From a virus (Duplodnaviria > Caudoviricetes): a DNA stretch of 64,000 bases. The notes below the pieces were generated by a model that was given only the letters and a program-made list of their open reading frames with translations, searched no databases and was not told the origin of the DNA. A program made the position numbers and the translations under genes. Shown one piece after another: positions 1-64,000 of this stretch (the stretch's first letter is position 1; each line of letters opens with the position of its first letter). The stretch lies in IMG/VR virus record IMGVR_UViG_3300002307_000042, positions 1 through 64,000 of that record. The stretch is one strand, 5' to 3'.

Positions 1-2181
1 TGGACCTAAGTCTTCAGAAATCTCATCCATGCTGTACTGATATCGCGCATGTTCCATAGCATCTTCTTCACTATAGAAAGGACCAGCGATATCATCATAT
101 TGACGGCCATAGTCATTACGCATGTGCTGCATGATATCCTCGGGAGTTAGATAGCTCATATACTTATTGCCCCAGTTGTATGGCGCGTTACCAGCTATCT
201 CAGATTCTCTCCATTTACCGCCTTCTTTGTTGACCATGCCGACAAAGCCACCGTCCTCTTCATTGCCTAAGCAAACAAAGAATCCTTCATCCTCAGATTC
301 ATCTTCGTAGCTTTCCATAACTTTTGATGCGGTTGCTGGAACCTTAGCCAATCCTGCAAGCTTTTTGCCTGCCATTCCTAATCCAGCTGCTCTCTGTTTG
401 TATTTCTTCTTTAGTTGAATTGCTTTTTCGCTTCTAGAATCAAGAGCTTTACTTGCAGTATGACTCTGCAATGCTTCTTTATCAGCCGCGGTCATGTAAC
501 GATCTACTAGGTCAGAAGAAAGTTCATCTAAATGTAGAGTTTCATCAATTTCTTCTTCATTGACACCTAAGAAATTGCGACCTATACCTTTACCGAGACC
601 GCCTACTACTCCACCTAGTTTATTTGATGCGTATGAAGTTTCTGCATCTTGTCGTGCATGTGCAACATTGAGTGGTTCATGTGATGAGCGGCCGGTAGAT
701 GGTAACGCAGTTGAGTGTTGCGTTGACTGGGACGGTTCGGCTACATCAGCTGGCTCAACTTTAATTTGCTGAGAAGAAGGCAGCTTCCAGTTTTCTTGTG
801 CTTTTGCTAGTGCATCTTTTTCATTTTTCGCAAGGATATATTTTTCTTTTTTAGAAGGATGAGAAATTTTGTATTTTTTTGGCGGATTCAAAAATTCATC
901 AAATGATTCATCTAACCCCGTTTTCTTAGAAATGGCAGATAATTTAGCAACTAATGCCTGTTCTACTTCAGGATCTTTGTTGATCTTTAGTAGTCCTTTA
1001 ATTCTTTCAGGAGTAAATCCCGAATCTTCTTCTAGGTCTTCTTCTTCTGCTAATCCAAAAGCCTTGAGATTATTCTTTGCAGTAGATTGATTATGTGATA
1101 ATGTTTCTGCGCCCGGAGCCTCGTCTAACATTTCATCAGCAGGAACCGATAAACTTTTAGTAGTACTATCCATTTTTTCGTTAATCACTTCGTCTGCCCA
1201 ACTAGACAATGAGGCTAATTCGCCCATCTCATTAACTGGCTTTTGTAAACGACTAATGATAGGTAACGCAGATTCGATCCTGGGATCCATGCTACTTGAC
1301 ATGAACATTTCACTAATGTCTTCACCTTCATTTTCCATTAATGCAGGGGTATAGCTTTCAAAGTATGCGTGATAACCACGATGACCTGTTAGTTTTTGTA
1401 ATGTTTCACGAAGTTTAGTATAATGGTTGACGCCCTCGTTGATCAATGATTGCGCAGATTCATTGAATTGTTTGTTTCGCGTAGCTCTGACAAATCCTGC
1501 CATCTTATTGTAATCTTCGCATACTGATTTGATATGGTTCCATCGTTCGTCGTTTGGTAAGCCACCTTCTGCAATGTGACGAGCATAGACGCGAGCAATG
1601 CCAGGGCGAGTAGTTGGAGCTAGGAATCTTTCACCGTCAGTGTTTTCAAGGAAGATACGGGCTACGTTACGGTAACGCTGTTCACCTTCTTCAAGTGCGC
1701 GGTTATGTTGTAGAATGATCTTTACGTTAGGAACAGCATCGTTATATGATGCCTTCTTACCCATTGGATGGTAGCTTTCGCCTAGCTTTTCTTTCATTCT
1801 ATAATAATCTCGTTGACGCATATCATCCCCTACATGGCTAGCATTTTTAAGAACAAAACCTAACTGTCTACGCTGTGCCCACATTTTTAATGCTTTACAA
1901 AAGCCTGTCCAGCTATCGTCATAGTCTACGCCAGGAGTAACTGTGCTTGGGCTATCTTGCTGTTCCTGATCATAATAAATAATAACATTTTGAGCATCAT
2001 CTACAGTAACCCATGCATTACCATAATCTTTACCATCTTTAGTAAAGGTAAATTGCATGACATCGGAATCTTGCGACACCTTAACTCTTTGGTTTTGACT
2101 GTTAAGTGGTACCGGATTATATCCGCGAACTTTCAAAAAGTCATATAAATCTTTGTTAAAACTTTCAGTATCTTGTGCCAT
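1..2181 (-). CDS. Large acidic hypothetical protein, probably late/head-associated; runs off the left edge (at least 727 aa)
   Basis: Missing from the ORF track because its stop lies outside the window. ATG at 2179-2181, 5 nt after AATAAATA. Reads MAQDTESFNKDLYDFLKVRGYNPVPL... and the frame is still open at position 1 (...MEHARYQYSMDEISEDLGP). Frame was spot-checked, not read codon by codon. Confidence 0.85.
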   Translation of the reverse strand, partial: MAQDTESFNKDLYDFLKVRGYNPVPLNSQNQRVKVSQDSDVMQFTFTKDGKDYGNAWVTVDDAQNVIIYYDQEQQDSPSTVTPGVDYDDSWTGFCKALKMWAQRRQLGFVLKNASHVGDDMRQRDYYRMKEKLGESYHPMGKKASYNDAVPNVKIILQHNRALEEGEQRYRNVARIFLENTDGERFLAPTTRPGIARVYARHIAEGGLPNDERWNHIKSVCEDYNKMAGFVRATRNKQFNESAQSLINEGVNHYTKLRETLQKLTGHRGYHAYFESYTPALMENEGEDISEMFMSSSMDPRIESALPIISRLQKPVNEMGELASLSSWADEVINEKMDSTTKSLSVPADEMLDEAPGAETLSHNQSTAKNNLKAFGLAEEEDLEEDSGFTPERIKGLLKINKDPEVEQALVAKLSAISKKTGLDESFDEFLNPPKKYKISHPSKKEKYILAKNEKDALAKAQENWKLPSSQQIKVEPADVAEPSQSTQHSTALPSTGRSSHEPLNVAHARQDAETSYASNKLGGVVGGLGKGIGRNFLGVNEEEIDETLHLDELSSDLVDRYMTAADKEALQSHTASKALDSRSEKAIQLKKKYKQRAAGLGMAGKKLAGLAKVPATASKVMESYEDESEDEGFFVCLGNEEDGGFVGMVNKEGGKWRESEIAGNAPYNWGNKYMSYLTPEDIMQHMRNDYGRQYDDIAGPFYSEEDAMEHARYQYSMDEISEDLGP

Positions 2182-2198
2182 ACATCTATTTATTCTTT

Positions 2199-3260
2199 TT
2201 ACGAGATAACGGCAAAGAACGGTAAGGGAGAAATTATCTCGTCGTGGTCACGAATCTGACTTTCTAAATCACCGTGATAATCTGCTAATTGTGTCATCAT
2301 TCTAACAGCCAATAAAGTAGACATTACTAAATCGTCCGTGTCTCCAATCTTAGCAGCATAACTACCACCACTAGCAACAAATGCTTTCAATTCAGTAATA
2401 AGACTGCGACTATAAATCGTCATCTTTTTAGATTCTACTAGTGTTTTGAACTTAGCACAAGCAGCAAGTTTAGGTTTATTAGTTGTGGTAAATCCTCTTC
2501 TACCTCTACCAGACTCACTGATGAAAATGCCTGGAATATTGCTTTCACCATATTCATTTAATGACACAATTGCTGCTTGTCCAATGCCATTATTTTCTAT
2601 ACTATAATAGATATTGTTAGGTTCACCGGTCTTTTCTACAATATACTTGCAAATTTCAGCAAGTAACTTAACCTGATTAGGAATGTCAGTTTTGTTGTGC
2701 TTCCATTCGCCAATTTGTGTAGTCGTACTTGCTTCAAAGATTTGAATAGCAGCAGGATCGCCTCCAGTACCTAAACTAGGATCAAGTGCTACTACATATA
2801 GTTTACCCTTTTCAGGCTGCTTGTACCAACGAACTTGTCCCATTCTAGATAAAGGTTCAATGCCCTCAAGCATGACTAAAGTGTTTGGATTAATTAGTGT
2901 TTCGTCTGCGATGATGAACTCGCAGTTGGAGCATAAGATATCATTAGCAAAAAATCTTCTATCAGGTCCGGCATTTACAATATCATACACTTGCTCCAAG
3001 CAGTTCTCGGTGATTGCAGTAATTTGCTGCGGGCCACTAAATGTGCAAACAGTATCACCGACCTTTAATGCATCTGCGGGCACTTTTTCAAGTGAGGCTA
3101 AATATATGTTATGGTCAGGGGTCAACGTTACCGATGAATTACTCAATGACACGGTGATAGTGTGTTTGACGCCCTTATTTACTAATCCATCAAACTGTTG
3201 CCAACCAATATCGGTGAGGATTTCTAGTCCATGTTTATTCAGTAACAAAGTCGGTGTCAT
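2199..3260 (-). CDS. terL: Terminase large subunit C-terminal part (RNase H-like nuclease domain) preceded by the C-half of a split intein
   Basis: After ...ANDILCSN the protein continues CEFIIADETLINP, then ALDPSLGTGGD, IENNGIG and DTDDLVMS, matching T4 gp17-type nuclease motifs. Confidence 0.95.
   Translation of the reverse strand: MTPTLLLNKHGLEILTDIGWQQFDGLVNKGVKHTITVSLSNSSVTLTPDHNIYLASLEKVPADALKVGDTVCTFSGPQQITAITENCLEQVYDIVNAGPDRRFFANDILCSNCEFIIADETLINPNTLVMLEGIEPLSRMGQVRWYKQPEKGKLYVVALDPSLGTGGDPAAIQIFEASTTTQIGEWKHNKTDIPNQVKLLAEICKYIVEKTGEPNNIYYSIENNGIGQAAIVSLNEYGESNIPGIFISESGRGRRGFTTTNKPKLAACAKFKTLVESKKMTIYSRSLITELKAFVASGGSYAAKIGDTDDLVMSTLLAVRMMTQLADYHGDLESQIRDHDEIISPLPFFAVIS
2925..3260 (-). 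mobile_element. Split intein C-fragment (IntC, 112 aa)
   Basis: Block B TPDH, block F VYDIVN, C-terminal RFFANDILCSN followed by the +1 Cys (TGC at 2922-2924). Confidence 0.92.
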
Positions 3261-4287
3261 TTTTCAATATCCTGTAAGTATCACGATCTTCATAAAGCCA
3301 TACTTCATATTTATAACCGGAAGCTATAACTGCTTGTCTCTTATTGAGGTTTTTATTTAACCGGTTGATGTATTTTTCCTCAGTGCGTCCGTTGCCGTCC
3401 CACCACCAGCGGCCTTTTACTTCTATTATTTTGTTTTCTTTCGGAATGTAAATGTCTGGGTAATATCGCAATACATGCTTTCGGTTGTCAGTATACCTGA
3501 ATATCGGAAGTGCATAATCTACTAGTGAATCATGTATTACCAACTCGTCTTCCGCATATGAGCATAGTAACTGTGTAATAGCTAGGTCCTCATTTCCTCT
3601 TACTCGTATTACCCTGCCGGAGGGCAACGTAAACTCCTTACCTTTGGAGTTTGATGAAGCAGACTTGGCTTTCACTTCTGGCATGAGAAATGTGTTTTCT
3701 ACTCCATATCTCTCCCGACAAGTATTGCGTTTTTTATTACTCAGTTCATTAATAGATTCAATAGTTTTTGCTTTCCAGGTCTTGCTAGTCTGCGTCGGGT
3801 TAGAGTAATTCTCGTCTCCGTACCGTTCTTTTTTAGTAAGTTTAGATTTACCCATCATGTGAGAAGACTGTGTAGTATAGTCTACCCCATATCGTTCTCT
3901 GTTTGTTTGTTTTCGTAACTCTCTCGTTTTTTCTTTATCTATGCTAGTTCTTGAAGCAGCCCGTTTCTTCTTATTAAGTGAATCACGAATGCGTTCTTCG
4001 TCTGTCCAATTTTGTTTAGTCTCAGAAATTATCTTACCGACACAAACAGGGGCACCGCATGATTCTGCATATGATTCGCTTTGTTGATAAAATGTCACTG
4101 GCGCGCCGCACTTACATTTGCGCTCTATCCCCGTTACATACCTCTCATAATATTCCTGATATGTTAGTTGGTTAGACCTGAGGTGCCTAGTGAACTGCCC
4201 GTTAGTTTTGCAGTATTGCTTCCCGTCGATTTTAGATTGAATGTAAATTGATGTACCCATATATTTCTCGTATAAATTAGTTCTCAC
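3235..4287 (-). CDS. Free-standing putative homing endonuclease (Zn-finger-like N-terminus, ERYG repeats, C-terminal PD-(D/E)xK-like domain)
   Basis: CKC...SC...C cluster; three xERYGxxN/Y repeats; YYPDIYIPKENKIIEVKG motif; located between the two terL halves. Confidence 0.8.
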   Translation of the reverse strand: MRTNLYEKYMGTSIYIQSKIDGKQYCKTNGQFTRHLRSNQLTYQEYYERYVTGIERKCKCGAPVTFYQQSESYAESCGAPVCVGKIISETKQNWTDEERIRDSLNKKKRAASRTSIDKEKTRELRKQTNRERYGVDYTTQSSHMMGKSKLTKKERYGDENYSNPTQTSKTWKAKTIESINELSNKKRNTCRERYGVENTFLMPEVKAKSASSNSKGKEFTLPSGRVIRVRGNEDLAITQLLCSYAEDELVIHDSLVDYALPIFRYTDNRKHVLRYYPDIYIPKENKIIEVKGRWWWDGNGRTEEKYINRLNKNLNKRQAVIASGYKYEVWLYEDRDTYRILKNDTDFVTE

Positions 4288-4292
4288 TGAAC

Positions 4293-5216
4293 TTATTTAT
4301 CTTCTACCAGCAAGTTCTCTAATTCTTCCATGGTGATTTGAGAGATGTTTCCAGATCGGTCGCGTATTGTCATAACCGTGCTTTGCGCAAAGCACCCGAT
4401 TTCACGATTGAATTTATCATCGCCTAGCTGGGCTTTCATTTCTTTAGCCCACTGCTCATCGCGACCAGGCTGTTCATGCCAATATGCACGGTACGCTTTG
4501 AAGCCGTTGACTCCTACTTCAGTTGTGTTACCAAACGCATCTTCGGTTTTGTTTGCTAACTTCCAGATAAGAGCGAATTGATCTTCGTCACTGTTTGGAG
4601 TTGAAGTAATAATTGCTTTACCACCAGTTGCTAGGGTAGGGGTGATAGAAGTCCAGAATTCTTTAGCGATTGAAGGGCGGACGAACGCGAATTCGTCAAG
4701 GTACAGTAATGTGATAGACATACCACGACCTGTATTTTCAGTCGTAGTAGCACTTACAATACGAGAACCATTCTCAAAGTCAAGTGAACCCTTGTTGTAG
4801 GTAGTTACACCAGCTTTAATGTGATCTGGGCAATTTTCATATGCATAACGAATACGCTGCATGATTTCTTGTGCGCCGGTATACTTGTGTGCTGCAATTA
4901 GAATAGTTGAGTCGGGGACAAACATTGCATACCACAGTAGATATCCTGCTGCGGAGGTTGACTTACCTGACTGGCGAGGCATAAGAGAGATAGAGAAACG
5001 ATACTTGTGATAGGTTTCAATTAGTCTTTCTTGATATGGCCAAGGGTGGTAGTTCATGCTACCTCGTGTAGGATGCTGAATCATAAAGAAGTTATCCATG
5101 AAGTATAGATAGCCTGTTTCTGGATCACAGCATTTCATAAACTCATCAAGTTCTTTTTGGTTCTTGAAGACAGTTTTCTTGTAGGGATCTTTGATTAGTG
5201 TTGGTGTATTTGTCAT
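4293..5216 (-). CDS. terL: Terminase large subunit N-terminal ATPase part ending in the N-half of a split intein
   Basis: Walker A PRQSGKST, Walker B LLYLDEFAF, TSTPN coupling motif; ends REIG-CFAQSTVMTIRDRSGNISQITMEELENLLVEDK*. Confidence 0.95.
   Translation of the reverse strand: MTNTPTLIKDPYKKTVFKNQKELDEFMKCCDPETGYLYFMDNFFMIQHPTRGSMNYHPWPYQERLIETYHKYRFSISLMPRQSGKSTSAAGYLLWYAMFVPDSTILIAAHKYTGAQEIMQRIRYAYENCPDHIKAGVTTYNKGSLDFENGSRIVSATTTENTGRGMSITLLYLDEFAFVRPSIAKEFWTSITPTLATGGKAIITSTPNSDEDQFALIWKLANKTEDAFGNTTEVGVNGFKAYRAYWHEQPGRDEQWAKEMKAQLGDDKFNREIGCFAQSTVMTIRDRSGNISQITMEELENLLVEDK
4296..4394 (-). mobile_element. Split intein N-fragment (IntN, 33 aa)
   Basis: Block A-like CFAQSTVMTIRD starting at Cys1 (TGC 4392-4394), followed by a stop 33 residues later. 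Confidence 0.9.
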
Positions 5217-5246
5217 AAAATTATTTATTCATTCGGTGATTGTATA

Positions 5247-5516
5247 TTACTGTTCTTCTAAATAGTAGCCACAACCAGGAAAACTCCATATATTATTCTG
5301 TATATGTCTTACTTCTGGGTATGTTCTACATCCTTCAGGCCTACTAGGATATATCTTACACTTGCGAGTATTTTCATCAAAATGTTCACACCAACGCAAA
5401 GTGGGTTCTTTAACACCCTCTGTAAATACACGAACCTTGCAACATGCCCCGGCGCAACCACCAAATGGATTACATGAACCTTTTACTACAGGATTGTTCC
5501 ATACAATTTCACTCAT
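5247..5516 (-). CDS. YkgJ-like cysteine-cluster (Fe-S/Zn) protein
   Basis: C...GCAGACC, CEHFD...CKIYPSRPEGCRTYP pattern. Confidence 0.75.
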   Translation of the reverse strand: MSEIVWNNPVVKGSCNPFGGCAGACCKVRVFTEGVKEPTLRWCEHFDENTRKCKIYPSRPEGCRTYPEVRHIQNNIWSFPGCGYYLEEQ

Positions 5517-7336
5517 TAGACAAAGGCAAAGTAACTAATATTGAATGTAGTGTTTACTGCGCCGCCTGCATTTATGAACTGTATACTTAATGTATTGGAT
5601 GCACTAGCCCAAGCTGCAGGAAAATAACTACTGGTATCTACCATTGCAGTGGCAGGAGTAATGATAACTTTATGGCTAGTAGTCAAACCTGTGATAGTAG
5701 CAGTTAATGTAGTATTACTATTTTTACCCACATTGACCGGAACTGATATTGTTCCGGCTAATATACTAGTGGCGGCTGCAAGATTAGTTGCGGTATTGGC
5801 ATTTGCTGCATTTAGGTTTGCAACTTGAGTTGTAGATGTAACTACTAGTGGTGCAGTACCGGTTGCAATGTTGCTTATTAGTTGAGTTCCGGAAATATTC
5901 CCTGTAGCAATTACTCTAGTAGTACCAAGATTTCCAACATTAGCGTTTCCAGTAACTGAAAGATTTCCACCAGTAACTAAGTTTCCACCAGTAACGTTGC
6001 CAGTTGCCACAACGAGTCCGCTAGTACCAAGATTTCCAACATTGGCATTGCCTGTTACAGCAACGCTGGTTAATGTACCAACGCTTGTAATGTTTGGCTG
6101 TGCATTGGTGTAGACAGTACCCGAGACTAATGCATTTGCTACTTGCCCACTTACATTGGCTCCGGATACTGAGTTAGCAGTTGTTGCATAAGTTGCTAAA
6201 CCTGCGGTTGCAGCATTTAAATTAGCAACTTGTGTAGTTGAAGTAACTACTAGCGGAGCAGTGCCTGTTGCAATATTACTAATAAATTGCGATGCAGTTA
6301 CATTAGCGGTAGCAATCACACGAGCAGTTCCTAGATTACCGACATTAGCATTGCCGGTAGCCGATAATGCACCAGTAACATTAGCACCGTAGCTAGCGTC
6401 AAGTTCTAATACATTAGTAATATTTGCAGTAGAGTTGCCTTTAGGTGTAGACCAGAATTGAATCTTGGTTCCATTATTAGCGTTGTCTTGATTATCAGTT
6501 GATACAAAACTAATTCTAGCCTGACCGACGTTTAGCCATCCGCCGTCTTTATATCCATTAATACCTAGTCTAGCAATCTCATCGCCGTTGAGTACTGGAG
6601 TTGGTGAGGTTGCAGTTCCGTTATATCTACGACCGATATATCCAGCATATCCTCCTATGCCGTCATTGTAAAGTCTACTCTGCACACCATTCTGACCGGT
6701 GATGTGAATCATTACACCTGAATTTACAGGTGCTTGTACATTGCCGCTTGTACTACCAATAATCCTAAATGCTCCGGCCGTTGCATCTGCACCCGGCACT
6801 ATCATTTCAATCTGACCGTCTTTATTAGCAAAGAAATAGCGATTAGCTATATTTGGTGGGAAGCCATCTGGTTTATAAAAACCCACATTACCCGTCAACT
6901 GAATCTCGGCGTTTCCTGATGCCGCGAGAGTCATGTCTTGATCAACATTCACAATACTTAGAATATTGTTGTTAGCGTAAAAGTTACCGAAAGATACTGG
7001 CAAGTTTGCACTATCAATAGTTAGTATTCCGGAATTGCCGACAAATACCCCGGGACCAGGTGCAATTCCACCAATCTTTCCATTAGCAGCAGGTGATATA
7101 TTTCCAGTTACTATTAGGTTGCCATTGATAGTTGCGGTGTTCGCAACCAATGAATTGATATTTGCATTAGCATTGAAGTCTAAGTTAATGGCACGACCAC
7201 CGGGAGTAGAACCATCACTAACTCTGATCGTATTAGTATCCGGGTTATACCATAACCGATCCTGCTGTCCTACGTAGGAGTTACCATTTGCATGGTTGTC
7301 TCTACTAGTAAAGAAATTTTGAATATAACTGCTCAA
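5516..7336 (-). CDS. Tail fibre-like structural protein (606 aa)
   Basis: Gly/Asn/Thr-rich; carries TGTAPLVVTSTTQVANLNA and AQPNITSVGTLTS modules shared with the other fibre genes. Confidence 0.7.
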   Translation of the reverse strand: MSSYIQNFFTSRDNHANGNSYVGQQDRLWYNPDTNTIRVSDGSTPGGRAINLDFNANANINSLVANTATINGNLIVTGNISPAANGKIGGIAPGPGVFVGNSGILTIDSANLPVSFGNFYANNNILSIVNVDQDMTLAASGNAEIQLTGNVGFYKPDGFPPNIANRYFFANKDGQIEMIVPGADATAGAFRIIGSTSGNVQAPVNSGVMIHITGQNGVQSRLYNDGIGGYAGYIGRRYNGTATSPTPVLNGDEIARLGINGYKDGGWLNVGQARISFVSTDNQDNANNGTKIQFWSTPKGNSTANITNVLELDASYGANVTGALSATGNANVGNLGTARVIATANVTASQFISNIATGTAPLVVTSTTQVANLNAATAGLATYATTANSVSGANVSGQVANALVSGTVYTNAQPNITSVGTLTSVAVTGNANVGNLGTSGLVVATGNVTGGNLVTGGNLSVTGNANVGNLGTTRVIATGNISGTQLISNIATGTAPLVVTSTTQVANLNAANANTATNLAAATSILAGTISVPVNVGKNSNTTLTATITGLTTSHKVIITPATAMVDTSSYFPAAWASASNTLSIQFINAGGAVNTTFNISYFAFV

Positions 7337-7341
7337 CTGTT

Positions 7342-7680
7342 TTACCCTTCTAGAGGTTCATCATCACCTAGTTCTGCCATTACTACTGGACTGATACCAG
7401 CGTTACGCTTTATTGCTTCTAATTCACTATATGAGTGCCGGGCGGCATCTTCGTCTTCGTCACCGTCGTAAATGTTATCTACCCCTACTGCCTTCTTAAG
7501 AAGTTCCATCTTTAATTGTAGCGGAGGAACAAACAAATCGTCCGGTTGCTCACCATTTGAGTCTTCGCCATTAAATGGTTCGCTGAGATAATCAGCCGCG
7601 TCCATATCCGATGCCGGCGGTCGTTGTTTAGCATCAATCATGTCCGCAAGTTGTCGTAAGATTTCGCTTATACTATTCAT
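7342..7680 (-). CDS. Acidic hypothetical protein (112 aa)
   Basis: ORF translationally coupled to its neighbours. Confidence 0.8.
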   Translation of the reverse strand: MNSISEILRQLADMIDAKQRPPASDMDAADYLSEPFNGEDSNGEQPDDLFVPPLQLKMELLKKAVGVDNIYDGDEDEDAARHSYSELEAIKRNAGISPVVMAELGDDEPLEG

Positions 7681-7967
7681 TAGGCTGTTCCAGTTGCTGC
7701 GTGTGGCATTCCCAATTCAGTGACAGAGAATGGGGTTGCTGTACCATTTGCATTTATGTATGCTAAATAATTTCCTTGGCCCACAATAAAGCTTCTCTCT
7801 ACCGTATTAGCAGGAATAATTTCACATGATGTTATGTTTGCTACAACATTTGCATTGCCTACATTAATTGCAATTGCAGAATTAGTTGTTGCAATTCTAA
7901 CCTTATCAGTTGCAATAGGTCCTATTTTGGCTGTAGTGCCTGATGCTGTTTGAATATATGATGCCAT
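7680..7967 (-). CDS. Small beta-rich hypothetical, probably a virion protein (95 aa)
   Basis: ORF downstream of the GATAAATA box at 7989-7996. Confidence 0.8.
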   Translation of the reverse strand: MASYIQTASGTTAKIGPIATDKVRIATTNSAIAINVGNANVVANITSCEIIPANTVERSFIVGQGNYLAYINANGTATPFSVTELGMPHAATGTA

Positions 7968-8014
7968 TGTTCTATAATCCTTTAGTATTATTTATCATAG
8001 AATTACATAAACAA

Positions 8015-8035
8015 AGACCGGGTTAAACCCGGTCT
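8015..8035 (-). terminator. Intrinsic terminator-like hairpin
   Basis: AGACCGGGT-TAA-ACCCGGTCT perfect 9-bp stem, followed by TTGTTT on the minus strand, just after the methyltransferase stop. Confidence 0.65.
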
Positions 8036-8041
8036 AAGTCA

Positions 8042-8743
8042 TCACTTAATATCTAGTGGTCTTGCTTTAGTAGCAACTATACAGTAATATTTTTCAGTCA
8101 ATGTTACCATATCACTTGCATCATTGGTTTCAGGATTAGGTGCATTAATATCAAATTCCAAGTTATTAAACTTGTCAATATCAAAACCGCATCTAATTAA
8201 TAATGCACCTAGCTGAGTAGCTCCCATAATACTATAGTGGTTAAGATTAAATTCGTGCTTTCTATCGCAATCTGGTTGAGGAACTTCAATATAAATTTTT
8301 GAACCCTGCTTCAATACCCGATTGTATTCCATCAACGAGAAGATAGGATATGGACTATGCTCTAATGCGTGACGCAGGAAAATGAAGTCAACAGATTCGT
8401 CGTTCCAACCATCTGTTTGCGGTATAAATGATAGATCGTACCCTTTAACTGTATGACCTTTGTTAATGCAAGTTTCTTGGTCGCCGGGACTTAGCGTTAC
8501 CCCTGTTACATTAGTATAGCCGCGTTCTTTCATTGCGTCCAAAAAGTAGCCGGGGCCGCATCCTAAATCAAGAATGACGTTATCTTTTGGTAGCTCAAGG
8601 GGATCAATATATGTCTCAACTACTTGCTTAGTGAGCGAGGCATGCATTTGGCTATCACCTTCTTCATGGATGTGAGCGGTATATAACCATTCGTTGTAAA
8701 ACCGAAGTTTAACTACATCTAATGTTTTATTAATATCTATCAT
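8042..8743 (-). CDS. Class I SAM-dependent methyltransferase (small-molecule type)
   Basis: ILDLGCGPG motif I; DFIFLRHALEHSPYP; LKQGSKIYIEVP. Confidence 0.9.
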   Translation of the reverse strand: MIDINKTLDVVKLRFYNEWLYTAHIHEEGDSQMHASLTKQVVETYIDPLELPKDNVILDLGCGPGYFLDAMKERGYTNVTGVTLSPGDQETCINKGHTVKGYDLSFIPQTDGWNDESVDFIFLRHALEHSPYPIFSLMEYNRVLKQGSKIYIEVPQPDCDRKHEFNLNHYSIMGATQLGALLIRCGFDIDKFNNLEFDINAPNPETNDASDMVTLTEKYYCIVATKARPLDIK

Positions 8744-8877
8744 AAAGTTTCTTTCTTAAATTTACAATTATCAAAGTGCCATCTTTTCATAATGCCTTCC
8801 CTACGGATAGCACTACAATGCGGACAGGATATTTTATTTTTTGGTTTACTATTAACAATACTTATTATGCAATCTAA
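8740..8877 (-). pseudogene. Start-less remnant of a homing-endonuclease C-terminal Zn-binding domain
   Basis: After a TAA the frame reads LDCIISIVNSKPKNKISCPHCSAIRREGIMKRWHFDNCKFKKETL*, with no start codon before CPHC; its TGA overlaps the methyltransferase ATG. Confidence 0.6.
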
Positions 8878-8883
8878 TTAGTA

Positions 8884-9291
8884 TTATTTTTTCTTTTTCT
8901 TTTTGCTACGATAGCCGTCAAAGCCCTTTATAGGACTTGACTTATGAGTGTCCTCAGGTTCTTGACTTTTAGACCAACCAACCACACTCTTATGATCAGT
9001 CGGTACTGCGCCCATTGCCTGATGAAGCATATTGTGTTCTTGTTCGGTATATGGATGAATAGTGTTATATTTTTCAACAAAGCTAGAGGCATCTATGTCA
9101 GTTGGTTTTTTAGAAGACCCGTCTGCCATTGCCATTGCCATACCTAACCTGTTCAAATGGTAAGTGCGGTCGTAACCTCCATTGTCACGAACTTTGTGAT
9201 AGCTTCTTACTGCTTGCGATGCATTGTGTGAAATTTTGCCACCATTGTGACCTTTGGTAATTTCTTCGGTTATAAATTCGTGCGCTCTCAT
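8884..9291 (-). CDS. Hypothetical protein, possibly an internal head protein (135 aa)
   Basis: Better start is ATG 9289-9291 (MRAHEFITE), just after the upstream stop; basic C-terminus SKKKKK. Confidence 0.8.
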   Translation of the reverse strand: MRAHEFITEEITKGHNGGKISHNASQAVRSYHKVRDNGGYDRTYHLNRLGMAMAMADGSSKKPTDIDASSFVEKYNTIHPYTEQEHNMLHQAMGAVPTDHKSVVGWSKSQEPEDTHKSSPIKGFDGYRSKKKKKK

Positions 9292-9298
9292 TTTTGTG

Positions 9299-9844
9299 TT
9301 ACACCCTAAACCCGGTAGGAATTTCAGTTGACAGCGTTTGGTTATCATACCCATCAGCTTGAATGTTTGCGGTATTGGCACTCATGCCAATCCACATGAT
9401 CTGGCTATTGATTAAATGTGTCATATCATCTGATCCTACCGGATTTACTAGAATTTGCACATTACCATTGTTACTAACTACCATGTCATATGTAGTCAGC
9501 GTGTTTCCGAAGAAAGTGCTTCCGTATGCAGAAAACTTGACATCACTGCTATCATTATTTAATTGTGCATACACTTGAATATCTTGGGTATCAGGAGTAC
9601 CATTAGCTATACTCTTGATATAAAATTGACCCTGTGTAAATGTGCTTGTTGGCGCTTCAAAAATGACCTGACTTTGGGCATTTCCAAAAGTGTATGCTAC
9701 TGTAGTATTTACAAATGATTGGAAGAGGTTGCTAAAGTTATTGTTGACTTTATCAAAAGCAACACGCAATGGATCACCGGTACCGTCATTTGGATTAGCA
9801 CCAATATTAATAACTTCTTGTGAATATAATGGAGTTGTGCTCAT
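9299..9844 (-). CDS. Virion structural protein with a T4 gp9/gp10-like N-terminus
   Basis: QEVINIGANPNDGTGDPLRVAFDKVNNNF motif; late box at 9864-9871. Confidence 0.75.
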   Translation of the reverse strand: MSTTPLYSQEVINIGANPNDGTGDPLRVAFDKVNNNFSNLFQSFVNTTVAYTFGNAQSQVIFEAPTSTFTQGQFYIKSIANGTPDTQDIQVYAQLNNDSSDVKFSAYGSTFFGNTLTTYDMVVSNNGNVQILVNPVGSDDMTHLINSQIMWIGMSANTANIQADGYDNQTLSTEIPTGFRV

Positions 9845-9885
9845 TTCTATCTTCCGTTTATAGTATTTATCAAACGGATAATAGA

Positions 9886-10155
9886 TTAGTGTTTAGTTGC
9901 GTCTTCAAAAATCTTTTTTTGCTGAATATACCATTCGTTCCAGCCTCTTACTTTAGCAGCACATTCATGATATGTCATGTAATTGTCAGTTACAGTTTTA
10001 GTAAACTCAGAAAGAGTTGATCCTTCTGCCGCTTCCTTCAAACTCTCACAGTCTGATACCAGCACATTAGGCGCATCAGGGAACTTAGCGGTTACAGGCT
10101 GCGCTGTAACACATCCAGTCAATAATAGAGGTAACAGTAAGCATAATTTTTTCAC
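9886..10155 (-). CDS. Outer-membrane spanin (Rz1-like lipoprotein)
   Basis: Lipobox LLTG-C, Pro-rich segment, GTGA overlap with the upstream i-spanin gene. Confidence 0.8.
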   Translation of the reverse strand: MKKLCLLLPLLLTGCVTAQPVTAKFPDAPNVLVSDCESLKEAAEGSTLSEFTKTVTDNYMTYHECAAKVRGWNEWYIQQKKIFEDATKH

Positions 10156-10616
10156 TGTTTATCTCTCCGAGTAGCGTCATCAGTATTTAATGTTGCAGCC
10201 ATGTTATGTGCTTTAATGACTTCTTTTGGAATCTCACAAACATTGTTATACTTGACAACTTCTCTATCTATGTATTGGGCAATCGTTTTACCCTTCTCAT
10301 GGATAGTCTGTGTTTGCGTAACTACTTTAGTTACTATTTGAGTGTTTACTATTTCTGATTTTACTTGAGCTTTGGCTAATCTGTCTTCTAACTTTTTAAC
10401 TGCGACAGCAGTAGAATCTTTATATGCAATCGCACCTTGCAGATAGAATCCTGCAACAAGAAGTATAATTGCTACAATCTTTATAAGCAAGCTGTATGTT
10501 TTTATGAACGGAACTTTATTTACTAGGATAGTAGCGAGTAATCCTACAATACCTACTGCTATCAAAACAGTAACTACCCACTTGGGAAGAAATAGAAGGA
10601 TCCAATATACATTCAT
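10152..10616 (-). CDS. Inner-membrane spanin (Rz-like)
   Basis: N-terminal hydrophobic helices followed by a coiled-coil-like region; adjacent to a lipoprotein gene. Confidence 0.75.
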   Translation of the reverse strand: MNVYWILLFLPKWVVTVLIAVGIVGLLATILVNKVPFIKTYSLLIKIVAIILLVAGFYLQGAIAYKDSTAVAVKKLEDRLAKAQVKSEIVNTQIVTKVVTQTQTIHEKGKTIAQYIDREVVKYNNVCEIPKEVIKAHNMAATLNTDDATRRDKQ

Positions 10617-10644
10617 GTGTATATTTAGTCCTTCTATGCTTATC

Positions 10645-10935
10645 TTACTCGTAAGTAGCTAAGAAAAATTGAGCTACGCGAATCATTGCTTCTGCATGTT
10701 CCTTACTCTTAGGAAGAGTTATTAGCTCACCTTCATTAATCCTTCGGAATTCTTCAAACGTAGGTGCAATGTCATTGTCAAAGATTTGGGCCATACTATC
10801 GTGCAGTGCCTTTGCTTCACTGTCCGTCATTCCTGACATGAGGGTATACATGCGATCATCTTCACTGATTCGTAGACCATAATCATGCCGCATCGTGTGG
10901 CACATGTTATTGATAATTTCTTCACGAGTCTTCAT
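10645..10935 (-). CDS. Hypothetical protein (96 aa)
   Basis: ORF with ATGA overlap to the thyA stop. Confidence 0.8.
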   Translation of the reverse strand: MKTREEIINNMCHTMRHDYGLRISEDDRMYTLMSGMTDSEAKALHDSMAQIFDNDIAPTFEEFRRINEGELITLPKSKEHAEAMIRVAQFFLATYE

Positions 10936-11846
10936 ACTGCCATCTCCGCTTTGATTGTACCATGACTCTTATAATTGTCCAAGTCAATAGTCTCTATAGT
11001 AAAATCTATAACACGTTTGATATTAGGATTCAACCATAAAGTTGGTAGTGGATATTCTTCTCTAGTCAATTGTTCTTTAACTTGATCAACGTGATTAAGA
11101 TAGATATGGGTGTCTCCAGTAGAAATTATAAGTTCACCCACATCTAACTCACATTCTCTAGCAATCAAATGAGTCAACAATGCATAGCTAGCAATATTAA
11201 AGGGCAGTCCCAAGAAACAATCCACTGATCTTTGGTACATATGGCAGCTTAATTTACCATTACAAACATAAAATTGACTCATAACATGACAGGGAGGAAG
11301 GGCCATTTGATCTAACTCTCCGACATTCCAAGCACTTATGATATGTCTACGACCGTTTGGATCATTCTTGATTCCGTCAATAACTGTTTGCAACTGATCG
11401 ATTTCTTCATGCTCAGGAATCGGACCCGAATACCAATTACCTAAATCGTCTTGGGTAACAAGCGATTCAGCATTTAGGTTTCTAGGTTTTCTCCAGTGTC
11501 TCCACTGTACGCCATATACTCTTCCCAGATCGCCGGGCATTCTTGCTTTAGGTTTCCAATAAGCTGCCTCAGCATTTCCTGTCCAGATCGTATTACGGCT
11601 TGAGTCTCTCTGTCCGTATAAAATTTCAGCAAGTCTTCTTTCATCTCCGCTCCCTTCTATAAACCAAAGTAGTTCACTCACTACTGCTTTCCATGCTAGT
11701 TTCTTTGTTGTAATAGCCGGAAAGCCTTTTGTCAAGTCAAATCGTAACTGGCGGGCAAAAACACTTAGTGTGCCCACTCCAGTTCTATCCTCTTTCTTGA
11801 CGCCGTTATTTAGTATATCCGCTAACAAATCATGATATTGTTTCAT
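10932..11846 (-). CDS. thyA: Thymidylate synthase
   Basis: MKQYHDLL start (ATG 11844-11846), KEDRTGVGT, LPPCH, YQRSVDCFLGLPFNIASY. Confidence 0.98.
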   Translation of the reverse strand: MKQYHDLLADILNNGVKKEDRTGVGTLSVFARQLRFDLTKGFPAITTKKLAWKAVVSELLWFIEGSGDERRLAEILYGQRDSSRNTIWTGNAEAAYWKPKARMPGDLGRVYGVQWRHWRKPRNLNAESLVTQDDLGNWYSGPIPEHEEIDQLQTVIDGIKNDPNGRRHIISAWNVGELDQMALPPCHVMSQFYVCNGKLSCHMYQRSVDCFLGLPFNIASYALLTHLIARECELDVGELIISTGDTHIYLNHVDQVKEQLTREEYPLPTLWLNPNIKRVIDFTIETIDLDNYKSHGTIKAEMAV

Positions 11847-12396
11847 TGCGGCGCCTTTCCGATTCAAAATATGCTTCATCGTCATACACATATGTCATAA
11901 TATTCAATATATTTCGGTTATACCATGCAAAGTGCAGAGCTTCAATTATGTAGTGACTAGCTACCGAAACTATAATCCAAAACACCATCCCGATTATAGA
12001 AAACTTAAATAGCGAAATAGCTGCTAATAGACCGCATATCCACGGAACAGCAAAATTAGCAATCTTAAACGTCCTGTTACAGGACAGAGCCCAAAGGTGA
12101 GGAATCAACAACCCATTTGCCCAAGTTCGTTCCGTGCGGAATTGCTGATACCGTTGGGCCCTAGCCATTTGTTCAGCTATTTCTTTGAGGAATTCTGGAT
12201 CAGGTTCATAATGATATGTATTAACATACGCTGGTGTTCGTGAGGTAGCTGCCGCAGCTTCCTGAGCCGCAATTGACCTCTCATACACTTTCTTTAATTG
12301 TTCTGTCTGCTGACAAGTGGGGCATTTAGTTACTGCGAAACCAGTAGTATAAAAAGTTGACCAACAGGTATAACAGGTTTGTTCACGAGACGACAT
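11830..12396 (-). CDS. Zn-ribbon plus transmembrane hypothetical protein
   Basis: CYTC...CPTC N-terminus and two hydrophobic helices; likely start ATG 12394-12396. Confidence 0.75.
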   Translation of the reverse strand: MSSREQTCYTCWSTFYTTGFAVTKCPTCQQTEQLKKVYERSIAAQEAAAATSRTPAYVNTYHYEPDPEFLKEIAEQMARAQRYQQFRTERTWANGLLIPHLWALSCNRTFKIANFAVPWICGLLAAISLFKFSIIGMVFWIIVSVASHYIIEALHFAWYNRNILNIMTYVYDDEAYFESERRRNETIS

Positions 12397-12841
12397 TTTT
12401 TCTTCTCCAAATTTCGTACATATGATCAGGGAACACTTCACTGAAGGTTCTGATATAATTAGACTCTAAGTATAACATATTGATAAAAGTGTCACAATCA
12501 TAATGGTCATATACCTTTGTCAGGTGAATTTCATTGATGTAGGGCCAGCATTGCTCTATTAGCGTTGCTCCACCAATCAACCAATAAAAATCAGTGTGAT
12601 CCATAATGTCACTGACACATGTTACGCCTTCTTGCTCAAAGGGCCTTGACGTAACAACGATATTGATACGATTAGGTAATGGTTTCTTTGGTAAGCTATC
12701 CCAAGTATTGCGTCCCATAATCACTGGATGCCCAGCAGTAAGTCGTTTAAATCTTGGCAAATCGCCCTGGATATTAGTCCAGGGCAACTTGTTTTGGTAG
12801 CCTATTCCCCCTTTTGGATCACAAGCAATGATTAATTTCAT
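12383..12841 (-). CDS. folA: Dihydrofolate reductase
   Basis: GGIGYQNKLPW, DLPRFKRLT, IMGRNTWDSLP, PLPNRINIVVT, IGGA. Confidence 0.97.
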   Translation of the reverse strand: MKLIIACDPKGGIGYQNKLPWTNIQGDLPRFKRLTAGHPVIMGRNTWDSLPKKPLPNRINIVVTSRPFEQEGVTCVSDIMDHTDFYWLIGGATLIEQCWPYINEIHLTKVYDHYDCDTFINMLYLESNYIRTFSEVFPDHMYEIWRRKNVVS

Positions 12842-13134
12842 AGGTCTTTCAATAAATGATCAGTTTCTGGTTGTACTGTGTCTGCAATACTTTGCACATT
12901 CAATATAAATTCAATACCAACAACTTCGTCATCATACTTCAAAAGCTGTCTACTTACTGCATCTTCAATTTCTTCTGGGTCAAGACCTTCATTTAAAAAC
13001 TTTTCAATGTTAATAGTTTTTTGTCGTTTTCCTTGAAGTCTAAGAATTAGTTTCTTAATGAATTCTACCGGGACCTTTTGCTTTTCAACACCGTCTAGTA
13101 ATCGTTCCCACTTAGCAATAAACTCGGGTGACAT
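12838..13134 (-). CDS. Hypothetical protein (98 aa)
   Basis: ORF with ATGA overlap to folA. Confidence 0.8.
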   Translation of the reverse strand: MSPEFIAKWERLLDGVEKQKVPVEFIKKLILRLQGKRQKTINIEKFLNEGLDPEEIEDAVSRQLLKYDDEVVGIEFILNVQSIADTVQPETDHLLKDL

Positions 13135-13145
13135 TTAATTATCCT

Positions 13146-13880
13146 TTAGGCGGTGATAGTCTTCTTGGGTCGACCTCGTGTCTTCTTTGCAACAGGTGAT
13201 TCAATCGCTGCATTAAGATTTACTGTTGGTGCAGGAGCCATCTGATTTGCTTGTTCCATCAACCTTTGTGCTTCTGCCAATAATCCGTTTGCTTCGCGGC
13301 TCATTTTTTCTGCTTGCATACGAAGATTATTAGCTAATATGTTATCTCCTAATGCACCATCATCAGCTTGAAGTCCTATAGGAGCATTGATACCTTTCTT
13401 CGTAGGAGGAATAGTTTCAGGATTGTAAGCATCCTTGTTTGCTCGCATTCTCTTTGCTACCTGAAAAGGATCCTGTATACCAAGCTGCTTATCCATTTCT
13501 GCTAGCTTGCGTACTGCTTCTTCTCCCTGCGCCATTTCATCAAGAATCGTATTAAGTTCACTAAGCTTAATCTGTATACCGGGACCAGGGGTCATAATGA
13601 TTTGTTCAGTGTTTACCTTCTTTAACATTCCTTCAGCATGTAGCTTTTGTAGAATAATATGACCATCCGTCGTGTAGGAACGGTTGAGGGCAAGTGCTAG
13701 TTCTTCGCTATTCTGACCAATGTCACTATTGATGCAATCAATAAGCGGATCGTGGATGCTACGATTTAAAATTTCTGTATATACGACTAGTGCCATATGC
13801 GGCTCACTAGGAACTTCTCGGAATACTACCGCAACCTTACGGTCTCCTACTCTGCCGACATGTCGTGTAAATTGTGCCAT
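13146..13880 (-). CDS. Hypothetical protein (244 aa)
   Basis: Good RBS (AAAGGAG); coiled-coil-like and basic C-terminus. Confidence 0.85.
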   Translation of the reverse strand: MAQFTRHVGRVGDRKVAVVFREVPSEPHMALVVYTEILNRSIHDPLIDCINSDIGQNSEELALALNRSYTTDGHIILQKLHAEGMLKKVNTEQIIMTPGPGIQIKLSELNTILDEMAQGEEAVRKLAEMDKQLGIQDPFQVAKRMRANKDAYNPETIPPTKKGINAPIGLQADDGALGDNILANNLRMQAEKMSREANGLLAEAQRLMEQANQMAPAPTVNLNAAIESPVAKKTRGRPKKTITA

Positions 13881-13938
13881 AAATTAACTCCTTTATGTCT
13901 TTTATTTAGAGTTAAATGACGCCATCAAATAAAAATAG

Positions 13939-14181
13939 TTACTGCCAGTGTAACATAAACCAAAACAACTGTTCTTCAGATTTAAAAACTAATGAATAAG
14001 ATACCTGATCATGAACTATGCCGTACTGTTCACAAAACGCTAACATGGGTTTGTAATTTTTATTGTCGTATGTAATACCAGTCGGAGTAAAACACCCAGG
14101 ATAATATGCATTGGCATAACGAAGCCGTAGAGGATCATTAGTTGACCTCTCAAAAACTAGCTTAGGCTCTTTGTATCTCAT
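13939..14181 (-). CDS. Small hypothetical protein ending F-x-x-E-x5-F-x-L-x-W
   Basis: ATG 14179-14181 overlaps the upstream TGA; ends VFKSEEQLFWFMLHWQ. Confidence 0.75.
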   Translation of the reverse strand: MRYKEPKLVFERSTNDPLRLRYANAYYPGCFTPTGITYDNKNYKPMLAFCEQYGIVHDQVSYSLVFKSEEQLFWFMLHWQ

Positions 14182-14504
14182 GACCAACGCAGTATGAACA
14201 GCATCAAGTTCTTTTCGTCACTGAACCAAAACATGTAGTCAGGCTCACAGTTATAATTCCATGCAGTCTGCATGTTATTTGAGTTATATCCGCGGGGCCC
14301 AAAGGTGCTATAGCACCATTTAACCATTTCTTCCAACTCTGCAAATGAGTACATTATTGGATTGGCATAATGATGAATTTGATGAAAGATTTTACTTTCT
14401 AGTTGGATTGTGGTTATACGCTTAGTGGCTGGTTTGAAACCAAAATCATCTATCCAAACACTAGCTACTGATTTACCAGCGATCTTAGCCCCAGGTAAGC
14501 TCAT
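14178..14504 (-). CDS. Small hypothetical protein, same C-terminal motif family
   Basis: Likely start ATG 14502-14504; ends FWFSDEKNLMLFILRWS. Confidence 0.75.
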   Translation of the reverse strand: MSLPGAKIAGKSVASVWIDDFGFKPATKRITTIQLESKIFHQIHHYANPIMYSFAELEEMVKWCYSTFGPRGYNSNNMQTAWNYNCEPDYMFWFSDEKNLMLFILRWS

Positions 14505-14730
14505 AAAACACTGCTTCTTTAGGATCTTCAAATGCAACTTGGTATGGTCCACCGATCGAAGAAAAAGTAGAAGGTTTAATCGCAAATCGTCCCCGCAATT
14601 TCTCAAGGACCCAAATACGAGATTCATTCGTTATAGGTGTACTGGTTAAGGTAAAATGAGGGGGTGTCATATTTAGCTCCCTCTCAATAAACCATGTATC
14701 AAAGTTGATATCATCAAGTGTTTTGGTCAT
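14485..14730 (-). CDS. Small hypothetical protein, same C-terminal motif family
   Basis: Ends VAFEDPKEAVFYELTWG. Confidence 0.75.
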   Translation of the reverse strand: MTKTLDDINFDTWFIERELNMTPPHFTLTSTPITNESRIWVLEKLRGRFAIKPSTFSSIGGPYQVAFEDPKEAVFYELTWG

Positions 14731-14995
14731 AACCGTACTTAAGAATATATAATGATTCTAATGCTTCCAAAGCATCACGAATGGTAATATCAGTTTCAGA
14801 TAATTTTAGAATTTGCAATAAGCGGTTGCTACGCATAGCGACTTGCATACGATATTGCAAATCCGGATTGTCATTTACTAACATGCGCTTATCACTTCCC
14901 GGTTGTCTAGCGTAGATCGTTTTGCCATTATCCGGTGACTCATAAATTAATGAAGCCACCGGATCTGTTGCAATTACATTACTTACGATGGTCAT
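14714..14995 (-). CDS. Hypothetical protein with IYESPDNGKTIYAR motif
   Basis: Likely start ATG 14993-14995, overlapping the upstream stop. Confidence 0.75.
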   Translation of the reverse strand: MTIVSNVIATDPVASLIYESPDNGKTIYARQPGSDKRMLVNDNPDLQYRMQVAMRSNRLLQILKLSETDITIRDALEALESLYILKYGYDQNT

Positions 14996-16277
14996 CGTAA
15001 ATCGCATACTGACCGAACGGGGGGTTCGGGTTTGGATCACCGTGAATGATCCAAGTAGTATCGCAATAGTCGGGGTCGCCCCACGAACCACACGGATAAC
15101 CGTCAGTAAACACAATCAGACGATTAGGAACGATACCCTCTTCCTTGAGATAGTTAAAGAAGCAATCAAAGTCAGTACCGCCACCGCCGGCAAGTTCATA
15201 ATCATCAATAGTGTCAAGATTTTCGCTAGTATAATCACGCGGGTTATAAACACGAGTATCAAAGCAAGCAATGTGGATCTTGAAACCATCGAAGATTTCC
15301 ATCATACCAGCAACTTCGCTGATAAACTGCATACCCTGCTTGTTGCTGATAGAACCGCTCATGTCAATCATGATCGTAACGTCAATTTCTTCGCCGGGGT
15401 TCATACCGGGCATGACAGCATCCATGTGCCAACCACGACGAGAAGGACGCATCCATGTGTAGTCGCTCTTGATTGCGCTAGTCAGGTTGACCTGAATAAG
15501 CTCACGCCAGGGCATGACCGGTTCAGTCATTTCCTTAATGAGACGCTGAACGCCTGCAGGAACCGTACCGGCTTCTGCCTGCTGAGCAGCATTCAAAATA
15601 GCCTGACGCATTTCCTGACGGATTTCTTCACGCTCAGCGTCGGTCAGCTGGGGACGACCCTTACCGCGACGACCCTGACCATCCTTCTCGTCATCACCGT
15701 CCTCGTCATCACCGTGACCATCAAGGTGATCGTCAAGCATCTTGTCCAGAAGCTCGTCAACACTGATATACTTGACGTTCTTCATGAGGTCATCATAGAT
15801 AGCCTCAGCGGCCCAGCCCTCATACTTACGATCATAGAGACATTCAACAGTGGTAATGAATTCACCAACCTTGTGCTTCTTAAGGTCGGCATTTACTGCA
15901 TAGTCATCAGCAATATTCCACATTTGCGGATCACGCTCGTTGCGACGACCAAGGTGATCATAAACCACGTGCAGCACTTCGTGACCTACAAGGAATTCGA
16001 CTTCCTTTTGGCGAAGCTTCATGATGAAACGACTATTGTAATAGAAGTTGCGACCGTCAGTAGCAGCAGTACTGCACCATTCGTCTGCATTGATAAGCTT
16101 AAGGCGAGTAGCAAGGTTGCCAAAGAAAGCGTGCTTGAGCAGAAGCCCAATACGAGCCATAACAAGACGCTCACGGGCTTCGTGATCAACCTTAGGATCA
16201 GTAGGGCCCACAAGGCTTTCAAACTTGTTGCTACGCGAACGCTTACCCTTAGAAGCAGTATTAGTGACGCCAGACAT
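14979..16277 (-). CDS. HExxH metallopeptidase-like plus VWA domain protein (DUF2201-like)
   Basis: TAATDG, HEVLH, IDMSGS MIDAS motif, GGGGTDF, IVFTDG; RBS AAAGGA before ATG 16275-16277. Confidence 0.88.
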   Translation of the reverse strand: MSGVTNTASKGKRSRSNKFESLVGPTDPKVDHEARERLVMARIGLLLKHAFFGNLATRLKLINADEWCSTAATDGRNFYYNSRFIMKLRQKEVEFLVGHEVLHVVYDHLGRRNERDPQMWNIADDYAVNADLKKHKVGEFITTVECLYDRKYEGWAAEAIYDDLMKNVKYISVDELLDKMLDDHLDGHGDDEDGDDEKDGQGRRGKGRPQLTDAEREEIRQEMRQAILNAAQQAEAGTVPAGVQRLIKEMTEPVMPWRELIQVNLTSAIKSDYTWMRPSRRGWHMDAVMPGMNPGEEIDVTIMIDMSGSISNKQGMQFISEVAGMMEIFDGFKIHIACFDTRVYNPRDYTSENLDTIDDYELAGGGGTDFDCFFNYLKEEGIVPNRLIVFTDGYPCGSWGDPDYCDTTWIIHGDPNPNPPFGQYAIYDDHRK

Positions 16278-16303
16278 TGAGATTCCTTTCATTTGATATA
16301 GTG

Positions 16304-16332
16304 AATGTATCACCAAACACTACAAGTGTCAA
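16304..16332 (-). promoter_or_regulatory. Sigma70-type early promoter
   Basis: TTGACA-N17-TACATT. Confidence 0.7.
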
Positions 16333-16335
16333 TAG

Positions 16336-16587
16336 TTAATTGAGCTTGCGGTTAGTATTATTGTCGTCAAAATTCAATGGCTTAGAAAGCTTTTCAATTT
16401 CTTCGTCAGACCAGGTACCGTTATCTAGGTCTAGAGGAACCGCTTCATCCAAAAAGGTACCGTCGGCAAAGCCTTCTGTAATAGTTTTCACCAACTCGTC
16501 AAGCTCTTCCTGAGTGCCATCAAAGCTATCAAAACACCCGGGGACGAAAACAAGAGTAAGCCCATTCGGTAGTTTAATACCAGACAT
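16336..16587 (-). CDS. Acidic hypothetical protein (83 aa)
   Basis: ORF with AGGA RBS. Confidence 0.8.
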   Translation of the reverse strand: MSGIKLPNGLTLVFVPGCFDSFDGTQEELDELVKTITEGFADGTFLDEAVPLDLDNGTWSDEEIEKLSKPLNFDDNNTNRKLN

Positions 16588-16606
16588 ATAAAATCCTATA
16601 AAAATT

Positions 16607-16633
16607 GGGGGAGGGCTGTCTCGAACCCTCCCC
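16607..16633 (-). terminator. Intrinsic terminator after the AAA ATPase gene
   Basis: GGGGAGGG/CCCTCCCC 8-bp stem followed by AATTTTT on the minus strand. Confidence 0.7.
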
Positions 16634-16646
16634 CAGGAGCTCAGGC

Positions 16647-17744
16647 TTAGTTGCCTGCTTCTACAATGTACTTACCGTACTTCTTGTAGAATTCATCAAA
16701 GTTGGGAAGCTGCGAGGGCTCGATCGGCAGCTTGTACGTCTTGAGTGCAATCTTAGAACCCATGACGACCAGCTCCGTTTCGAAGTTCTTCATCATGTAG
16801 TCAAAGAAGTTGGCAGCCATGTCATGAAACTTCTTGTTATCAGTGCGCTTGTTGTCAATGATATCCTTGAGTTCATAGCACATAGAAATCGTAAGCGAGT
16901 ACATCGCAGAGATTTCCTTCACATTGAGTTCCTTGACCTTGCCCTCAAGAATGTCAATCGGATTCGGCATCTTGCTAGCAAACTTACGGTGAGCCATAAA
17001 CTTAGCAGCAAGACCATCACCGATAGCACCTGCAACGAGCGTGAACAGGGTATCGTTATCAGTGTTGTCTTCGTCGGTGAGCATGTCGCTCACGAAAGTC
17101 CACGAACGAGGAGTAGCGAACGCACGAGACGAACCCTTAGCGTCAAAGTCATAACCGTCCTGCTTAGAGAACGAGAGATAACCGACAACATCCTTGTGGA
17201 TGCCCTTGTTAACAGCCCAAGTCTGCCAGGCGTTGAAGTCATACTTCATTTCAATGTGAACGAAGCGGTTAGCGAGCGGCATCGGCATGCGATAAGTAAC
17301 ACCCTTGTCGCTATCACGGTTACCAGCAGCGACGATAACCACATTGTCGGGAAGCTTATACTTACCAACACGACGGTTCAGAATAAGCTGATAACCAGCA
17401 GCCTGAACTGCGGGCGGAGCCGAGTTCATTTCATCGAGGAAAAGAACGATGATCGGATATTCAGCAGCAAGCTCTGCGCTAGGAAGATCGACAGGCTCGG
17501 CCCAGTCCATCTTGCCGATTTCCTTGTTGAAGTAAGGAATACCACGAATATCAGTCGGTTCCATCTGAGCCATACGAAGGTCGATCATGAAACCACCAAG
17601 TTCGTTAGTGATATCTTCAACGACTTCGCTCTTACCGATACCCGGAGGGCCCCAGAGGAAGACAGGACGCTTTGCCTTGAAAGCAGTGAGGATGGCCTTA
17701 CGGGCCTGAATAGAAGTAATAGTGTGATTTTCAGAATGAGACAT
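16647..17744 (-). CDS. MoxR/dynein-related AAA+ ATPase
   Basis: Walker A GPPGIGKS, Walker B LFLDEMN, AAGN sensor, PLANRF arginine finger, TPRSW. Confidence 0.92.
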   Translation of the reverse strand: MSHSENHTITSIQARKAILTAFKAKRPVFLWGPPGIGKSEVVEDITNELGGFMIDLRMAQMEPTDIRGIPYFNKEIGKMDWAEPVDLPSAELAAEYPIIVLFLDEMNSAPPAVQAAGYQLILNRRVGKYKLPDNVVIVAAGNRDSDKGVTYRMPMPLANRFVHIEMKYDFNAWQTWAVNKGIHKDVVGYLSFSKQDGYDFDAKGSSRAFATPRSWTFVSDMLTDEDNTDNDTLFTLVAGAIGDGLAAKFMAHRKFASKMPNPIDILEGKVKELNVKEISAMYSLTISMCYELKDIIDNKRTDNKKFHDMAANFFDYMMKNFETELVVMGSKIALKTYKLPIEPSQLPNFDEFYKKYGKYIVEAGN

Positions 17745-17808
17745 GATTTTAGCTCCTAGTTAAACAAACAAATAGAGAGATTTCTTCGTTGCTGCTCTCT
17801 ATATACTC

Positions 17809-17837
17809 GTTATATGATATTCAGCTGGTGAAGTCAA
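17809..17837 (-). promoter_or_regulatory. Sigma70-type early promoter
   Basis: TTGACT-N17-TATAAC. Confidence 0.75.
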
Positions 17838-17865
17838 CCACTTTTTTCGCTCAGTGGATATTTTT

Positions 17866-18138
17866 TTATGCCATGAGGCGAAGCATCAAAATAAGATGCT
17901 CTAGGTGCTTGATTGCACTACGGACTTCCTGGCTAAGTTTGTTATACTGAACATGATAACGAGAGCGAGGAGGAGTCCTGCGGGTATAGACCTCAAGCTT
18001 GCTAAGCTCTTCCACCATATCACAGATGTTGTAGCAAAACTTACTTAGATCGTAGTTATAAGGAAGGCGTGTCAACTGCCTGTTGATGTCATACATGATC
18101 GCCTTAGCTTCTTCTGCGTTTTTGAAGTCTTTATCCAT
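17866..18138 (-). CDS. Helical hypothetical protein (90 aa)
   Basis: ORF starting 6 nt after a -10 box. Confidence 0.8.
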   Translation of the reverse strand: MDKDFKNAEEAKAIMYDINRQLTRLPYNYDLSKFCYNICDMVEELSKLEVYTRRTPPRSRYHVQYNKLSQEVRSAIKHLEHLILMLRLMA

Positions 18139-18144
18139 AAATTC

Positions 18145-18173
18145 ACACTACTGTAGTTTTGGGCAATTGTCAA
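18145..18173 (-). promoter_or_regulatory. Sigma70-type early promoter, probably leaderless
   Basis: TTGACA-N17-TAGTGT, with ATG 6 nt downstream. Confidence 0.6.
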
Positions 18174-21100
18174 CCAGTTTCTTTCATCATGTTAGGATCG
18201 TTTGGTGAGAAGGATCCGCGATTGTGAATGGCTTTCACTTGATTAGGATTGAATATGACCCAAACTTCTCCTGATTTGGCATTACAGTCATTGGGTATAG
18301 CTTCTGCTATGATAGCCCCGTCGAACCCTAGCTTCTGTAGGTTTTCTACAAATTCAGCGCCTTCTGGTCCATCGAACAACTCCCAACGCACAAATTGATC
18401 AACATAGTAATATATTGAACGTAAGTCAATATTATTTTGTTTGAAGCCCTCTACAGTTTCTTCGTTGCTTAGCATACGAGAAAGGCTGTAGTCTCTTAGA
18501 TCAATAGGATTCTGCACAGACAAATAGACCGGTATAATTCTTCCGCCTGGTTTATATTCTCTAGTGTTTGGATCTTCTATAAATGTTTCAGCAAACTTTG
18601 GATCTACTGCAAAGAAAGAACCATGGCGCTCTACATCAAATGTCATGCCTAATACACTTGTAAAACCCTTCCCACTTGTTTGGAAGCTGTCAAAGTCTTT
18701 AGTTGTTGCGTGATAGAACACTCTTGGCTTATGTCCATCCCAAGCATGTGTGTGCTGTAACCAATTGTCTAGTCTTTTTTCTCTATGTTCTTTGTCATAG
18801 CCCGGGAATAACTCTTGCTGTTCTTGATCTTCCTTTAGTGTAGATGTTTTAGATTTGCCAAAGAAAAACGCATCACTTTGCGAACTTGCATTTTCACCCA
18901 AGCTTGCTCTTCCGATTTCCCATCCCTCGGGCTTTTGTATATAGATGAATGCCAGTGCGCCATCCGCTGTTGCTTTGTCAGGGAACATTAATGTTACTAA
19001 TCGCTCAAAGTCATTGCCGCGTCCCATTTTATACAGTGTTTTATCCGGAAACGAGGAACCGTCGTCAAACTCCAACCATGCAATATATTCATTATCATAT
19101 ACTACATCAGTAATGGTTTTTGGATTTAGAAATCCCCGAAGTTCAATAATATTCTCAGCAGTATGTGGTCTAACCTGAACTATGCTTAACGTATTACCTA
19201 CTTCCGGCTTAACCTTAGAACGTTGGTCGTACCGGGTAATAGCATTTTGGAAATCTAATAACTCCTTGATTTTCGGAGAAACGGTGTTTTCATCTACTCG
19301 CTCTAGCCAGGCAAGATTGTCTCCTAAATGATTTACTATTCTGGTACCATAAGTTTGTCGGCGATCTATTGCTTCTTGCTCAAAAAACCGTCGTAACTCC
19401 GATTCCTTTAAAGTGCATTTTTTGAACTTCCATTCGGGTAACTGCTCATCTTCTGCTAAAAATGATTTCCACTCTTTCATTAAGTTTTCTGCTATCTTAC
19501 CGTCTGCTCTAGCTTGGGGAGGAATACCTGCTCGTGATGTTTTCCAATTAAATGCCTTAGCGTTCTTTTTGATACTGTCTGGACGGACATCCTTTGTCAA
19601 TGCAGTCTTGAAGCGAGGATCACTCTTTTCCTTCTCACTTGGTATATACCCTGAGGCTTCTATTAAATCAGGTACATCAACTACCGAATGTCTGTGAGGT
19701 ATAATCTCAGACAGAGTGGCTCCGTATATATCCATCGGCATTAATGATTTTTCATTTTCCAGCATCTGACTGCTATGCAGTGACTCACTGATTGTTATTG
19801 AAGTGGGTCCCGGAACGAAGGTTTCTCTAGCATTTTCCCATTCTTTGAATAATGCACCGGGGTCGATAAGGGCACCGGTTTGGTCACGTAACTTAAATCC
19901 AGTAGTATCTCTTTTTGTTTGATTGAGCAACCAGGTGATGCCATCTGGTGTTAGGTTATCTGTTTTGCCCAAATGTATTTCTTGCCCTTTCAAATTTATG
20001 ATATATTGAAATAGATTGAATACTAATCCCTTGTTAAATTGAGAGATATTTTTCATGCCCTTCAGACAACCAGCTTGTAGATACACAAAAGCCTCTATTT
20101 TTGAATCATTAGCAAAGAAATAGATATTGTTTGGTCCCGAGGCAAATAAAAATACCGGTCTACTTCCTATAGTGCCGTCTTTAACAGAGTTGCTAATAAT
20201 TTGTTCATCGGTCAACGAAAGAGGACCCATTGCGTTAGAAAACCCAATTTCATCAAGTTGTCTTGATATTTCATTAACAGGTCCTGTTCTAACCAGCGTA
20301 GTAACAGAATAACTACCAGGACCTTTTTTCAAAGAGTTTTCGTCTGATGTCTTAATAGATTTTAGCTTATAGTTAGGTAATGCCTTAGCAGCCATTCTTC
20401 CCATAGTAGCGTATAACTTTACTCTGCTCGGTTCACTAGTAGATGCCTCAAACATGATATACTTAGGATTCAAAATAGATACCGCGTCTTTTACTATGTT
20501 GACTACTGTGCTTAGAACCTTGATAGAATCGCCGGTGCCGGTCAACTTTTCTGTTCCTGCGCCAGTGTCTTGCTTAACCATGTTGAAGTTTACTACTGCA
20601 ATATCTTTTCTATGCATTGCTACAGCAACATCATATAAGTTGCCTTCCTTAGTAGTAAACTCATACTCTAACTTCCAATCATTATGCTGCTTTAGCTTGT
20701 TGTATGGGTAAGGAGAATCCATCCATTCAGTTAGCTTTTCCTTGCTCAGAATATGATCTGGTGATTCTGCTACCTGGGTGGTAGGCTTGTCAAGAATATA
20801 GTTCATTGCGCGTTGCACAATATTCAATGGTTTTTCAACTTTTGGACTGTTCATTTCAGCCTCAAAAAACTTGTATGCTCTAGTGACTAAACGCTTATAC
20901 CTTTTCCCGTCTTTAGGTAAAAACTCTGCTATTCTGTTGTGGTCTAGCGTAACATTGATAAGTTCGTATAATCTTGTTTTTGAAAATACTCTGTCATTTT
21001 TCTTAATATCGGACAATGTCAATGATATGTTATACAGTGCTTCCTGAAATCTAGCATTTATCTCGTAAGGAAGTGTCGCATAAGCTCCTGTAGGGCGAAA

Positions 21101-22522
21101 CGCCTTACCTTTACTTTTATTATAATCAAGAGCATGTAATAACTCATGTGCTATAGTTTTAGCAATGTATCTATCTAATGAATAGCCTTTGCGTTTCGCA
21201 AACTTTACTAGTGCGGGATAATATAGATGTATTTCATTAGCATAGAAATTATACGCACCTACCGTGCCGCGTTCAAATCTATCTGCTTTATAGTCTAATA
21301 TAAACTTGAGTGTTTTTAAAATTTTAGACAAAACAGGGTCATTGGTTTCAGGAACACCCAATTCTGCTGCGGTAATACCATAAACTCCTAGCTTTAGTTG
21401 TTTCATGTCCGGGCCTAATACATTGGCTACTTTACCAAGCATTGAAGTATTTCTAGATGCCATTTTAGCAATGACCGATCCTGCCTTATTCGCTACTAGA
21501 TTAATGACCTGGCTTTCTTCGGTAGTTTCTGTTAATTGGTCTGTTTCTTCACTGAATATATTTTTAAACTTGCCTTTAAGACGATCCCATTCACCCTTCA
21601 ATGCAGATGCAGCCATTTGTTTTTCTTGTGCGGCCCTATCTATTTTAGATTGCAATGGGTCTACTTCATTTTGCAGTTCGTTAGGGTGTATGTTCCATAA
21701 TTTCATCATTCTATCAATAATAGTGGTGATAGTATTGATTTCTTCTTTAGTCCTGCCACTAGTATTTCTTAATTTATTGATTTTTAGTATCGCGTCTTCT
21801 CTACTAGTGGCTTCGTCTAAGCTAAGCTTTTCACTTTCAAGCTTACTTCGCAAATCATACAGTGCGTTTATTCCACCCTGTGTTCTTATTGCTTTGTATG
21901 CAAGGTTTTCTGGACTAAACTCTCCTCCCTTGTCTAACCCTGCTTGACGATATCGCCTAACAGTTGATATTGCTTTATTGATTCGGTCCAAGCTTTTGGT
22001 TTTTAGTGCAAGCTCAATGAAATCATTTAGACTTTCATACTTGTGTCTGGTTGAATCTTGGTCAAAGTTTGCTCTTGTTCTTTTAGGTGCCTTCAACCAG
22101 CGATCATGCAATAAGCTATATTCACCTAAACTTACCACAGGTTCATTACTATCTTGAACATAGCATTCAACAGGAATACCCCTTACAGTAATGTCTAAAC
22201 TGTCGTTGTATAGTGTTTTCTTAGCAGTGAATAATTCTTGGTATACTTCATTGTTCGGTAGTTGTCTAAAATCAACTACGATGTGCAAATCAATATCGCT
22301 GTGAGGAGTATAACTATAAGCCGCATTACTACCACTGATAGTAACGTCTTTAACTTTAAGATCAGTTAATCCTAAAAAAGAAACAAAGTCTTTGGCAATC
22401 AATAACAATTGTTCTTTAACTTCACCGTCAAGAACATGCTTATGCCACAATTTAGGATTAAGTTTGCTGTGAAACTTTATAGCGTCTGATAAGTTAAATG
22501 AGTCAAGTTCTGTAATATCCAT
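18170..22522 (-). CDS. 1450-aa polyvalent protein: Pol-beta-like nucleotidyltransferase, DUF2786-like helix, HExxH peptidase, further modules, C-terminal ADP-ribosyltransferase-like domain
   Basis: ISGSNA...SDIDLHIVVD; REDAILKINKL...MMKLWNI; IAHELLH...PYEINAR; FYHATT...GSFFA...PVYLSVQNPID...GFDGAI...EVWVIFNPNQVK...NRGSF. Confidence 0.85.
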   Translation of the reverse strand: MDITELDSFNLSDAIKFHSKLNPKLWHKHVLDGEVKEQLLLIAKDFVSFLGLTDLKVKDVTISGSNAAYSYTPHSDIDLHIVVDFRQLPNNEVYQELFTAKKTLYNDSLDITVRGIPVECYVQDSNEPVVSLGEYSLLHDRWLKAPKRTRANFDQDSTRHKYESLNDFIELALKTKSLDRINKAISTVRRYRQAGLDKGGEFSPENLAYKAIRTQGGINALYDLRSKLESEKLSLDEATSREDAILKINKLRNTSGRTKEEINTITTIIDRMMKLWNIHPNELQNEVDPLQSKIDRAAQEKQMAASALKGEWDRLKGKFKNIFSEETDQLTETTEESQVINLVANKAGSVIAKMASRNTSMLGKVANVLGPDMKQLKLGVYGITAAELGVPETNDPVLSKILKTLKFILDYKADRFERGTVGAYNFYANEIHLYYPALVKFAKRKGYSLDRYIAKTIAHELLHALDYNKSKGKAFRPTGAYATLPYEINARFQEALYNISLTLSDIKKNDRVFSKTRLYELINVTLDHNRIAEFLPKDGKRYKRLVTRAYKFFEAEMNSPKVEKPLNIVQRAMNYILDKPTTQVAESPDHILSKEKLTEWMDSPYPYNKLKQHNDWKLEYEFTTKEGNLYDVAVAMHRKDIAVVNFNMVKQDTGAGTEKLTGTGDSIKVLSTVVNIVKDAVSILNPKYIMFEASTSEPSRVKLYATMGRMAAKALPNYKLKSIKTSDENSLKKGPGSYSVTTLVRTGPVNEISRQLDEIGFSNAMGPLSLTDEQIISNSVKDGTIGSRPVFLFASGPNNIYFFANDSKIEAFVYLQAGCLKGMKNISQFNKGLVFNLFQYIINLKGQEIHLGKTDNLTPDGITWLLNQTKRDTTGFKLRDQTGALIDPGALFKEWENARETFVPGPTSITISESLHSSQMLENEKSLMPMDIYGATLSEIIPHRHSVVDVPDLIEASGYIPSEKEKSDPRFKTALTKDVRPDSIKKNAKAFNWKTSRAGIPPQARADGKIAENLMKEWKSFLAEDEQLPEWKFKKCTLKESELRRFFEQEAIDRRQTYGTRIVNHLGDNLAWLERVDENTVSPKIKELLDFQNAITRYDQRSKVKPEVGNTLSIVQVRPHTAENIIELRGFLNPKTITDVVYDNEYIAWLEFDDGSSFPDKTLYKMGRGNDFERLVTLMFPDKATADGALAFIYIQKPEGWEIGRASLGENASSQSDAFFFGKSKTSTLKEDQEQQELFPGYDKEHREKRLDNWLQHTHAWDGHKPRVFYHATTKDFDSFQTSGKGFTSVLGMTFDVERHGSFFAVDPKFAETFIEDPNTREYKPGGRIIPVYLSVQNPIDLRDYSLSRMLSNEETVEGFKQNNIDLRSIYYYVDQFVRWELFDGPEGAEFVENLQKLGFDGAIIAEAIPNDCNAKSGEVWVIFNPNQVKAIHNRGSFSPNDPNMMKETG

Positions 22523-22543
22523 ACTGTATTTATCAGTATGACG

Positions 22544-22963
22544 TTAGGAGGATAGTAGATTCTTTAAATACTGTTCTAACTCTTCGTTAGCTAGACGCTT
22601 TGCCATATTCTTTTGAATTTTAATATTCGGAGGTTGACCTGTGCCCATATCAGCATGAGTAAACACCCCATATAATTTAATATTAGTGGGATTTCTACCT
22701 GATAATTCGTATACGATACTAATATCTGGAGTTAAATGTGCTTTTAGTGCTTTAGGTAAATATTTTTTATATATACCGCTTGGGGAAAAAGGCTTGTCAT
22801 TTGAACCATATTGTACAAGTGGATTTGCAGCCTTAAAGTCAGTAAACTCTTTAATTTTTTGTAAGACGTTTGGTGTATCTTTAATAGCAGATGCTAAAGA
22901 TTCTTCCCATAATGGGCCATATTCAAAAACTACATTACTTGTATTTTTAGAGGGTGGCGCCAT
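22544..22963 (-). CDS. RelE/YafQ-like ribosome-dependent mRNA interferase candidate
   Basis: NDKPF...KAHLTPDISIVYE...IKLYGVFTHADM parallels the YafQ pattern DHxL...CHIxPDxLLIY...LxLxRxGSH; likely start ATG 22961-22963. Confidence 0.65.
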   Translation of the reverse strand: MAPPSKNTSNVVFEYGPLWEESLASAIKDTPNVLQKIKEFTDFKAANPLVQYGSNDKPFSPSGIYKKYLPKALKAHLTPDISIVYELSGRNPTNIKLYGVFTHADMGTGQPPNIKIQKNMAKRLANEELEQYLKNLLSS

Positions 22964-23147
22964 ACTTTTCTGCCATTTCAGCAAGATGCATATCAAATTC
23001 AGTGCTGGTCATAGGGCCAGACCAGGGACCATCCTTGCTCTTAGCAAGCTTAACAAGGTCTTTGGTCATAAGACCGGTATCGTTGTCAGCGTCAAACGCT
23101 TCAAAAAGTGCATTTTCGCTGGGTTCAAGAACTTCGTTGATTTTCAT
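22947..23147 (-). CDS. Small acidic protein, candidate antitoxin
   Basis: 66 aa, acidic, overlaps the RelE-like start by 17 nt; C-terminal WSGPMTSTEFDMHL. Confidence 0.55.
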   Translation of the reverse strand: MKINEVLEPSENALFEAFDADNDTGLMTKDLVKLAKSKDGPWSGPMTSTEFDMHLAEMAEKYGATL

Positions 23148-23176
23148 GAGAGTATTTATCCCTTCTTGATATAATC

Positions 23177-23205
23177 GTTATATCAAAAATGGGCAAGCTT
23201 GTCAA
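23177..23205 (-). promoter_or_regulatory. Sigma70-type promoter upstream of the toxin-antitoxin-like pair; a late box GATAAATA also lies at 23153-23160
   Basis: TTGACA-N17-TATAAC. Confidence 0.7.
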
Positions 23206-23263
23206 CCAAAAAATGAGGTGGGGAGATTCTGTTACGAGGCTCTCCCCTAGCCCTATGCTAACC

Positions 23264-23302
23264 TCAAGCGGCTAGAGCAAATGCAAAATCGTTATCGTTT
23301 GC
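23264..23302 (-). other. tmRNA proteolysis tag reading frame (A)ANDNDFAFALAA*
   Basis: GCA AAC GAT AAC GAT TTT GCA TTT GCT CTA GCC GCT TGA. Confidence 0.95.
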
Positions 23303-23396
23303 GTCTACTTTTATTTAGTCTATATGCGACCAACCAATCAGTCTAGGCTTTCCTATTCCGCGTGTATCGATTCCCAAATATCGTCCCCATCAACTA

Positions 23397-23475
23397 CACT
23401 GTCAGCAGGACTTGAACCTGCAAGCGTATTTCAGCAATCCCGTCAGATAGCGTTTACCAATTTCGCCATGACAGT
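23397..23475 (-). ncRNA. tRNA-like element (Leu-type D arm, canonical T arm, degenerate anticodon arm, no CCA) inside the tmRNA intervening segment
   Basis: ACTGTCA/TGACAGT acceptor stem, TG, GCG-AAATTGGTAAA-CGC D arm, GCAGG-TTCAAGT-CCTGC T arm. Confidence 0.8.
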
Positions 23476-23550
23476 GTAGATGGTGGAGACGGAGGGGTTC
23501 GAACCCTCGTGTACTCCGCTTTTATTGATAACCATCATCAACTAATAATC

Positions 23551-23581
23551 TATTTATACGCTAACATAATGGAGTTGTCAA
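23551..23581 (-). promoter_or_regulatory. Composite early/late promoter of the tmRNA gene
   Basis: TTGACA-N17-TATAAA, where the -10 box is part of the T4 late consensus TATAAATA. Confidence 0.8.
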
Positions 23582-23607
23582 GAAGTATTTTACTAAGTTT
23601 TGTAAAT

Positions 23608-23928
23608 TTAGTAATCTTGCTGATACCAACATCTTTGCGTGAAAATTGCACGACCGTCTTGATCTAACACGTAATTGCCATATCTATCCCTGATATAGAT
23701 ATTTCTACATACTAATGGTGCATACGGAGGACGCGGTTCTGAATAGCGTGGACGACGACTATCTGTTAAAATAGCACTAATTATTACACCACCTAACAAT
23801 GGCGCTACCCAATTATCTCTATGATGCTTTTCATAGTAATGATTCCCATAGTCATCATACGGATCAGCATATGCTGAGGTCGATAATACTATAGATAGCA
23901 ACGCTAGGATAGAACAAACTCTCTTCAT
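23608..23928 (-). CDS. Small secreted or membrane protein
   Basis: Signal peptide MKRVCSILALLSIVLSTSAYA, hydrophobic LLGGVIISAIL, Pro/Tyr-rich C-terminus; AAAGGAG RBS before ATG 23926-23928. Confidence 0.8.
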   Translation of the reverse strand: MKRVCSILALLSIVLSTSAYADPYDDYGNHYYEKHHRDNWVAPLLGGVIISAILTDSRRPRYSEPRPPYAPLVCRNIYIRDRYGNYVLDQDGRAIFTQRCWYQQDY

Positions 23929-24007
23929 AAACACTCCTTTGAACACATAGTATTACCTTTTTTGTATTAGTAAAGAAGTAATTTGACCATACTTTACTAC
24001 AATTTTA

Positions 24008-27000
24008 TCACTGCAATTTTGATAGAATTACTGTGATTTCATCAATCTTGGTAGTTTGTTGATCTATAATTCTTTGTTGTTCTTTAATTGCTTCAATTAG
24101 AAGAGGTATGATTTTGTCATAATGAACAGTCTTATAGTTCTCTCCTGATATACTATATTCATTTCCACTGTCGTCTTTACCAATATCGAATGGCGCAGGA
24201 ACAACAATTTCCGGTAGAACTTTTTCAATTTCTTGTGCGATAACACCAACTTGCTTCTTATCATCAGTATAACCATATGATGCCGCGATATCATTTGAAC
24301 GATAATACACACCGGAAACTTGCTTGATTTTGTCAATTGGATTTTCAATCGTGCCTTCAATATTCTTTAGTCGACCGTCTGAATAGTATGCAGTAATGTT
24401 GTTAGTTGCACGAATCTCGCCGGCAGTAGTTGACGCAGCAGTTCCTACACCAATTGAGTTAAACTGAGAGTTTTGTGTTGTGCTAGTAAATGTGGTAGCT
24501 GATCCGGCAGTAGTCGCAAATGTCGCATTAGCTACTGCTCCAACTACATTTGCACCTGCAACACTATTTGCAACATTTGCTGTTCCGGCAGTAGTCGCAA
24601 ATGTCGCATTAGCTACTGCTCCAACTACATTTGCACCTGCAACACTATTTGCTACACTTGCTGTTCCGGCAGTTGCAGCATTTAAATTAGCTACTTGGGT
24701 AGTTGAAGATACTACTAGCGGAGCGGTGCCAGTAGCAACAGTAGAAATCAACTGACCAGCAATATTCAATGCTGCGCTAACATTAGTGTTGGTTGCATTC
24801 AAGAAAATAGTAGCAGTGTTGGATACTGATTGAATTCTAATACCAGTGTTAGCATTTGCCCATGGAGCAATAGTTAGATTGGCATTACCTACAGCAGAGA
24901 TATTGCCAAAGTTAATAAGCGCATCATCTGCGCCGGTGAGTGCGTTATAAGACCCCGGCCCTGCTCTAGGAATTAAAGCAATATCTTGCGTGCCGTTAAC
25001 TGCTCTTATAAGTTTGATAACTCCTGCTACGTTCGAAGAATTAGTGGCTGTTAAATTACCGACGTTGGCATTGCCACTGATAGTTAGAGTAGTTGCGTTA
25101 ATCTCACCGGCTGTTCCCGACGGAGTAGTACCAACACCCAATGATGTAGTAACTCTAGCATTTCCTGCAACATCTAACTCGTAAGCAGGAATGGTAGTTC
25201 CAATACCTACATTACCTTGAGAGTTAATTCTCATTACTTCTACTGGAATTGCGCCGCCGGGATTAGTCTTAAATACAATCCTGCCTGGCACATTAGTGGT
25301 TGATACTGCGCCGTCTACTTGACTAACAATGTCAGCAGTACCTACGAATTTTGCACCATCACTACCTGAAAAACCAATTGCGCCAACAGTAGTATCCGCA
25401 GCAACAGCTCCGTGAACACCATATGTAGCACTATTACTCTTATTAAGCGAAAGATATGCACCGCCTGATAGAGCAGTTGAAGTGCTCCATTGACCAAGTG
25501 CTTGCCATGCAGTACCACCTGTTCCTGCATAACTCGTTCCTGCGCCAACTATTCCTGCTCCATAATTAGTTGAAAAACCAGGTAAATAGTATGAAGTAGA
25601 TGTGCCATCTGGAGTTGCAATGAGTCTATCTGTTAACGTTGTCACACCGCTTATGTATGCAGTACCGGTGATATTTGCACCAGTAGAAGTAACTACAAGT
25701 TCTGGAGTTGCGCCGCCGCTAGCATTTAAGCTGATATTTCCATTTGCAGGATTAATACTAATAGAACTATTACCATTAGCTAAATTACCTATAATATTAC
25801 CGGTGGTAATATTACCCGATACCGTTAGTGATGTTAATGTACCTAAGCTAGTAACATTTGGCTGCGCGGCAGTTGTTAGTGTACCGGTAAGCAAAGAACC
25901 TCGCACAGTTCCGCTGTTAGCATAAACGTTACCCGATACAGTATTTCCAGTGACAGTAGCGGATGTTAGTGTACCTAAACTAGTAATATTAGGTTGAGCA
26001 GCGGTAGTCAATGTACCTGTCACCAATGAACCCGATAAATTAGCTCCAATTATATTACCTGTTGCATTTAACGTACCGGTGATATTTGCGCCAGTAGAGG
26101 TTATAATCATAACATTAGCAGCGCCGGCAGAACTAAATGTTAGGTTTGCACTGTTTAGTACTGCGATATTTGAAGATCCGTTGCTTAGTGACCCAGTTGA
26201 AATAGTAGTGAATGTTAGGTTTCCGGCGCCATCAGTGGTAATAGACTGTCCGGACGTACCTCCAGTAATCTTTACATTGGCGATACTTCCTAAGTTTACA
26301 GTGCCTGCTGCCGTTAGTGATGTTAGTGTGCCCAATGAAGTGACGTTTGGTTGTGCAGCAGTTGTTAGTGTACCAGTAAGCAAAGAACCACGTACAGTGC
26401 CGCTGTTAGCGTAAACATTACCCGATACGGTGTTTCCAGTTACATTCAATGAAGTTAAAGTGCCTACACTAGTAATATTAGGCTGTGCAGCAGTTGTTAC
26501 TGTTCCGGCAGATAGAGCAGAAGTTGCCTCTAATGTTGATCCTGATGTAACAGTCCAAGCACCGGTAATAGTTCCCGTAGTAGCACTAGCTCCAGTTGTC
26601 AATGTCCTACTAGTTAGTGTAGTTTGCACATAAACATTCGGGACCCCGGTCGTTAGTAAAGTTCTTACGTTGCTATCAGTATATGAACCTGCAAAATTTA
26701 TAGCAACACCGTTAGCATAATAATAGTTGTCAGCTTTGATGCCGGCACCCGCTACATTAGGTACAGTAACATTTCCTCCAGTAACAATAAATGCATTACC
26801 AGTTACCCCACCACTTACCGTGTAAGTGCCGGTTATTGTACCCGGTGTACTTGCGCCTCCGGTTGTGATATTAGTTACTATCAAATTACCTGACGCAGTT
26901 AAGTTGCCACTTACGGTAGCATTAGCAGTAACCGTATTCGCTTGTACAGTAAGAGATCCTACGGTAGCAGCGCCCGAAACCGATAAATTACCAGGTGTTG

Positions 27001-27355
27001 CGAAATTCCCGGCAGTAGCGTTTCCTGTAACATTTATTGTACCGAACGTAGTCGCGCTTCCTGAGCTTGCAGTAGCCAGCGAAAGCCAAAGACTAGCATT
27101 TGCTTCACCGTCACTAGGACATACATACATCGTTTGTGTAGAAGAATTAAACCAAAGCTGACCTTGTAGTGCATTAGGAGGAGGAGTGGGACTGCAAAAA
27201 TTTTCTAGTGTATGAACAAAATTAGTATCTAATTGTTGACCATAGCCAGCATAATTTCTTCCTGGTAGACCAATTGATGCAGCAGTGGTATTGATGGTAC
27301 CGTCTGCAATCGTGCAAAGCACTGTTCCGTTAGTCTTTACAATAGTATATGCCAT
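24008..27355 (-). CDS. Tail fibre with C-terminal peptidase S74 intramolecular chaperone
   Basis: YYSDGRLKN...GVIAQEIEKVLPEIV...YDKIIPLLIEAIKEQQ. Confidence 0.9.
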   Translation of the reverse strand: MAYTIVKTNGTVLCTIADGTINTTAASIGLPGRNYAGYGQQLDTNFVHTLENFCSPTPPPNALQGQLWFNSSTQTMYVCPSDGEANASLWLSLATASSGSATTFGTINVTGNATAGNFATPGNLSVSGAATVGSLTVQANTVTANATVSGNLTASGNLIVTNITTGGASTPGTITGTYTVSGGVTGNAFIVTGGNVTVPNVAGAGIKADNYYYANGVAINFAGSYTDSNVRTLLTTGVPNVYVQTTLTSRTLTTGASATTGTITGAWTVTSGSTLEATSALSAGTVTTAAQPNITSVGTLTSLNVTGNTVSGNVYANSGTVRGSLLTGTLTTAAQPNVTSLGTLTSLTAAGTVNLGSIANVKITGGTSGQSITTDGAGNLTFTTISTGSLSNGSSNIAVLNSANLTFSSAGAANVMIITSTGANITGTLNATGNIIGANLSGSLVTGTLTTAAQPNITSLGTLTSATVTGNTVSGNVYANSGTVRGSLLTGTLTTAAQPNVTSLGTLTSLTVSGNITTGNIIGNLANGNSSISINPANGNISLNASGGATPELVVTSTGANITGTAYISGVTTLTDRLIATPDGTSTSYYLPGFSTNYGAGIVGAGTSYAGTGGTAWQALGQWSTSTALSGGAYLSLNKSNSATYGVHGAVAADTTVGAIGFSGSDGAKFVGTADIVSQVDGAVSTTNVPGRIVFKTNPGGAIPVEVMRINSQGNVGIGTTIPAYELDVAGNARVTTSLGVGTTPSGTAGEINATTLTISGNANVGNLTATNSSNVAGVIKLIRAVNGTQDIALIPRAGPGSYNALTGADDALINFGNISAVGNANLTIAPWANANTGIRIQSVSNTATIFLNATNTNVSAALNIAGQLISTVATGTAPLVVSSTTQVANLNAATAGTASVANSVAGANVVGAVANATFATTAGTANVANSVAGANVVGAVANATFATTAGSATTFTSTTQNSQFNSIGVGTAASTTAGEIRATNNITAYYSDGRLKNIEGTIENPIDKIKQVSGVYYRSNDIAASYGYTDDKKQVGVIAQEIEKVLPEIVVPAPFDIGKDDSGNEYSISGENYKTVHYDKIIPLLIEAIKEQQRIIDQQTTKIDEITVILSKLQ
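24504..24670 (-). repeat. Two near-identical 81-bp (27-aa) tandem repeats inside the fibre gene
   Basis: Units start at 24504 and 24585 and encode AGTAxVANSVAGANVVGAVANATFATT. Confidence 0.9.
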
Positions 27356-27395
27356 TTCTATAGTTCTCCGTTATATCTATTTATCGTTTAATAAG

Positions 27396-30113
27396 TTAAA
27401 TTCCTATAGCAAAATACATAGGGTATACTGTTGTATCTTGCCCATGGTAGTAAGTGAATCCGTTTTTGGTGATGCCGTATACCGAATTTTCGCCGCCGCC
27501 GCTATTATTAGTAGAAAGTGCGAGGGGAGTAACTTGCACATTATAGCAATCAGTGCCGAATGGGTAAGTAAAAGGTACATATATACTAGAATCTTGTCCT
27601 ACTGTGGATGATCCAACACCCCATACCATTTTTAATCCGTTAGGTAATGTAGCGTATCCATTTGTTCCATTAACGCCTGCAAAACTTCCGGCAGTTAACG
27701 CAGGCTGGCCGCCTATGCTCAACGTGCTTCCTACACTCGTAATGTTAGGTTGTGCAGCAGATGTTACTGTTCCTGCTGTAGTTGCACTAGTAGCAGTGCC
27801 TGAACTAGTCGCAAATGTTGCGCTAGCTACTGCTCCAACTACGTTTGCGCCTGCAACACTATTTGCAACGCTTGCTGTTCCGGCTAGAGTTGCAGTTGCA
27901 GCAGTTCCTGCATTCGTTGCAAAAGTGGCATTAGCTACTGCGCCGACTACATTTGCACCCGCAACACTATTTGCAACACTTGCTGTTCCTGAATTATCTG
28001 CATAAACTGCATTTGCAACTTTGCCGGTTACATTTGCACCCGCAACACTATTTGCTACACTTGCCGTTCCTGCATTAGTCGCACTAGTGGCACTGGCTAC
28101 TGCTCCTACTACATTTGAGCCGGGTACACTAGTAAGTCCGGTGCCAGACCCAACAAAATTTGCATTAACTGTTCCCACGCTCAATGTGTTAGTACTAGGA
28201 ACATAACTTAGTGAACTATCTAAGCCTAAATCAGTACTTGACGAAACTCCTGAAACAAAAATAGGATAAAAAGCAGAAGCGTTAGCACTTTTGCTTGTTA
28301 CTGCTATATTACTCGCAGTAGTAGCATTAGTTGCACTTGTTGCGGTAGTCGCACTTGACACCGTGCCTACAACATTGGATGCTCTAATATTACTAAGGTT
28401 TCCGCCTTCACCTTGTAGCTGTCCGGCAGTGACTTTACCACTAACATTAAGACTTGATAATGTGCCGAGGCTAGTGATGTTAGTTTGGCTTGATCCTAGT
28501 ACGATTGAAGAATAAGTGGCAGCGTTTGCATTGCTTACAACTCCATTAACATTTGCGCCCGATATATTCGTAAGTCCAGCACCATTTCCATAAAAGGCTC
28601 CGGTGTTTGCAACAACATTTGGTGCAGTTACATTTCCTGAAGAATTGACTGAAGTTAAAGTACCTACAGTAGTAATATTACTTTGGGTAGCAGTAGTGAT
28701 GTTTCCTGATAGATTACCAGCTGAAATATTTGAAGTTGTTATGCCGGTAGTGGTAAACACTGCAACGTTTGTAGTGCTTCCTACTGAGATAGTTACGTTA
28801 CTATTAATGCCGGGAATTCTTATATTAGATGTCCCATTTGCAATAGTATTAGTTGTTGTAGTAGGTAAGTTTGTCAATTGACTACCATCACCTATAAAAT
28901 AATTAGCAGTAATATCACCGTTAGTATCACGCAATGCAACTGTGCTTGCTGTAGCAGTTGTCGTAGCAGTAGCTCCATCCAACAAGTCTGCATTTAAATT
29001 GGCAACTTTAGTAGTTGATGATACTACTAGAGGTGCAGTACCATTAGTAACGGTACTAATAAATTGATTAGCAGACACATTTCCTAACACTGTTAAGAAA
29101 TTTGTACTAGGAACAAATGACAATCCAGTGTCAATTGCGATAGTTGCACTGCTTGATGCGCCAAGTGCTAGTGTAGGATAGTATGTAGTTGGGCTGGTAC
29201 TCTGTGTTGAAACTGCAATTAGGTTTGCCTGAGTTGCATTAGCAACTGTGCCACTTACATTTGCACCATCTACTGCCACACCATTGATTTTAGAGCTTGG
29301 GCTCAGAGTCCAATTACCCGTTATAGTACCTGCTGTAGTAGCAGATCCAGTAGAAAGTACATCACCGTTTATATTAGCCCCGCCGCCTAATAAACCAAAA
29401 TCACCCGTATAGGTAGGTAAATAGCTCGCAACATTTGAATTTGAATAGACCGTACCAAATACAACTGGACTGCCGTTCGCATAATACCAGTTATTTGTTT
29501 TTATTCCTGAAGCTAATAGATTTCCGCCGGTTACCCAAAGTGCAGTACCGGTAACCCCATTCAGTGTGTTTGAACCAGTTAAAGTCCAGGCTCCGGTAAG
29601 ATTTCCGTTAGTTCCGGTGGCACCAGCACTAATTTGAGTAGTATTAATCTGTGCTAAATTACTTTGACCAGTGACATTTGCGTTTGCAATATTTGCTTGA
29701 ATGTTGACTTTGAGATAATTTACATTTGCTAAGTTAGCTGTTATATTGCTAGTAATCTGTGCATTGTTAGCAATTACATTTCCTGTTGCGATCACATTTC
29801 CAGAATATGAGTTTCCTGTTGGGTCTTGAAACTTGATCTTATACCAATTATTTGGATTAGATTCTCCGTCTATTGGGCATACGCACAATGTCGCAGTAGA
29901 GGTATCGTACCAAAGCTGTCCTTGTAATGCGTTAGAAGGAGGCGCAGTGTTTGCAAAATTTTCTAAAGTATGCACAAAGTTAGTGTCAACTACTTGTCCA
30001 TAACCAGGGTAGAGTCTTCCTGGTAGTCCAATTGAGGTACTTACTGTATTGATAGTACCGTCAGTGATTGTCGTTAGAATAGTACCATTAGTTTTAACAA
30101 TCGTATATGACAC
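27396..30113 (-). CDS. Tail fibre protein (905 aa), N-terminus paralogous to the 1115-aa fibre
   Basis: YTIVKTNGT...GLPGR.Y.GYGQ..DTNFVHTLENF shared N-terminus; C-terminal GYATLPNGLKMVWG fibre-tip motif. Confidence 0.85.
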   Translation of the reverse strand: MSYTIVKTNGTILTTITDGTINTVSTSIGLPGRLYPGYGQVVDTNFVHTLENFANTAPPSNALQGQLWYDTSTATLCVCPIDGESNPNNWYKIKFQDPTGNSYSGNVIATGNVIANNAQITSNITANLANVNYLKVNIQANIANANVTGQSNLAQINTTQISAGATGTNGNLTGAWTLTGSNTLNGVTGTALWVTGGNLLASGIKTNNWYYANGSPVVFGTVYSNSNVASYLPTYTGDFGLLGGGANINGDVLSTGSATTAGTITGNWTLSPSSKINGVAVDGANVSGTVANATQANLIAVSTQSTSPTTYYPTLALGASSSATIAIDTGLSFVPSTNFLTVLGNVSANQFISTVTNGTAPLVVSSTTKVANLNADLLDGATATTTATASTVALRDTNGDITANYFIGDGSQLTNLPTTTTNTIANGTSNIRIPGINSNVTISVGSTTNVAVFTTTGITTSNISAGNLSGNITTATQSNITTVGTLTSVNSSGNVTAPNVVANTGAFYGNGAGLTNISGANVNGVVSNANAATYSSIVLGSSQTNITSLGTLSSLNVSGKVTAGQLQGEGGNLSNIRASNVVGTVSSATTATSATNATTASNIAVTSKSANASAFYPIFVSGVSSSTDLGLDSSLSYVPSTNTLSVGTVNANFVGSGTGLTSVPGSNVVGAVASATSATNAGTASVANSVAGANVTGKVANAVYADNSGTASVANSVAGANVVGAVANATFATNAGTAATATLAGTASVANSVAGANVVGAVASATFATSSGTATSATTAGTVTSAAQPNITSVGSTLSIGGQPALTAGSFAGVNGTNGYATLPNGLKMVWGVGSSTVGQDSSIYVPFTYPFGTDCYNVQVTPLALSTNNSGGGENSVYGITKNGFTYYHGQDTTVYPMYFAIGI

Positions 30114-30126
30114 AGCGCGTTACTCC

Positions 30127-30747
30127 TTAAATGGTAACTAGATTAGTTAGACTTTGTATTCTAACCGTGTAGTCAATTTGAATTTGTCTATTGAGTGACT
30201 TTTGAACTGGGTGAAACACTACATGTGTCAGCAATCTAGTTATAACATTACCGTTGACATCAGTACCATAATTAGCTAATAAACCCAATTCATCAAAAAT
30301 ATATGAATCTTGTGTGTTAGTACTATTATCAAATGCAGCCTGTCCTGCAGGTTCACCGTAATCAAGTAGACACTGAACTAAAATGTCAGTATAAAGATTA
30401 CCAGTTGTGTGATACACTGTCATCTTATTACGTGTCGGATCAAGATTGAATACGCTCGTGTCATCTACAATCTTAGCATACGTTTGATTGTATAACGATG
30501 CATTTTGACCCGTTGTGTTGGGTGGGAGATAAGTGATGATGCCGGTCTCGTCTACTGCACTTGCACCATTACCGAATGCCATTTGGTAGATTTCCCCATA
30601 GCTGCGGCTGCTCAAGGTATCTGCGATTGCCTCACTCATGGTTTCATAATTAATGGCGTTCTTTTTATCTACAAAGACTTCTCCATTATTTGGATCGTAT
30701 ATTTTAACAAAACCTTCAACTTTATATGACAACGTGATTAACGACAT
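30127..30747 (-). CDS. Virion structural protein (206 aa)
   Basis: Lies in the late structural cluster; MAFGNG, DELGL, THVVFHPVQKSLNRQIQIDYTVRIQ. Confidence 0.75.
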   Translation of the reverse strand: MSLITLSYKVEGFVKIYDPNNGEVFVDKKNAINYETMSEAIADTLSSRSYGEIYQMAFGNGASAVDETGIITYLPPNTTGQNASLYNQTYAKIVDDTSVFNLDPTRNKMTVYHTTGNLYTDILVQCLLDYGEPAGQAAFDNSTNTQDSYIFDELGLLANYGTDVNGNVITRLLTHVVFHPVQKSLNRQIQIDYTVRIQSLTNLVTI

Positions 30748-30893
30748 TAATCATCCCCTCGCTTATGCATCAATATTTCTTTCGTATTTGGATCAAAAAT
30801 CTTTACACTAGACGAGAAATACACGCCACCAACCTCATTTGGCTTTCTTTCTGAGGGGTTACTTATTTTTTTACCAGTGCTTGACATATTCAT
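30747..30893 (-). CDS. Small 48-aa protein missed by the ORF track
   Basis: ATG 5 nt after GATAAATA (30899-30906); MNMSSTGKKISNPSERKPNEVGGVYFSSSVKIFDPNTKEILMHKRGDD*; its TAA overlaps the next ATG (TAATG). Confidence 0.75.
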   Translation of the reverse strand: MNMSSTGKKISNPSERKPNEVGGVYFSSSVKIFDPNTKEILMHKRGDD

Positions 30894-30908
30894 CTCTTTA
30901 TTTATCAT

Positions 30909-33900
30909 TTACGAGTTATCCACATTTAAGAATAACGCAGGGACAGTAGTGCTTATTTGCAATGGATCTCCAATCTCCGTATTATATACGTTGCTATTCC
31001 AAGTCTGGTTGTAGTATACATCTGATAATTTATTTTGATGCATTAAACTATAAACAGTTGTGTTCTTCAATATAAGTGACTGCTCGCCGGTGCCATTGAC
31101 CCCTCTACTGATGCCAGTCAACATACTATTATCAAAGTCTACACCAGTGAAGTTAATTTGTTCTCCGTTAACAAAGATTGTGTTGCCTTCGATACTAGTT
31201 ATAGTCAATGAGTCACCTTCATCAATGTAAGAGCCACTAGTGATATCAATAGATGGCGCTATAGAAGAGAGCATGATAGATATATCTTCGTTAGGAATAA
31301 ACAGTTGCTTATCATTATTATACACTGTCACTGAGATTAAACTTCTTTTATCAACAGTTAAGCCGATAGTGAATACCCCGTTAACTAATGCAGGCGTGAT
31401 TGATGTTTGAACTATTTTGTTAACTACACTACCTAAATCATCTACACTTATAGTAGTAGATAGAGGATAGATATTTTCAGTTAACCAAGTTCTACTATCA
31501 GCAGGCGCTCTGTATACAGTAGGAGCACCGGTATCATCAACAAAATTGATATAAATTTCTTGATTAGGTGTCGCAGACGGAGTCATACTAGTAATGATAA
31601 CCGTATTTCCTGAACTGATACTAGTCAATATACTTAATTCATTGAAATCATTAAGTCTTAGCTTACTAGAAGGCACTCGTGTACCGTTCACAGTTACCCA
31701 TAGTCTATCTACATTAGTCTGATTCCACTGCTTAGCATTGAAGCTTAGTACACCGTCAGTAAGTGTCATCTCACTACCAAACTGAGTGGTAGATATACTG
31801 AATTCAGTTCCACTATAAATGTTCTTTACATAGTAAACTGTTCCTTGAACTAGCCCGCCGGTCAATGACGCACCATTCAAATACCCCGATCTACTGAAGT
31901 ATATAGGAGTACCTGATATCAATTTACCAGTGTCTGCTACTACGATAGTAGAGCTATTATACGTTGGGCTAACAGCATATGTACGTGAAGCAGTAGCATC
32001 AATTAATCTATATTGACCTTGTACCCAAATATATCCACCTGAAACGTAACTTGAGATGTCAGTGATAGGGTAGTTTACGCCACTACTAGAGGAAGTATAC
32101 GGTTTACTGTACAATTCAAAAGTAGTGGGTGTTACCACGCGAACATAGTAAGTTCCGTTGTTGAGTTGAGTAGAACCAACTAGTCCATCAATTCTTACTA
32201 TTGTGTTTGTAGTAAACGTAGTTGATGCACTCGTAGTAACTATAACTGATGGTTGACCTCCCACTCTAACTACCATAGAGCCAGACCCGGTTGTGAGGTT
32301 TATAATGTTTCCATTGTAATCCCGGATAGTAAAGTGAGTACTATCAACAATAGAATTGACATAATACACCGTTCCGCTTGTTGATATTCCACCGAAACTA
32401 GTTCCTTTAAAGACTACTCGCTGTCCTACAACAAAGTCAGTTGTGCTATCGCAAACTATCTGATTTGGTCTAGTTCCATCAGTACTTGCAATAGAAGCAG
32501 TAGCTAATGTCTGGGTAGTGATGGGAGCAATGTTGTTATTAACATTCGTAATAGCTGTTACTGTTCCAGACACATTGAACTGAGTATTCAAATACTGCTC
32601 TGATGCATCGTTGAACGTAGTTATAGAAATAACATCACCTGCACTCGGAGTGGAAGTAATAGTTAGCACATCAGTTGATGCATTAATAGAGTACTGACTA
32701 GATGTTAGTCTTAATCCGTTTCGCTCTACTATTGCATTAGCTGCGTTAACATCATCAACATTATTTGTCAAGTTATAAGTTGAGGTTGATCCATTAGCTA
32801 CAAAACTTTGTGTTTCTGGAACAGTATAACCTAGTTGAGGGGTAGTCTGTCCAAACATCGCATACACAATATAATTACTTTGATTAGTGTACGTATTTCC
32901 CGCAAGCAATAGAGTTGCAGCAATACCATTTGGTTGTATACCAAACGCATAGTCATAAGTGATGTATGTTGCGCCGCCGTCTGATGTTGTCAACACTACT
33001 TCTGATCCAAGCGGGGTAGCTGAAATAGTAAAAGTAAATGTACCTACTACCTGCTTTACATAGTATGTGGTAAGCGGAGTAATTCCACCAAATGCACTAT
33101 TACTAAAAATGATCTTACAACCGGGCACCATACCAGCAGTGCTGTCAGTAGTTATATAGTTTGTTCCACTAGCGGTCGATGTAATTTGGCTTGAGTACCC
33201 TTGTACTAATTTAGTTCCGTTATTGTAGATGATCGGACTAGTCCAAGTCACCTGGGATCCTGCAGAAAGATTCAAATTCATTGAACCTGTTGCAGACGTT
33301 AATATAACTTCTGGACCAGCAACACCAGTATCAGGATCAAACGTTAATGAAATAGTGATAGTATTTGTAGCATAGCTAATATACTTAATGAAGTATGTGG
33401 TGCTTGATGATATACCACCAAATAGTGTTCCTGAGAATGTGATTGGTGCACCCAATGTCAAGTCTGTTACGCTATCAACGGTAATGCGATTAGTTATACT
33501 TTGAGTAGCTGATACATTAACCGAATATTCGTATGTACCTGGCATGACGATACCACTTCCTTGATATTGTTCACCAGTGAAGTTGCAATCCAAGTAAATT
33601 TCATTGAAACCAGTATCGTCATTGATGCGTATAGGATTTACATCGGTATTAGATTTTACTAGTTGGTCTCCGTTACCAACTTCGTAGACATCTATACGCA
33701 ACTTTTGTAGAGGCACGAGTGTTAAAGGTGTTGTAAGAGTAATAGTTTTGTTGAGCCAGTTAACGGTATAATCTGTTCCTTGAGTTAGTGTTGTACCTAA
33801 TCCAGTAGAAGCACTTAGTTTCTGAACAAATACTTGAGCAGGATACTCTGTGTAACCTCCAAAGAAGTATACTTTTTGCTGGTCATTGATCGGTGTTACT

Positions 33901-36900
33901 TCATTTGAAATAACAGCATAGCCATTGTTTGCATAAGTTACAGATGGCCAACTTCCGCCGGGTCTAGTGTTCACAGTCAATGCTAAATTGTCTCTGACCA
34001 CACCCGCTACCAATTCTTCTGGACCATATCCATACTGAAAATCAGCACCCTTGACAATGTGGGCAGCAGGTACTGTACCAAAGATTGATGTATTTGTCCA
34101 AGTTACACCATTATCATAGCTTGTCAATATAGTGTTGTTGTCTCCTACAACGACAAAACTTGCGTTATCTGATACATATGAGACATTGTTTAAGGTCGCA
34201 TTAGTGTTAGACGTTCTAACTGTATAGTTAAAACCGTCTGAAGATGTTTTAATATTTCCATTTTCACCTACTGAAACCCATGTACCATTGGAATATATGA
34301 TATTATTGATATCATTTCCATCATATGAATACATGATCGTATTAGCAGGAACTGAACCAGCAGTAAGGTCAAGAGTAAGGCCGCCTGCAACAGGTGATAT
34401 CGTGATCAAAGTAGGACTAATGATACTATTTACATAGTAATTAGTACCGGCTACGACACTAGAGAAGCTATTACTAAATTGCACTCTCTGATTAATTTGT
34501 AATGCCACGTTTGTTGTACTGATTATGTTGTTGGCAATATTAAAGCCTGTAACATATCCTTGATTTATACCGTACCAAGTTGCAGCATCTAACGAGTCGA
34601 ACAGAACACCATTTTGTCCCGCAGCTATTATGGTTGTACCATCACTTGTAACAGAATACAATGGCAAGCTAGATGTAACATCTGCAATATTCCAATTGAT
34701 ACCATCTGATGAGTAGCAAATTAAGCTAACAGGATTCAATGAGATATCAGTAGCTTTACCTACTGCTACTACTCCGGTAAATTGTGCAGTTTGCACTGCT
34801 GCAACACCATATAGTTGATAATTTCTAGCAAAAGGAAATACTAGTACTTCATTCCAGCTATATCCATCAGTACTACGAACAATGTTATCACCTACTGCGA
34901 TCCATGCGCCGTTAAAATATGTAGCCGATTGCAATGAAATATTTGCAACATTAATTGATGTTGAATCATAGTTGTTAGTATCCCATGCGTCTGAACCCCA
35001 AGGCGTATATGTTCCTGAAGTAGACCAAATTCTGCCATTTGTACTAATATAAATAGGTGTTGCAGTATTTTGACTAGTAATTATATACAGACCATTTGCA
35101 TAGATAATATCCGTAAGATTTATATTGGAACTGGCTAGTTCTGCATTTATCCAATTTACACCATCTGGACTATAAACAACTGACGAATAATCAGGCAAGT
35201 TTGCAGAAGCATAATATCCATTGTTGTATACTATTCCTGTTAAATCAACATTAGTAGGATAGAATGCCTGATCCTGTAGTATAGTATCTAGATCAAACTG
35301 CAATGCAGGCTCAAATGCATTTCCTTTGTAAGTTGAGTTAGGATATGTTAGTCCTTCAAATAATTGTGTTAAATCTTTTCCAGGCATGTTAACAGTTGGT
35401 TGATAATATCCTACTACTCTATCAAGTGCATTGATTCTGCGATTTCCGCTATCAATCAATTGCCATTTACCAATTACAAATTCCAAATCATTGTTTGATA
35501 CTAGACAGTTATACAGTCTATTATTGAAACGGATGATACTCGGATTAAAATAGAAAGGCTCGCTCAAGAATGCAAAGCTTCCTGCTTTAGCGATTGTCAT
35601 AGAACCAGTGTTGTCTGATGTAATGTTGAGCGCGGTGCCATTTGGTGTAGCTGAAATCGTTAGTTGCGTACTGGATACTATGCTCTTAATGTAATATGTT
35701 TGTCCTAAAACAATGTCAGAACTAAACATGGTTCCGGTGAACACTACAGGATCATATTGGTTGAACATTGAAGTATCAGTGACAGTTATGTAATCATTGC
35801 TGGCAGTAACTGAAGTTGCTATGGTAGTAGTAAATCCTACGTAGGGGAAAGTGTCTCCGTTGGCAGGAATAGTCATAAGACTATCGAGGTAAACCTCAAA
35901 TTGATTAGAGCCACGAATCTTAAAGTAATAATTTCTATTTAGGCTATTAGGAGTTCCACTTATAATTGCACTAGTTATTGCACCAGAACCATTAATAGTA
36001 TTAACTTCTAGAACTAGATCATTTGCCGGACTTGATCCACCTACTAAAGATCCAGATATAGAAATAGTATTAGTAATTGCGAAGCCTGATCCACCATTCT
36101 GTATTACTACTCTATACCCTCCTAGTATATAACTAATGTCAAATGTTGGATTTGACAATATGATTTGATTTAATGTCACCGGGATCACAGGTACTTCGGC
36201 AGTCAATGAGATTGTGCTTCCGCTCGGAGTAGCAGAGAGTGTGATATATGGAACCCCTGTTCCAGTCATTCCTCCACTATCATTTTGTAATACAAAAGTA
36301 GCTCCTCCAATTGTTTCTGAAATTGTAAAATGGGTGCTGTCAGCAATAGTCTTTACATAATACTGCTGATCAACAACAATATTTCCTAATCCGACCCCAG
36401 TGAAAGTGATTGGCATGTTTACAAACAATGAACTAGTGTCTGTAGTGACATGAATCAGGTTACCGGTGCTGCTAGTATTATCACAAATTACACTAATCGG
36501 ACCTAAACCAGCGCCACCGGTGTAATCTTTTATGTAGTATGTTGTACTGGCGCTTAATCCACCGATAGTTGACTGTAGTTGAACAGGCATTCCTGTGTAA
36601 AACCAATCAGTATTATTAACTGCTAACCGATTTACAGTAGCAATTGAAGCATAAGTTGTAGCAGACAACAACGTTCCTATAGTAATATTAGGTGCAGTTA
36701 TGTTTGGATACTGCTGCGAAGTTGTATACATACCAAACTTCTGCCCATTAACCTGTCCAGGACTTACTGGTAATGCAACGTTAGCAGTCATCAATCCGGT
36801 ACCGGTGGCCAATTGTACTACATTCTTTTGATTAGTTACTATCATACTGCCGGATGCATTGCTCAATGCAAATGTTGCTCCGTTGAAAATGTCAGTAATT

Positions 36901-39900
36901 TTAATTTGCGTATTGCTTACGACTTCACTTACATAATACAACTGCCCTGATACAATGTTACCAAAGTTGTTTACTGGTGATCCACTGATTATCATTTGGT
37001 TGAATATAACAGGGTCGTTTAGTGCAAAGTCGCTAGATGAACCAACAGTAATAACATTACCTGTACTAGAAGTTGCCGAAACGCTAGTGCTATACACTGG
37101 AGTTTCAGGTGCAGTAGTAAACGGTTTATCATCAATATTAGTTGCTACGTTAACATCAATTCTTGATACAGTAAATGTTTGATCATCAATTACAGTGTTA
37201 ACATAATAAACCTGATTTTCTACTAAACCACCAAATATTTCTTCGTTAGGTGAAGTAGCAGTAAAATAAAGCAATGTGCCAGGGGTAAACCCGATAGTAC
37301 CGCCTGTACCGATTGGACTTACTGGAATATTAATAGAATTGATACCTGTAGTAGTACCTACCGTGTTAAGAATTCCTGGATAATTAACAGTAAGTATAGG
37401 AAGATTCGAAACCTGGGCGGTAAAACAAGTCATTACTGATGTAGCAGTAGCGTTAGAAATAGGAACAATCGGCCCGTCTACTGTAGAAGAAATAGTAAAA
37501 TCAATTTCATTGAGTATATCTCGGACGTAGTAAACTTGATCAGATACAATCCCACCGATAGTTGTACCCCCAAATTTAATTGGCATGTTTTTATATAGGC
37601 CTATTGTTGACCCACTTGCATTTGGTTCAAGTTCACTTAAGTTACTAGGATTTCCATCTTGAGGAGCAAGTCTAATTATGTTATTTGTACTAATAGTTCT
37701 TGCTATAATACGAGTGAACGAAGACCAAATATAAGTTTCTTCAATATTAACATCTTCTACCTCAAACACTACACCATGTGCGCTAGCTAACAAATCGTTG
37801 ATGTTAGGACTTGTGCTTTCTAATGTAATATTCGTGCTTGCCAATTTGTCAGTGTTATAGTAACTACCTGCATAATATGCTCCGTAGAAACTTCCTGATT
37901 GCCAATCAATGATTTTTGATTGATAGCTAGTTCTATCAAAACGCAAACCGATATTGTTTTCTCTTACCGGGCTTGACTGAGTAATAGCAATTGCTTTTGC
38001 ACCAACATTCAATGTCATCCCTGTTGATGTACCAATGTCTGTAATTCTGATTCTATGCTCGTCGTTGATAGCATCACTGTATGTTGAATACAACCCAATA
38101 ATAGTGTCAGGGGTAGTCTCTAATACATTGATATAGTACCATTCACCGTCTACTAATCTACCTACACCAGCGCCACTATTATTTTTATACTGGACTAGAT
38201 CACCGGTTCTTAGATTAGGTGCATACACTCGTATGTTATGTAGTTTTGAAATAACCATTGTGTTGTCAAAAGTAACAACAATACCTGGTTCAATTTCAAT
38301 ATCAGGTAGAACTGCATACCCTTTACCAGGGTTGACCACTTTAATTTGTAATACGCTATCAAGATTCATCACTGCTTCTAGCACTGCCGGAACTGTCGGG
38401 GCAGGGTAAATAGTAGTATCAATTTTTGCAGTAACCTTAGGAGGATTCGCATATCCACGGCCGCCGCTTAGTAGTATAACAGCAGGCAAATCAATGTAAA
38501 TCTCAGTAGAAGGATAGTGATTTTGTGTAGGAGTGTTATTCACTCCCCTTACTAATCCACTTAGCACATTAGTTGCTTTATCAACATTGTTATACCCGAT
38601 AAGCTCATCGTCAATCTTGATTACTCCGTTAATAGGGAAGCCGCTCGCATTCTTGACAATGAGGTACTTGGTACTAAAGGTCACATAACTAGATAGAATT
38701 GTAATAGGATAATCTGGTTCTCCTACATATCCTGTTATATTTCCTAAATCATCGTATACTGGATTACCTAATGAAAGCCCATAGTTATTATACCACTGTA
38801 AGTATTCAGTAGTGTTCCATATAGTATTTTCATAGTTATATTGGTATTCATTGTCAGTATACTGTGTGTAAACCATCTGGGGACTAATAAATTGCTCATA
38901 CTGGCTATTATATCTAGATGGTAGATCAAAGTCAGTAATATCTCCCTCATATACATCCGTCTTAGTATACTTGAACGAGAAGTCTTTAATGACCACGTGA
39001 TATGGTTTTACTTCGTTGATGTAAGAAGACAAGAATGCCTGATCATCAGTCTTGTAAACTTCGTATGGTAATAATTCTCTTATAGTATGAGATACATTTA
39101 CCAAGCTAGTCTTATTCAACCAAGTAAGATAATTTTGACTTTCAAGGGTCTCTGCTTGAATATATTCAAACAATAAGATAAGTGACTTGTTTCTATAAAT
39201 CAATAGTTCTTGAACAAAGATTTGTTCATTCAACGCTCTTACTATGTTGCGAGTTTCCTTACTCGGGTAAGAATCAAAACTATCAGTGTCAAAAAAGTTT
39301 CCACTATAACCAATTTTACCCGCAGAATAATCCCACAAGTTAGATTTAAATTGAATAGTGCCGTTCTCTAGTCCAACACGAGTCCATTGACTATTTCCAT
39401 CATAGCGGTAGACTTCAAATTTACCCGCGCCATTCTGTTCTACCTTAGCTAAAGTATTAACCGGCACAGTTAGTGCAGAAAGGTCTGCATAGTATGGAAC
39501 TTGGATAGTAGTTTTAGTGCCGTTGTTGTATCCTATTGCCCACCAATTGGTATATTCCCAATAATCCATAGTGTTGTAGTAATCGCCACTAGTAAATAAG
39601 AAGCTCAAATTTTCGCGCAATTCAACAATCGGGTATTGAATTAGTATGTTATTTGCATAGCTAATATAGTTGTTCAGCGCCAACGTTCTATCATAGAAGA
39701 AGCTTTGTCTAGGTACGTTTAGAATACCTTGCTGCACTAGCTTAGGTAACAATGGATTGGGAACAACTTGGCCTGTTATATCGCTTCCACTGAGACTGTC
39801 AAGCATCTTTGCATACAGTGAATGTGGTTCTGGGTTAGAATGCGTAGGGAACCCTGGTAAGAAGTCTTCTTCGTTGTTTTCTCTGATCAAACTATACTCA

Positions 39901-42900
39901 GTGTGAGAGACATCTACCGCTGTACCGGTACTATAACCTATATGGAAAATAGTGTCATTGCCGTTGAAGTATTCTCCGCTATTATACATAGCAAATGTGT
40001 TAGGCAACAACGGAGCCATAAATGACACCCCGGACCCAATTGGATTGATGATATAACTAGCAACAACTGTGTCACTTAGTGTCTTGTTAGCCTGTTCAAA
40101 AATTATGTTAGTGTTGCGTACCCAGAAATAATAAACAGGAACAATTAATCCAGAACTATTAATTGAACTACCTATCACATACTGATTTACATCGTATGGA
40201 ACTCCAGGGCCTTGATAGTTTACAGGGAGAATATAACTACTGATCCACGTATATACTGCTACATCGCTGCCAGGAAATACCATAGCCCAATGGCGACTAT
40301 TGTACACTACATCATTTTGATGATAGTTCATCCATCTTACATTAGTAGTGTCAAACCAGATTTTTCCTACTTGTTCTGCGCCCCATATCATACCAGGAAG
40401 ATTTGTATAGTTTACATTATATTTTGCTGGGTCTGCGCTAGAGATAAAATCAATATTTTCTCTAGCAACACCCAACAACTTATTCTGTAGTGGATCTGGA
40501 TAATCAAAATTCACCAATGTCTGGTTAGTAGTGGCACTGAATAGCTGAGTGTTTTGAATTTTTTCAATATCCACCACTGGGCTACTTTGTCTATAGACTG
40601 CCCAATCATTTTGTCCTGTAATATTGTTGTAGATTACTACTTTACCGCCTACTGTAACTGGTTGGTAATTAGGACTTCCTACAATAGCAACATTGTTGTT
40701 GAAATCAAGTGATAGTCCATAGCCAGGATTATATCCATAATCTAATGAGGTGTCTATAACATCTTGTGCATATACATACTTGCCAGGATTATTTAGAGAT
40801 TCTTTATTGTTTGAAAGATATTCAAAAATATAGGCTGCTCCGGCATTTGGATACTGTTCTACGAATCCAGTTGCATTGTTATCAAACAATGTGTCGTTGT
40901 CTAGATTAGCATCATCAGTAAAGTCAAAGAATGTTCCCTCAAAACGAGTACCAACAGGTGAAGACACTAATAATCCATTATTGTTGTTAAGCTTTACTGT
41001 GGTGCCAAACTGAGTAGGTCCGGTGCCATGTGGCGATGTTATAATTTGTGTATTAGTATAGACTTGTAGACCAAGTTCAGTCAATACATTACTACTAAAC
41101 GCAGTAATGATTAATTTCTGTTCTACTGGACTTAACTCATTATTGATCAATTGAATCATTAATTTATTGTCGGATGTAGCAGCTGCCTGAATATTAATCA
41201 ATTTATTATTGTTTATTTGCTGAGCAACACTCGTAGCATTACCTGTAGTCAAATTTACAGCAAATCCGTTAATCAACACTGTTCTATTAGTCGTCACATT
41301 GCATGGATTAGTTCCAATTATATAACCATATTTGGCGCTGCCGTTAATATAGCTGTATACTGCTCCTTCAACATTATTGTCGTTGATTTCGTATGGAGAG
41401 CCTACTACAATATCGGCGCCTAATTTAGTAATGTCTACACTTGTGCCAAATTGTGCATCAATTCTACTAGTAAAACTGCTACTAAACTGTTGCACTAGAT
41501 TAAACCTATTGTCACTTACGTTTATAATGTCCCCGACAATTACTGTTCCTAAATAATAGAACATATTGCCAACCACAGCATAGTTATTATCAGTCACTAT
41601 ATTTCCGTTTACGCTCACAAACATTGGATTATTTTGAGGATAAACACTGAACGATAGTCCTGTAGCATTAGTCAATACTATAGCAGTACTGGAATTACGT
41701 GAACTCTTAATTTTAATAGTAGAACCCACAATACTATGAATATAGTAAACAACGTAAGGCATAAGTCCGGTGTTCTTGAAATCATTAAAGGTATTGTTAG
41801 TTCCTATTAACATGATTGGCATGTTTACCGATAAACTAGTAACATTGTTAAGTGTTATGAAGTTACTGCTTACTACCGAACCAGTCTTACTTGATAAGTT
41901 ATTAGGGGTCCAAGCTAAACTAAAGCTAGTATTCTGAGATGGTAGGGTGCTATTAGGTACTAGGAAGTTTTGAACAGTCCTTGCATATGCATATGCGGAG
42001 CCATCATTTTGAGATCCGTAGTATGGTGCACCTACTACTAACACGCTTCCATCAATATTAGTTGCGATACTTGATCCAAACAAATCTCCGCTAGTGCCAG
42101 CAATAGTGTTAACATAACTATATGTAATTTGTGTAGCAGCGCCTGTTCCCGAACCTGATCCAGTTGCAACAAAAGTGATTCCAACTTTGTTTTCTATTGC
42201 ACCAACCGCAGTGAAATCAGTAGTGCCTAATGTAGTAATTACATAAGTTTCACCAGAAACAAGATAGCCGGCTGTTACTGGAATATTCTGTTTTTGATAG
42301 ACATATACATTACCTTTATCTAATGCTGAAATATATAACCAATTGCCGTCATCACTAAACGCTATCTTGTTACCCCAATTAACTGAACTATCTCTACTGC
42401 TAATCGTCTGTATCAACTGTGCTTGATTAGTCAATACAGTATCATTGACCACGTATAGCTTGACAGTGTATCCGGAGGTTGGCTGTGATACTGCTACTAC
42501 ATTGTTATTATAAGCTATACTAGTACCAAAACTAGAACTTCCGTTAATCGTCTGTACAGTATTGATAGTCTGTGTATAATCATTTAACACGCTACGGTAA
42601 ACAATTCCATTAGTAGTATCACTATACCAATATTCATTTAGTGGAGTGTATGCTACTGCTGCCCCAAATGTTCCGTATAAGTTGTTAGTCTTTTGTTCAA
42701 ATGGAGTATAGTTGACAGATTTTTGATATACTGCCCAGTCACCATCGGTATTGGTATCAACCCAAACTGTGTTCTTAATGAACTCATTTTCAATCAAATT
42801 GAGATTTGCAATATCGCTAGGCTGTGATACGCGCTGGCTTTCAAACGCAAATCCTAATCCCCTACCTTGAATACTATTGTTATTGCCGGTAACTAGATTT

Positions 42901-45900
42901 AGATTGATAATTACTTCGTTTAGATTTATTACATCAGTTACCAAATAGTAACCATCAACTCCCGCTGAGAAATTAACAATTGCCATTGGATCATTCTTGT
43001 TCAACCCATGTGCGGTGCTAAATGTTACAGTAGCAGTTTGATTAGTATTTCCTCTGACTTGTATGACCTGTCCAATAATTTTCCAACGGAACACATTCCA
43101 TTTTTCTTTGAAATTAGCAAGCCACACATAGTCACCTACGTAAAAATTCTGAATAGGTACAGGGTTATTATAAGTGTTTACTGCAAATGGCAACTGTGCG
43201 TAGAAATAACTTGCCATTTTAACATCACTATAATTTACATATCCTGCACTAGGGAAAAGTAAACCATTAGTACTAGTGCTAGTAGTTTGCAGAATGTTTG
43301 CCTGAGTTACAGAATTTTCATAATTGTACAATTGCCAGATAGGAACTTCCTGCATTGCACCCTGGGTACCAACTCCATCAGTCAGACTTATTATAGCAGG
43401 ATCGCCTGTCATGTTAGCTTGATTGACTCTGAATTCTACAAAGTTTTGATTTAAAACTCCACCATAGTTACTATTTTGTATGGCCCAGTTTTCATATGTT
43501 TCGTATTGTATTCCACCTTGTGGTAAGTTAGCACCGCTAAATGCGCTTACGGCATTCAATGTTCCTTTGTTCTTGATTAAGTTTTGATAAACTTGAATTT
43601 GAGCAGAATCAGTCAAATCAATAGACTGTAAGTAATCTCTTGGTCTAAATCCAATTAAGCTAAATGATAGCAAATCTGATTCTTGCTGTAGATTTGCATT
43701 ATAAATGTCATAGTAAAGAACACTTTCATAAGCACGAGTACTTGGGTTAGGAAGTAGCCCAAACTGAACATCACTGTAGCTGATCTTTTTCCATTTAGTT
43801 TCGTCAAAGGTGTTTGATGGTTCAATAATAGTCAATGAAGTGTAATAATCATTTTTATACATGACAATAGCATTTTTTGTGTACTTGATACTGCCACTAT
43901 ATTCTTGTATATTATCCTGACTTAAAATGAATCCCCATGCATTTACTGTCCCGTTCCACTGAGCAGTCTTTAATCCGCGAGTAAAGATTCTATCCTGCTT
44001 TAACCCAGTTACTGGACTATAGATTACATCGTTGAACAACGTTAAGTTATTAAATACCACCCCGTGTTCAAAGTTACTCATGTTGAACTGAGCATAACTG
44101 ATGCTGTCACCAACGTTGATAGTGTGTGCATGGAATCTAGTACCATCACGATTCACACAAATATCTTTCAACTTTATAGGATACAAGTTTTGATTGAGTA
44201 AGAAATTACTTTGCTGCAATGTAAGCGGCTGCACTACCGTGTCTGCCGTGTCAATTACCAAATCCTGAGCAGATGGATTTAGTGTTATGATACTTCCATT
44301 CTCCCATCCCTGCTGTGACCAATACAAGAACTCAAGAACCATCTGGTCCCATGTAATAGATAGTCCATTGACAACTGTATCAAAAACTACTCCTTTACTA
44401 GAAAGATTTGCACCATAGCTCATTAAGAACTGGCTTAAATCTTGTGTGTTGTAAAACTTAGTACCATATGGCACTAAAGTTTTTCTATCTGAATAGTTAA
44501 CTGCTACTTTGACTTTTGCGTTTTCTACTGATAGGTTACTTACTTTACCATCAAAGAGTGGGTCTAATATTTCAAAATAAGCAAAGTTTTGACTATTTCC
44601 ATATACTGTCCAATAGCCTTTATTTTGCTGTACGATTACTGAACTAAAGACAATTCTATCATATGGCTGATTTTCGTACAACAAGATGTCATAGCTCTCT
44701 TGAGGTATTAGTAATGATGAGTTATTACTGTTGGCAGAACTTTTCTCCACATAGAAATTCATCAATTCTTTAGAGGAATATCCTGCCATTCTGTAAACCA
44801 ATCTTACATCAATGTTGTTTAACATAGTTGTAATATTAGTGGTACTATTAATACCTTGCTGCTTTTCATAATCAACTATCCAGTTGATGAATGAAGTCTT
44901 AGGAGTACCGTCACCGTATATTTCAATATTGCTTACAACTAAATGTGAGCGATCATTCACTAGATATTGATTAAATTCACTATTATACTTGTAGTTATCC
45001 AAGTCTACTGCATAGTTAAAGAATTCAGCAGGACGAGTCAACGCAAAGATTTTGATTAAATCAAATGGCCAAGTTGAACTACGGCGATAGCTTAATTCTA
45101 CTGGACCAACGTCACCCACTTTCCATTCAGACTGGAAAGTAGTAGCTGTATAGTTTCCTACGATAGCATCAAACGGACTCAACAAATTACCTGCACTGTC
45201 AACAGGAATTATTTGTGATAGCCCTGGGCGAGCTAGTTCAGGGACAATGTAGGGGTTACCGTTGTTATAAATGTATCCGTTTTCAATGTCATTCCACAGT
45301 ATCAAGTTAGTGCTAGTGTATGGTGCAGGACCATAACGACTAGTCCACCACGTGGGCATTTCACTGAAGCCTAGCATTTGCCATGGCGTTAAGTTAGGAG
45401 CAAAAGTATCGTAGAAATAACTGTATACTCCTCTCCAATATCCTTGGTCTATTGCAGAATTATCTAATTTATTTGCACTATTTCTATAGTTATAAGTGTA
45501 CTCATTATTCTTGCTAAAGTACTGAGTCTTGTAATCAAGTCTATTCTGCCCTACCCAGTCCAAGAAGTTAGGAGTATACATTTCAATAAATTCATCGTAA
45601 GTGTACGTTGCTGTACCTTGTCTGAAGTATCCAGGTAATACTTCATAATCACGAATAGGGACATTAGTGCTTAATTTGATATTATTATAAATTCTTTGTT
45701 CAAACTCTAGTAATGCTTGGTCTCTAAAATCAATCAATACATTATTAACTGAATCATATTCGCCATATAGTTTTGTATATGACCCATCGTGTCCTTTAAT
45801 AAAGTAAGTTGGGATTAGATAATCAGTCTCTAAGACAACACTTGGTTCAAACAACGGATATAGTCCCAACTTACTAGGAGTATAAGGAACGTATGATCCA

Positions 45901-48900
45901 TATGTCTGATTGAATTCGTTGATGCGAATTAGATCGCCATCCAATAGATCAGTCTCAATCGTTAGTGAAGGACTATCAGTACTAATAGTATAGTCAATAC
46001 CTTTTAATAACTGATATTCATACCCATCTCTAATCAAGTATACAAGTACGCCTTGATAATTGGCAGATGAAAAATTATATACAGTGCTGAGTGGGAAAAT
46101 ACTACGATCTAGACCATTGTTGAAAACGTATGTGTTGCTGATATACGGCGAACCATTTGGTAACATATCAGACCAGAAGAAGCTATTAATTTCACTCTTT
46201 GATGCTGCAATTTGTGCTAGTGCAGTGTCTAATATTGTTGAAGGAGTATAAGTCTGATCAAAACCAATAGAGTCAACCGTGCTTACAATCTGTTGCTTGT
46301 AAGTGATATATTCTCTACTATTGTAAATTAAACTGTCAAACAAATTATGATATGGGGTTCGCAAAAATGCGCCAGGTAGTACTAGTGAAGCACTATTCTG
46401 AATTATCTGAGTACCATATCCTAGTAGGTCACCGCAGTCACGATAGTTATTGTTTCCAAAAATTGGACCTACTGTGTTAGGAGCGTTACCAAAAATCTGC
46501 TCATAGTGATTTCTTATATCACCCAAGTTCACTGTAGTCAAGTCATTGTTCAATGGATTGTTAGTTAAGTTTACCGGTACCTGATAGTAAGCAGTATTGC
46601 TTACTTGATCACTCAATACCAAAACTTGTATAGGGGTGCTAACAGTAGGTTTATTGATCAATTGAATCGTGGTTGTATCAGTACCAATTGAATATGTAAA
46701 GTCTACATTGTTCGTATCGTCTGTAGAATGTCCTCCACTCTGATAGACGTTGTTATAAAATACTCTTACTCTTGGCCAGCCCTTCTCTCCTACAAGTAGA
46801 TTGGGTAATGCTGCGATATCGCACTGCAAGTAGGTTACTGGGTTAGCGATATCATAGTCAAAGTAAAATACCTGATACTGTACACTAGAAGCAACCGCAG
46901 TTTCCCACCCTAGCTTTCTAGTATAAGTTTCGGGTGTATTGTAATTATATACATACCCGATGTTAATATTTTCAGTAATAGGATTACTGTTTTGTACATA
47001 GTTAAAAGTATCTTCGTTAATGTTTACATCAAAACTGATATCCCCGATGCTACTAACTGAGCTATATGCAATAGGGAAGCCCAATACAGTATCACTAGTA
47101 CCAGTTCCTACTTTGTAAGAAAATAGCTTAGTACCGGTAAAACTAGTACCAACATAAATGTCATTGTCACTCAAGCTAATACCATTTTTATCAAAGATAT
47201 CAAACAATGGTGCCTGATTTACTTGAGTTTTTTGCTGACTTTCTTTCCAAACATTACCATCAAAATAGAAGCTCTTACCTTGATTATTGTAACCTCTGTA
47301 AACAATAACCTGAGTATTAGTAGAAATAACTCCATCTTCGGCTAATGTTAATGTGATTACTTGATCACCACCATTAGTGACTGTGCTGTATTCAGCAACA
47401 TAAATTTTGTTTCTGACATTTACATCATTATCATTAGAGAACACTACTCTGGCACCAGGAAAGAGACTATAGTTTTCAGTAGGATTGGCGCTCGCAACAA
47501 TTGATATATTAGAGGTGTATGGTATTGTTTGTGGAGTAACCCATGCAACAGTCAATGTATAATTAGTGCCATCATTGGTCAACTGAGTGATCTGAGTATT
47601 ATTAGGCAATATATTGAGTGCATCACTAATATACCTAGTATCTTGTATATTACCATATACTGCATTAATAGGAACTACTACTGTAGTACTAGTGCCATTA
47701 GTAACACCCATAATATTTGCATTTTGTGTAGAATATACTTGAATGTCAGGGTAATATACTAAACTATCAGGTACTGTTGACAATGCACTATTATTCTTTG
47801 TGTCAAAGAAGTCAATTGGACTCTTACCAACAATACCGGTATCAAATAATTGCAGGTTTGGATAAAATTCAATGATTGGTCTTTTAGCTTTATTATCACC
47901 ATTTGCAATATTTGCAATGCTAGGATTTGAATTATATTCTGCTGACTTGTTGATGACATCAATATGAAACCAGCGGTTGCTGCGAGACCATGCATTTCTA
48001 CTATAGCTGTTTCTAGCAATAGTGATGTAATCTTGGAGTACTGGCAAATACAAGTTTATTTCAAAGTCACCTATATCATATGGCAAAGTATCATAGGGGT
48101 TATAGATGCCCTGAGTAAACTTTTCAGGACACACTAAATCACCAACAGGAATCAATTCAATTGCAGTACCTACACCTTCAACATAATATTCTCCCTCTAG
48201 ATAGCTAGTTGGGATTACGTCGCCATTGAAAGCTACTTTAAGTCCATTAGTAAATGCTACGCCGTTTGAACTTGTAAACTGTTTGTGCCCTAAAATATCA
48301 GTTTCTACATTTAATGTGTTAGTTAAATTACTGTCAATGATTTTGATAATGCCAACTCTATCGGGGTATGTGCCATCCTGATAGTAGAGTGTTGTCAGCG
48401 GAGCAGTGATATAGGGAATTAAATTGATATATCCATTACTATCACGATACAAAGGTCTATTGGCATAAACAGTACCAAAGTTTGGGGTAATCTTCTCAAG
48501 TTCATTAATAGTGCCGTCTGGGACAAGTCTAAGAACAGGATCATTATTGCCAGTAGGTAGATATTGAATTCTATAATATGTTGCGTTAACACTGGTATAG
48601 AATCCGTCTTCTAATAGACCTTGATTTACATTAGCAATCATTGATCCTGAATCAGTAGTAAGCGTTAAAGGAGTTCCTCCCAATGTGGTGCTAATTTGGA
48701 TAGTATTAGATGTTTTACTTGTAATAAAGTAAACTTGTCCTGGGACTACGCCACCGAACGAAGGATTATTAAAACTAATAGTCTGTCCTACAACTAACCC
48801 GTCAGTGTTTCCGCTAGCTAATGTAAAGGAATTGGTGTCACAGCTACTCAGTATGATTGTTAAGTTTGGTACTTCTATACTAAACGCAGGGTCATTCGTG

Positions 48901-49838
48901 TCATATTGAACTTCTCCGTACCCGCTGTTTATATAACCCTGCTCATCTACTATACCTGTATCGTAGAAAACAACTCTGAGACCTTCTAGCCCAGTAACAC
49001 CGTCAATGTCTCCTACAGTGCTTAATAATTGTCCATTTATTTGACTAAAAGGAACAGTTGCAACAACGTCTACACTATTATTAACAGCAAAATCATATTC
49101 ACCCTGGGCGTTGCTCGCAGGGACATTAAATGTTACGACACCGTTACTAGCACCATTGTTGTCAACTCCATACACGTTCCGAACAGGAAGATTTGTCTGT
49201 GTGCTGCTGTAACCAGTTACGCCGGGCTCGCCCTGAATCCAAAACTGGGTATCTTGATTGACATAGAAGTTGTAAGTTCCTCCTCGCAATAATGTGATAG
49301 TAGGATTGGTTGATCCTTGACTAGATTCTTGCGCGCGGATGCTGTAGCCATTTGGAAATGCAGTTACTACATAGTCTGTGCTATAATAAACATATGCTGA
49401 GTTGATGTTTACTACCGGAGGGCCTTCTGGAAGCCAGTAATACTGATTATAATTGACTAGCTTATCAAAATCACAGAAACTATCCCATGAATAAAACTGA
49501 CCGTTGAACAGTCTGTTATCGTCATCTGTTATACCATGCTGAATACTAATCGCATCCAAAATACCCGGATAGCTTATAAAGTCTTTAGCAGTTGACTCGC
49601 CGGCTTTTTGGAAAACTACGCCTGGTTCTAATTGATAATCGGTCCTAGTTTTAGTAGGTTCAGGTACATAGTAATCTTTAGCATTGATGCCATATCCCAG
49701 CTTACTACCAATATACCCTTGAATTTTTGTTGTACTGGGCGGATTAACTACTTGATCTAGTGTAGCCGCTAAAAATTCTTTGTTGGTTGGTGTTTGAAAA
49801 ATTTCCGGAAGAAAATCTATAGTTCTGATTCTAGCCAT
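30909..49838 (-). CDS. Giant 6309-aa baseplate/tail-associated structural protein
   Basis: 18.9-kb open frame in the baseplate cluster; FG-GAP-like repeats, Asp-box repeats and at least 14 copies of a beta module. Confidence 0.85.
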   Translation of the reverse strand: MARIRTIDFLPEIFQTPTNKEFLAATLDQVVNPPSTTKIQGYIGSKLGYGINAKDYYVPEPTKTRTDYQLEPGVVFQKAGESTAKDFISYPGILDAISIQHGITDDDNRLFNGQFYSWDSFCDFDKLVNYNQYYWLPEGPPVVNINSAYVYYSTDYVVTAFPNGYSIRAQESSQGSTNPTITLLRGGTYNFYVNQDTQFWIQGEPGVTGYSSTQTNLPVRNVYGVDNNGASNGVVTFNVPASNAQGEYDFAVNNSVDVVATVPFSQINGQLLSTVGDIDGVTGLEGLRVVFYDTGIVDEQGYINSGYGEVQYDTNDPAFSIEVPNLTIILSSCDTNSFTLASGNTDGLVVGQTISFNNPSFGGVVPGQVYFITSKTSNTIQISTTLGGTPLTLTTDSGSMIANVNQGLLEDGFYTSVNATYYRIQYLPTGNNDPVLRLVPDGTINELEKITPNFGTVYANRPLYRDSNGYINLIPYITAPLTTLYYQDGTYPDRVGIIKIIDSNLTNTLNVETDILGHKQFTSSNGVAFTNGLKVAFNGDVIPTSYLEGEYYVEGVGTAIELIPVGDLVCPEKFTQGIYNPYDTLPYDIGDFEINLYLPVLQDYITIARNSYSRNAWSRSNRWFHIDVINKSAEYNSNPSIANIANGDNKAKRPIIEFYPNLQLFDTGIVGKSPIDFFDTKNNSALSTVPDSLVYYPDIQVYSTQNANIMGVTNGTSTTVVVPINAVYGNIQDTRYISDALNILPNNTQITQLTNDGTNYTLTVAWVTPQTIPYTSNISIVASANPTENYSLFPGARVVFSNDNDVNVRNKIYVAEYSTVTNGGDQVITLTLAEDGVISTNTQVIVYRGYNNQGKSFYFDGNVWKESQQKTQVNQAPLFDIFDKNGISLSDNDIYVGTSFTGTKLFSYKVGTGTSDTVLGFPIAYSSVSSIGDISFDVNINEDTFNYVQNSNPITENINIGYVYNYNTPETYTRKLGWETAVASSVQYQVFYFDYDIANPVTYLQCDIAALPNLLVGEKGWPRVRVFYNNVYQSGGHSTDDTNNVDFTYSIGTDTTTIQLINKPTVSTPIQVLVLSDQVSNTAYYQVPVNLTNNPLNNDLTTVNLGDIRNHYEQIFGNAPNTVGPIFGNNNYRDCGDLLGYGTQIIQNSASLVLPGAFLRTPYHNLFDSLIYNSREYITYKQQIVSTVDSIGFDQTYTPSTILDTALAQIAASKSEINSFFWSDMLPNGSPYISNTYVFNNGLDRSIFPLSTVYNFSSANYQGVLVYLIRDGYEYQLLKGIDYTISTDSPSLTIETDLLDGDLIRINEFNQTYGSYVPYTPSKLGLYPLFEPSVVLETDYLIPTYFIKGHDGSYTKLYGEYDSVNNVLIDFRDQALLEFEQRIYNNIKLSTNVPIRDYEVLPGYFRQGTATYTYDEFIEMYTPNFLDWVGQNRLDYKTQYFSKNNEYTYNYRNSANKLDNSAIDQGYWRGVYSYFYDTFAPNLTPWQMLGFSEMPTWWTSRYGPAPYTSTNLILWNDIENGYIYNNGNPYIVPELARPGLSQIIPVDSAGNLLSPFDAIVGNYTATTFQSEWKVGDVGPVELSYRRSSTWPFDLIKIFALTRPAEFFNYAVDLDNYKYNSEFNQYLVNDRSHLVVSNIEIYGDGTPKTSFINWIVDYEKQQGINSTTNITTMLNNIDVRLVYRMAGYSSKELMNFYVEKSSANSNNSSLLIPQESYDILLYENQPYDRIVFSSVIVQQNKGYWTVYGNSQNFAYFEILDPLFDGKVSNLSVENAKVKVAVNYSDRKTLVPYGTKFYNTQDLSQFLMSYGANLSSKGVVFDTVVNGLSITWDQMVLEFLYWSQQGWENGSIITLNPSAQDLVIDTADTVVQPLTLQQSNFLLNQNLYPIKLKDICVNRDGTRFHAHTINVGDSISYAQFNMSNFEHGVVFNNLTLFNDVIYSPVTGLKQDRIFTRGLKTAQWNGTVNAWGFILSQDNIQEYSGSIKYTKNAIVMYKNDYYTSLTIIEPSNTFDETKWKKISYSDVQFGLLPNPSTRAYESVLYYDIYNANLQQESDLLSFSLIGFRPRDYLQSIDLTDSAQIQVYQNLIKNKGTLNAVSAFSGANLPQGGIQYETYENWAIQNSNYGGVLNQNFVEFRVNQANMTGDPAIISLTDGVGTQGAMQEVPIWQLYNYENSVTQANILQTTSTSTNGLLFPSAGYVNYSDVKMASYFYAQLPFAVNTYNNPVPIQNFYVGDYVWLANFKEKWNVFRWKIIGQVIQVRGNTNQTATVTFSTAHGLNKNDPMAIVNFSAGVDGYYLVTDVINLNEVIINLNLVTGNNNSIQGRGLGFAFESQRVSQPSDIANLNLIENEFIKNTVWVDTNTDGDWAVYQKSVNYTPFEQKTNNLYGTFGAAVAYTPLNEYWYSDTTNGIVYRSVLNDYTQTINTVQTINGSSSFGTSIAYNNNVVAVSQPTSGYTVKLYVVNDTVLTNQAQLIQTISSRDSSVNWGNKIAFSDDGNWLYISALDKGNVYVYQKQNIPVTAGYLVSGETYVITTLGTTDFTAVGAIENKVGITFVATGSGSGTGAATQITYSYVNTIAGTSGDLFGSSIATNIDGSVLVVGAPYYGSQNDGSAYAYARTVQNFLVPNSTLPSQNTSFSLAWTPNNLSSKTGSVVSSNFITLNNVTSLSVNMPIMLIGTNNTFNDFKNTGLMPYVVYYIHSIVGSTIKIKSSRNSSTAIVLTNATGLSFSVYPQNNPMFVSVNGNIVTDNNYAVVGNMFYYLGTVIVGDIINVSDNRFNLVQQFSSSFTSRIDAQFGTSVDITKLGADIVVGSPYEINDNNVEGAVYSYINGSAKYGYIIGTNPCNVTTNRTVLINGFAVNLTTGNATSVAQQINNNKLINIQAAATSDNKLMIQLINNELSPVEQKLIITAFSSNVLTELGLQVYTNTQIITSPHGTGPTQFGTTVKLNNNNGLLVSSPVGTRFEGTFFDFTDDANLDNDTLFDNNATGFVEQYPNAGAAYIFEYLSNNKESLNNPGKYVYAQDVIDTSLDYGYNPGYGLSLDFNNNVAIVGSPNYQPVTVGGKVVIYNNITGQNDWAVYRQSSPVVDIEKIQNTQLFSATTNQTLVNFDYPDPLQNKLLGVARENIDFISSADPAKYNVNYTNLPGMIWGAEQVGKIWFDTTNVRWMNYHQNDVVYNSRHWAMVFPGSDVAVYTWISSYILPVNYQGPGVPYDVNQYVIGSSINSSGLIVPVYYFWVRNTNIIFEQANKTLSDTVVASYIINPIGSGVSFMAPLLPNTFAMYNSGEYFNGNDTIFHIGYSTGTAVDVSHTEYSLIRENNEEDFLPGFPTHSNPEPHSLYAKMLDSLSGSDITGQVVPNPLLPKLVQQGILNVPRQSFFYDRTLALNNYISYANNILIQYPIVELRENLSFLFTSGDYYNTMDYWEYTNWWAIGYNNGTKTTIQVPYYADLSALTVPVNTLAKVEQNGAGKFEVYRYDGNSQWTRVGLENGTIQFKSNLWDYSAGKIGYSGNFFDTDSFDSYPSKETRNIVRALNEQIFVQELLIYRNKSLILLFEYIQAETLESQNYLTWLNKTSLVNVSHTIRELLPYEVYKTDDQAFLSSYINEVKPYHVVIKDFSFKYTKTDVYEGDITDFDLPSRYNSQYEQFISPQMVYTQYTDNEYQYNYENTIWNTTEYLQWYNNYGLSLGNPVYDDLGNITGYVGEPDYPITILSSYVTFSTKYLIVKNASGFPINGVIKIDDELIGYNNVDKATNVLSGLVRGVNNTPTQNHYPSTEIYIDLPAVILLSGGRGYANPPKVTAKIDTTIYPAPTVPAVLEAVMNLDSVLQIKVVNPGKGYAVLPDIEIEPGIVVTFDNTMVISKLHNIRVYAPNLRTGDLVQYKNNSGAGVGRLVDGEWYYINVLETTPDTIIGLYSTYSDAINDEHRIRITDIGTSTGMTLNVGAKAIAITQSSPVRENNIGLRFDRTSYQSKIIDWQSGSFYGAYYAGSYYNTDKLASTNITLESTSPNINDLLASAHGVVFEVEDVNIEETYIWSSFTRIIARTISTNNIIRLAPQDGNPSNLSELEPNASGSTIGLYKNMPIKFGGTTIGGIVSDQVYYVRDILNEIDFTISSTVDGPIVPISNATATSVMTCFTAQVSNLPILTVNYPGILNTVGTTTGINSINIPVSPIGTGGTIGFTPGTLLYFTATSPNEEIFGGLVENQVYYVNTVIDDQTFTVSRIDVNVATNIDDKPFTTAPETPVYSTSVSATSSTGNVITVGSSSDFALNDPVIFNQMIISGSPVNNFGNIVSGQLYYVSEVVSNTQIKITDIFNGATFALSNASGSMIVTNQKNVVQLATGTGLMTANVALPVSPGQVNGQKFGMYTTSQQYPNITAPNITIGTLLSATTYASIATVNRLAVNNTDWFYTGMPVQLQSTIGGLSASTTYYIKDYTGGAGLGPISVICDNTSSTGNLIHVTTDTSSLFVNMPITFTGVGLGNIVVDQQYYVKTIADSTHFTISETIGGATFVLQNDSGGMTGTGVPYITLSATPSGSTISLTAEVPVIPVTLNQIILSNPTFDISYILGGYRVVIQNGGSGFAITNTISISGSLVGGSSPANDLVLEVNTINGSGAITSAIISGTPNSLNRNYYFKIRGSNQFEVYLDSLMTIPANGDTFPYVGFTTTIATSVTASNDYITVTDTSMFNQYDPVVFTGTMFSSDIVLGQTYYIKSIVSSTQLTISATPNGTALNITSDNTGSMTIAKAGSFAFLSEPFYFNPSIIRFNNRLYNCLVSNNDLEFVIGKWQLIDSGNRRINALDRVVGYYQPTVNMPGKDLTQLFEGLTYPNSTYKGNAFEPALQFDLDTILQDQAFYPTNVDLTGIVYNNGYYASANLPDYSSVVYSPDGVNWINAELASSNINLTDIIYANGLYIITSQNTATPIYISTNGRIWSTSGTYTPWGSDAWDTNNYDSTSINVANISLQSATYFNGAWIAVGDNIVRSTDGYSWNEVLVFPFARNYQLYGVAAVQTAQFTGVVAVGKATDISLNPVSLICYSSDGINWNIADVTSSLPLYSVTSDGTTIIAAGQNGVLFDSLDAATWYGINQGYVTGFNIANNIISTTNVALQINQRVQFSNSFSSVVAGTNYYVNSIISPTLITISPVAGGLTLDLTAGSVPANTIMYSYDGNDINNIIYSNGTWVSVGENGNIKTSSDGFNYTVRTSNTNATLNNVSYVSDNASFVVVGDNNTILTSYDNGVTWTNTSIFGTVPAAHIVKGADFQYGYGPEELVAGVVRDNLALTVNTRPGGSWPSVTYANNGYAVISNEVTPINDQQKVYFFGGYTEYPAQVFVQKLSASTGLGTTLTQGTDYTVNWLNKTITLTTPLTLVPLQKLRIDVYEVGNGDQLVKSNTDVNPIRINDDTGFNEIYLDCNFTGEQYQGSGIVMPGTYEYSVNVSATQSITNRITVDSVTDLTLGAPITFSGTLFGGISSSTTYFIKYISYATNTITISLTFDPDTGVAGPEVILTSATGSMNLNLSAGSQVTWTSPIIYNNGTKLVQGYSSQITSTASGTNYITTDSTAGMVPGCKIIFSNSAFGGITPLTTYYVKQVVGTFTFTISATPLGSEVVLTTSDGGATYITYDYAFGIQPNGIAATLLLAGNTYTNQSNYIVYAMFGQTTPQLGYTVPETQSFVANGSTSTYNLTNNVDDVNAANAIVERNGLRLTSSQYSINASTDVLTITSTPSAGDVISITTFNDASEQYLNTQFNVSGTVTAITNVNNNIAPITTQTLATASIASTDGTRPNQIVCDSTTDFVVGQRVVFKGTSFGGISTSGTVYYVNSIVDSTHFTIRDYNGNIINLTTGSGSMVVRVGGQPSVIVTTSASTTFTTNTIVRIDGLVGSTQLNNGTYYVRVVTPTTFELYSKPYTSSSSGVNYPITDISSYVSGGYIWVQGQYRLIDATASRTYAVSPTYNSSTIVVADTGKLISGTPIYFSRSGYLNGASLTGGLVQGTVYYVKNIYSGTEFSISTTQFGSEMTLTDGVLSFNAKQWNQTNVDRLWVTVNGTRVPSSKLRLNDFNELSILTSISSGNTVIITSMTPSATPNQEIYINFVDDTGAPTVYRAPADSRTWLTENIYPLSTTISVDDLGSVVNKIVQTSITPALVNGVFTIGLTVDKRSLISVTVYNNDKQLFIPNEDISIMLSSIAPSIDITSGSYIDEGDSLTITSIEGNTIFVNGEQINFTGVDFDNSMLTGISRGVNGTGEQSLILKNTTVYSLMHQNKLSDVYYNQTWNSNVYNTEIGDPLQISTTVPALFLNVDNS

Positions 49839-49846
49839 AATATTAC

Positions 49847-52800
49847 TTATCTTACCTGTAATTCACTGGGTGTAAGGGCCGGTATTACTAACACATCATT
49901 AGCAGTAGCAGCATTGACGAAAATTTCATAAGGTAAACATTTTATTTCATATAGTGTTCCAAATGGTAATTCTGGGTTATTGGGTACTAATACAGCACTG
50001 CTGATTAAATCCCCACATTGCGCATGTAGATATGCGCTTAATTCTGAGAAGTAGAAAGTATCCCCGAAGTCCCAATTGTTTACGTTAAAATAAGTGTTCA
50101 TTGCGGTTAAAACTGCACTTCTAATTTCACTATCACTCGCACTAGTTGTACTTGATTTAATCACTTTAATTGTTGCTCTTAATGCTTCATCTGCTTTAGG
50201 ACCAAACAGGGGTTTGAAGACAACACTATTTAATACTACGCTATCACTCAACATTTTATAGTTATTGATATCACCATAATCTTGGCTAAGTTGGTTGATA
50301 GTAGGAACATTCGGCTTGGGCACAGTTCCAGTAGTATCTTGAATATAATTGGTATATGCAGTGTAATAACTCTGTGTTACCAAATATAAGTCAATGATGT
50401 TTGTAGTGACAGGATCAATACGAGTAGTGTTATCACTATTATGTCTATATTGGAATTTAATTCCTTGTCTGCCCGGCTTCATTGAATACTGAGGTTGTAC
50501 AATCATTGAGTAAGATGGGGTTAGACTATTTGGATCTTGCACACTCTTATAGAAAATATTCTCATCAAACGCATAGTAAACTTGTTCAACCGGATAATCA
50601 TATTTCACTTGCTCAATCTGCGGAAGAGTTGGGTAAGCATAAACAATAGTACTGCTAGGAACAATATAGTTTCTAGTTAAGTTGATCGGATCTTGTACGG
50701 TTTCAAAAAATGTGTAGATACCAATATTTGTAGCACCATTTACATATCCACTTACTTCATTGAAGTAGTCTGGATTTGTTATAATCTGTTGATTATTTTC
50801 GTCAGTAGCTGCCACTTGCACAGAAAACTCATTAATATAACCATCTGGTAGGGTAGGTTGATCAATGATATTTACTTTATAGTCTTTTCCTAATGGATAT
50901 ACACTATTGGGTTGCGGATTAATACCCAATACATTTACATAATCTTGCACGATCTTTCCTGAGTATGGATCGTAAATTACTTGATTTGCGGGAGGAGCAA
51001 ATCTAACATCAGCAACACTACCAAAGTAATAAATCAATTTTCTATAAACAACAGAATATCTACCGTTACCAGCACTTGTAAACTTTACATAATAGTTACT
51101 GTCATCATATGTAGAGATGAACCATCTCTGCTGGTTGATCAACAATGAGTTATTGAATACCAATGTGAAATTCTGATTAAGCTCCATACGTATGATAGCT
51201 TCCTGTAACAGTGTCGTGGGAATAGCATTATCAAATACAGGAATAACAGTGTCTAATATAGCGCCATCGGGAACATAACCATATACTTTTACAGGTCCTT
51301 GTCCATTCGCAAAGCTACCATTTCCATTATTACTACCATCTCCTACTACATTTAATACTGTAGTCCAGATGTATGAGGTGTCGCCAGGACCCGGTATACC
51401 AGGCTGCAATCTATTTTGACTGTCAAAATATTGTCCGGTTGGTGCAGCAAACTTAAGCATAGCACCATTTGTTATGTATTTGATGTTAGTTGTAGCAAAA
51501 GTACCAATACTAGTAGGAGACTTGACATTACCGATAAGAGTATAAAAATACCCGGTCTCAGCACTAGTATCTACTGTGCTAGTTGCCCAATAATAAGAAC
51601 CATCTGTAAATGGAGTAGGAGCTAGTGCCTGATATCTAGGATAGTATTGGGTATAATACTGATTGCTATTATTTTGCGCCAATGCGGCCGCTAATTCATT
51701 AGTGAAGAAGCTAATAATATCACTTGTTGTATTTACAGATAATGTAAGGTTGCCTTGTGCATCATCCATATATATAGCGCCATCATTGGCATAACTATCG
51801 GTACTTGAATATTTTAGTGTAGGATCTAACAAATCTAAGTTCTTAGATATACCTACGCTGCTACGATTAATAGCCTTACTTTTGATGATAGAGCTATAAA
51901 GAGAATAAGGGAAGTTACTATAATCTTCACCGTTTACCATGCGATTCTGTGTGTAGTAACGAGTGGGGGCGCGCTGCTTAATGTCTGCTAGACTCTCGCG
52001 CGCCTGCGCGTTGTTCACGACAGCTTCTAAGCTGAGTCCAATAGTAAGTAATTGATTTTTTCCTGTTCTATCAATATAGCTTATTGAAACTGAAACTCCG
52101 CTTAAAGCAGTAGGGTCAATAGTGTATGTGAGAGCATTGCCTGATCTTACATATGCTCTAAAATTACCAACAGGAATTTTACTAAACACATTGTCACCGA
52201 ACACATAACTTACAGAGTCGTTGAACCCGCTATTAACTGCAAAAATAGTTTTATTACTAGATGCATTTTGCAAATATGCGTCAGAATAAATGTTGTCTAC
52301 TTGCTTCCATTGTGTTCTAGAACCGTCGCTATTGAATTGGTACAACCAGGTGTCAGTATTGTTGATTCCTTGGATATTGCCAATTGGAATAACTTGATTA
52401 CTAATTTGCTGCTGTAGCGTGAAGTCATAGTTTACTAGTGACCCTTGCTTGAAATAGAAGAAGAAGCCGGTGTTAGGACTACCAAATCCTAGTTTATCGT
52501 TACGATACAATACGTTTAACTTACCATTTGGGGCCGGGGGAACTTCATACACATAGCTCTTGTCAACCGAGGTGCCACTTACTAACTCAAAATTCATATT
52601 CACGCCATTAACTGTTGCGTTGAACGGTACAACCGGCAATGCATTAGGAGCGATTTGAATACTATATTCGCTGGTAGTTACACCCAAAATATCTTGAGTG
52701 TTTCCTGGATTTCCTATTCTCTGAGCGTTAATGAAACATGCATTCCAAATACTGTTCATCTGTTCTAACCAATTGGGATTGGCAGGATCGTTCCACAATA

Positions 52801-53224
52801 TAGTTTGGTTGCCTAAGTTTGCGCCATTGATGTCAGTAATATTTTGAGTAGTTGCAAGGCTGGTAACTTTTAGATAACCCTGTCCTGCAAGATTTCTTTT
52901 TGGAGTATAGCTAACAAGATTTGCAAGCTTGATAACACTGTCTCTACGTTCAGCCGTGTCAATAAAGTTCTCACGGGCGTTTAAGTCGTCACGAAATGCT
53001 AAACCCTGACCCATGAATGCGATAACGTCTAATAGTGCGATGAACTCGCTAGACTCAGTGTAGTCATTGAAGTTTTCCGGGTAATAGGTTTGTAGGTAGT
53101 CAATGAATGCTTTACGAAGTGTTTCGTAGTCATAGCTTTGGAAGTCAGCTTGGTTATAGGTTTGATAAAACCTCTTCCAGTCATTGATACCAAATAACGC
53201 CGATTGCCTAGAACTTTTTGCCAT
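49847..53224 (-). CDS. Baseplate wedge subunit (T4 gp6-like)
   Basis: DFQSYDYETLRKAFIDYL...ESSEFIALLDVIAF...RENFIDTAERRDSVIKLA.LVSY.P; ESLADIKQRAP..Y.TQNRMV..EDY. Confidence 0.85.
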   Translation of the reverse strand: MAKSSRQSALFGINDWKRFYQTYNQADFQSYDYETLRKAFIDYLQTYYPENFNDYTESSEFIALLDVIAFMGQGLAFRDDLNARENFIDTAERRDSVIKLANLVSYTPKRNLAGQGYLKVTSLATTQNITDINGANLGNQTILWNDPANPNWLEQMNSIWNACFINAQRIGNPGNTQDILGVTTSEYSIQIAPNALPVVPFNATVNGVNMNFELVSGTSVDKSYVYEVPPAPNGKLNVLYRNDKLGFGSPNTGFFFYFKQGSLVNYDFTLQQQISNQVIPIGNIQGINNTDTWLYQFNSDGSRTQWKQVDNIYSDAYLQNASSNKTIFAVNSGFNDSVSYVFGDNVFSKIPVGNFRAYVRSGNALTYTIDPTALSGVSVSISYIDRTGKNQLLTIGLSLEAVVNNAQARESLADIKQRAPTRYYTQNRMVNGEDYSNFPYSLYSSIIKSKAINRSSVGISKNLDLLDPTLKYSSTDSYANDGAIYMDDAQGNLTLSVNTTSDIISFFTNELAAALAQNNSNQYYTQYYPRYQALAPTPFTDGSYYWATSTVDTSAETGYFYTLIGNVKSPTSIGTFATTNIKYITNGAMLKFAAPTGQYFDSQNRLQPGIPGPGDTSYIWTTVLNVVGDGSNNGNGSFANGQGPVKVYGYVPDGAILDTVIPVFDNAIPTTLLQEAIIRMELNQNFTLVFNNSLLINQQRWFISTYDDSNYYVKFTSAGNGRYSVVYRKLIYYFGSVADVRFAPPANQVIYDPYSGKIVQDYVNVLGINPQPNSVYPLGKDYKVNIIDQPTLPDGYINEFSVQVAATDENNQQIITNPDYFNEVSGYVNGATNIGIYTFFETVQDPINLTRNYIVPSSTIVYAYPTLPQIEQVKYDYPVEQVYYAFDENIFYKSVQDPNSLTPSYSMIVQPQYSMKPGRQGIKFQYRHNSDNTTRIDPVTTNIIDLYLVTQSYYTAYTNYIQDTTGTVPKPNVPTINQLSQDYGDINNYKMLSDSVVLNSVVFKPLFGPKADEALRATIKVIKSSTTSASDSEIRSAVLTAMNTYFNVNNWDFGDTFYFSELSAYLHAQCGDLISSAVLVPNNPELPFGTLYEIKCLPYEIFVNAATANDVLVIPALTPSELQVR

Positions 53225-53279
53225 ATTTTTACTCTTTTGGTTATAATATATTTATCATAAGCAAAAAAGTGAGTTTTTG

Positions 53280-53738
53280 TTATACTGCGGCTGCTCTGTT
53301 AGTTTGTTGACTGAAATAGATAGCTTGGGTAGTAGGATTATTGAACGGAGCGATAGAAATTTCTACTTCTAGCAACACTCCGTTATTTTGCGGAAAAGCT
53401 TTAACAATTCCTAATTCTATTCTAGGATCTTGTGCTGCTACTCTTCTGATTTCTCGTTCTAATGCAGTTTGATTTTCAATAGTATTTGGTTCAAATATAA
53501 AAGTATAAAGTGTCGTACCATAACCAGGTTGCCCTACTTTTGAACCTAATGGAATACTTAATGCATTGATAAAATCCTGTAACACTAGCTTATAGTCAAA
53601 CAATTTAAACTTGTTACCAAAGAATAATGATGTAAAGCCAGTAGGAAGTCCATACGGATTAGTTAAATCGGAAATTTGATTATTAGTACTTAACGGACTA
53701 CATGCGTTTTGTGTACTAAATCCACTGTAAGTAGGCAT
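53280..53738 (-). CDS. Baseplate protein (gp25-like)
   Basis: INALSIPLGSKVGQPGYGTTL..FIFEP...EIRRVAAQDPRI. Confidence 0.8.
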   Translation of the reverse strand: MPTYSGFSTQNACSPLSTNNQISDLTNPYGLPTGFTSLFFGNKFKLFDYKLVLQDFINALSIPLGSKVGQPGYGTTLYTFIFEPNTIENQTALEREIRRVAAQDPRIELGIVKAFPQNNGVLLEVEISIAPFNNPTTQAIYFSQQTNRAAAV

Positions 53739-53739
53739 A

Positions 53740-56700
53740 TTATATTCCCTTCTGCTTTACTAGTGCTAAAAATTGCTCTGGTGTTTGTGCCGCGTTTACA
53801 TTATTTATCGCTGTGTTTACTGCACTACTTGTTGCATCAGTTTTAGCATCTAGTGCTCCGCTCATTTGTTTTAACGCATTAGTATACGCAGGGTCATTTC
53901 TGGCTTTGTCAAATATATCATATGCTGCCTGAGTCCTGGGATCGTTCGGACCATACTGTTTAACAGCATCATCATATGCTTTCATTAACGGATTAATTTT
54001 ATCAAACTGGGCCTGTAAATCGGATCTAGCTTTATCTAACGCAGCAGTTGCTTTTGCTAGATTTTCTTCTGCGGTTTTCTGTGCATTTATATCAATTTCA
54101 CCTACTAAGTTTGGTGCAGGAATCTTAGGATCGCCTAATACACTCTTGATTGCGCTAGTAACTGATGTACGATCATTCGTATTGAATCCAACACTAGGGA
54201 GTGAGATTGATCCGGGCACACCGTTTGTCAATGAGCTTATAGCAGATTGCAATTGCGCTATAGCACCAACTGGCAATCCTGCGCTGGCTAATGAAGTCAA
54301 TCCATTAAGTTCATTGGATACGATTCCTAAAATTCCCGCAAATGCACCTTTATTCGATCCGCCAGTTAAACTGCTTGCGCCTCCTATTTTACTTAGAGAG
54401 TTTGCTGTGTTGGCTATACTACTTAAGGCTTTTGTTGCGCTAGCCACAGTTCCTGCGCCATTCATAAGCGCAGTTGTAGCACTGCCTATATTGTCCTTTA
54501 AGGCTGACACACCCGGAATATCGTTAATGGCATTAGGTGCATTATTAATTACGTTTGCAACCGTATTTAAGCCTCCGGCTAGATTGTTTAATCCACTAGC
54601 TAATGCAGAAGAAGTTGCTGCTTGCGCACCTTGTTGTACTACTGTTGCAGCGTTGCTCAATGCTGGCAATCCCCCTCCTGACTGTAATGTTGATGCTGCC
54701 CCTGCTACAGCGTTAACGTTATTAATAGCATGTTGTACTCCACCTATCGTTGTATTAAGCGGGGTGGAAGTAACACTGTTTTGTATAGTGTTAACCACTG
54801 ATGTAACATTGTTTATAGTAGTAGTCACTGCTTTAGCACCATTAGCCAAATTAGATAGTGCGTTAGTTTTGGTAGTTACGGCACCAGTAATACTAGATAC
54901 AGTATTGTTTATAGATGATACTGCACCAATCGCGCCATTGACTGCACCAACTGAACTTACAGTTGAGTTTACTACACTCGCGGTAGTGTTCAATATATCA
55001 GTCAACGCAGTGCTAGCACCTTTTGTTAATTTTCCTAATTGATTTAATGTTGAAGATCCAGCCTGACTTCCAGTTGTAGTTGCTACTGCCGCTGACGCTG
55101 CCGCATTATCTTTTGCAATCTTAGTAAGATTTTGAGGTACACCGGCTTTAAGTGGCTTAAATGAATTCTTTACTGCGTTAAATGCACTCGTTGCTACACC
55201 CTCAACTTGATTGACTAGCCCTGACAAACTAGGAACGCTGTTCATAGCAGAAAGTGCATTTTGAATTCCACCTAATCCACCAACGGCTTCTGTAAGTTGT
55301 GCAGCCGCGCCGCCGGCGCCGATAGTGCTTAATGCATTCTGTATTGAACCTAAAGCTTTGCCGGTGTTTAGTGCGCCAGCAGCGCCCAGTACTTGATTAG
55401 CTGTGCCTATCGCAGACGCGGCACCTCCTAATACTCCTGCTGCTGAACCAGTTAATGAATTTGCAAGACCAGTTGCCGATCCCAGTGTGTTAAGCCCGGT
55501 CTCTAACTGTCCAGCTATTTTTTGTATCGCATTATTAGCATTACCCAAGGTGCTTCCTGCAACGCTATTCAATGCACCTGCCGCCGCATTAGATACTGTT
55601 CCGCCGGCTGCTATACTAGATAAAGTACTTGATGCTTTATTACCTATTCCCGCTGCGTTAGCTACCTGTTGTATTGCGCCGACTGTTGGTCCTAATCCAA
55701 CAGTTGCGACTGATGTTATAAGTCCTGCGATTTGAGTGGGAGCTTCTTTACCTGTAATTGCACCTATAGCACCTAATGCAGTTTGTGCTTTTTGCATAGT
55801 ATTCACTAGTGCAGTTGCCTGAGCAGTTGTGTTTTGTACTAGTGATGTTAGATTAGTGACACCATTTACTGAACCACTGAAAACACTGTTTGGCATAGCC
55901 TGTGATAATGGTTTACCACCTTGCGCAAGAGCGTTTACTAATGTACCTGCGCCCGGTTTTAATACTCCACCAACCTCAAGTTGCGCCGCGGTCATAGCTA
56001 GCGTTCCTATTGCTGCAACAAACCCTTGTGCAGTTTTTATGATTCCTGCTCCAGACTTAGTAACCGATGCTAACGGACCATTAGCAGCTTGTGTAGCAGT
56101 TGATGCGACTGTTGCAGCCGTTACATTTTTAGTCACTGATGTAGATACACTGGGCGCATTGGTCGGTGCGCTAGCAACTGTTGCAGTAGAAGGAGCCGTT
56201 GGATTAGTTGCTTGTGCTGCTTGATTCGTTGCTTGAGTTGCACCGGCAGCCGGGGCCGGCAAGTTGTCGCTAGCATTAGTTGAAGTTTTTATATCTACGC
56301 CCTGACCAGCGTTAGCCCATGGCGCATGTGCCGGTGCTCTACTTGTTATAGTGAGTAATTTACCGGGAGCGGCCATATAACCTTTTTCTTCATCAAACAG
56401 TGTATCCGTTTGTGCTACTAGTGGAATAGGGTTTACACTTGCGGGGCTAGTGCCAGGACTGCCACTGTTTAGATTTACTTTACTACCGTTAACATATGCT
56501 TGCCCACCGCCAACTAGACTTGCATCGCCTCCTGCCCCCCATGCGATTGCGCCGCCAGCTAATCCAGTAATCTTACCTGTTGCTGCAAGTGCCAAATCAC
56601 TAGCGGCTCGCATTTGAGTTTTCTCTTCGCTATTAGTCTGTATATTCTTTGCTTGAATATTCAAGTTCTCGTTAGCATGAATATTAATGTTTCTGTCACT

Positions 56701-57714
56701 ATGTAAGTTGATATCTCCGTGTGTTCTAACATTGAAGCTGTTAGTAGAATAGATATCCACTGTACCTTCTTTACCTAATTCTACATAACTCTGCCCATTG
56801 CTGTGTAGTATCATCAATGTTTGGCCATCGTCACTCATTAATATCTGGTGACCTAACGCGGTTCTAATTCTAATTAATTGATCTTTACCGATGATGTCTC
56901 CATCGTCCATAACGATACTATGCCCGCCGCGACGAGCAGTAACTTTTAGTTTAGTAGGATCGGCATTGTCTCCGATATTGGATGGCAATGTACTATCATC
57001 ATAACCACCTTCATAAATAGGTCTACCGGGACTAGATACACCCCATCCTACTCGGCTTGCGGGCTCTCTGGAAGCACTTGAGCTAATTGGGCCACGCACA
57101 GGATCTCTCAAAATGCCCTGCTGCATCATAATGCTTGCAGCATAGCTATGCACTGGTCTGGTGCTATTATTAAAATCAGGACTATCAACCTGTCCTTTAT
57201 TATTAGTATTCATGTTAGTTACGGGTAGTTTAGTTGCCCCACCGTAACTCTTGGCTTCGCCTTCATTGGCTATAATATTATCGCTTGCACCAATTGCCGG
57301 AACCATGTGTAATACTTCAGGTTCTGGGATAGCTCCTATATAGAAACCATAATTCAAATCACCATTAACAAATATACATACAACTTTAGTTCCTATATCA
57401 GGTGGAGCTTGCCATTGTCCATAGCTACTGGGATTACTGGTATACGCACCATTGTCGTCTTTTGCTGAGCCTCCGGTTGCTCCCACTTTACCAAAAAATG
57501 AACTTAAAAAACTAACAGAAACCCAGTTGTCCCCGCTATCGCTGTCTTGCGGGTTATTACTATCATTTAATAGAACTCTAATTCTGCCTGATCTATTTGG
57601 ATCAATGTTATCTTTTACAGTACCTATGACCGGAAAATTATATTTTGCCGAAGAAGTGGCTACTGGATTAGCGGATTTAAGTTGTCCTGTTGTTTTAATT
57701 ATATTATGCGGCAT
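53740..57714 (-). CDS. Baseplate hub spike (gp5/VgrG-like OB-fold and beta-helix) with a long Ala/Gly/Ser/Thr-rich extension
   Basis: GTVKDNIDPNRSGRIRV; APPDIGTKVVCIFVNGD; GDINLHSDRNINIHA repeats. Confidence 0.82.
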   Translation of the reverse strand: MPHNIIKTTGQLKSANPVATSSAKYNFPVIGTVKDNIDPNRSGRIRVLLNDSNNPQDSDSGDNWVSVSFLSSFFGKVGATGGSAKDDNGAYTSNPSSYGQWQAPPDIGTKVVCIFVNGDLNYGFYIGAIPEPEVLHMVPAIGASDNIIANEGEAKSYGGATKLPVTNMNTNNKGQVDSPDFNNSTRPVHSYAASIMMQQGILRDPVRGPISSSASREPASRVGWGVSSPGRPIYEGGYDDSTLPSNIGDNADPTKLKVTARRGGHSIVMDDGDIIGKDQLIRIRTALGHQILMSDDGQTLMILHSNGQSYVELGKEGTVDIYSTNSFNVRTHGDINLHSDRNINIHANENLNIQAKNIQTNSEEKTQMRAASDLALAATGKITGLAGGAIAWGAGGDASLVGGGQAYVNGSKVNLNSGSPGTSPASVNPIPLVAQTDTLFDEEKGYMAAPGKLLTITSRAPAHAPWANAGQGVDIKTSTNASDNLPAPAAGATQATNQAAQATNPTAPSTATVASAPTNAPSVSTSVTKNVTAATVASTATQAANGPLASVTKSGAGIIKTAQGFVAAIGTLAMTAAQLEVGGVLKPGAGTLVNALAQGGKPLSQAMPNSVFSGSVNGVTNLTSLVQNTTAQATALVNTMQKAQTALGAIGAITGKEAPTQIAGLITSVATVGLGPTVGAIQQVANAAGIGNKASSTLSSIAAGGTVSNAAAGALNSVAGSTLGNANNAIQKIAGQLETGLNTLGSATGLANSLTGSAAGVLGGAASAIGTANQVLGAAGALNTGKALGSIQNALSTIGAGGAAAQLTEAVGGLGGIQNALSAMNSVPSLSGLVNQVEGVATSAFNAVKNSFKPLKAGVPQNLTKIAKDNAAASAAVATTTGSQAGSSTLNQLGKLTKGASTALTDILNTTASVVNSTVSSVGAVNGAIGAVSSINNTVSSITGAVTTKTNALSNLANGAKAVTTTINNVTSVVNTIQNSVTSTPLNTTIGGVQHAINNVNAVAGAASTLQSGGGLPALSNAATVVQQGAQAATSSALASGLNNLAGGLNTVANVINNAPNAINDIPGVSALKDNIGSATTALMNGAGTVASATKALSSIANTANSLSKIGGASSLTGGSNKGAFAGILGIVSNELNGLTSLASAGLPVGAIAQLQSAISSLTNGVPGSISLPSVGFNTNDRTSVTSAIKSVLGDPKIPAPNLVGEIDINAQKTAEENLAKATAALDKARSDLQAQFDKINPLMKAYDDAVKQYGPNDPRTQAAYDIFDKARNDPAYTNALKQMSGALDAKTDATSSAVNTAINNVNAAQTPEQFLALVKQKGI

Positions 57715-57724
57715 TTATTGCACC

Positions 57725-60559
57725 TTACGTATCTTTAGTTGGTTGAGGTTTTGTAGTAGGCTGCGCACCACTTCCAGATGTAGGAGTATTAGGGGTTGTA
57801 TTGCCGCCCGGCGTAGTAGCGGTATTACCTGAGTTTGATGTCTGCGTTGTAGCACCGTTTGGCTGGGCGCCGACAGTCATAGCAGCTTGAGTAAGTTGTT
57901 GTGATTCTTTATTAGCATCATCTACTGTAGTTTTTCCAAATTCAGCCACCGCTGTACTTAATTTTTGTGTAAACTTACCATCTCTAAACATATGTTCAAT
58001 TAAAATAACATGGTACGCAACCCCTTGAATTTGTTTTTGTAATGTAGTAGTAGGATACTGCCAAAACAGAACACTGTCATTTATACTCATTATACCTTGA
58101 CCGCTAGTATTAGGATACAGATTACTATTCAATGCATAATCAACCGCTTCTTTAAAATCTATTTCAATAAACACTTGTCCCCCGCTTGGATTAATAGTGA
58201 ACTCGGAAGCATCAGGATTTTCATGACTATAAAATTGATCGTATACAGTGTTTTCACTTGAACACGGTTCAGTACAAAGAAAGTCCGGGTCACCTAAAAT
58301 AGTTATTTCACCCCTAGCGTATGAACCCGGATCATATAGTGCTGTTAATACACTATTTTGCGCCTCACCCCCTAAACCAAGCCATCCGGATTTATCCATT
58401 GAACTTTTTAATGACGGGGGTATGGGAACTTCAGCCGGGCCAGGTGAAGCGGTTGTTTTTGGTGTTCCTTGAGCATCTTGTACATCAGAATATTTTTTAC
58501 CTAAATTAGGGGTCAATCCGGTTTGCTGATATGCAGTGTCTAGCTCTATTTCGTATGACAAAACCTCACTGTTTTCTCCTGTATACCAATACTTGTATCT
58601 TTTGTGTGGTCCAGGATAATAATTTCCTCCGTCATTGACGAATACACTGTTTACAATGGGAGTATTATAAGGTTGAATAATATAGTCAATCTTATAAGCC
58701 CAGGATGATATAATAGGATCCCAGTCTTTAATAGTTAACTGACAAGACACATTAAACCATGAGAATGCTTTTGGATTAGTATTGTTTTTACTATTAAAGT
58801 TTTTAAGCTGCGGGTCATTCTCAACAGTACTATCATATACCAAATTCAATGCGGTTTCCATATATTGACTATGCTTGATTATATCATTGATAGCAGAAAC
58901 AATAGGATACTGCGGTGCGATTTCTAATTTTTTCTCATCTGTTTTAGGTTTTGGACTAGAATTTTCAGTCTTGGGATTTACTTCAGCAGTAGTTTTTGCA
59001 GTACTTTGTGGATACTGTGATTTATTCAAATCGGCTTGACTAACAGTTTTAGCTGTTTCAATTGCAGCAGTATTTCCTAAATAGATCAATCTATATTCGT
59101 TGGTAACTCCTATTAATTTTTTATCTAGTTTGTCTTTGTAAAACTTGTTAATTGAAGTAAACAGTCCATCTAATTGCTCTGCCACAGTAGCGCCAGTTAC
59201 TGTGTATTTTTCTGGAGTGACACCATACTGTGTGCCGAACCCAGTGCTAGCCGATGCATTGACTGCGGTAATATTATATTGAACAGCTTTACCATCAATC
59301 TTAAATTTCATATCAGTGATACTAACCACATAATATTGCTCAAACAACACCCCATTTGTACCTCCACTAGGATCTAATACCGATATTACAGGACCTGAGG
59401 TGCTTTGAATGTTTTTAATTTGAGTGTTCTGCGTAGCAATATTACCATTGTTATCATACCCTAAAAATTTTATTCCTAATATATAAATTGATCGTAATGG
59501 ATTTGCAGGGACCTTACCATTTGCGGTTGTCACATAATTAGAAATTTGATCCTGAACTCTACGTAGATTACTTAAAAAAGAAAATCCATATGGTTCGGTT
59601 ATCGTAAAAGTAAAATCAGTCACATTAGCAGTTGGTGCGCCGTTCGCTTTGGTACTAATAGATTGCTTCATCGTTAAATTATCTATACCATAATCAAACT
59701 GAAAGCCAGTGGCTCTGAGTTGAGATTTGTTATTATTACCGCCACTTTGAGCAATCAACATAGCGCCGCCACCTTTTGGGTTATCCGGGTTGAACATTCT
59801 AAGATTTTTTGCACCAGACTGAATAAAATCATTTGTTGCATCCGGAGTACATGCATACATACTAAGCTGATAATCATAGCTAGATAATGATGCCAATGGA
59901 TTGTTCAATCTTTTTCCAGGACCAGTGTTTGTTTTTATCTTTGCTGTGCTATGATAGCTATAATTATACCCTTTAATTTTTGCTCCCGCTGCGACGGTTT
60001 CCGACGAGTCGGCAGGTTCAGTTCCAGCAGGAGCCGGGGCTCCTGCGTTTGATGCAGTATCATTAGTTGGGGATGGAGTGTTTTGATTAGTTGGATTACT
60101 AGCATTGTTGGCTTGTCCGGCATTTGTGTTATTGGGTATAGGGGCTGAACCAGCAGTATTAGGTTGCTTAATACCACTATCATCGTTTGCAGCACCTGCT
60201 AATTTAGAAGAATTACTAGCAGGAGTGGTGGGAGCTGGTGTAGCGGGAGTTACCGGTGTAGGAGTAGGTTGAGCAACACCTTTAGCTTGCACGCTTAATT
60301 GGGTTAAATCAGCTTTACCGTTAGAATTTAAATAATTAGTTATAGCAGCAGCATCGGTGCTAGAAATGTCACCTCTATTTACTGCTCGTGTAATTTGGCT
60401 ATTTACTGTAAATATAACACCTTGACCGTCAGTACCAGACTCGGCTCCTATTGTTTGACTAGTAGTATTAGAAAATACCCTAATGCTTACAAAACCAGAA
60501 CCTGTTGCAGTATATAAAATAGTATAGCCATTGACTGTTACTGAATTCGTTGCTTCCAT
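57725..60559 (-). CDS. Baseplate hub protein (gp27-like candidate) with Pro/Thr-rich termini
   Basis: Lies between the gp53-like and gp5-like genes; FTITEPYGFSF, GEITILGDP motifs. Confidence 0.6.
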   Translation of the reverse strand: MEATNSVTVNGYTILYTATGSGFVSIRVFSNTTSQTIGAESGTDGQGVIFTVNSQITRAVNRGDISSTDAAAITNYLNSNGKADLTQLSVQAKGVAQPTPTPVTPATPAPTTPASNSSKLAGAANDDSGIKQPNTAGSAPIPNNTNAGQANNASNPTNQNTPSPTNDTASNAGAPAPAGTEPADSSETVAAGAKIKGYNYSYHSTAKIKTNTGPGKRLNNPLASLSSYDYQLSMYACTPDATNDFIQSGAKNLRMFNPDNPKGGGAMLIAQSGGNNNKSQLRATGFQFDYGIDNLTMKQSISTKANGAPTANVTDFTFTITEPYGFSFLSNLRRVQDQISNYVTTANGKVPANPLRSIYILGIKFLGYDNNGNIATQNTQIKNIQSTSGPVISVLDPSGGTNGVLFEQYYVVSITDMKFKIDGKAVQYNITAVNASASTGFGTQYGVTPEKYTVTGATVAEQLDGLFTSINKFYKDKLDKKLIGVTNEYRLIYLGNTAAIETAKTVSQADLNKSQYPQSTAKTTAEVNPKTENSSPKPKTDEKKLEIAPQYPIVSAINDIIKHSQYMETALNLVYDSTVENDPQLKNFNSKNNTNPKAFSWFNVSCQLTIKDWDPIISSWAYKIDYIIQPYNTPIVNSVFVNDGGNYYPGPHKRYKYWYTGENSEVLSYEIELDTAYQQTGLTPNLGKKYSDVQDAQGTPKTTASPGPAEVPIPPSLKSSMDKSGWLGLGGEAQNSVLTALYDPGSYARGEITILGDPDFLCTEPCSSENTVYDQFYSHENPDASEFTINPSGGQVFIEIDFKEAVDYALNSNLYPNTSGQGIMSINDSVLFWQYPTTTLQKQIQGVAYHVILIEHMFRDGKFTQKLSTAVAEFGKTTVDDANKESQQLTQAAMTVGAQPNGATTQTSNSGNTATTPGGNTTPNTPTSGSGAQPTTKPQPTKDT

Positions 60560-60560
60560 A

Positions 60561-60875
60561 TTAAATTCCTAAAACTAGCCTCAAAGTATCTAGTGTAGGT
60601 ATGTATATAGATATTCCCGATACAAAATTAAAGTAAGGATCAGGCCCAAGCAAATTAGGATTTCGTTCAGCAAACACCCACCATAATCTACTGTCACCAT
60701 ACAAGTCATATGCTAATAGATCAGGTCTATACTGATATGTAGGTGTTATTGTAAAATAAACATCACCGGGTACTGCTGGGATAGATTTTGCATTCCAAAC
60801 ATCTAAATAATAGTTATTTACGATGTTTGTGTCACTGTATGGACTAGACTTTGGATATAATGCTTGGTTGCTCAT
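60561..60875 (-). CDS. gp53/LysM-like baseplate protein
   Basis: YQYRPDLLAYDLYGDSRLWWVFAERNP. Confidence 0.8.
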   Translation of the reverse strand: MSNQALYPKSSPYSDTNIVNNYYLDVWNAKSIPAVPGDVYFTITPTYQYRPDLLAYDLYGDSRLWWVFAERNPNLLGPDPYFNFVSGISIYIPTLDTLRLVLGI

Positions 60876-62443
60876 TACCAGAAACCTCCTTTACCGTTAC
60901 TTGATCCTAACAACAGATTTCCAGTTGCATAGTCAGTAAGGCTAAATTTATTGCTAATATTATCTCTGCTAATAATAGGCACACACGAGACAGACAACGT
61001 TATTTTTGAAGGGACCCATGTAGGTGGGACACTAGCAGATTGCTGTGTAGAAGTAAAAGGTTTCTTTATTGCCTTCCCGCCTTGTGTAGCAGCAGTTCCT
61101 TGTAATCTAGTTTGTGCAGCATTTGATGGATCAATGGGGTCAATTTCTGGTTGCGTAGTTCCTGCAGGGCTAGCACCAGTAGTTTTTATATAATCAACAT
61201 CATTTGGTAAACTATAATTAAATCCTGATATAGCCAATGGTAAGTTGTCAAATTGATAACCACCTAAACCATATATATAGCACAATGGGGGAGGAGTTCC
61301 GTTCTTAGGATAACTATCTTGGCCATAGAACATTTTTGTCATTGATCTAAAGAAATGAATAACTGCTAATATATAGTTTGCTTCATTTACATCCTGTGCA
61401 GTAAAATCACATGTGATTTGTATATTGTCAACCCCGCTAGACTGGTACTGGAAAACTTTATAGTTGGTGTGAGTCAACTGCATAGATTCATAGTTTGCAG
61501 CATAATTAACTTGAATCTGAGGTGTATAGGGAAAAATTACACCGTCTGATTCTTTTAATGGTTGCAGTATACCAGGTGAAGTAGCTTTGTACAGGTAGTT
61601 TGCACTAGGGGCTAATACTAATCTTACTCTCCAGTCACCTGCTTTAGCTGCTGCATTAGATTGATCTTGTGATGTCGCTGAAGTAATTGCTTCCTGCTTA
61701 GCACCGGTCAATCCTTTTGCTGCGGTTACGACAATTTGTTCTTTTGGTCCTGTATAAGGTGCATTGTCTTTTAAATATGCTGCTCTAGCAGCTTGGTCAC
61801 CGGGATTCAATGATGCAACTTGTTCGGAAGTAAGATTAGGATCATAAATGTCCTGAATATCTTTACCTAATGGTAATGGACCAGTCTGTCCTTCAGGCGT
61901 TTTGGGGGCATTCTGTAAGTCACCGGTAGGAACTTGCACCGGTGGAACTCCGGCTAGTATCTCTTCGGTACTTGGAGTTTTAGGAGTTAATTGAGTGTCT
62001 CCGACCGGTACTGATACATTTGGTAAATTTGCATTGAGCGCACTATCATCAACCGGCGTTACATTACTAGGCACATCAGATAAGGCAGTAACTGCAGGAT
62101 CACCCGTTGCTACTGGTGACGAATCCGGTACTGTGGTTGCTTGTGCATTACTTTGGTTAATAAGTGATTGTGCTGTCTGAGCCAGTGCAGCAGCGAATGT
62201 AGATAGTTGACTATCTGGAACAATAACTTGACCGCCATTATTAAACCCTATTGTAGTAGTGCCGGCTACCGGGGTAAGGTCGTATTGCCCGCCTAGAATA
62301 TCATTTGGATCAATATTGTTTGCTGATAGTTGTCTTATTCCTTCCGGAACAGTAATACTAAAAGAAGGATTTGCAGGTAGGTTATTATAGGTCAAGGTGT
62401 ACCCACCTGGTAAGCTTGCTGATATTGGTTGACCTTCAGGCAT
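60875..62443 (-). CDS. Tail-tube initiator/baseplate cap-like protein with an N-terminal Pro/Thr-rich extension
   Basis: GVIFPYTPQIQV.Y.ANY...THTNY...YQSS...I.ITCDFTAQ; GAGGA RBS supports ATG 62441-62443 rather than TTG 62467. Confidence 0.7.
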   Translation of the reverse strand: MPEGQPISASLPGGYTLTYNNLPANPSFSITVPEGIRQLSANNIDPNDILGGQYDLTPVAGTTTIGFNNGGQVIVPDSQLSTFAAALAQTAQSLINQSNAQATTVPDSSPVATGDPAVTALSDVPSNVTPVDDSALNANLPNVSVPVGDTQLTPKTPSTEEILAGVPPVQVPTGDLQNAPKTPEGQTGPLPLGKDIQDIYDPNLTSEQVASLNPGDQAARAAYLKDNAPYTGPKEQIVVTAAKGLTGAKQEAITSATSQDQSNAAAKAGDWRVRLVLAPSANYLYKATSPGILQPLKESDGVIFPYTPQIQVNYAANYESMQLTHTNYKVFQYQSSGVDNIQITCDFTAQDVNEANYILAVIHFFRSMTKMFYGQDSYPKNGTPPPLCYIYGLGGYQFDNLPLAISGFNYSLPNDVDYIKTTGASPAGTTQPEIDPIDPSNAAQTRLQGTAATQGGKAIKKPFTSTQQSASVPPTWVPSKITLSVSCVPIISRDNISNKFSLTDYATGNLLLGSSNGKGGFW

Positions 62444-62511
62444 AGTTTTCCTCGTATAAATACTCAATACTATTTATCGCCTCAAAAAACTGCTATATTT
62501 ACCCAAAGGTG

Positions 62512-62540
62512 TTGTAATTATACAACACCAATACTACAAT
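62512..62540 (+). promoter_or_regulatory. Sigma70-type promoter of the late sigma gene, overlapped by a palindrome at 62508-62529
   Basis: TTGTAA-N17-TACAAT; GGTGTTGTA-ATTA-TACAACACC. Confidence 0.6.
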
Positions 62541-62564
62541 TGTTACAACTATAAGGAAATACAA

Positions 62565-63455
62565 TTGCGCAAGAAAACCACCAACTATCTCAACAACAAA
62601 GACATTCTCAAAGAAATCCACACTAGTAAAACAAGTTATTGTTACTTTGTGCAGCCAGAATACCACAGATATGATTTAATTATTGACATGCCCGATAGTG
62701 ATATCAATACTAGTTTAGAGTATGCATTAGCACCAGAACAGATTCAACTAGCAAAAGAAATTAGAGCAACTAGACTATCAACAGAGACTGGCGAAAAAGT
62801 TCTACCAGAAAATATTGAAACTACTGATTTGATTTTTAGAGTAATGACCTGGGATCATGTTCCGCTAAGTCAAAAGCAACCTAGAAAAACTAACAAAAAG
62901 AAAACTGCAAAAGACATTTTTATATTTGAAGATGACGACAACGAGGACTTTAGTGACCTAGAAGATAAGTCAACTAAAGATGAAGTTGATGACTTAGTTC
63001 ACGTTAAAGTCAACTTTCCCCCATTCCAACATTTTAAGCTTGATGAAACTAACACATTTAGATGTGTGGGTAAAAGTCATTGGGTAGGTGGAATAGAAAA
63101 CGGATATTTCAGTAAAGACCATGGACAAATTACTAACAAGTTAGCTCGCATGTACATGATGTTATGTGAAAAGTATGCGATGAAGTTTAACTGGCGAGGA
63201 TATACTTATAATGATGAAATGAAGGCTAGTGCTATATTACAATTGACATATGTTGGTCTTAGATTCAATGAAGCAAAAAGTGCCAACCCATTCGCTTATT
63301 ATACTGCTGCGATTACAAATAGCTTTTGCCGTGTATTGAACACTGAAAAGCGTAACCAAAATATTCGTGATGATATTCTAGAAATAAATGGTCTTAACCC
63401 AAGCTTCTCACGACAAATGCGAGATTTTAGTAGTAAGAAATCTATTATTGACTGA
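62565..63455 (+). CDS. gp55: T4 gp55-like late-transcription sigma factor
   Basis: NYLNNKDILKEI; YTYNDEM; ANPFAYYTAAITNSFCRVLNTEKRNQNIRD; AAGGA RBS with TTG start. Confidence 0.88.
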   Translation: MRKKTTNYLNNKDILKEIHTSKTSYCYFVQPEYHRYDLIIDMPDSDINTSLEYALAPEQIQLAKEIRATRLSTETGEKVLPENIETTDLIFRVMTWDHVPLSQKQPRKTNKKKTAKDIFIFEDDDNEDFSDLEDKSTKDEVDDLVHVKVNFPPFQHFKLDETNTFRCVGKSHWVGGIENGYFSKDHGQITNKLARMYMMLCEKYAMKFNWRGYTYNDEMKASAILQLTYVGLRFNEAKSANPFAYYTAAITNSFCRVLNTEKRNQNIRDDILEINGLNPSFSRQMRDFSSKKSIID

Positions 63456-63461
63456 GGTCCA

Positions 63462-64000
63462 TTAAGTCACATACTCTACGCGATATCCTTTAAACCTTCC
63501 TTTAACGAACTGGTTCTTTCCTTTTGATAGCATGATATAAATTGTGTTAATTGAAAGACCCAGTTCGTTACAAACTTCTTTTAAATTACCACAAGACTCA
63601 AATATCTGGCCGGAGTTCGTTGTTATCTTAATTTTCCTAGCACGAGGATTATTACAGCCCGAAACATCATGATGGTTTTTTGATAAGAGATTGCGAGTTT
63701 GTTCAGAATGTACCTTTCCATACCTATGGTGTTTTGGTCCTGTCTTTCCGTACATATGATTATCAGGACCAGTCTGCTTGTAGGCTTTTCCTAACTTCGC
63801 AGTTTTTATAGTATTTGAAATTTTTAATTTTGCGCTGTTTGCTTTAACAGGATCTTTCCAATAAGACCCGTCTCCACCACCAGATTCCGGAATCTTGTTG
63901 GCCCATTCGTTGCTTTCAACTACATTCAATAATTTACTGTAATGGCGGCCCCAAAAGTTCAGTTCAGCTTTTGATCGGCATTCCTTAAGTATAACAGTTT
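63462..64000 (-). CDS. GIY-YIG/Seg-like homing endonuclease C-terminal part with NUMOD3-like motifs; runs off the right edge
   Basis: Frame is open to 64000 (TVILKECRSKAELNFWGRHYSKLLNVVESNEWAN); HMYGKTG...RYGKVHSEQTRNLLS. Confidence 0.75.
   Translation of the reverse strand, partial: TVILKECRSKAELNFWGRHYSKLLNVVESNEWANKIPESGGGDGSYWKDPVKANSAKLKISNTIKTAKLGKAYKQTGPDNHMYGKTGPKHHRYGKVHSEQTRNLLSKNHHDVSGCNNPRARKIKITTNSGQIFESCGNLKEVCNELGLSINTIYIMLSKGKNQFVKGRFKGYRVEYVT

Follow-up and report, generated by a model that had tools for sequence, protein, structure and literature searches.

The two-piece tmRNA has so far been seen as a pair of functional halves arranged around a throw-away loop. That RNase P generates the 5' end of the mature molecule is established for tmRNA generally. 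For the permuted form, reviews propose that processing is carried out by RNase P together with a 3' activity or tRNase Z (PMC3985003). Two-piece tmRNA is also known from aquatic T4-like myophages, namely the OM43 phage Melnitz and the pelagimyophages (Buchholz et al. 2022, PMC9004378), in a study in which the intervening segment and any RNA nested there are not described. The one published case that we found of a tRNA lodged in that segment comes from an archaeal-binned MAG, where an intact tRNA-Ala lies within the intervening sequence of a permuted tmRNA, and these workers regard it as a unique feature (Nawrocki, Petrov and Williams 2025, PMC11915505). An earlier, sequence-only reading of the phage locus considered here knew of no description of a tRNA-like RNA in such a position, and on the literature searched the arrangement is, this intact tRNA-Ala aside, almost undescribed.

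Related arrangements are found in other settings. In the MALAT1 and MEN-beta transcripts (RF01684), an RNase P cut on the 5' side of a tRNA-like fold both gives the upstream RNA its 3' end and frees mascRNA. In T4, the species 1 and 2 RNAs (rnaC and rnaD), both small and stable, are transcribed as part of phage tRNA clusters. The DNA at issue here, which we call the window, is the whole stretch of 64,000 nucleotides that was analyzed; it corresponds to positions 1 to 64,000 of an IMG/VR virus record that is 79,430 bp long and has a CheckV completeness of ~22%.

A permuted tmRNA gene and the RNA nested within it

On the minus strand of the window lies a permuted alpha-type tmRNA gene, matched by RF04321 at 78.8 bits (cut-off 47; span 23264-23542) and by RF01849 (alpha_tmRNA) at 72.5 bits (cut-off 50; span 23217-23585), so that the Rfam check bears out the two-piece tmRNA previously read from the letters. 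The permuted order is confirmed as well, with a CCA-ended acceptor piece upstream of a coding piece that starts at G1. The acceptor piece has GAGGG-TTCGAAC-CCCTC as its T arm, along with the 3' strand of the acceptor stem and an ACCA that runs to 23481, its 3' terminus reading ...CUCCACCA with the last base at that position. The coding piece opens with GGGGACGA, of which G1 is 23388, and in the predicted fold the tmRNA acceptor stem pairs GGGGACG with CGUCUCC and includes G3-U70. A tag frame at 23302-23264 encodes ANDNDFAFALAA followed by a stop, and thus has the expected hydrophobic LAA ending; a hairpin and a U-run, read by eye, stand at the 3' end of the coding piece. The parts of the locus are as follows.

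23552..23581, minus strand: promoter-like site on the 5' side of the tmRNA gene (inspection of the letters)
23481..23542, minus strand: acceptor piece of the tmRNA, forming the tRNA-like domain's 3' half (RF04321 and RF01849 alignments)
23389..23480, minus strand: intervening segment, or cargo slot, of 92 nt from the tmRNA CCA to G1 (sequence and Rfam alignment)
23476..23480, minus strand: UCUAC, the 5 nt linking the tmRNA CCA to the nested +1 (sequence)
23469..23479, minus strand: 5' strand of the closing stem, or clamp, CUACACUGUCA (DNA CTACACTGTCA) (sequence and fold)
23397..23475, minus strand: nested tRNA-like RNA, 79 nt including discriminator G73 (RF00005 and ARAGORN)
23475-23469 paired with 23404-23398, minus strand: nested acceptor stem, 7/7 pairs (sequence and RF00005)
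23468 and 23467, minus strand: U8 and G9 of the nested element (sequence)
23466-23450, minus strand: D arm GCG-AAATTGGTAAA-CGC with a 3-bp stem (sequence and RF00005)
23448-23437, minus strand: stub hairpin ATCT-GACG-GGAT, 4-bp stem and 4-nt loop (sequence)
23436-23422, minus strand: variable region of the nested element, 15 nt (sequence)
23421-23405, minus strand: T arm GCAGG-TTCAAGT-CCTGC, stem 5/5 (sequence and RF00005)
23394..23404, minus strand: 3' strand of the clamp, UGACAGUGUAG (DNA TGACAGTGTAG) (sequence and fold)
23397, minus strand: discriminator G, with no CCA after it (sequence)
23389..23393, minus strand: UUGAU leader preceding the tmRNA G1 (sequence and precursor fold)
23217..23388, minus strand: tmRNA coding piece (Rfam alignments; tag and G3-U70 from sequence and fold)

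The promoter-like site consists of TTGACA (23581-23576), a 17-nt gap and TATAAATA (23559-23552), letters compatible with a sigma-70-type as well as with a T4-late-type promoter. A CTTGAC...TATAAATA block is kept 5' of related tmRNAs (alignment A1). A simple promoter and terminator scan listed neither a promoter nor a terminator for the tmRNA, and it missed the promoter because its rule for the second hexamer demands a T at position 6. The neighbors of the locus resemble T4-type tail-fiber and baseplate genes and include an ATPase gene (16647-17744). No partner gene was found adjoining the tmRNA, the flanks being tail-fiber-like genes and small ORFs without family matches. A CCA-adding enzyme (PF01743) and SmpB (PF01668) were not found on the 79-kb fragment, which at ~22% completeness is uninformative on this point. 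A mechanically called ORF at 23324-23479(+) was dismissed as antisense within an RNA gene.

The 92-nt segment folds with -31.8 kcal/mol (z = -3.5), and 0 of 200 shuffled sequences folds equally well. Scanned alone, it matches RF00005 at 23397-23475(-) with 40.2 bits (gathering threshold 29; E values of 8e-8 and 1.5e-8), and this is the sole tRNA-model match in the whole 79-kb record. The match is hidden in an Rfam scan of the whole window because tmRNA and tRNA share one clan, of which the better match is kept; for annotation, this means that clan competition masks nested tRNA matches beneath a tmRNA match. ARAGORN, which misses the host tmRNA, calls the nested element as tRNA-??? at 23396-23476(-) with the 4-nt loop 'gacg'. 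The element thus scores as a tRNA fold above the gathering threshold and possesses an acceptor stem, a D arm and a TTCRANY-type T arm. All 11 pairs of its closing stem are Watson-Crick, the inner 7 bp serving as the acceptor, and the 3' strand of the clamp adjoins the T stem with a 0-nt gap, as in tRNA geometry. The D loop (RNA AAAUUGGUAAA) is of the class-II, Leu type, with G18 and G19 both present. The sequence-only reading had placed a 92-nt segment between the CCA end at 23481 and G1 at 23388, with its stems and arms, and each of these is there; its central proposal, a tRNA-like RNA with a Leu-like D arm nested in a two-piece tmRNA, is upheld.

The nested RNA is nonetheless incapable of decoding. 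Where a 5-bp, 7-nt anticodon arm belongs, there is a 4-bp stem with the 4-nt loop GACG, and in the RF00005 alignment these bases are skipped as a local insertion. The idea that a normal anticodon arm lies hidden here was rejected, as positions 23422-23449 do not allow another 17-nt arm to be drawn. Nor does the element have a free 3' end: no CCA is encoded, and G73 and the nucleotides after it (GUAG, 23397-23394) are paired with CUAC, the last 4 nt of the UCUAC leader.

Ancestry and turnover of the insert

With the neighboring ATPase as query, 80 syntenic loci are retrieved at 73-94% protein identity. Where the tmRNA is present at such loci (ATPase identity 75-94%), its spacers measure 5, 9, 12, 14, 46, 70, 72, 94, 119, 121, 127 and 135 nt. 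The 5-nt spacers are TCTAT (L519) and TCTAC (L523), the latter being identical to the first five bases of the window's spacer, so that UCUAC at 23476-23480 is the whole spacer of this relative. The spacers of 5-14 nt are unstructured, and their presence in syntenic relatives indicates that a structured spacer is dispensable for maturing such a tmRNA; the 119-nt spacer is of the T-arm type discussed below. Two loci (L324 and L154) have nearly identical tmRNAs, while their spacers differ, as do their clamps.

Near-identical frames come from Logan contigs of three studies, which match both of the window's tmRNA pieces at 95-99% identity and part from it within the clamp (at 23399/23400, 23471 and 23480). 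These contigs, derived from four runs and probably of DNA, cover the tmRNA pieces but not the cargo, show no starts or ends and are silent on expression; the sequencing-run search gave shares of at most 0.13. The occurrence of near-identical tmRNA frames with other inserts implies that the window's insert arrived long after the permutation, which speaks against the earlier suggestion that a tRNA-Leu was captured as the gene became permuted. Slot turnover appears to be fast, the closest tmRNA frames holding other inserts or none, and judged from these comparisons the nested element is evidently a recently placed, optional cargo in an exchangeable slot. On the earlier reading, a lack of D-arm and T-arm conservation in relatives would make the element a neutral remnant, and in a sense this refuting outcome is seen, since the nearest relatives do not keep these arms; there, however, the whole insert has been replaced rather than having decayed in place.

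Where, then, did the element come from? A tRNA-Leu-type (class-II) ancestry with loss of the anticodon loop is likely, as suggested by arm sequences that match those of ordinary class-II tRNAs: patterns built on the arms retrieve phage and metagenomic tRNA-Leu, tRNA-Ser and others. In one tRNA-Leu(UAG), the D stem differs from that of the nested element solely by a compensatory pair, an identity that is no gauge of recency because the gene was picked by pattern. No alignment with the anticodon and variable arms of tRNA-Leu is obtained for the 28 nt that separate the D arm from the T arm. An integrase-made duplicate of the tmRNA 3' end is rejected as the source, since the nested T arm differs from that of the tmRNA.

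The element itself is a singleton in the IMG/VR and metagenome scans. A D-loop plus T-arm pattern run over IMG/VR, and a stricter version of it run over metagenomes, found no copy; what they retrieved were ordinary tRNAs, with Leu, Ser and Asn among them, and a small number of unusual tRNA-like genes. Among the IMG/VR matches with a T loop in the spacer there is no close relative; the sole distant look-alike (L036) has an interior identity of 69%, against 57±3% for shuffles, that stems from D-loop and T-arm bases of a generic kind. A phage record collection, queried by BLAST with the region and with the tmRNA, likewise yielded no relative, only short tail-gene or generic tRNA T-arm matches.

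These facts bear directly on the possibility that the element is a neutral remnant, that is, a phage tRNA-Leu-type gene that recombined into the slot, lost its anticodon loop in damage recent enough to leave the rest looking intact, and is now excised and degraded without function. Much is consistent with such an account. The element is a singleton without conserved orthologues in IMG/VR and metagenomes, the turnover of the slot is rapid, its D loop and T arm are identical to those of ordinary phage and metagenomic tRNA-Leu genes, its 4-nt loop could be explained by one or two deletions, and an intact tRNA is known from the same slot (PMC11915505). However, the entire 28-nt stretch from D to T arm, well beyond the loop, is unlike tRNA-Leu, whereas the acceptor (7/7), the D arm and the T arm (5/5, with a canonical loop) are all undamaged. 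Furthermore, the acceptor has been lengthened into the 11-bp clamp that is typical of the slot, which suggests adaptation to it, and many independent spacers retain clamp, T arm and GG loop despite differing interiors. We consider a functionless remnant unlikely, though it deserves to be taken seriously.

The slot across viral permuted tmRNAs

Three scans of viral IMG/VR records were run without a T-loop condition, for spacers of 0-30, 31-60 and 61-90 nt (at least 120 rows each), and together with a T-loop-conditioned scan they yield at least 353 distinct spacers. Among the matches listed, spacers of 50 nt or more are almost always closed by a helix. This clamp begins 0-1 nt past the CCA in the long clamped spacers among these matches, and it measures 10-12 bp in 103 of the 136 distinct long helix-closed spacers so listed. 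In 112 of the same 136 listed spacers UGAU directly precedes G1 (base by base, U in 135, G in 123, A in 129 and U in 131), and the motif is missing from the listed spacers of 4-20 nt. In the predicted precursor fold, UGAU is set against ACCA to give A73-U, C75-G and A76-U pairs and a C74/A mismatch. The acceptor stem of the tmRNA would then continue through the linker into the clamp as one helix of ~23 bp between two T arms.

A subset of these spacers carries a T arm. The IMG/VR pattern used to gather them (CCA, 50-80 nt, a T-loop motif, 12-30 nt, GGGGNNGA) gives 46 loci, ~38 of them permuted tmRNAs, with 28 distinct spacers of one plan. The same T-loop pattern run over 185,579 bacterial and archaeal species genomes returns nearly always tRNA arrays or chance matches, the exceptions being L049, whose spacer is about identical to that of the viral L014, and L094 and L111. 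Alignment A2 joins the 28 viral spacers to 3 from prokaryote genome records, at least 31 distinct sequences in all. Closing stems of ~9-14 bp are found throughout A2, the T arm abuts the 3' strand in most members, and the GG of the internal loop, which we read as a candidate analogue of the D-loop G18 and G19, is >90% conserved. The invariance of the T loop in A2 is there by construction, because its letters sat in the search pattern; the stems and the GG lay outside that pattern.

Covariation within A2 supports the stems. In clamp and T stem, 86% of cells are paired, as compared with 65% after shuffling and 27-45% with slid partners, and changes on both sides are seen at 12/12 clamp pairs and 3/5 T-stem pairs. 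This covariation is that of the family; a close relative of the window's own element was not found in IMG/VR or in the metagenome scan. That element does fit the plan, in which the clamp (~10-13 bp) starts 0-1 nt after the CCA and leaves 4-5 nt, with UGAU, ahead of G1: its clamp has 11 bp at an offset of 1, and its tail is UUGAU. The T arm of the plan (GGTTCRANTCC directly abutting the clamp 3' strand, with the conserved internal-loop GG) is matched by a 0-nt gap and a 5-bp T stem in the window, for a family that was gathered by a T-loop pattern. Yet the window's element stands apart in its resemblance to tRNA. ARAGORN makes a tRNA call in 1 of the 28 T-arm spacers and in 1 of the 160 long spacers sampled from viral tmRNAs, and in both cases this is the window's element. 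Rfam matches on L034, L094 and a free-standing copy discussed below (L604) are at chance level, with 14 bits for tRNA-Sec, 13.5 for mascRNA, 15.5 for YrlA and 14.4 for a TYMV-type TLS.

This survey speaks to the processing scaffold proposed by the sequence-only reading, taken here in the form of a required scaffold that recruits RNase P or 3' enzymes to make the CCA end. The geometry is suggestive, with the predicted RNase P site lying 5 nt past the tmRNA CCA (the tRNA +1 equivalent falls 2-7 nt past it across the A2 family) and the T arm abutting the clamp 3' strand as it would in a tRNA; RNase P and tRNase Z are, moreover, the activities proposed in reviews of permuted tmRNA (PMC3985003). 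Necessity is a different matter. Syntenic relatives make do with unstructured spacers of 5-14 nt, near-identical tmRNA frames accommodate other inserts, and a T arm is found in just a few percent of the 61-90-nt viral spacers among the matches listed, the others being filled by unrelated hairpin sets. At most, the fold offsets the bulk of the insert itself. Taken as a need, the scaffold proposal is not supported, and we judge it very unlikely.

One sequence class within the T-arm family, class A, provides an indication that cargo of this slot can matter. The interiors of its nine members share 88% mean identity, compared with 65-72% for the host tmRNA pieces and 65% for the clamps. A scan with the class A core gives 70 loci in 45 distinct contexts, and in 35 of the 45 the RNA is free-standing, with its own covarying closing stem, mostly between tRNA genes, as in L604, where its neighbors are tRNA-Lys on one side and tRNA-His on the other. 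A class A copy also lies 400 nt upstream of the tmRNA in L587, which is related to the window's phage. No Rfam family was matched by class A, as scanned with the free-standing L604. The pattern of conservation leans towards class A cargo being functional, evidence that concerns class A, the window's element being of a different sequence class. It would also appear that the tmRNA slot is used like an inter-tRNA gap, from which small RNAs would be released by tRNA processing.

Predicted processing and comparison with known systems

With a little better than even confidence, we take the window's element to be a tRNA-derived RNA that has no anticodon loop and that resides, as exchangeable cargo, in the stem-clamped slot of a phage permuted tmRNA, from which it would be freed as follows. 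A single promoter would give one precursor containing acceptor piece, cargo and coding piece, folded as a dumbbell in which the tmRNA acceptor stem, the short ACCA/UGAU linker and the 11-bp clamp follow one another, the clamp being stacked on the T arm of the cargo. RNase P would cut 5' of the tmRNA G1 (23388) and, probably, a second time 5' of the cargo +1 (23475), as the cargo retains the parts that RNase P reads, namely a 7+5-bp acceptor/T-arm helix and a D-loop/T-loop elbow. The cut at 23475 would leave a UCUAC tail on the acceptor piece, to be trimmed to CCA by 3' exonucleases, and an RNA of ~79-88 nt without an anticodon would be set free. That an RNA is released as a by-product of tmRNA maturation had been anticipated by the sequence-only reading, and the known RNase P cut at the tmRNA G1 supports it by implication. 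The tRNA shape probably renders a bulky insert removable, and presumably stable once released.

Some features argue against a smooth cut at 23475. Ahead of +1, four bases of the leader pair with the trailer, and no RCCA is present. A paired leader and a missing RCCA both slow bacterial RNase P. Moreover, the T arm is absent from most clamped spacers, so that another route must free the CCA end there, and it may do so here as well. One possibility, which would apply to all clamped spacers and is drawn from the modeled precursor, is a double-strand-specific cut in the ~23-bp helix near ACCA/UGAU.

What might the released RNA do? By analogy with the T-arm RNAs of the slot and of phage tRNA-array spacers, a passenger small RNA seems somewhat more likely than pure junk. 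Another suggestion is that of an active tRNA mimic or decoy, the freed elbow titrating a host factor that recognizes tRNA shape (a tRNA-targeting defense nuclease, for example, a synthetase, or an enzyme that modifies or processes tRNA). What favors it is indirect: the conserved parts are the acceptor/T-arm helix and the elbow, other T-arm RNAs of the slot bear signs of selection and occur dispersed through phage tRNA arrays, and bacterial LeuRS does not read the anticodon. On the other hand, G73, the missing CCA and the paired 3' end speak against LeuRS charging and are our grounds for arguing that the nested RNA is uncharged as encoded; AlaRS charging was considered as well and is unlikely, the nested stem having no G3-U70. 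The missing anticodon loop rules out mimicry of an anticodon-nuclease substrate, the adjoining tail-fiber-like genes and unmatched small ORFs include no partner gene, and the sequence of the window's element shows no conservation in the IMG/VR and metagenome scans. Such a role for this particular RNA strikes us as highly improbable.

A broader proposition can be framed, in which tmRNA spacers and tRNA-array gaps together form an expression slot for a diverse, hitherto undescribed set of anticodon-less 'tRNA-elbow' RNAs that act as tRNA mimics during infection, the window's element being the most tRNA-like of them. We give this idea little credence at present. If true, it would mean that elbow RNAs are released by tRNA-processing enzymes and, for example, occupy host tRNA-targeting defense nucleases or tRNA-handling enzymes.

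Our claim for the window's element is a modest one, because it is a singleton and its function is putative. The slot biology of the phage permuted tmRNA, by contrast, is new to the literature searched. In place of a throw-away loop, the phage data suggest a structured, fast-exchanging slot, made of a clamp helix and UGAU, that is able to host small RNAs, and any RNA placed in it might be expressed and excised at no cost. A tRNA remnant that has kept the parts seen by RNase P and elbow factors offers a test case for the processing of the precursor, for the enzyme that frees the CCA and for non-decoding tRNA mimics of phages.

How does this locus compare with the systems introduced at the outset? 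In the archaeal-binned case (PMC11915505), as here, the space from the acceptor piece's CCA to the coding piece's G1 is occupied by a gene with the shape of a tRNA. That tRNA, however, is complete and high-scoring, whereas the window's element belongs to a phage, has neither anticodon loop nor CCA, and has its acceptor fused into an 11-bp clamp. With Melnitz and the pelagimyophages (PMC9004378), the locus shares an alpha-type permuted ssrA in a T4-like aquatic phage, an early-type promoter and an ANDN...LAA-type tag. YrlA, a Y RNA (RF02553), is likewise an anticodon-less mimic of acceptor, T arm and D arm, although its long stem stands at the anticodon-stem position and binds Rsr, while the long stem of the window's element is on the acceptor side. 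RF02553 has no match on the window, and its 15.5 bits on L094 compare with a cut-off of 69.

The closest functional parallels lie elsewhere. Like mascRNA, the window's element is a fold just downstream of a functional RNA that would be freed as a non-decoding by-product, the cleavage being predicted here. RF01684 has no match on the window, its 13.5 bits on one family member being at chance level, and the differences are clear: mascRNA is eukaryotic, receives a CCA and has an anticodon-like arm, and the window's fold is dispensable for the upstream RNA. In the case of rnaC and rnaD, the likeness extends to class A, all of these being structured non-tRNA RNAs freed, or in our case putatively freed, from tRNA-type precursors by the processing of flanking tRNAs. 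Compared with class A, the window's element is of another sequence class and far more tRNA-like, and no free-standing copy of it was found in IMG/VR or metagenomes. By analogy, then, the element would seem to work most like a mascRNA-type RNA or a passenger of a tRNA operon.

Closing stem, leader and exchange of spacer inserts

Among the sampled viral permuted tmRNAs (loci L136-L490), long spacers, defined as those of 50 nt or more between the acceptor-piece CCA and the coding-piece G1, feature a closing stem of 10-12 bp directly 3' of the CCA and a near-invariant UGAU just 5' of G1; the short spacers in the sample are without the UGAU motif. The corresponding parts of the window are an 11-bp closing stem, or clamp, and a leader:

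23394-23404 / 23469-23479, minus strand: clamp
23389-23393, minus strand: leader

When the folding is modeled, UGAU can pair with ACCA and, taken with the acceptor stem, would give a helix of ~23 bp. One possible role for the clamp/UGAU arrangement is as a signal for processing, such as a site of the RNase III type.

Contigs that are 95-99% identical to both tmRNA pieces of the window begin to diverge from it inside the clamp, and near-identical phage tmRNA genes from wastewater and aquatic samples therefore hold other spacer inserts:

23399/23400, 23471, 23480: break points against the window (contigs of sequencing runs X1, X6, X4)

Promoter, gene neighbourhood and annotation

Judged by its motifs, the putative tmRNA promoter, a block conserved in the related loci L324, L154 and L150, is of the sigma-70 type (-35/-10), with a -10 element that also serves as a predicted T4-late-type TATAAATA box. 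The gene is flanked by very large ORFs whose matches, where there are any, are to tail-fibre and baseplate PHROGs; such surroundings are unusual for a stable RNA. No PHROG is matched by the small ORFs adjoining the tmRNA (150, 66 and 112 aa).

23552-23581, minus strand: putative promoter, TTGACA, 17 nt, then TATAAATA
18170-22522, minus strand: ORF, 1450 aa
24008-27355, minus strand: ORF, 1115 aa
27396-30113, minus strand: ORF, 905 aa

At 23217-23585, ARAGORN calls the nested tRNA-like element and misses the enclosing permuted tmRNA. With Rfam under clan competition the outcome is reversed: the tmRNA is reported and the element is not. The locus is an annotation trap for both.

T-arm RNAs within and outside spacers

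Two permuted tmRNAs on prokaryote MAG contigs carry related spacers of a T-arm class, class E (GGAAATGC...GGTAAG...CTGAAGT.GGTTCAAGTCC), which is expanded to 127 nt in L520-L522, syntenic relatives of the window:

L094:3187-3301: MAG labelled Saprospiraceae
L111:1907-2022: MAG labelled Parcubacteria

A plain stem of 7 bp in the nested element of L094 leads into ACCA, one base 5' of the tmRNA G1, and the element could therefore, by its sequence, be a CCA-ended tRNA-like RNA.

A free-standing tRNA-like gene on metagenome contig Ga0114959_10031692 (L598:1373-1450, minus strand), for which ARAGORN makes no call, shares D loop and T arm with the window's element and combines them with a 7-bp acceptor and an abnormal middle of 46 nt replacing the anticodon and variable arms.

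The class A T-arm RNA, conserved and ~75 nt long (core GGGAAG..CAG.T.GACAA.AC..G.ACAAGGTTCRAATCC), matches no Rfam family. Found at 70 IMG/VR loci in all, it is mostly free-standing in phage tRNA arrays, as between tRNA-Lys and tRNA-His at L604:6550-6635 (other loci with the RNA include L616, L640, L624, L623 and L587:~4700-4790), and sometimes lies in a tmRNA spacer. Its own closing stem covaries, and it is better conserved than its host tmRNAs.
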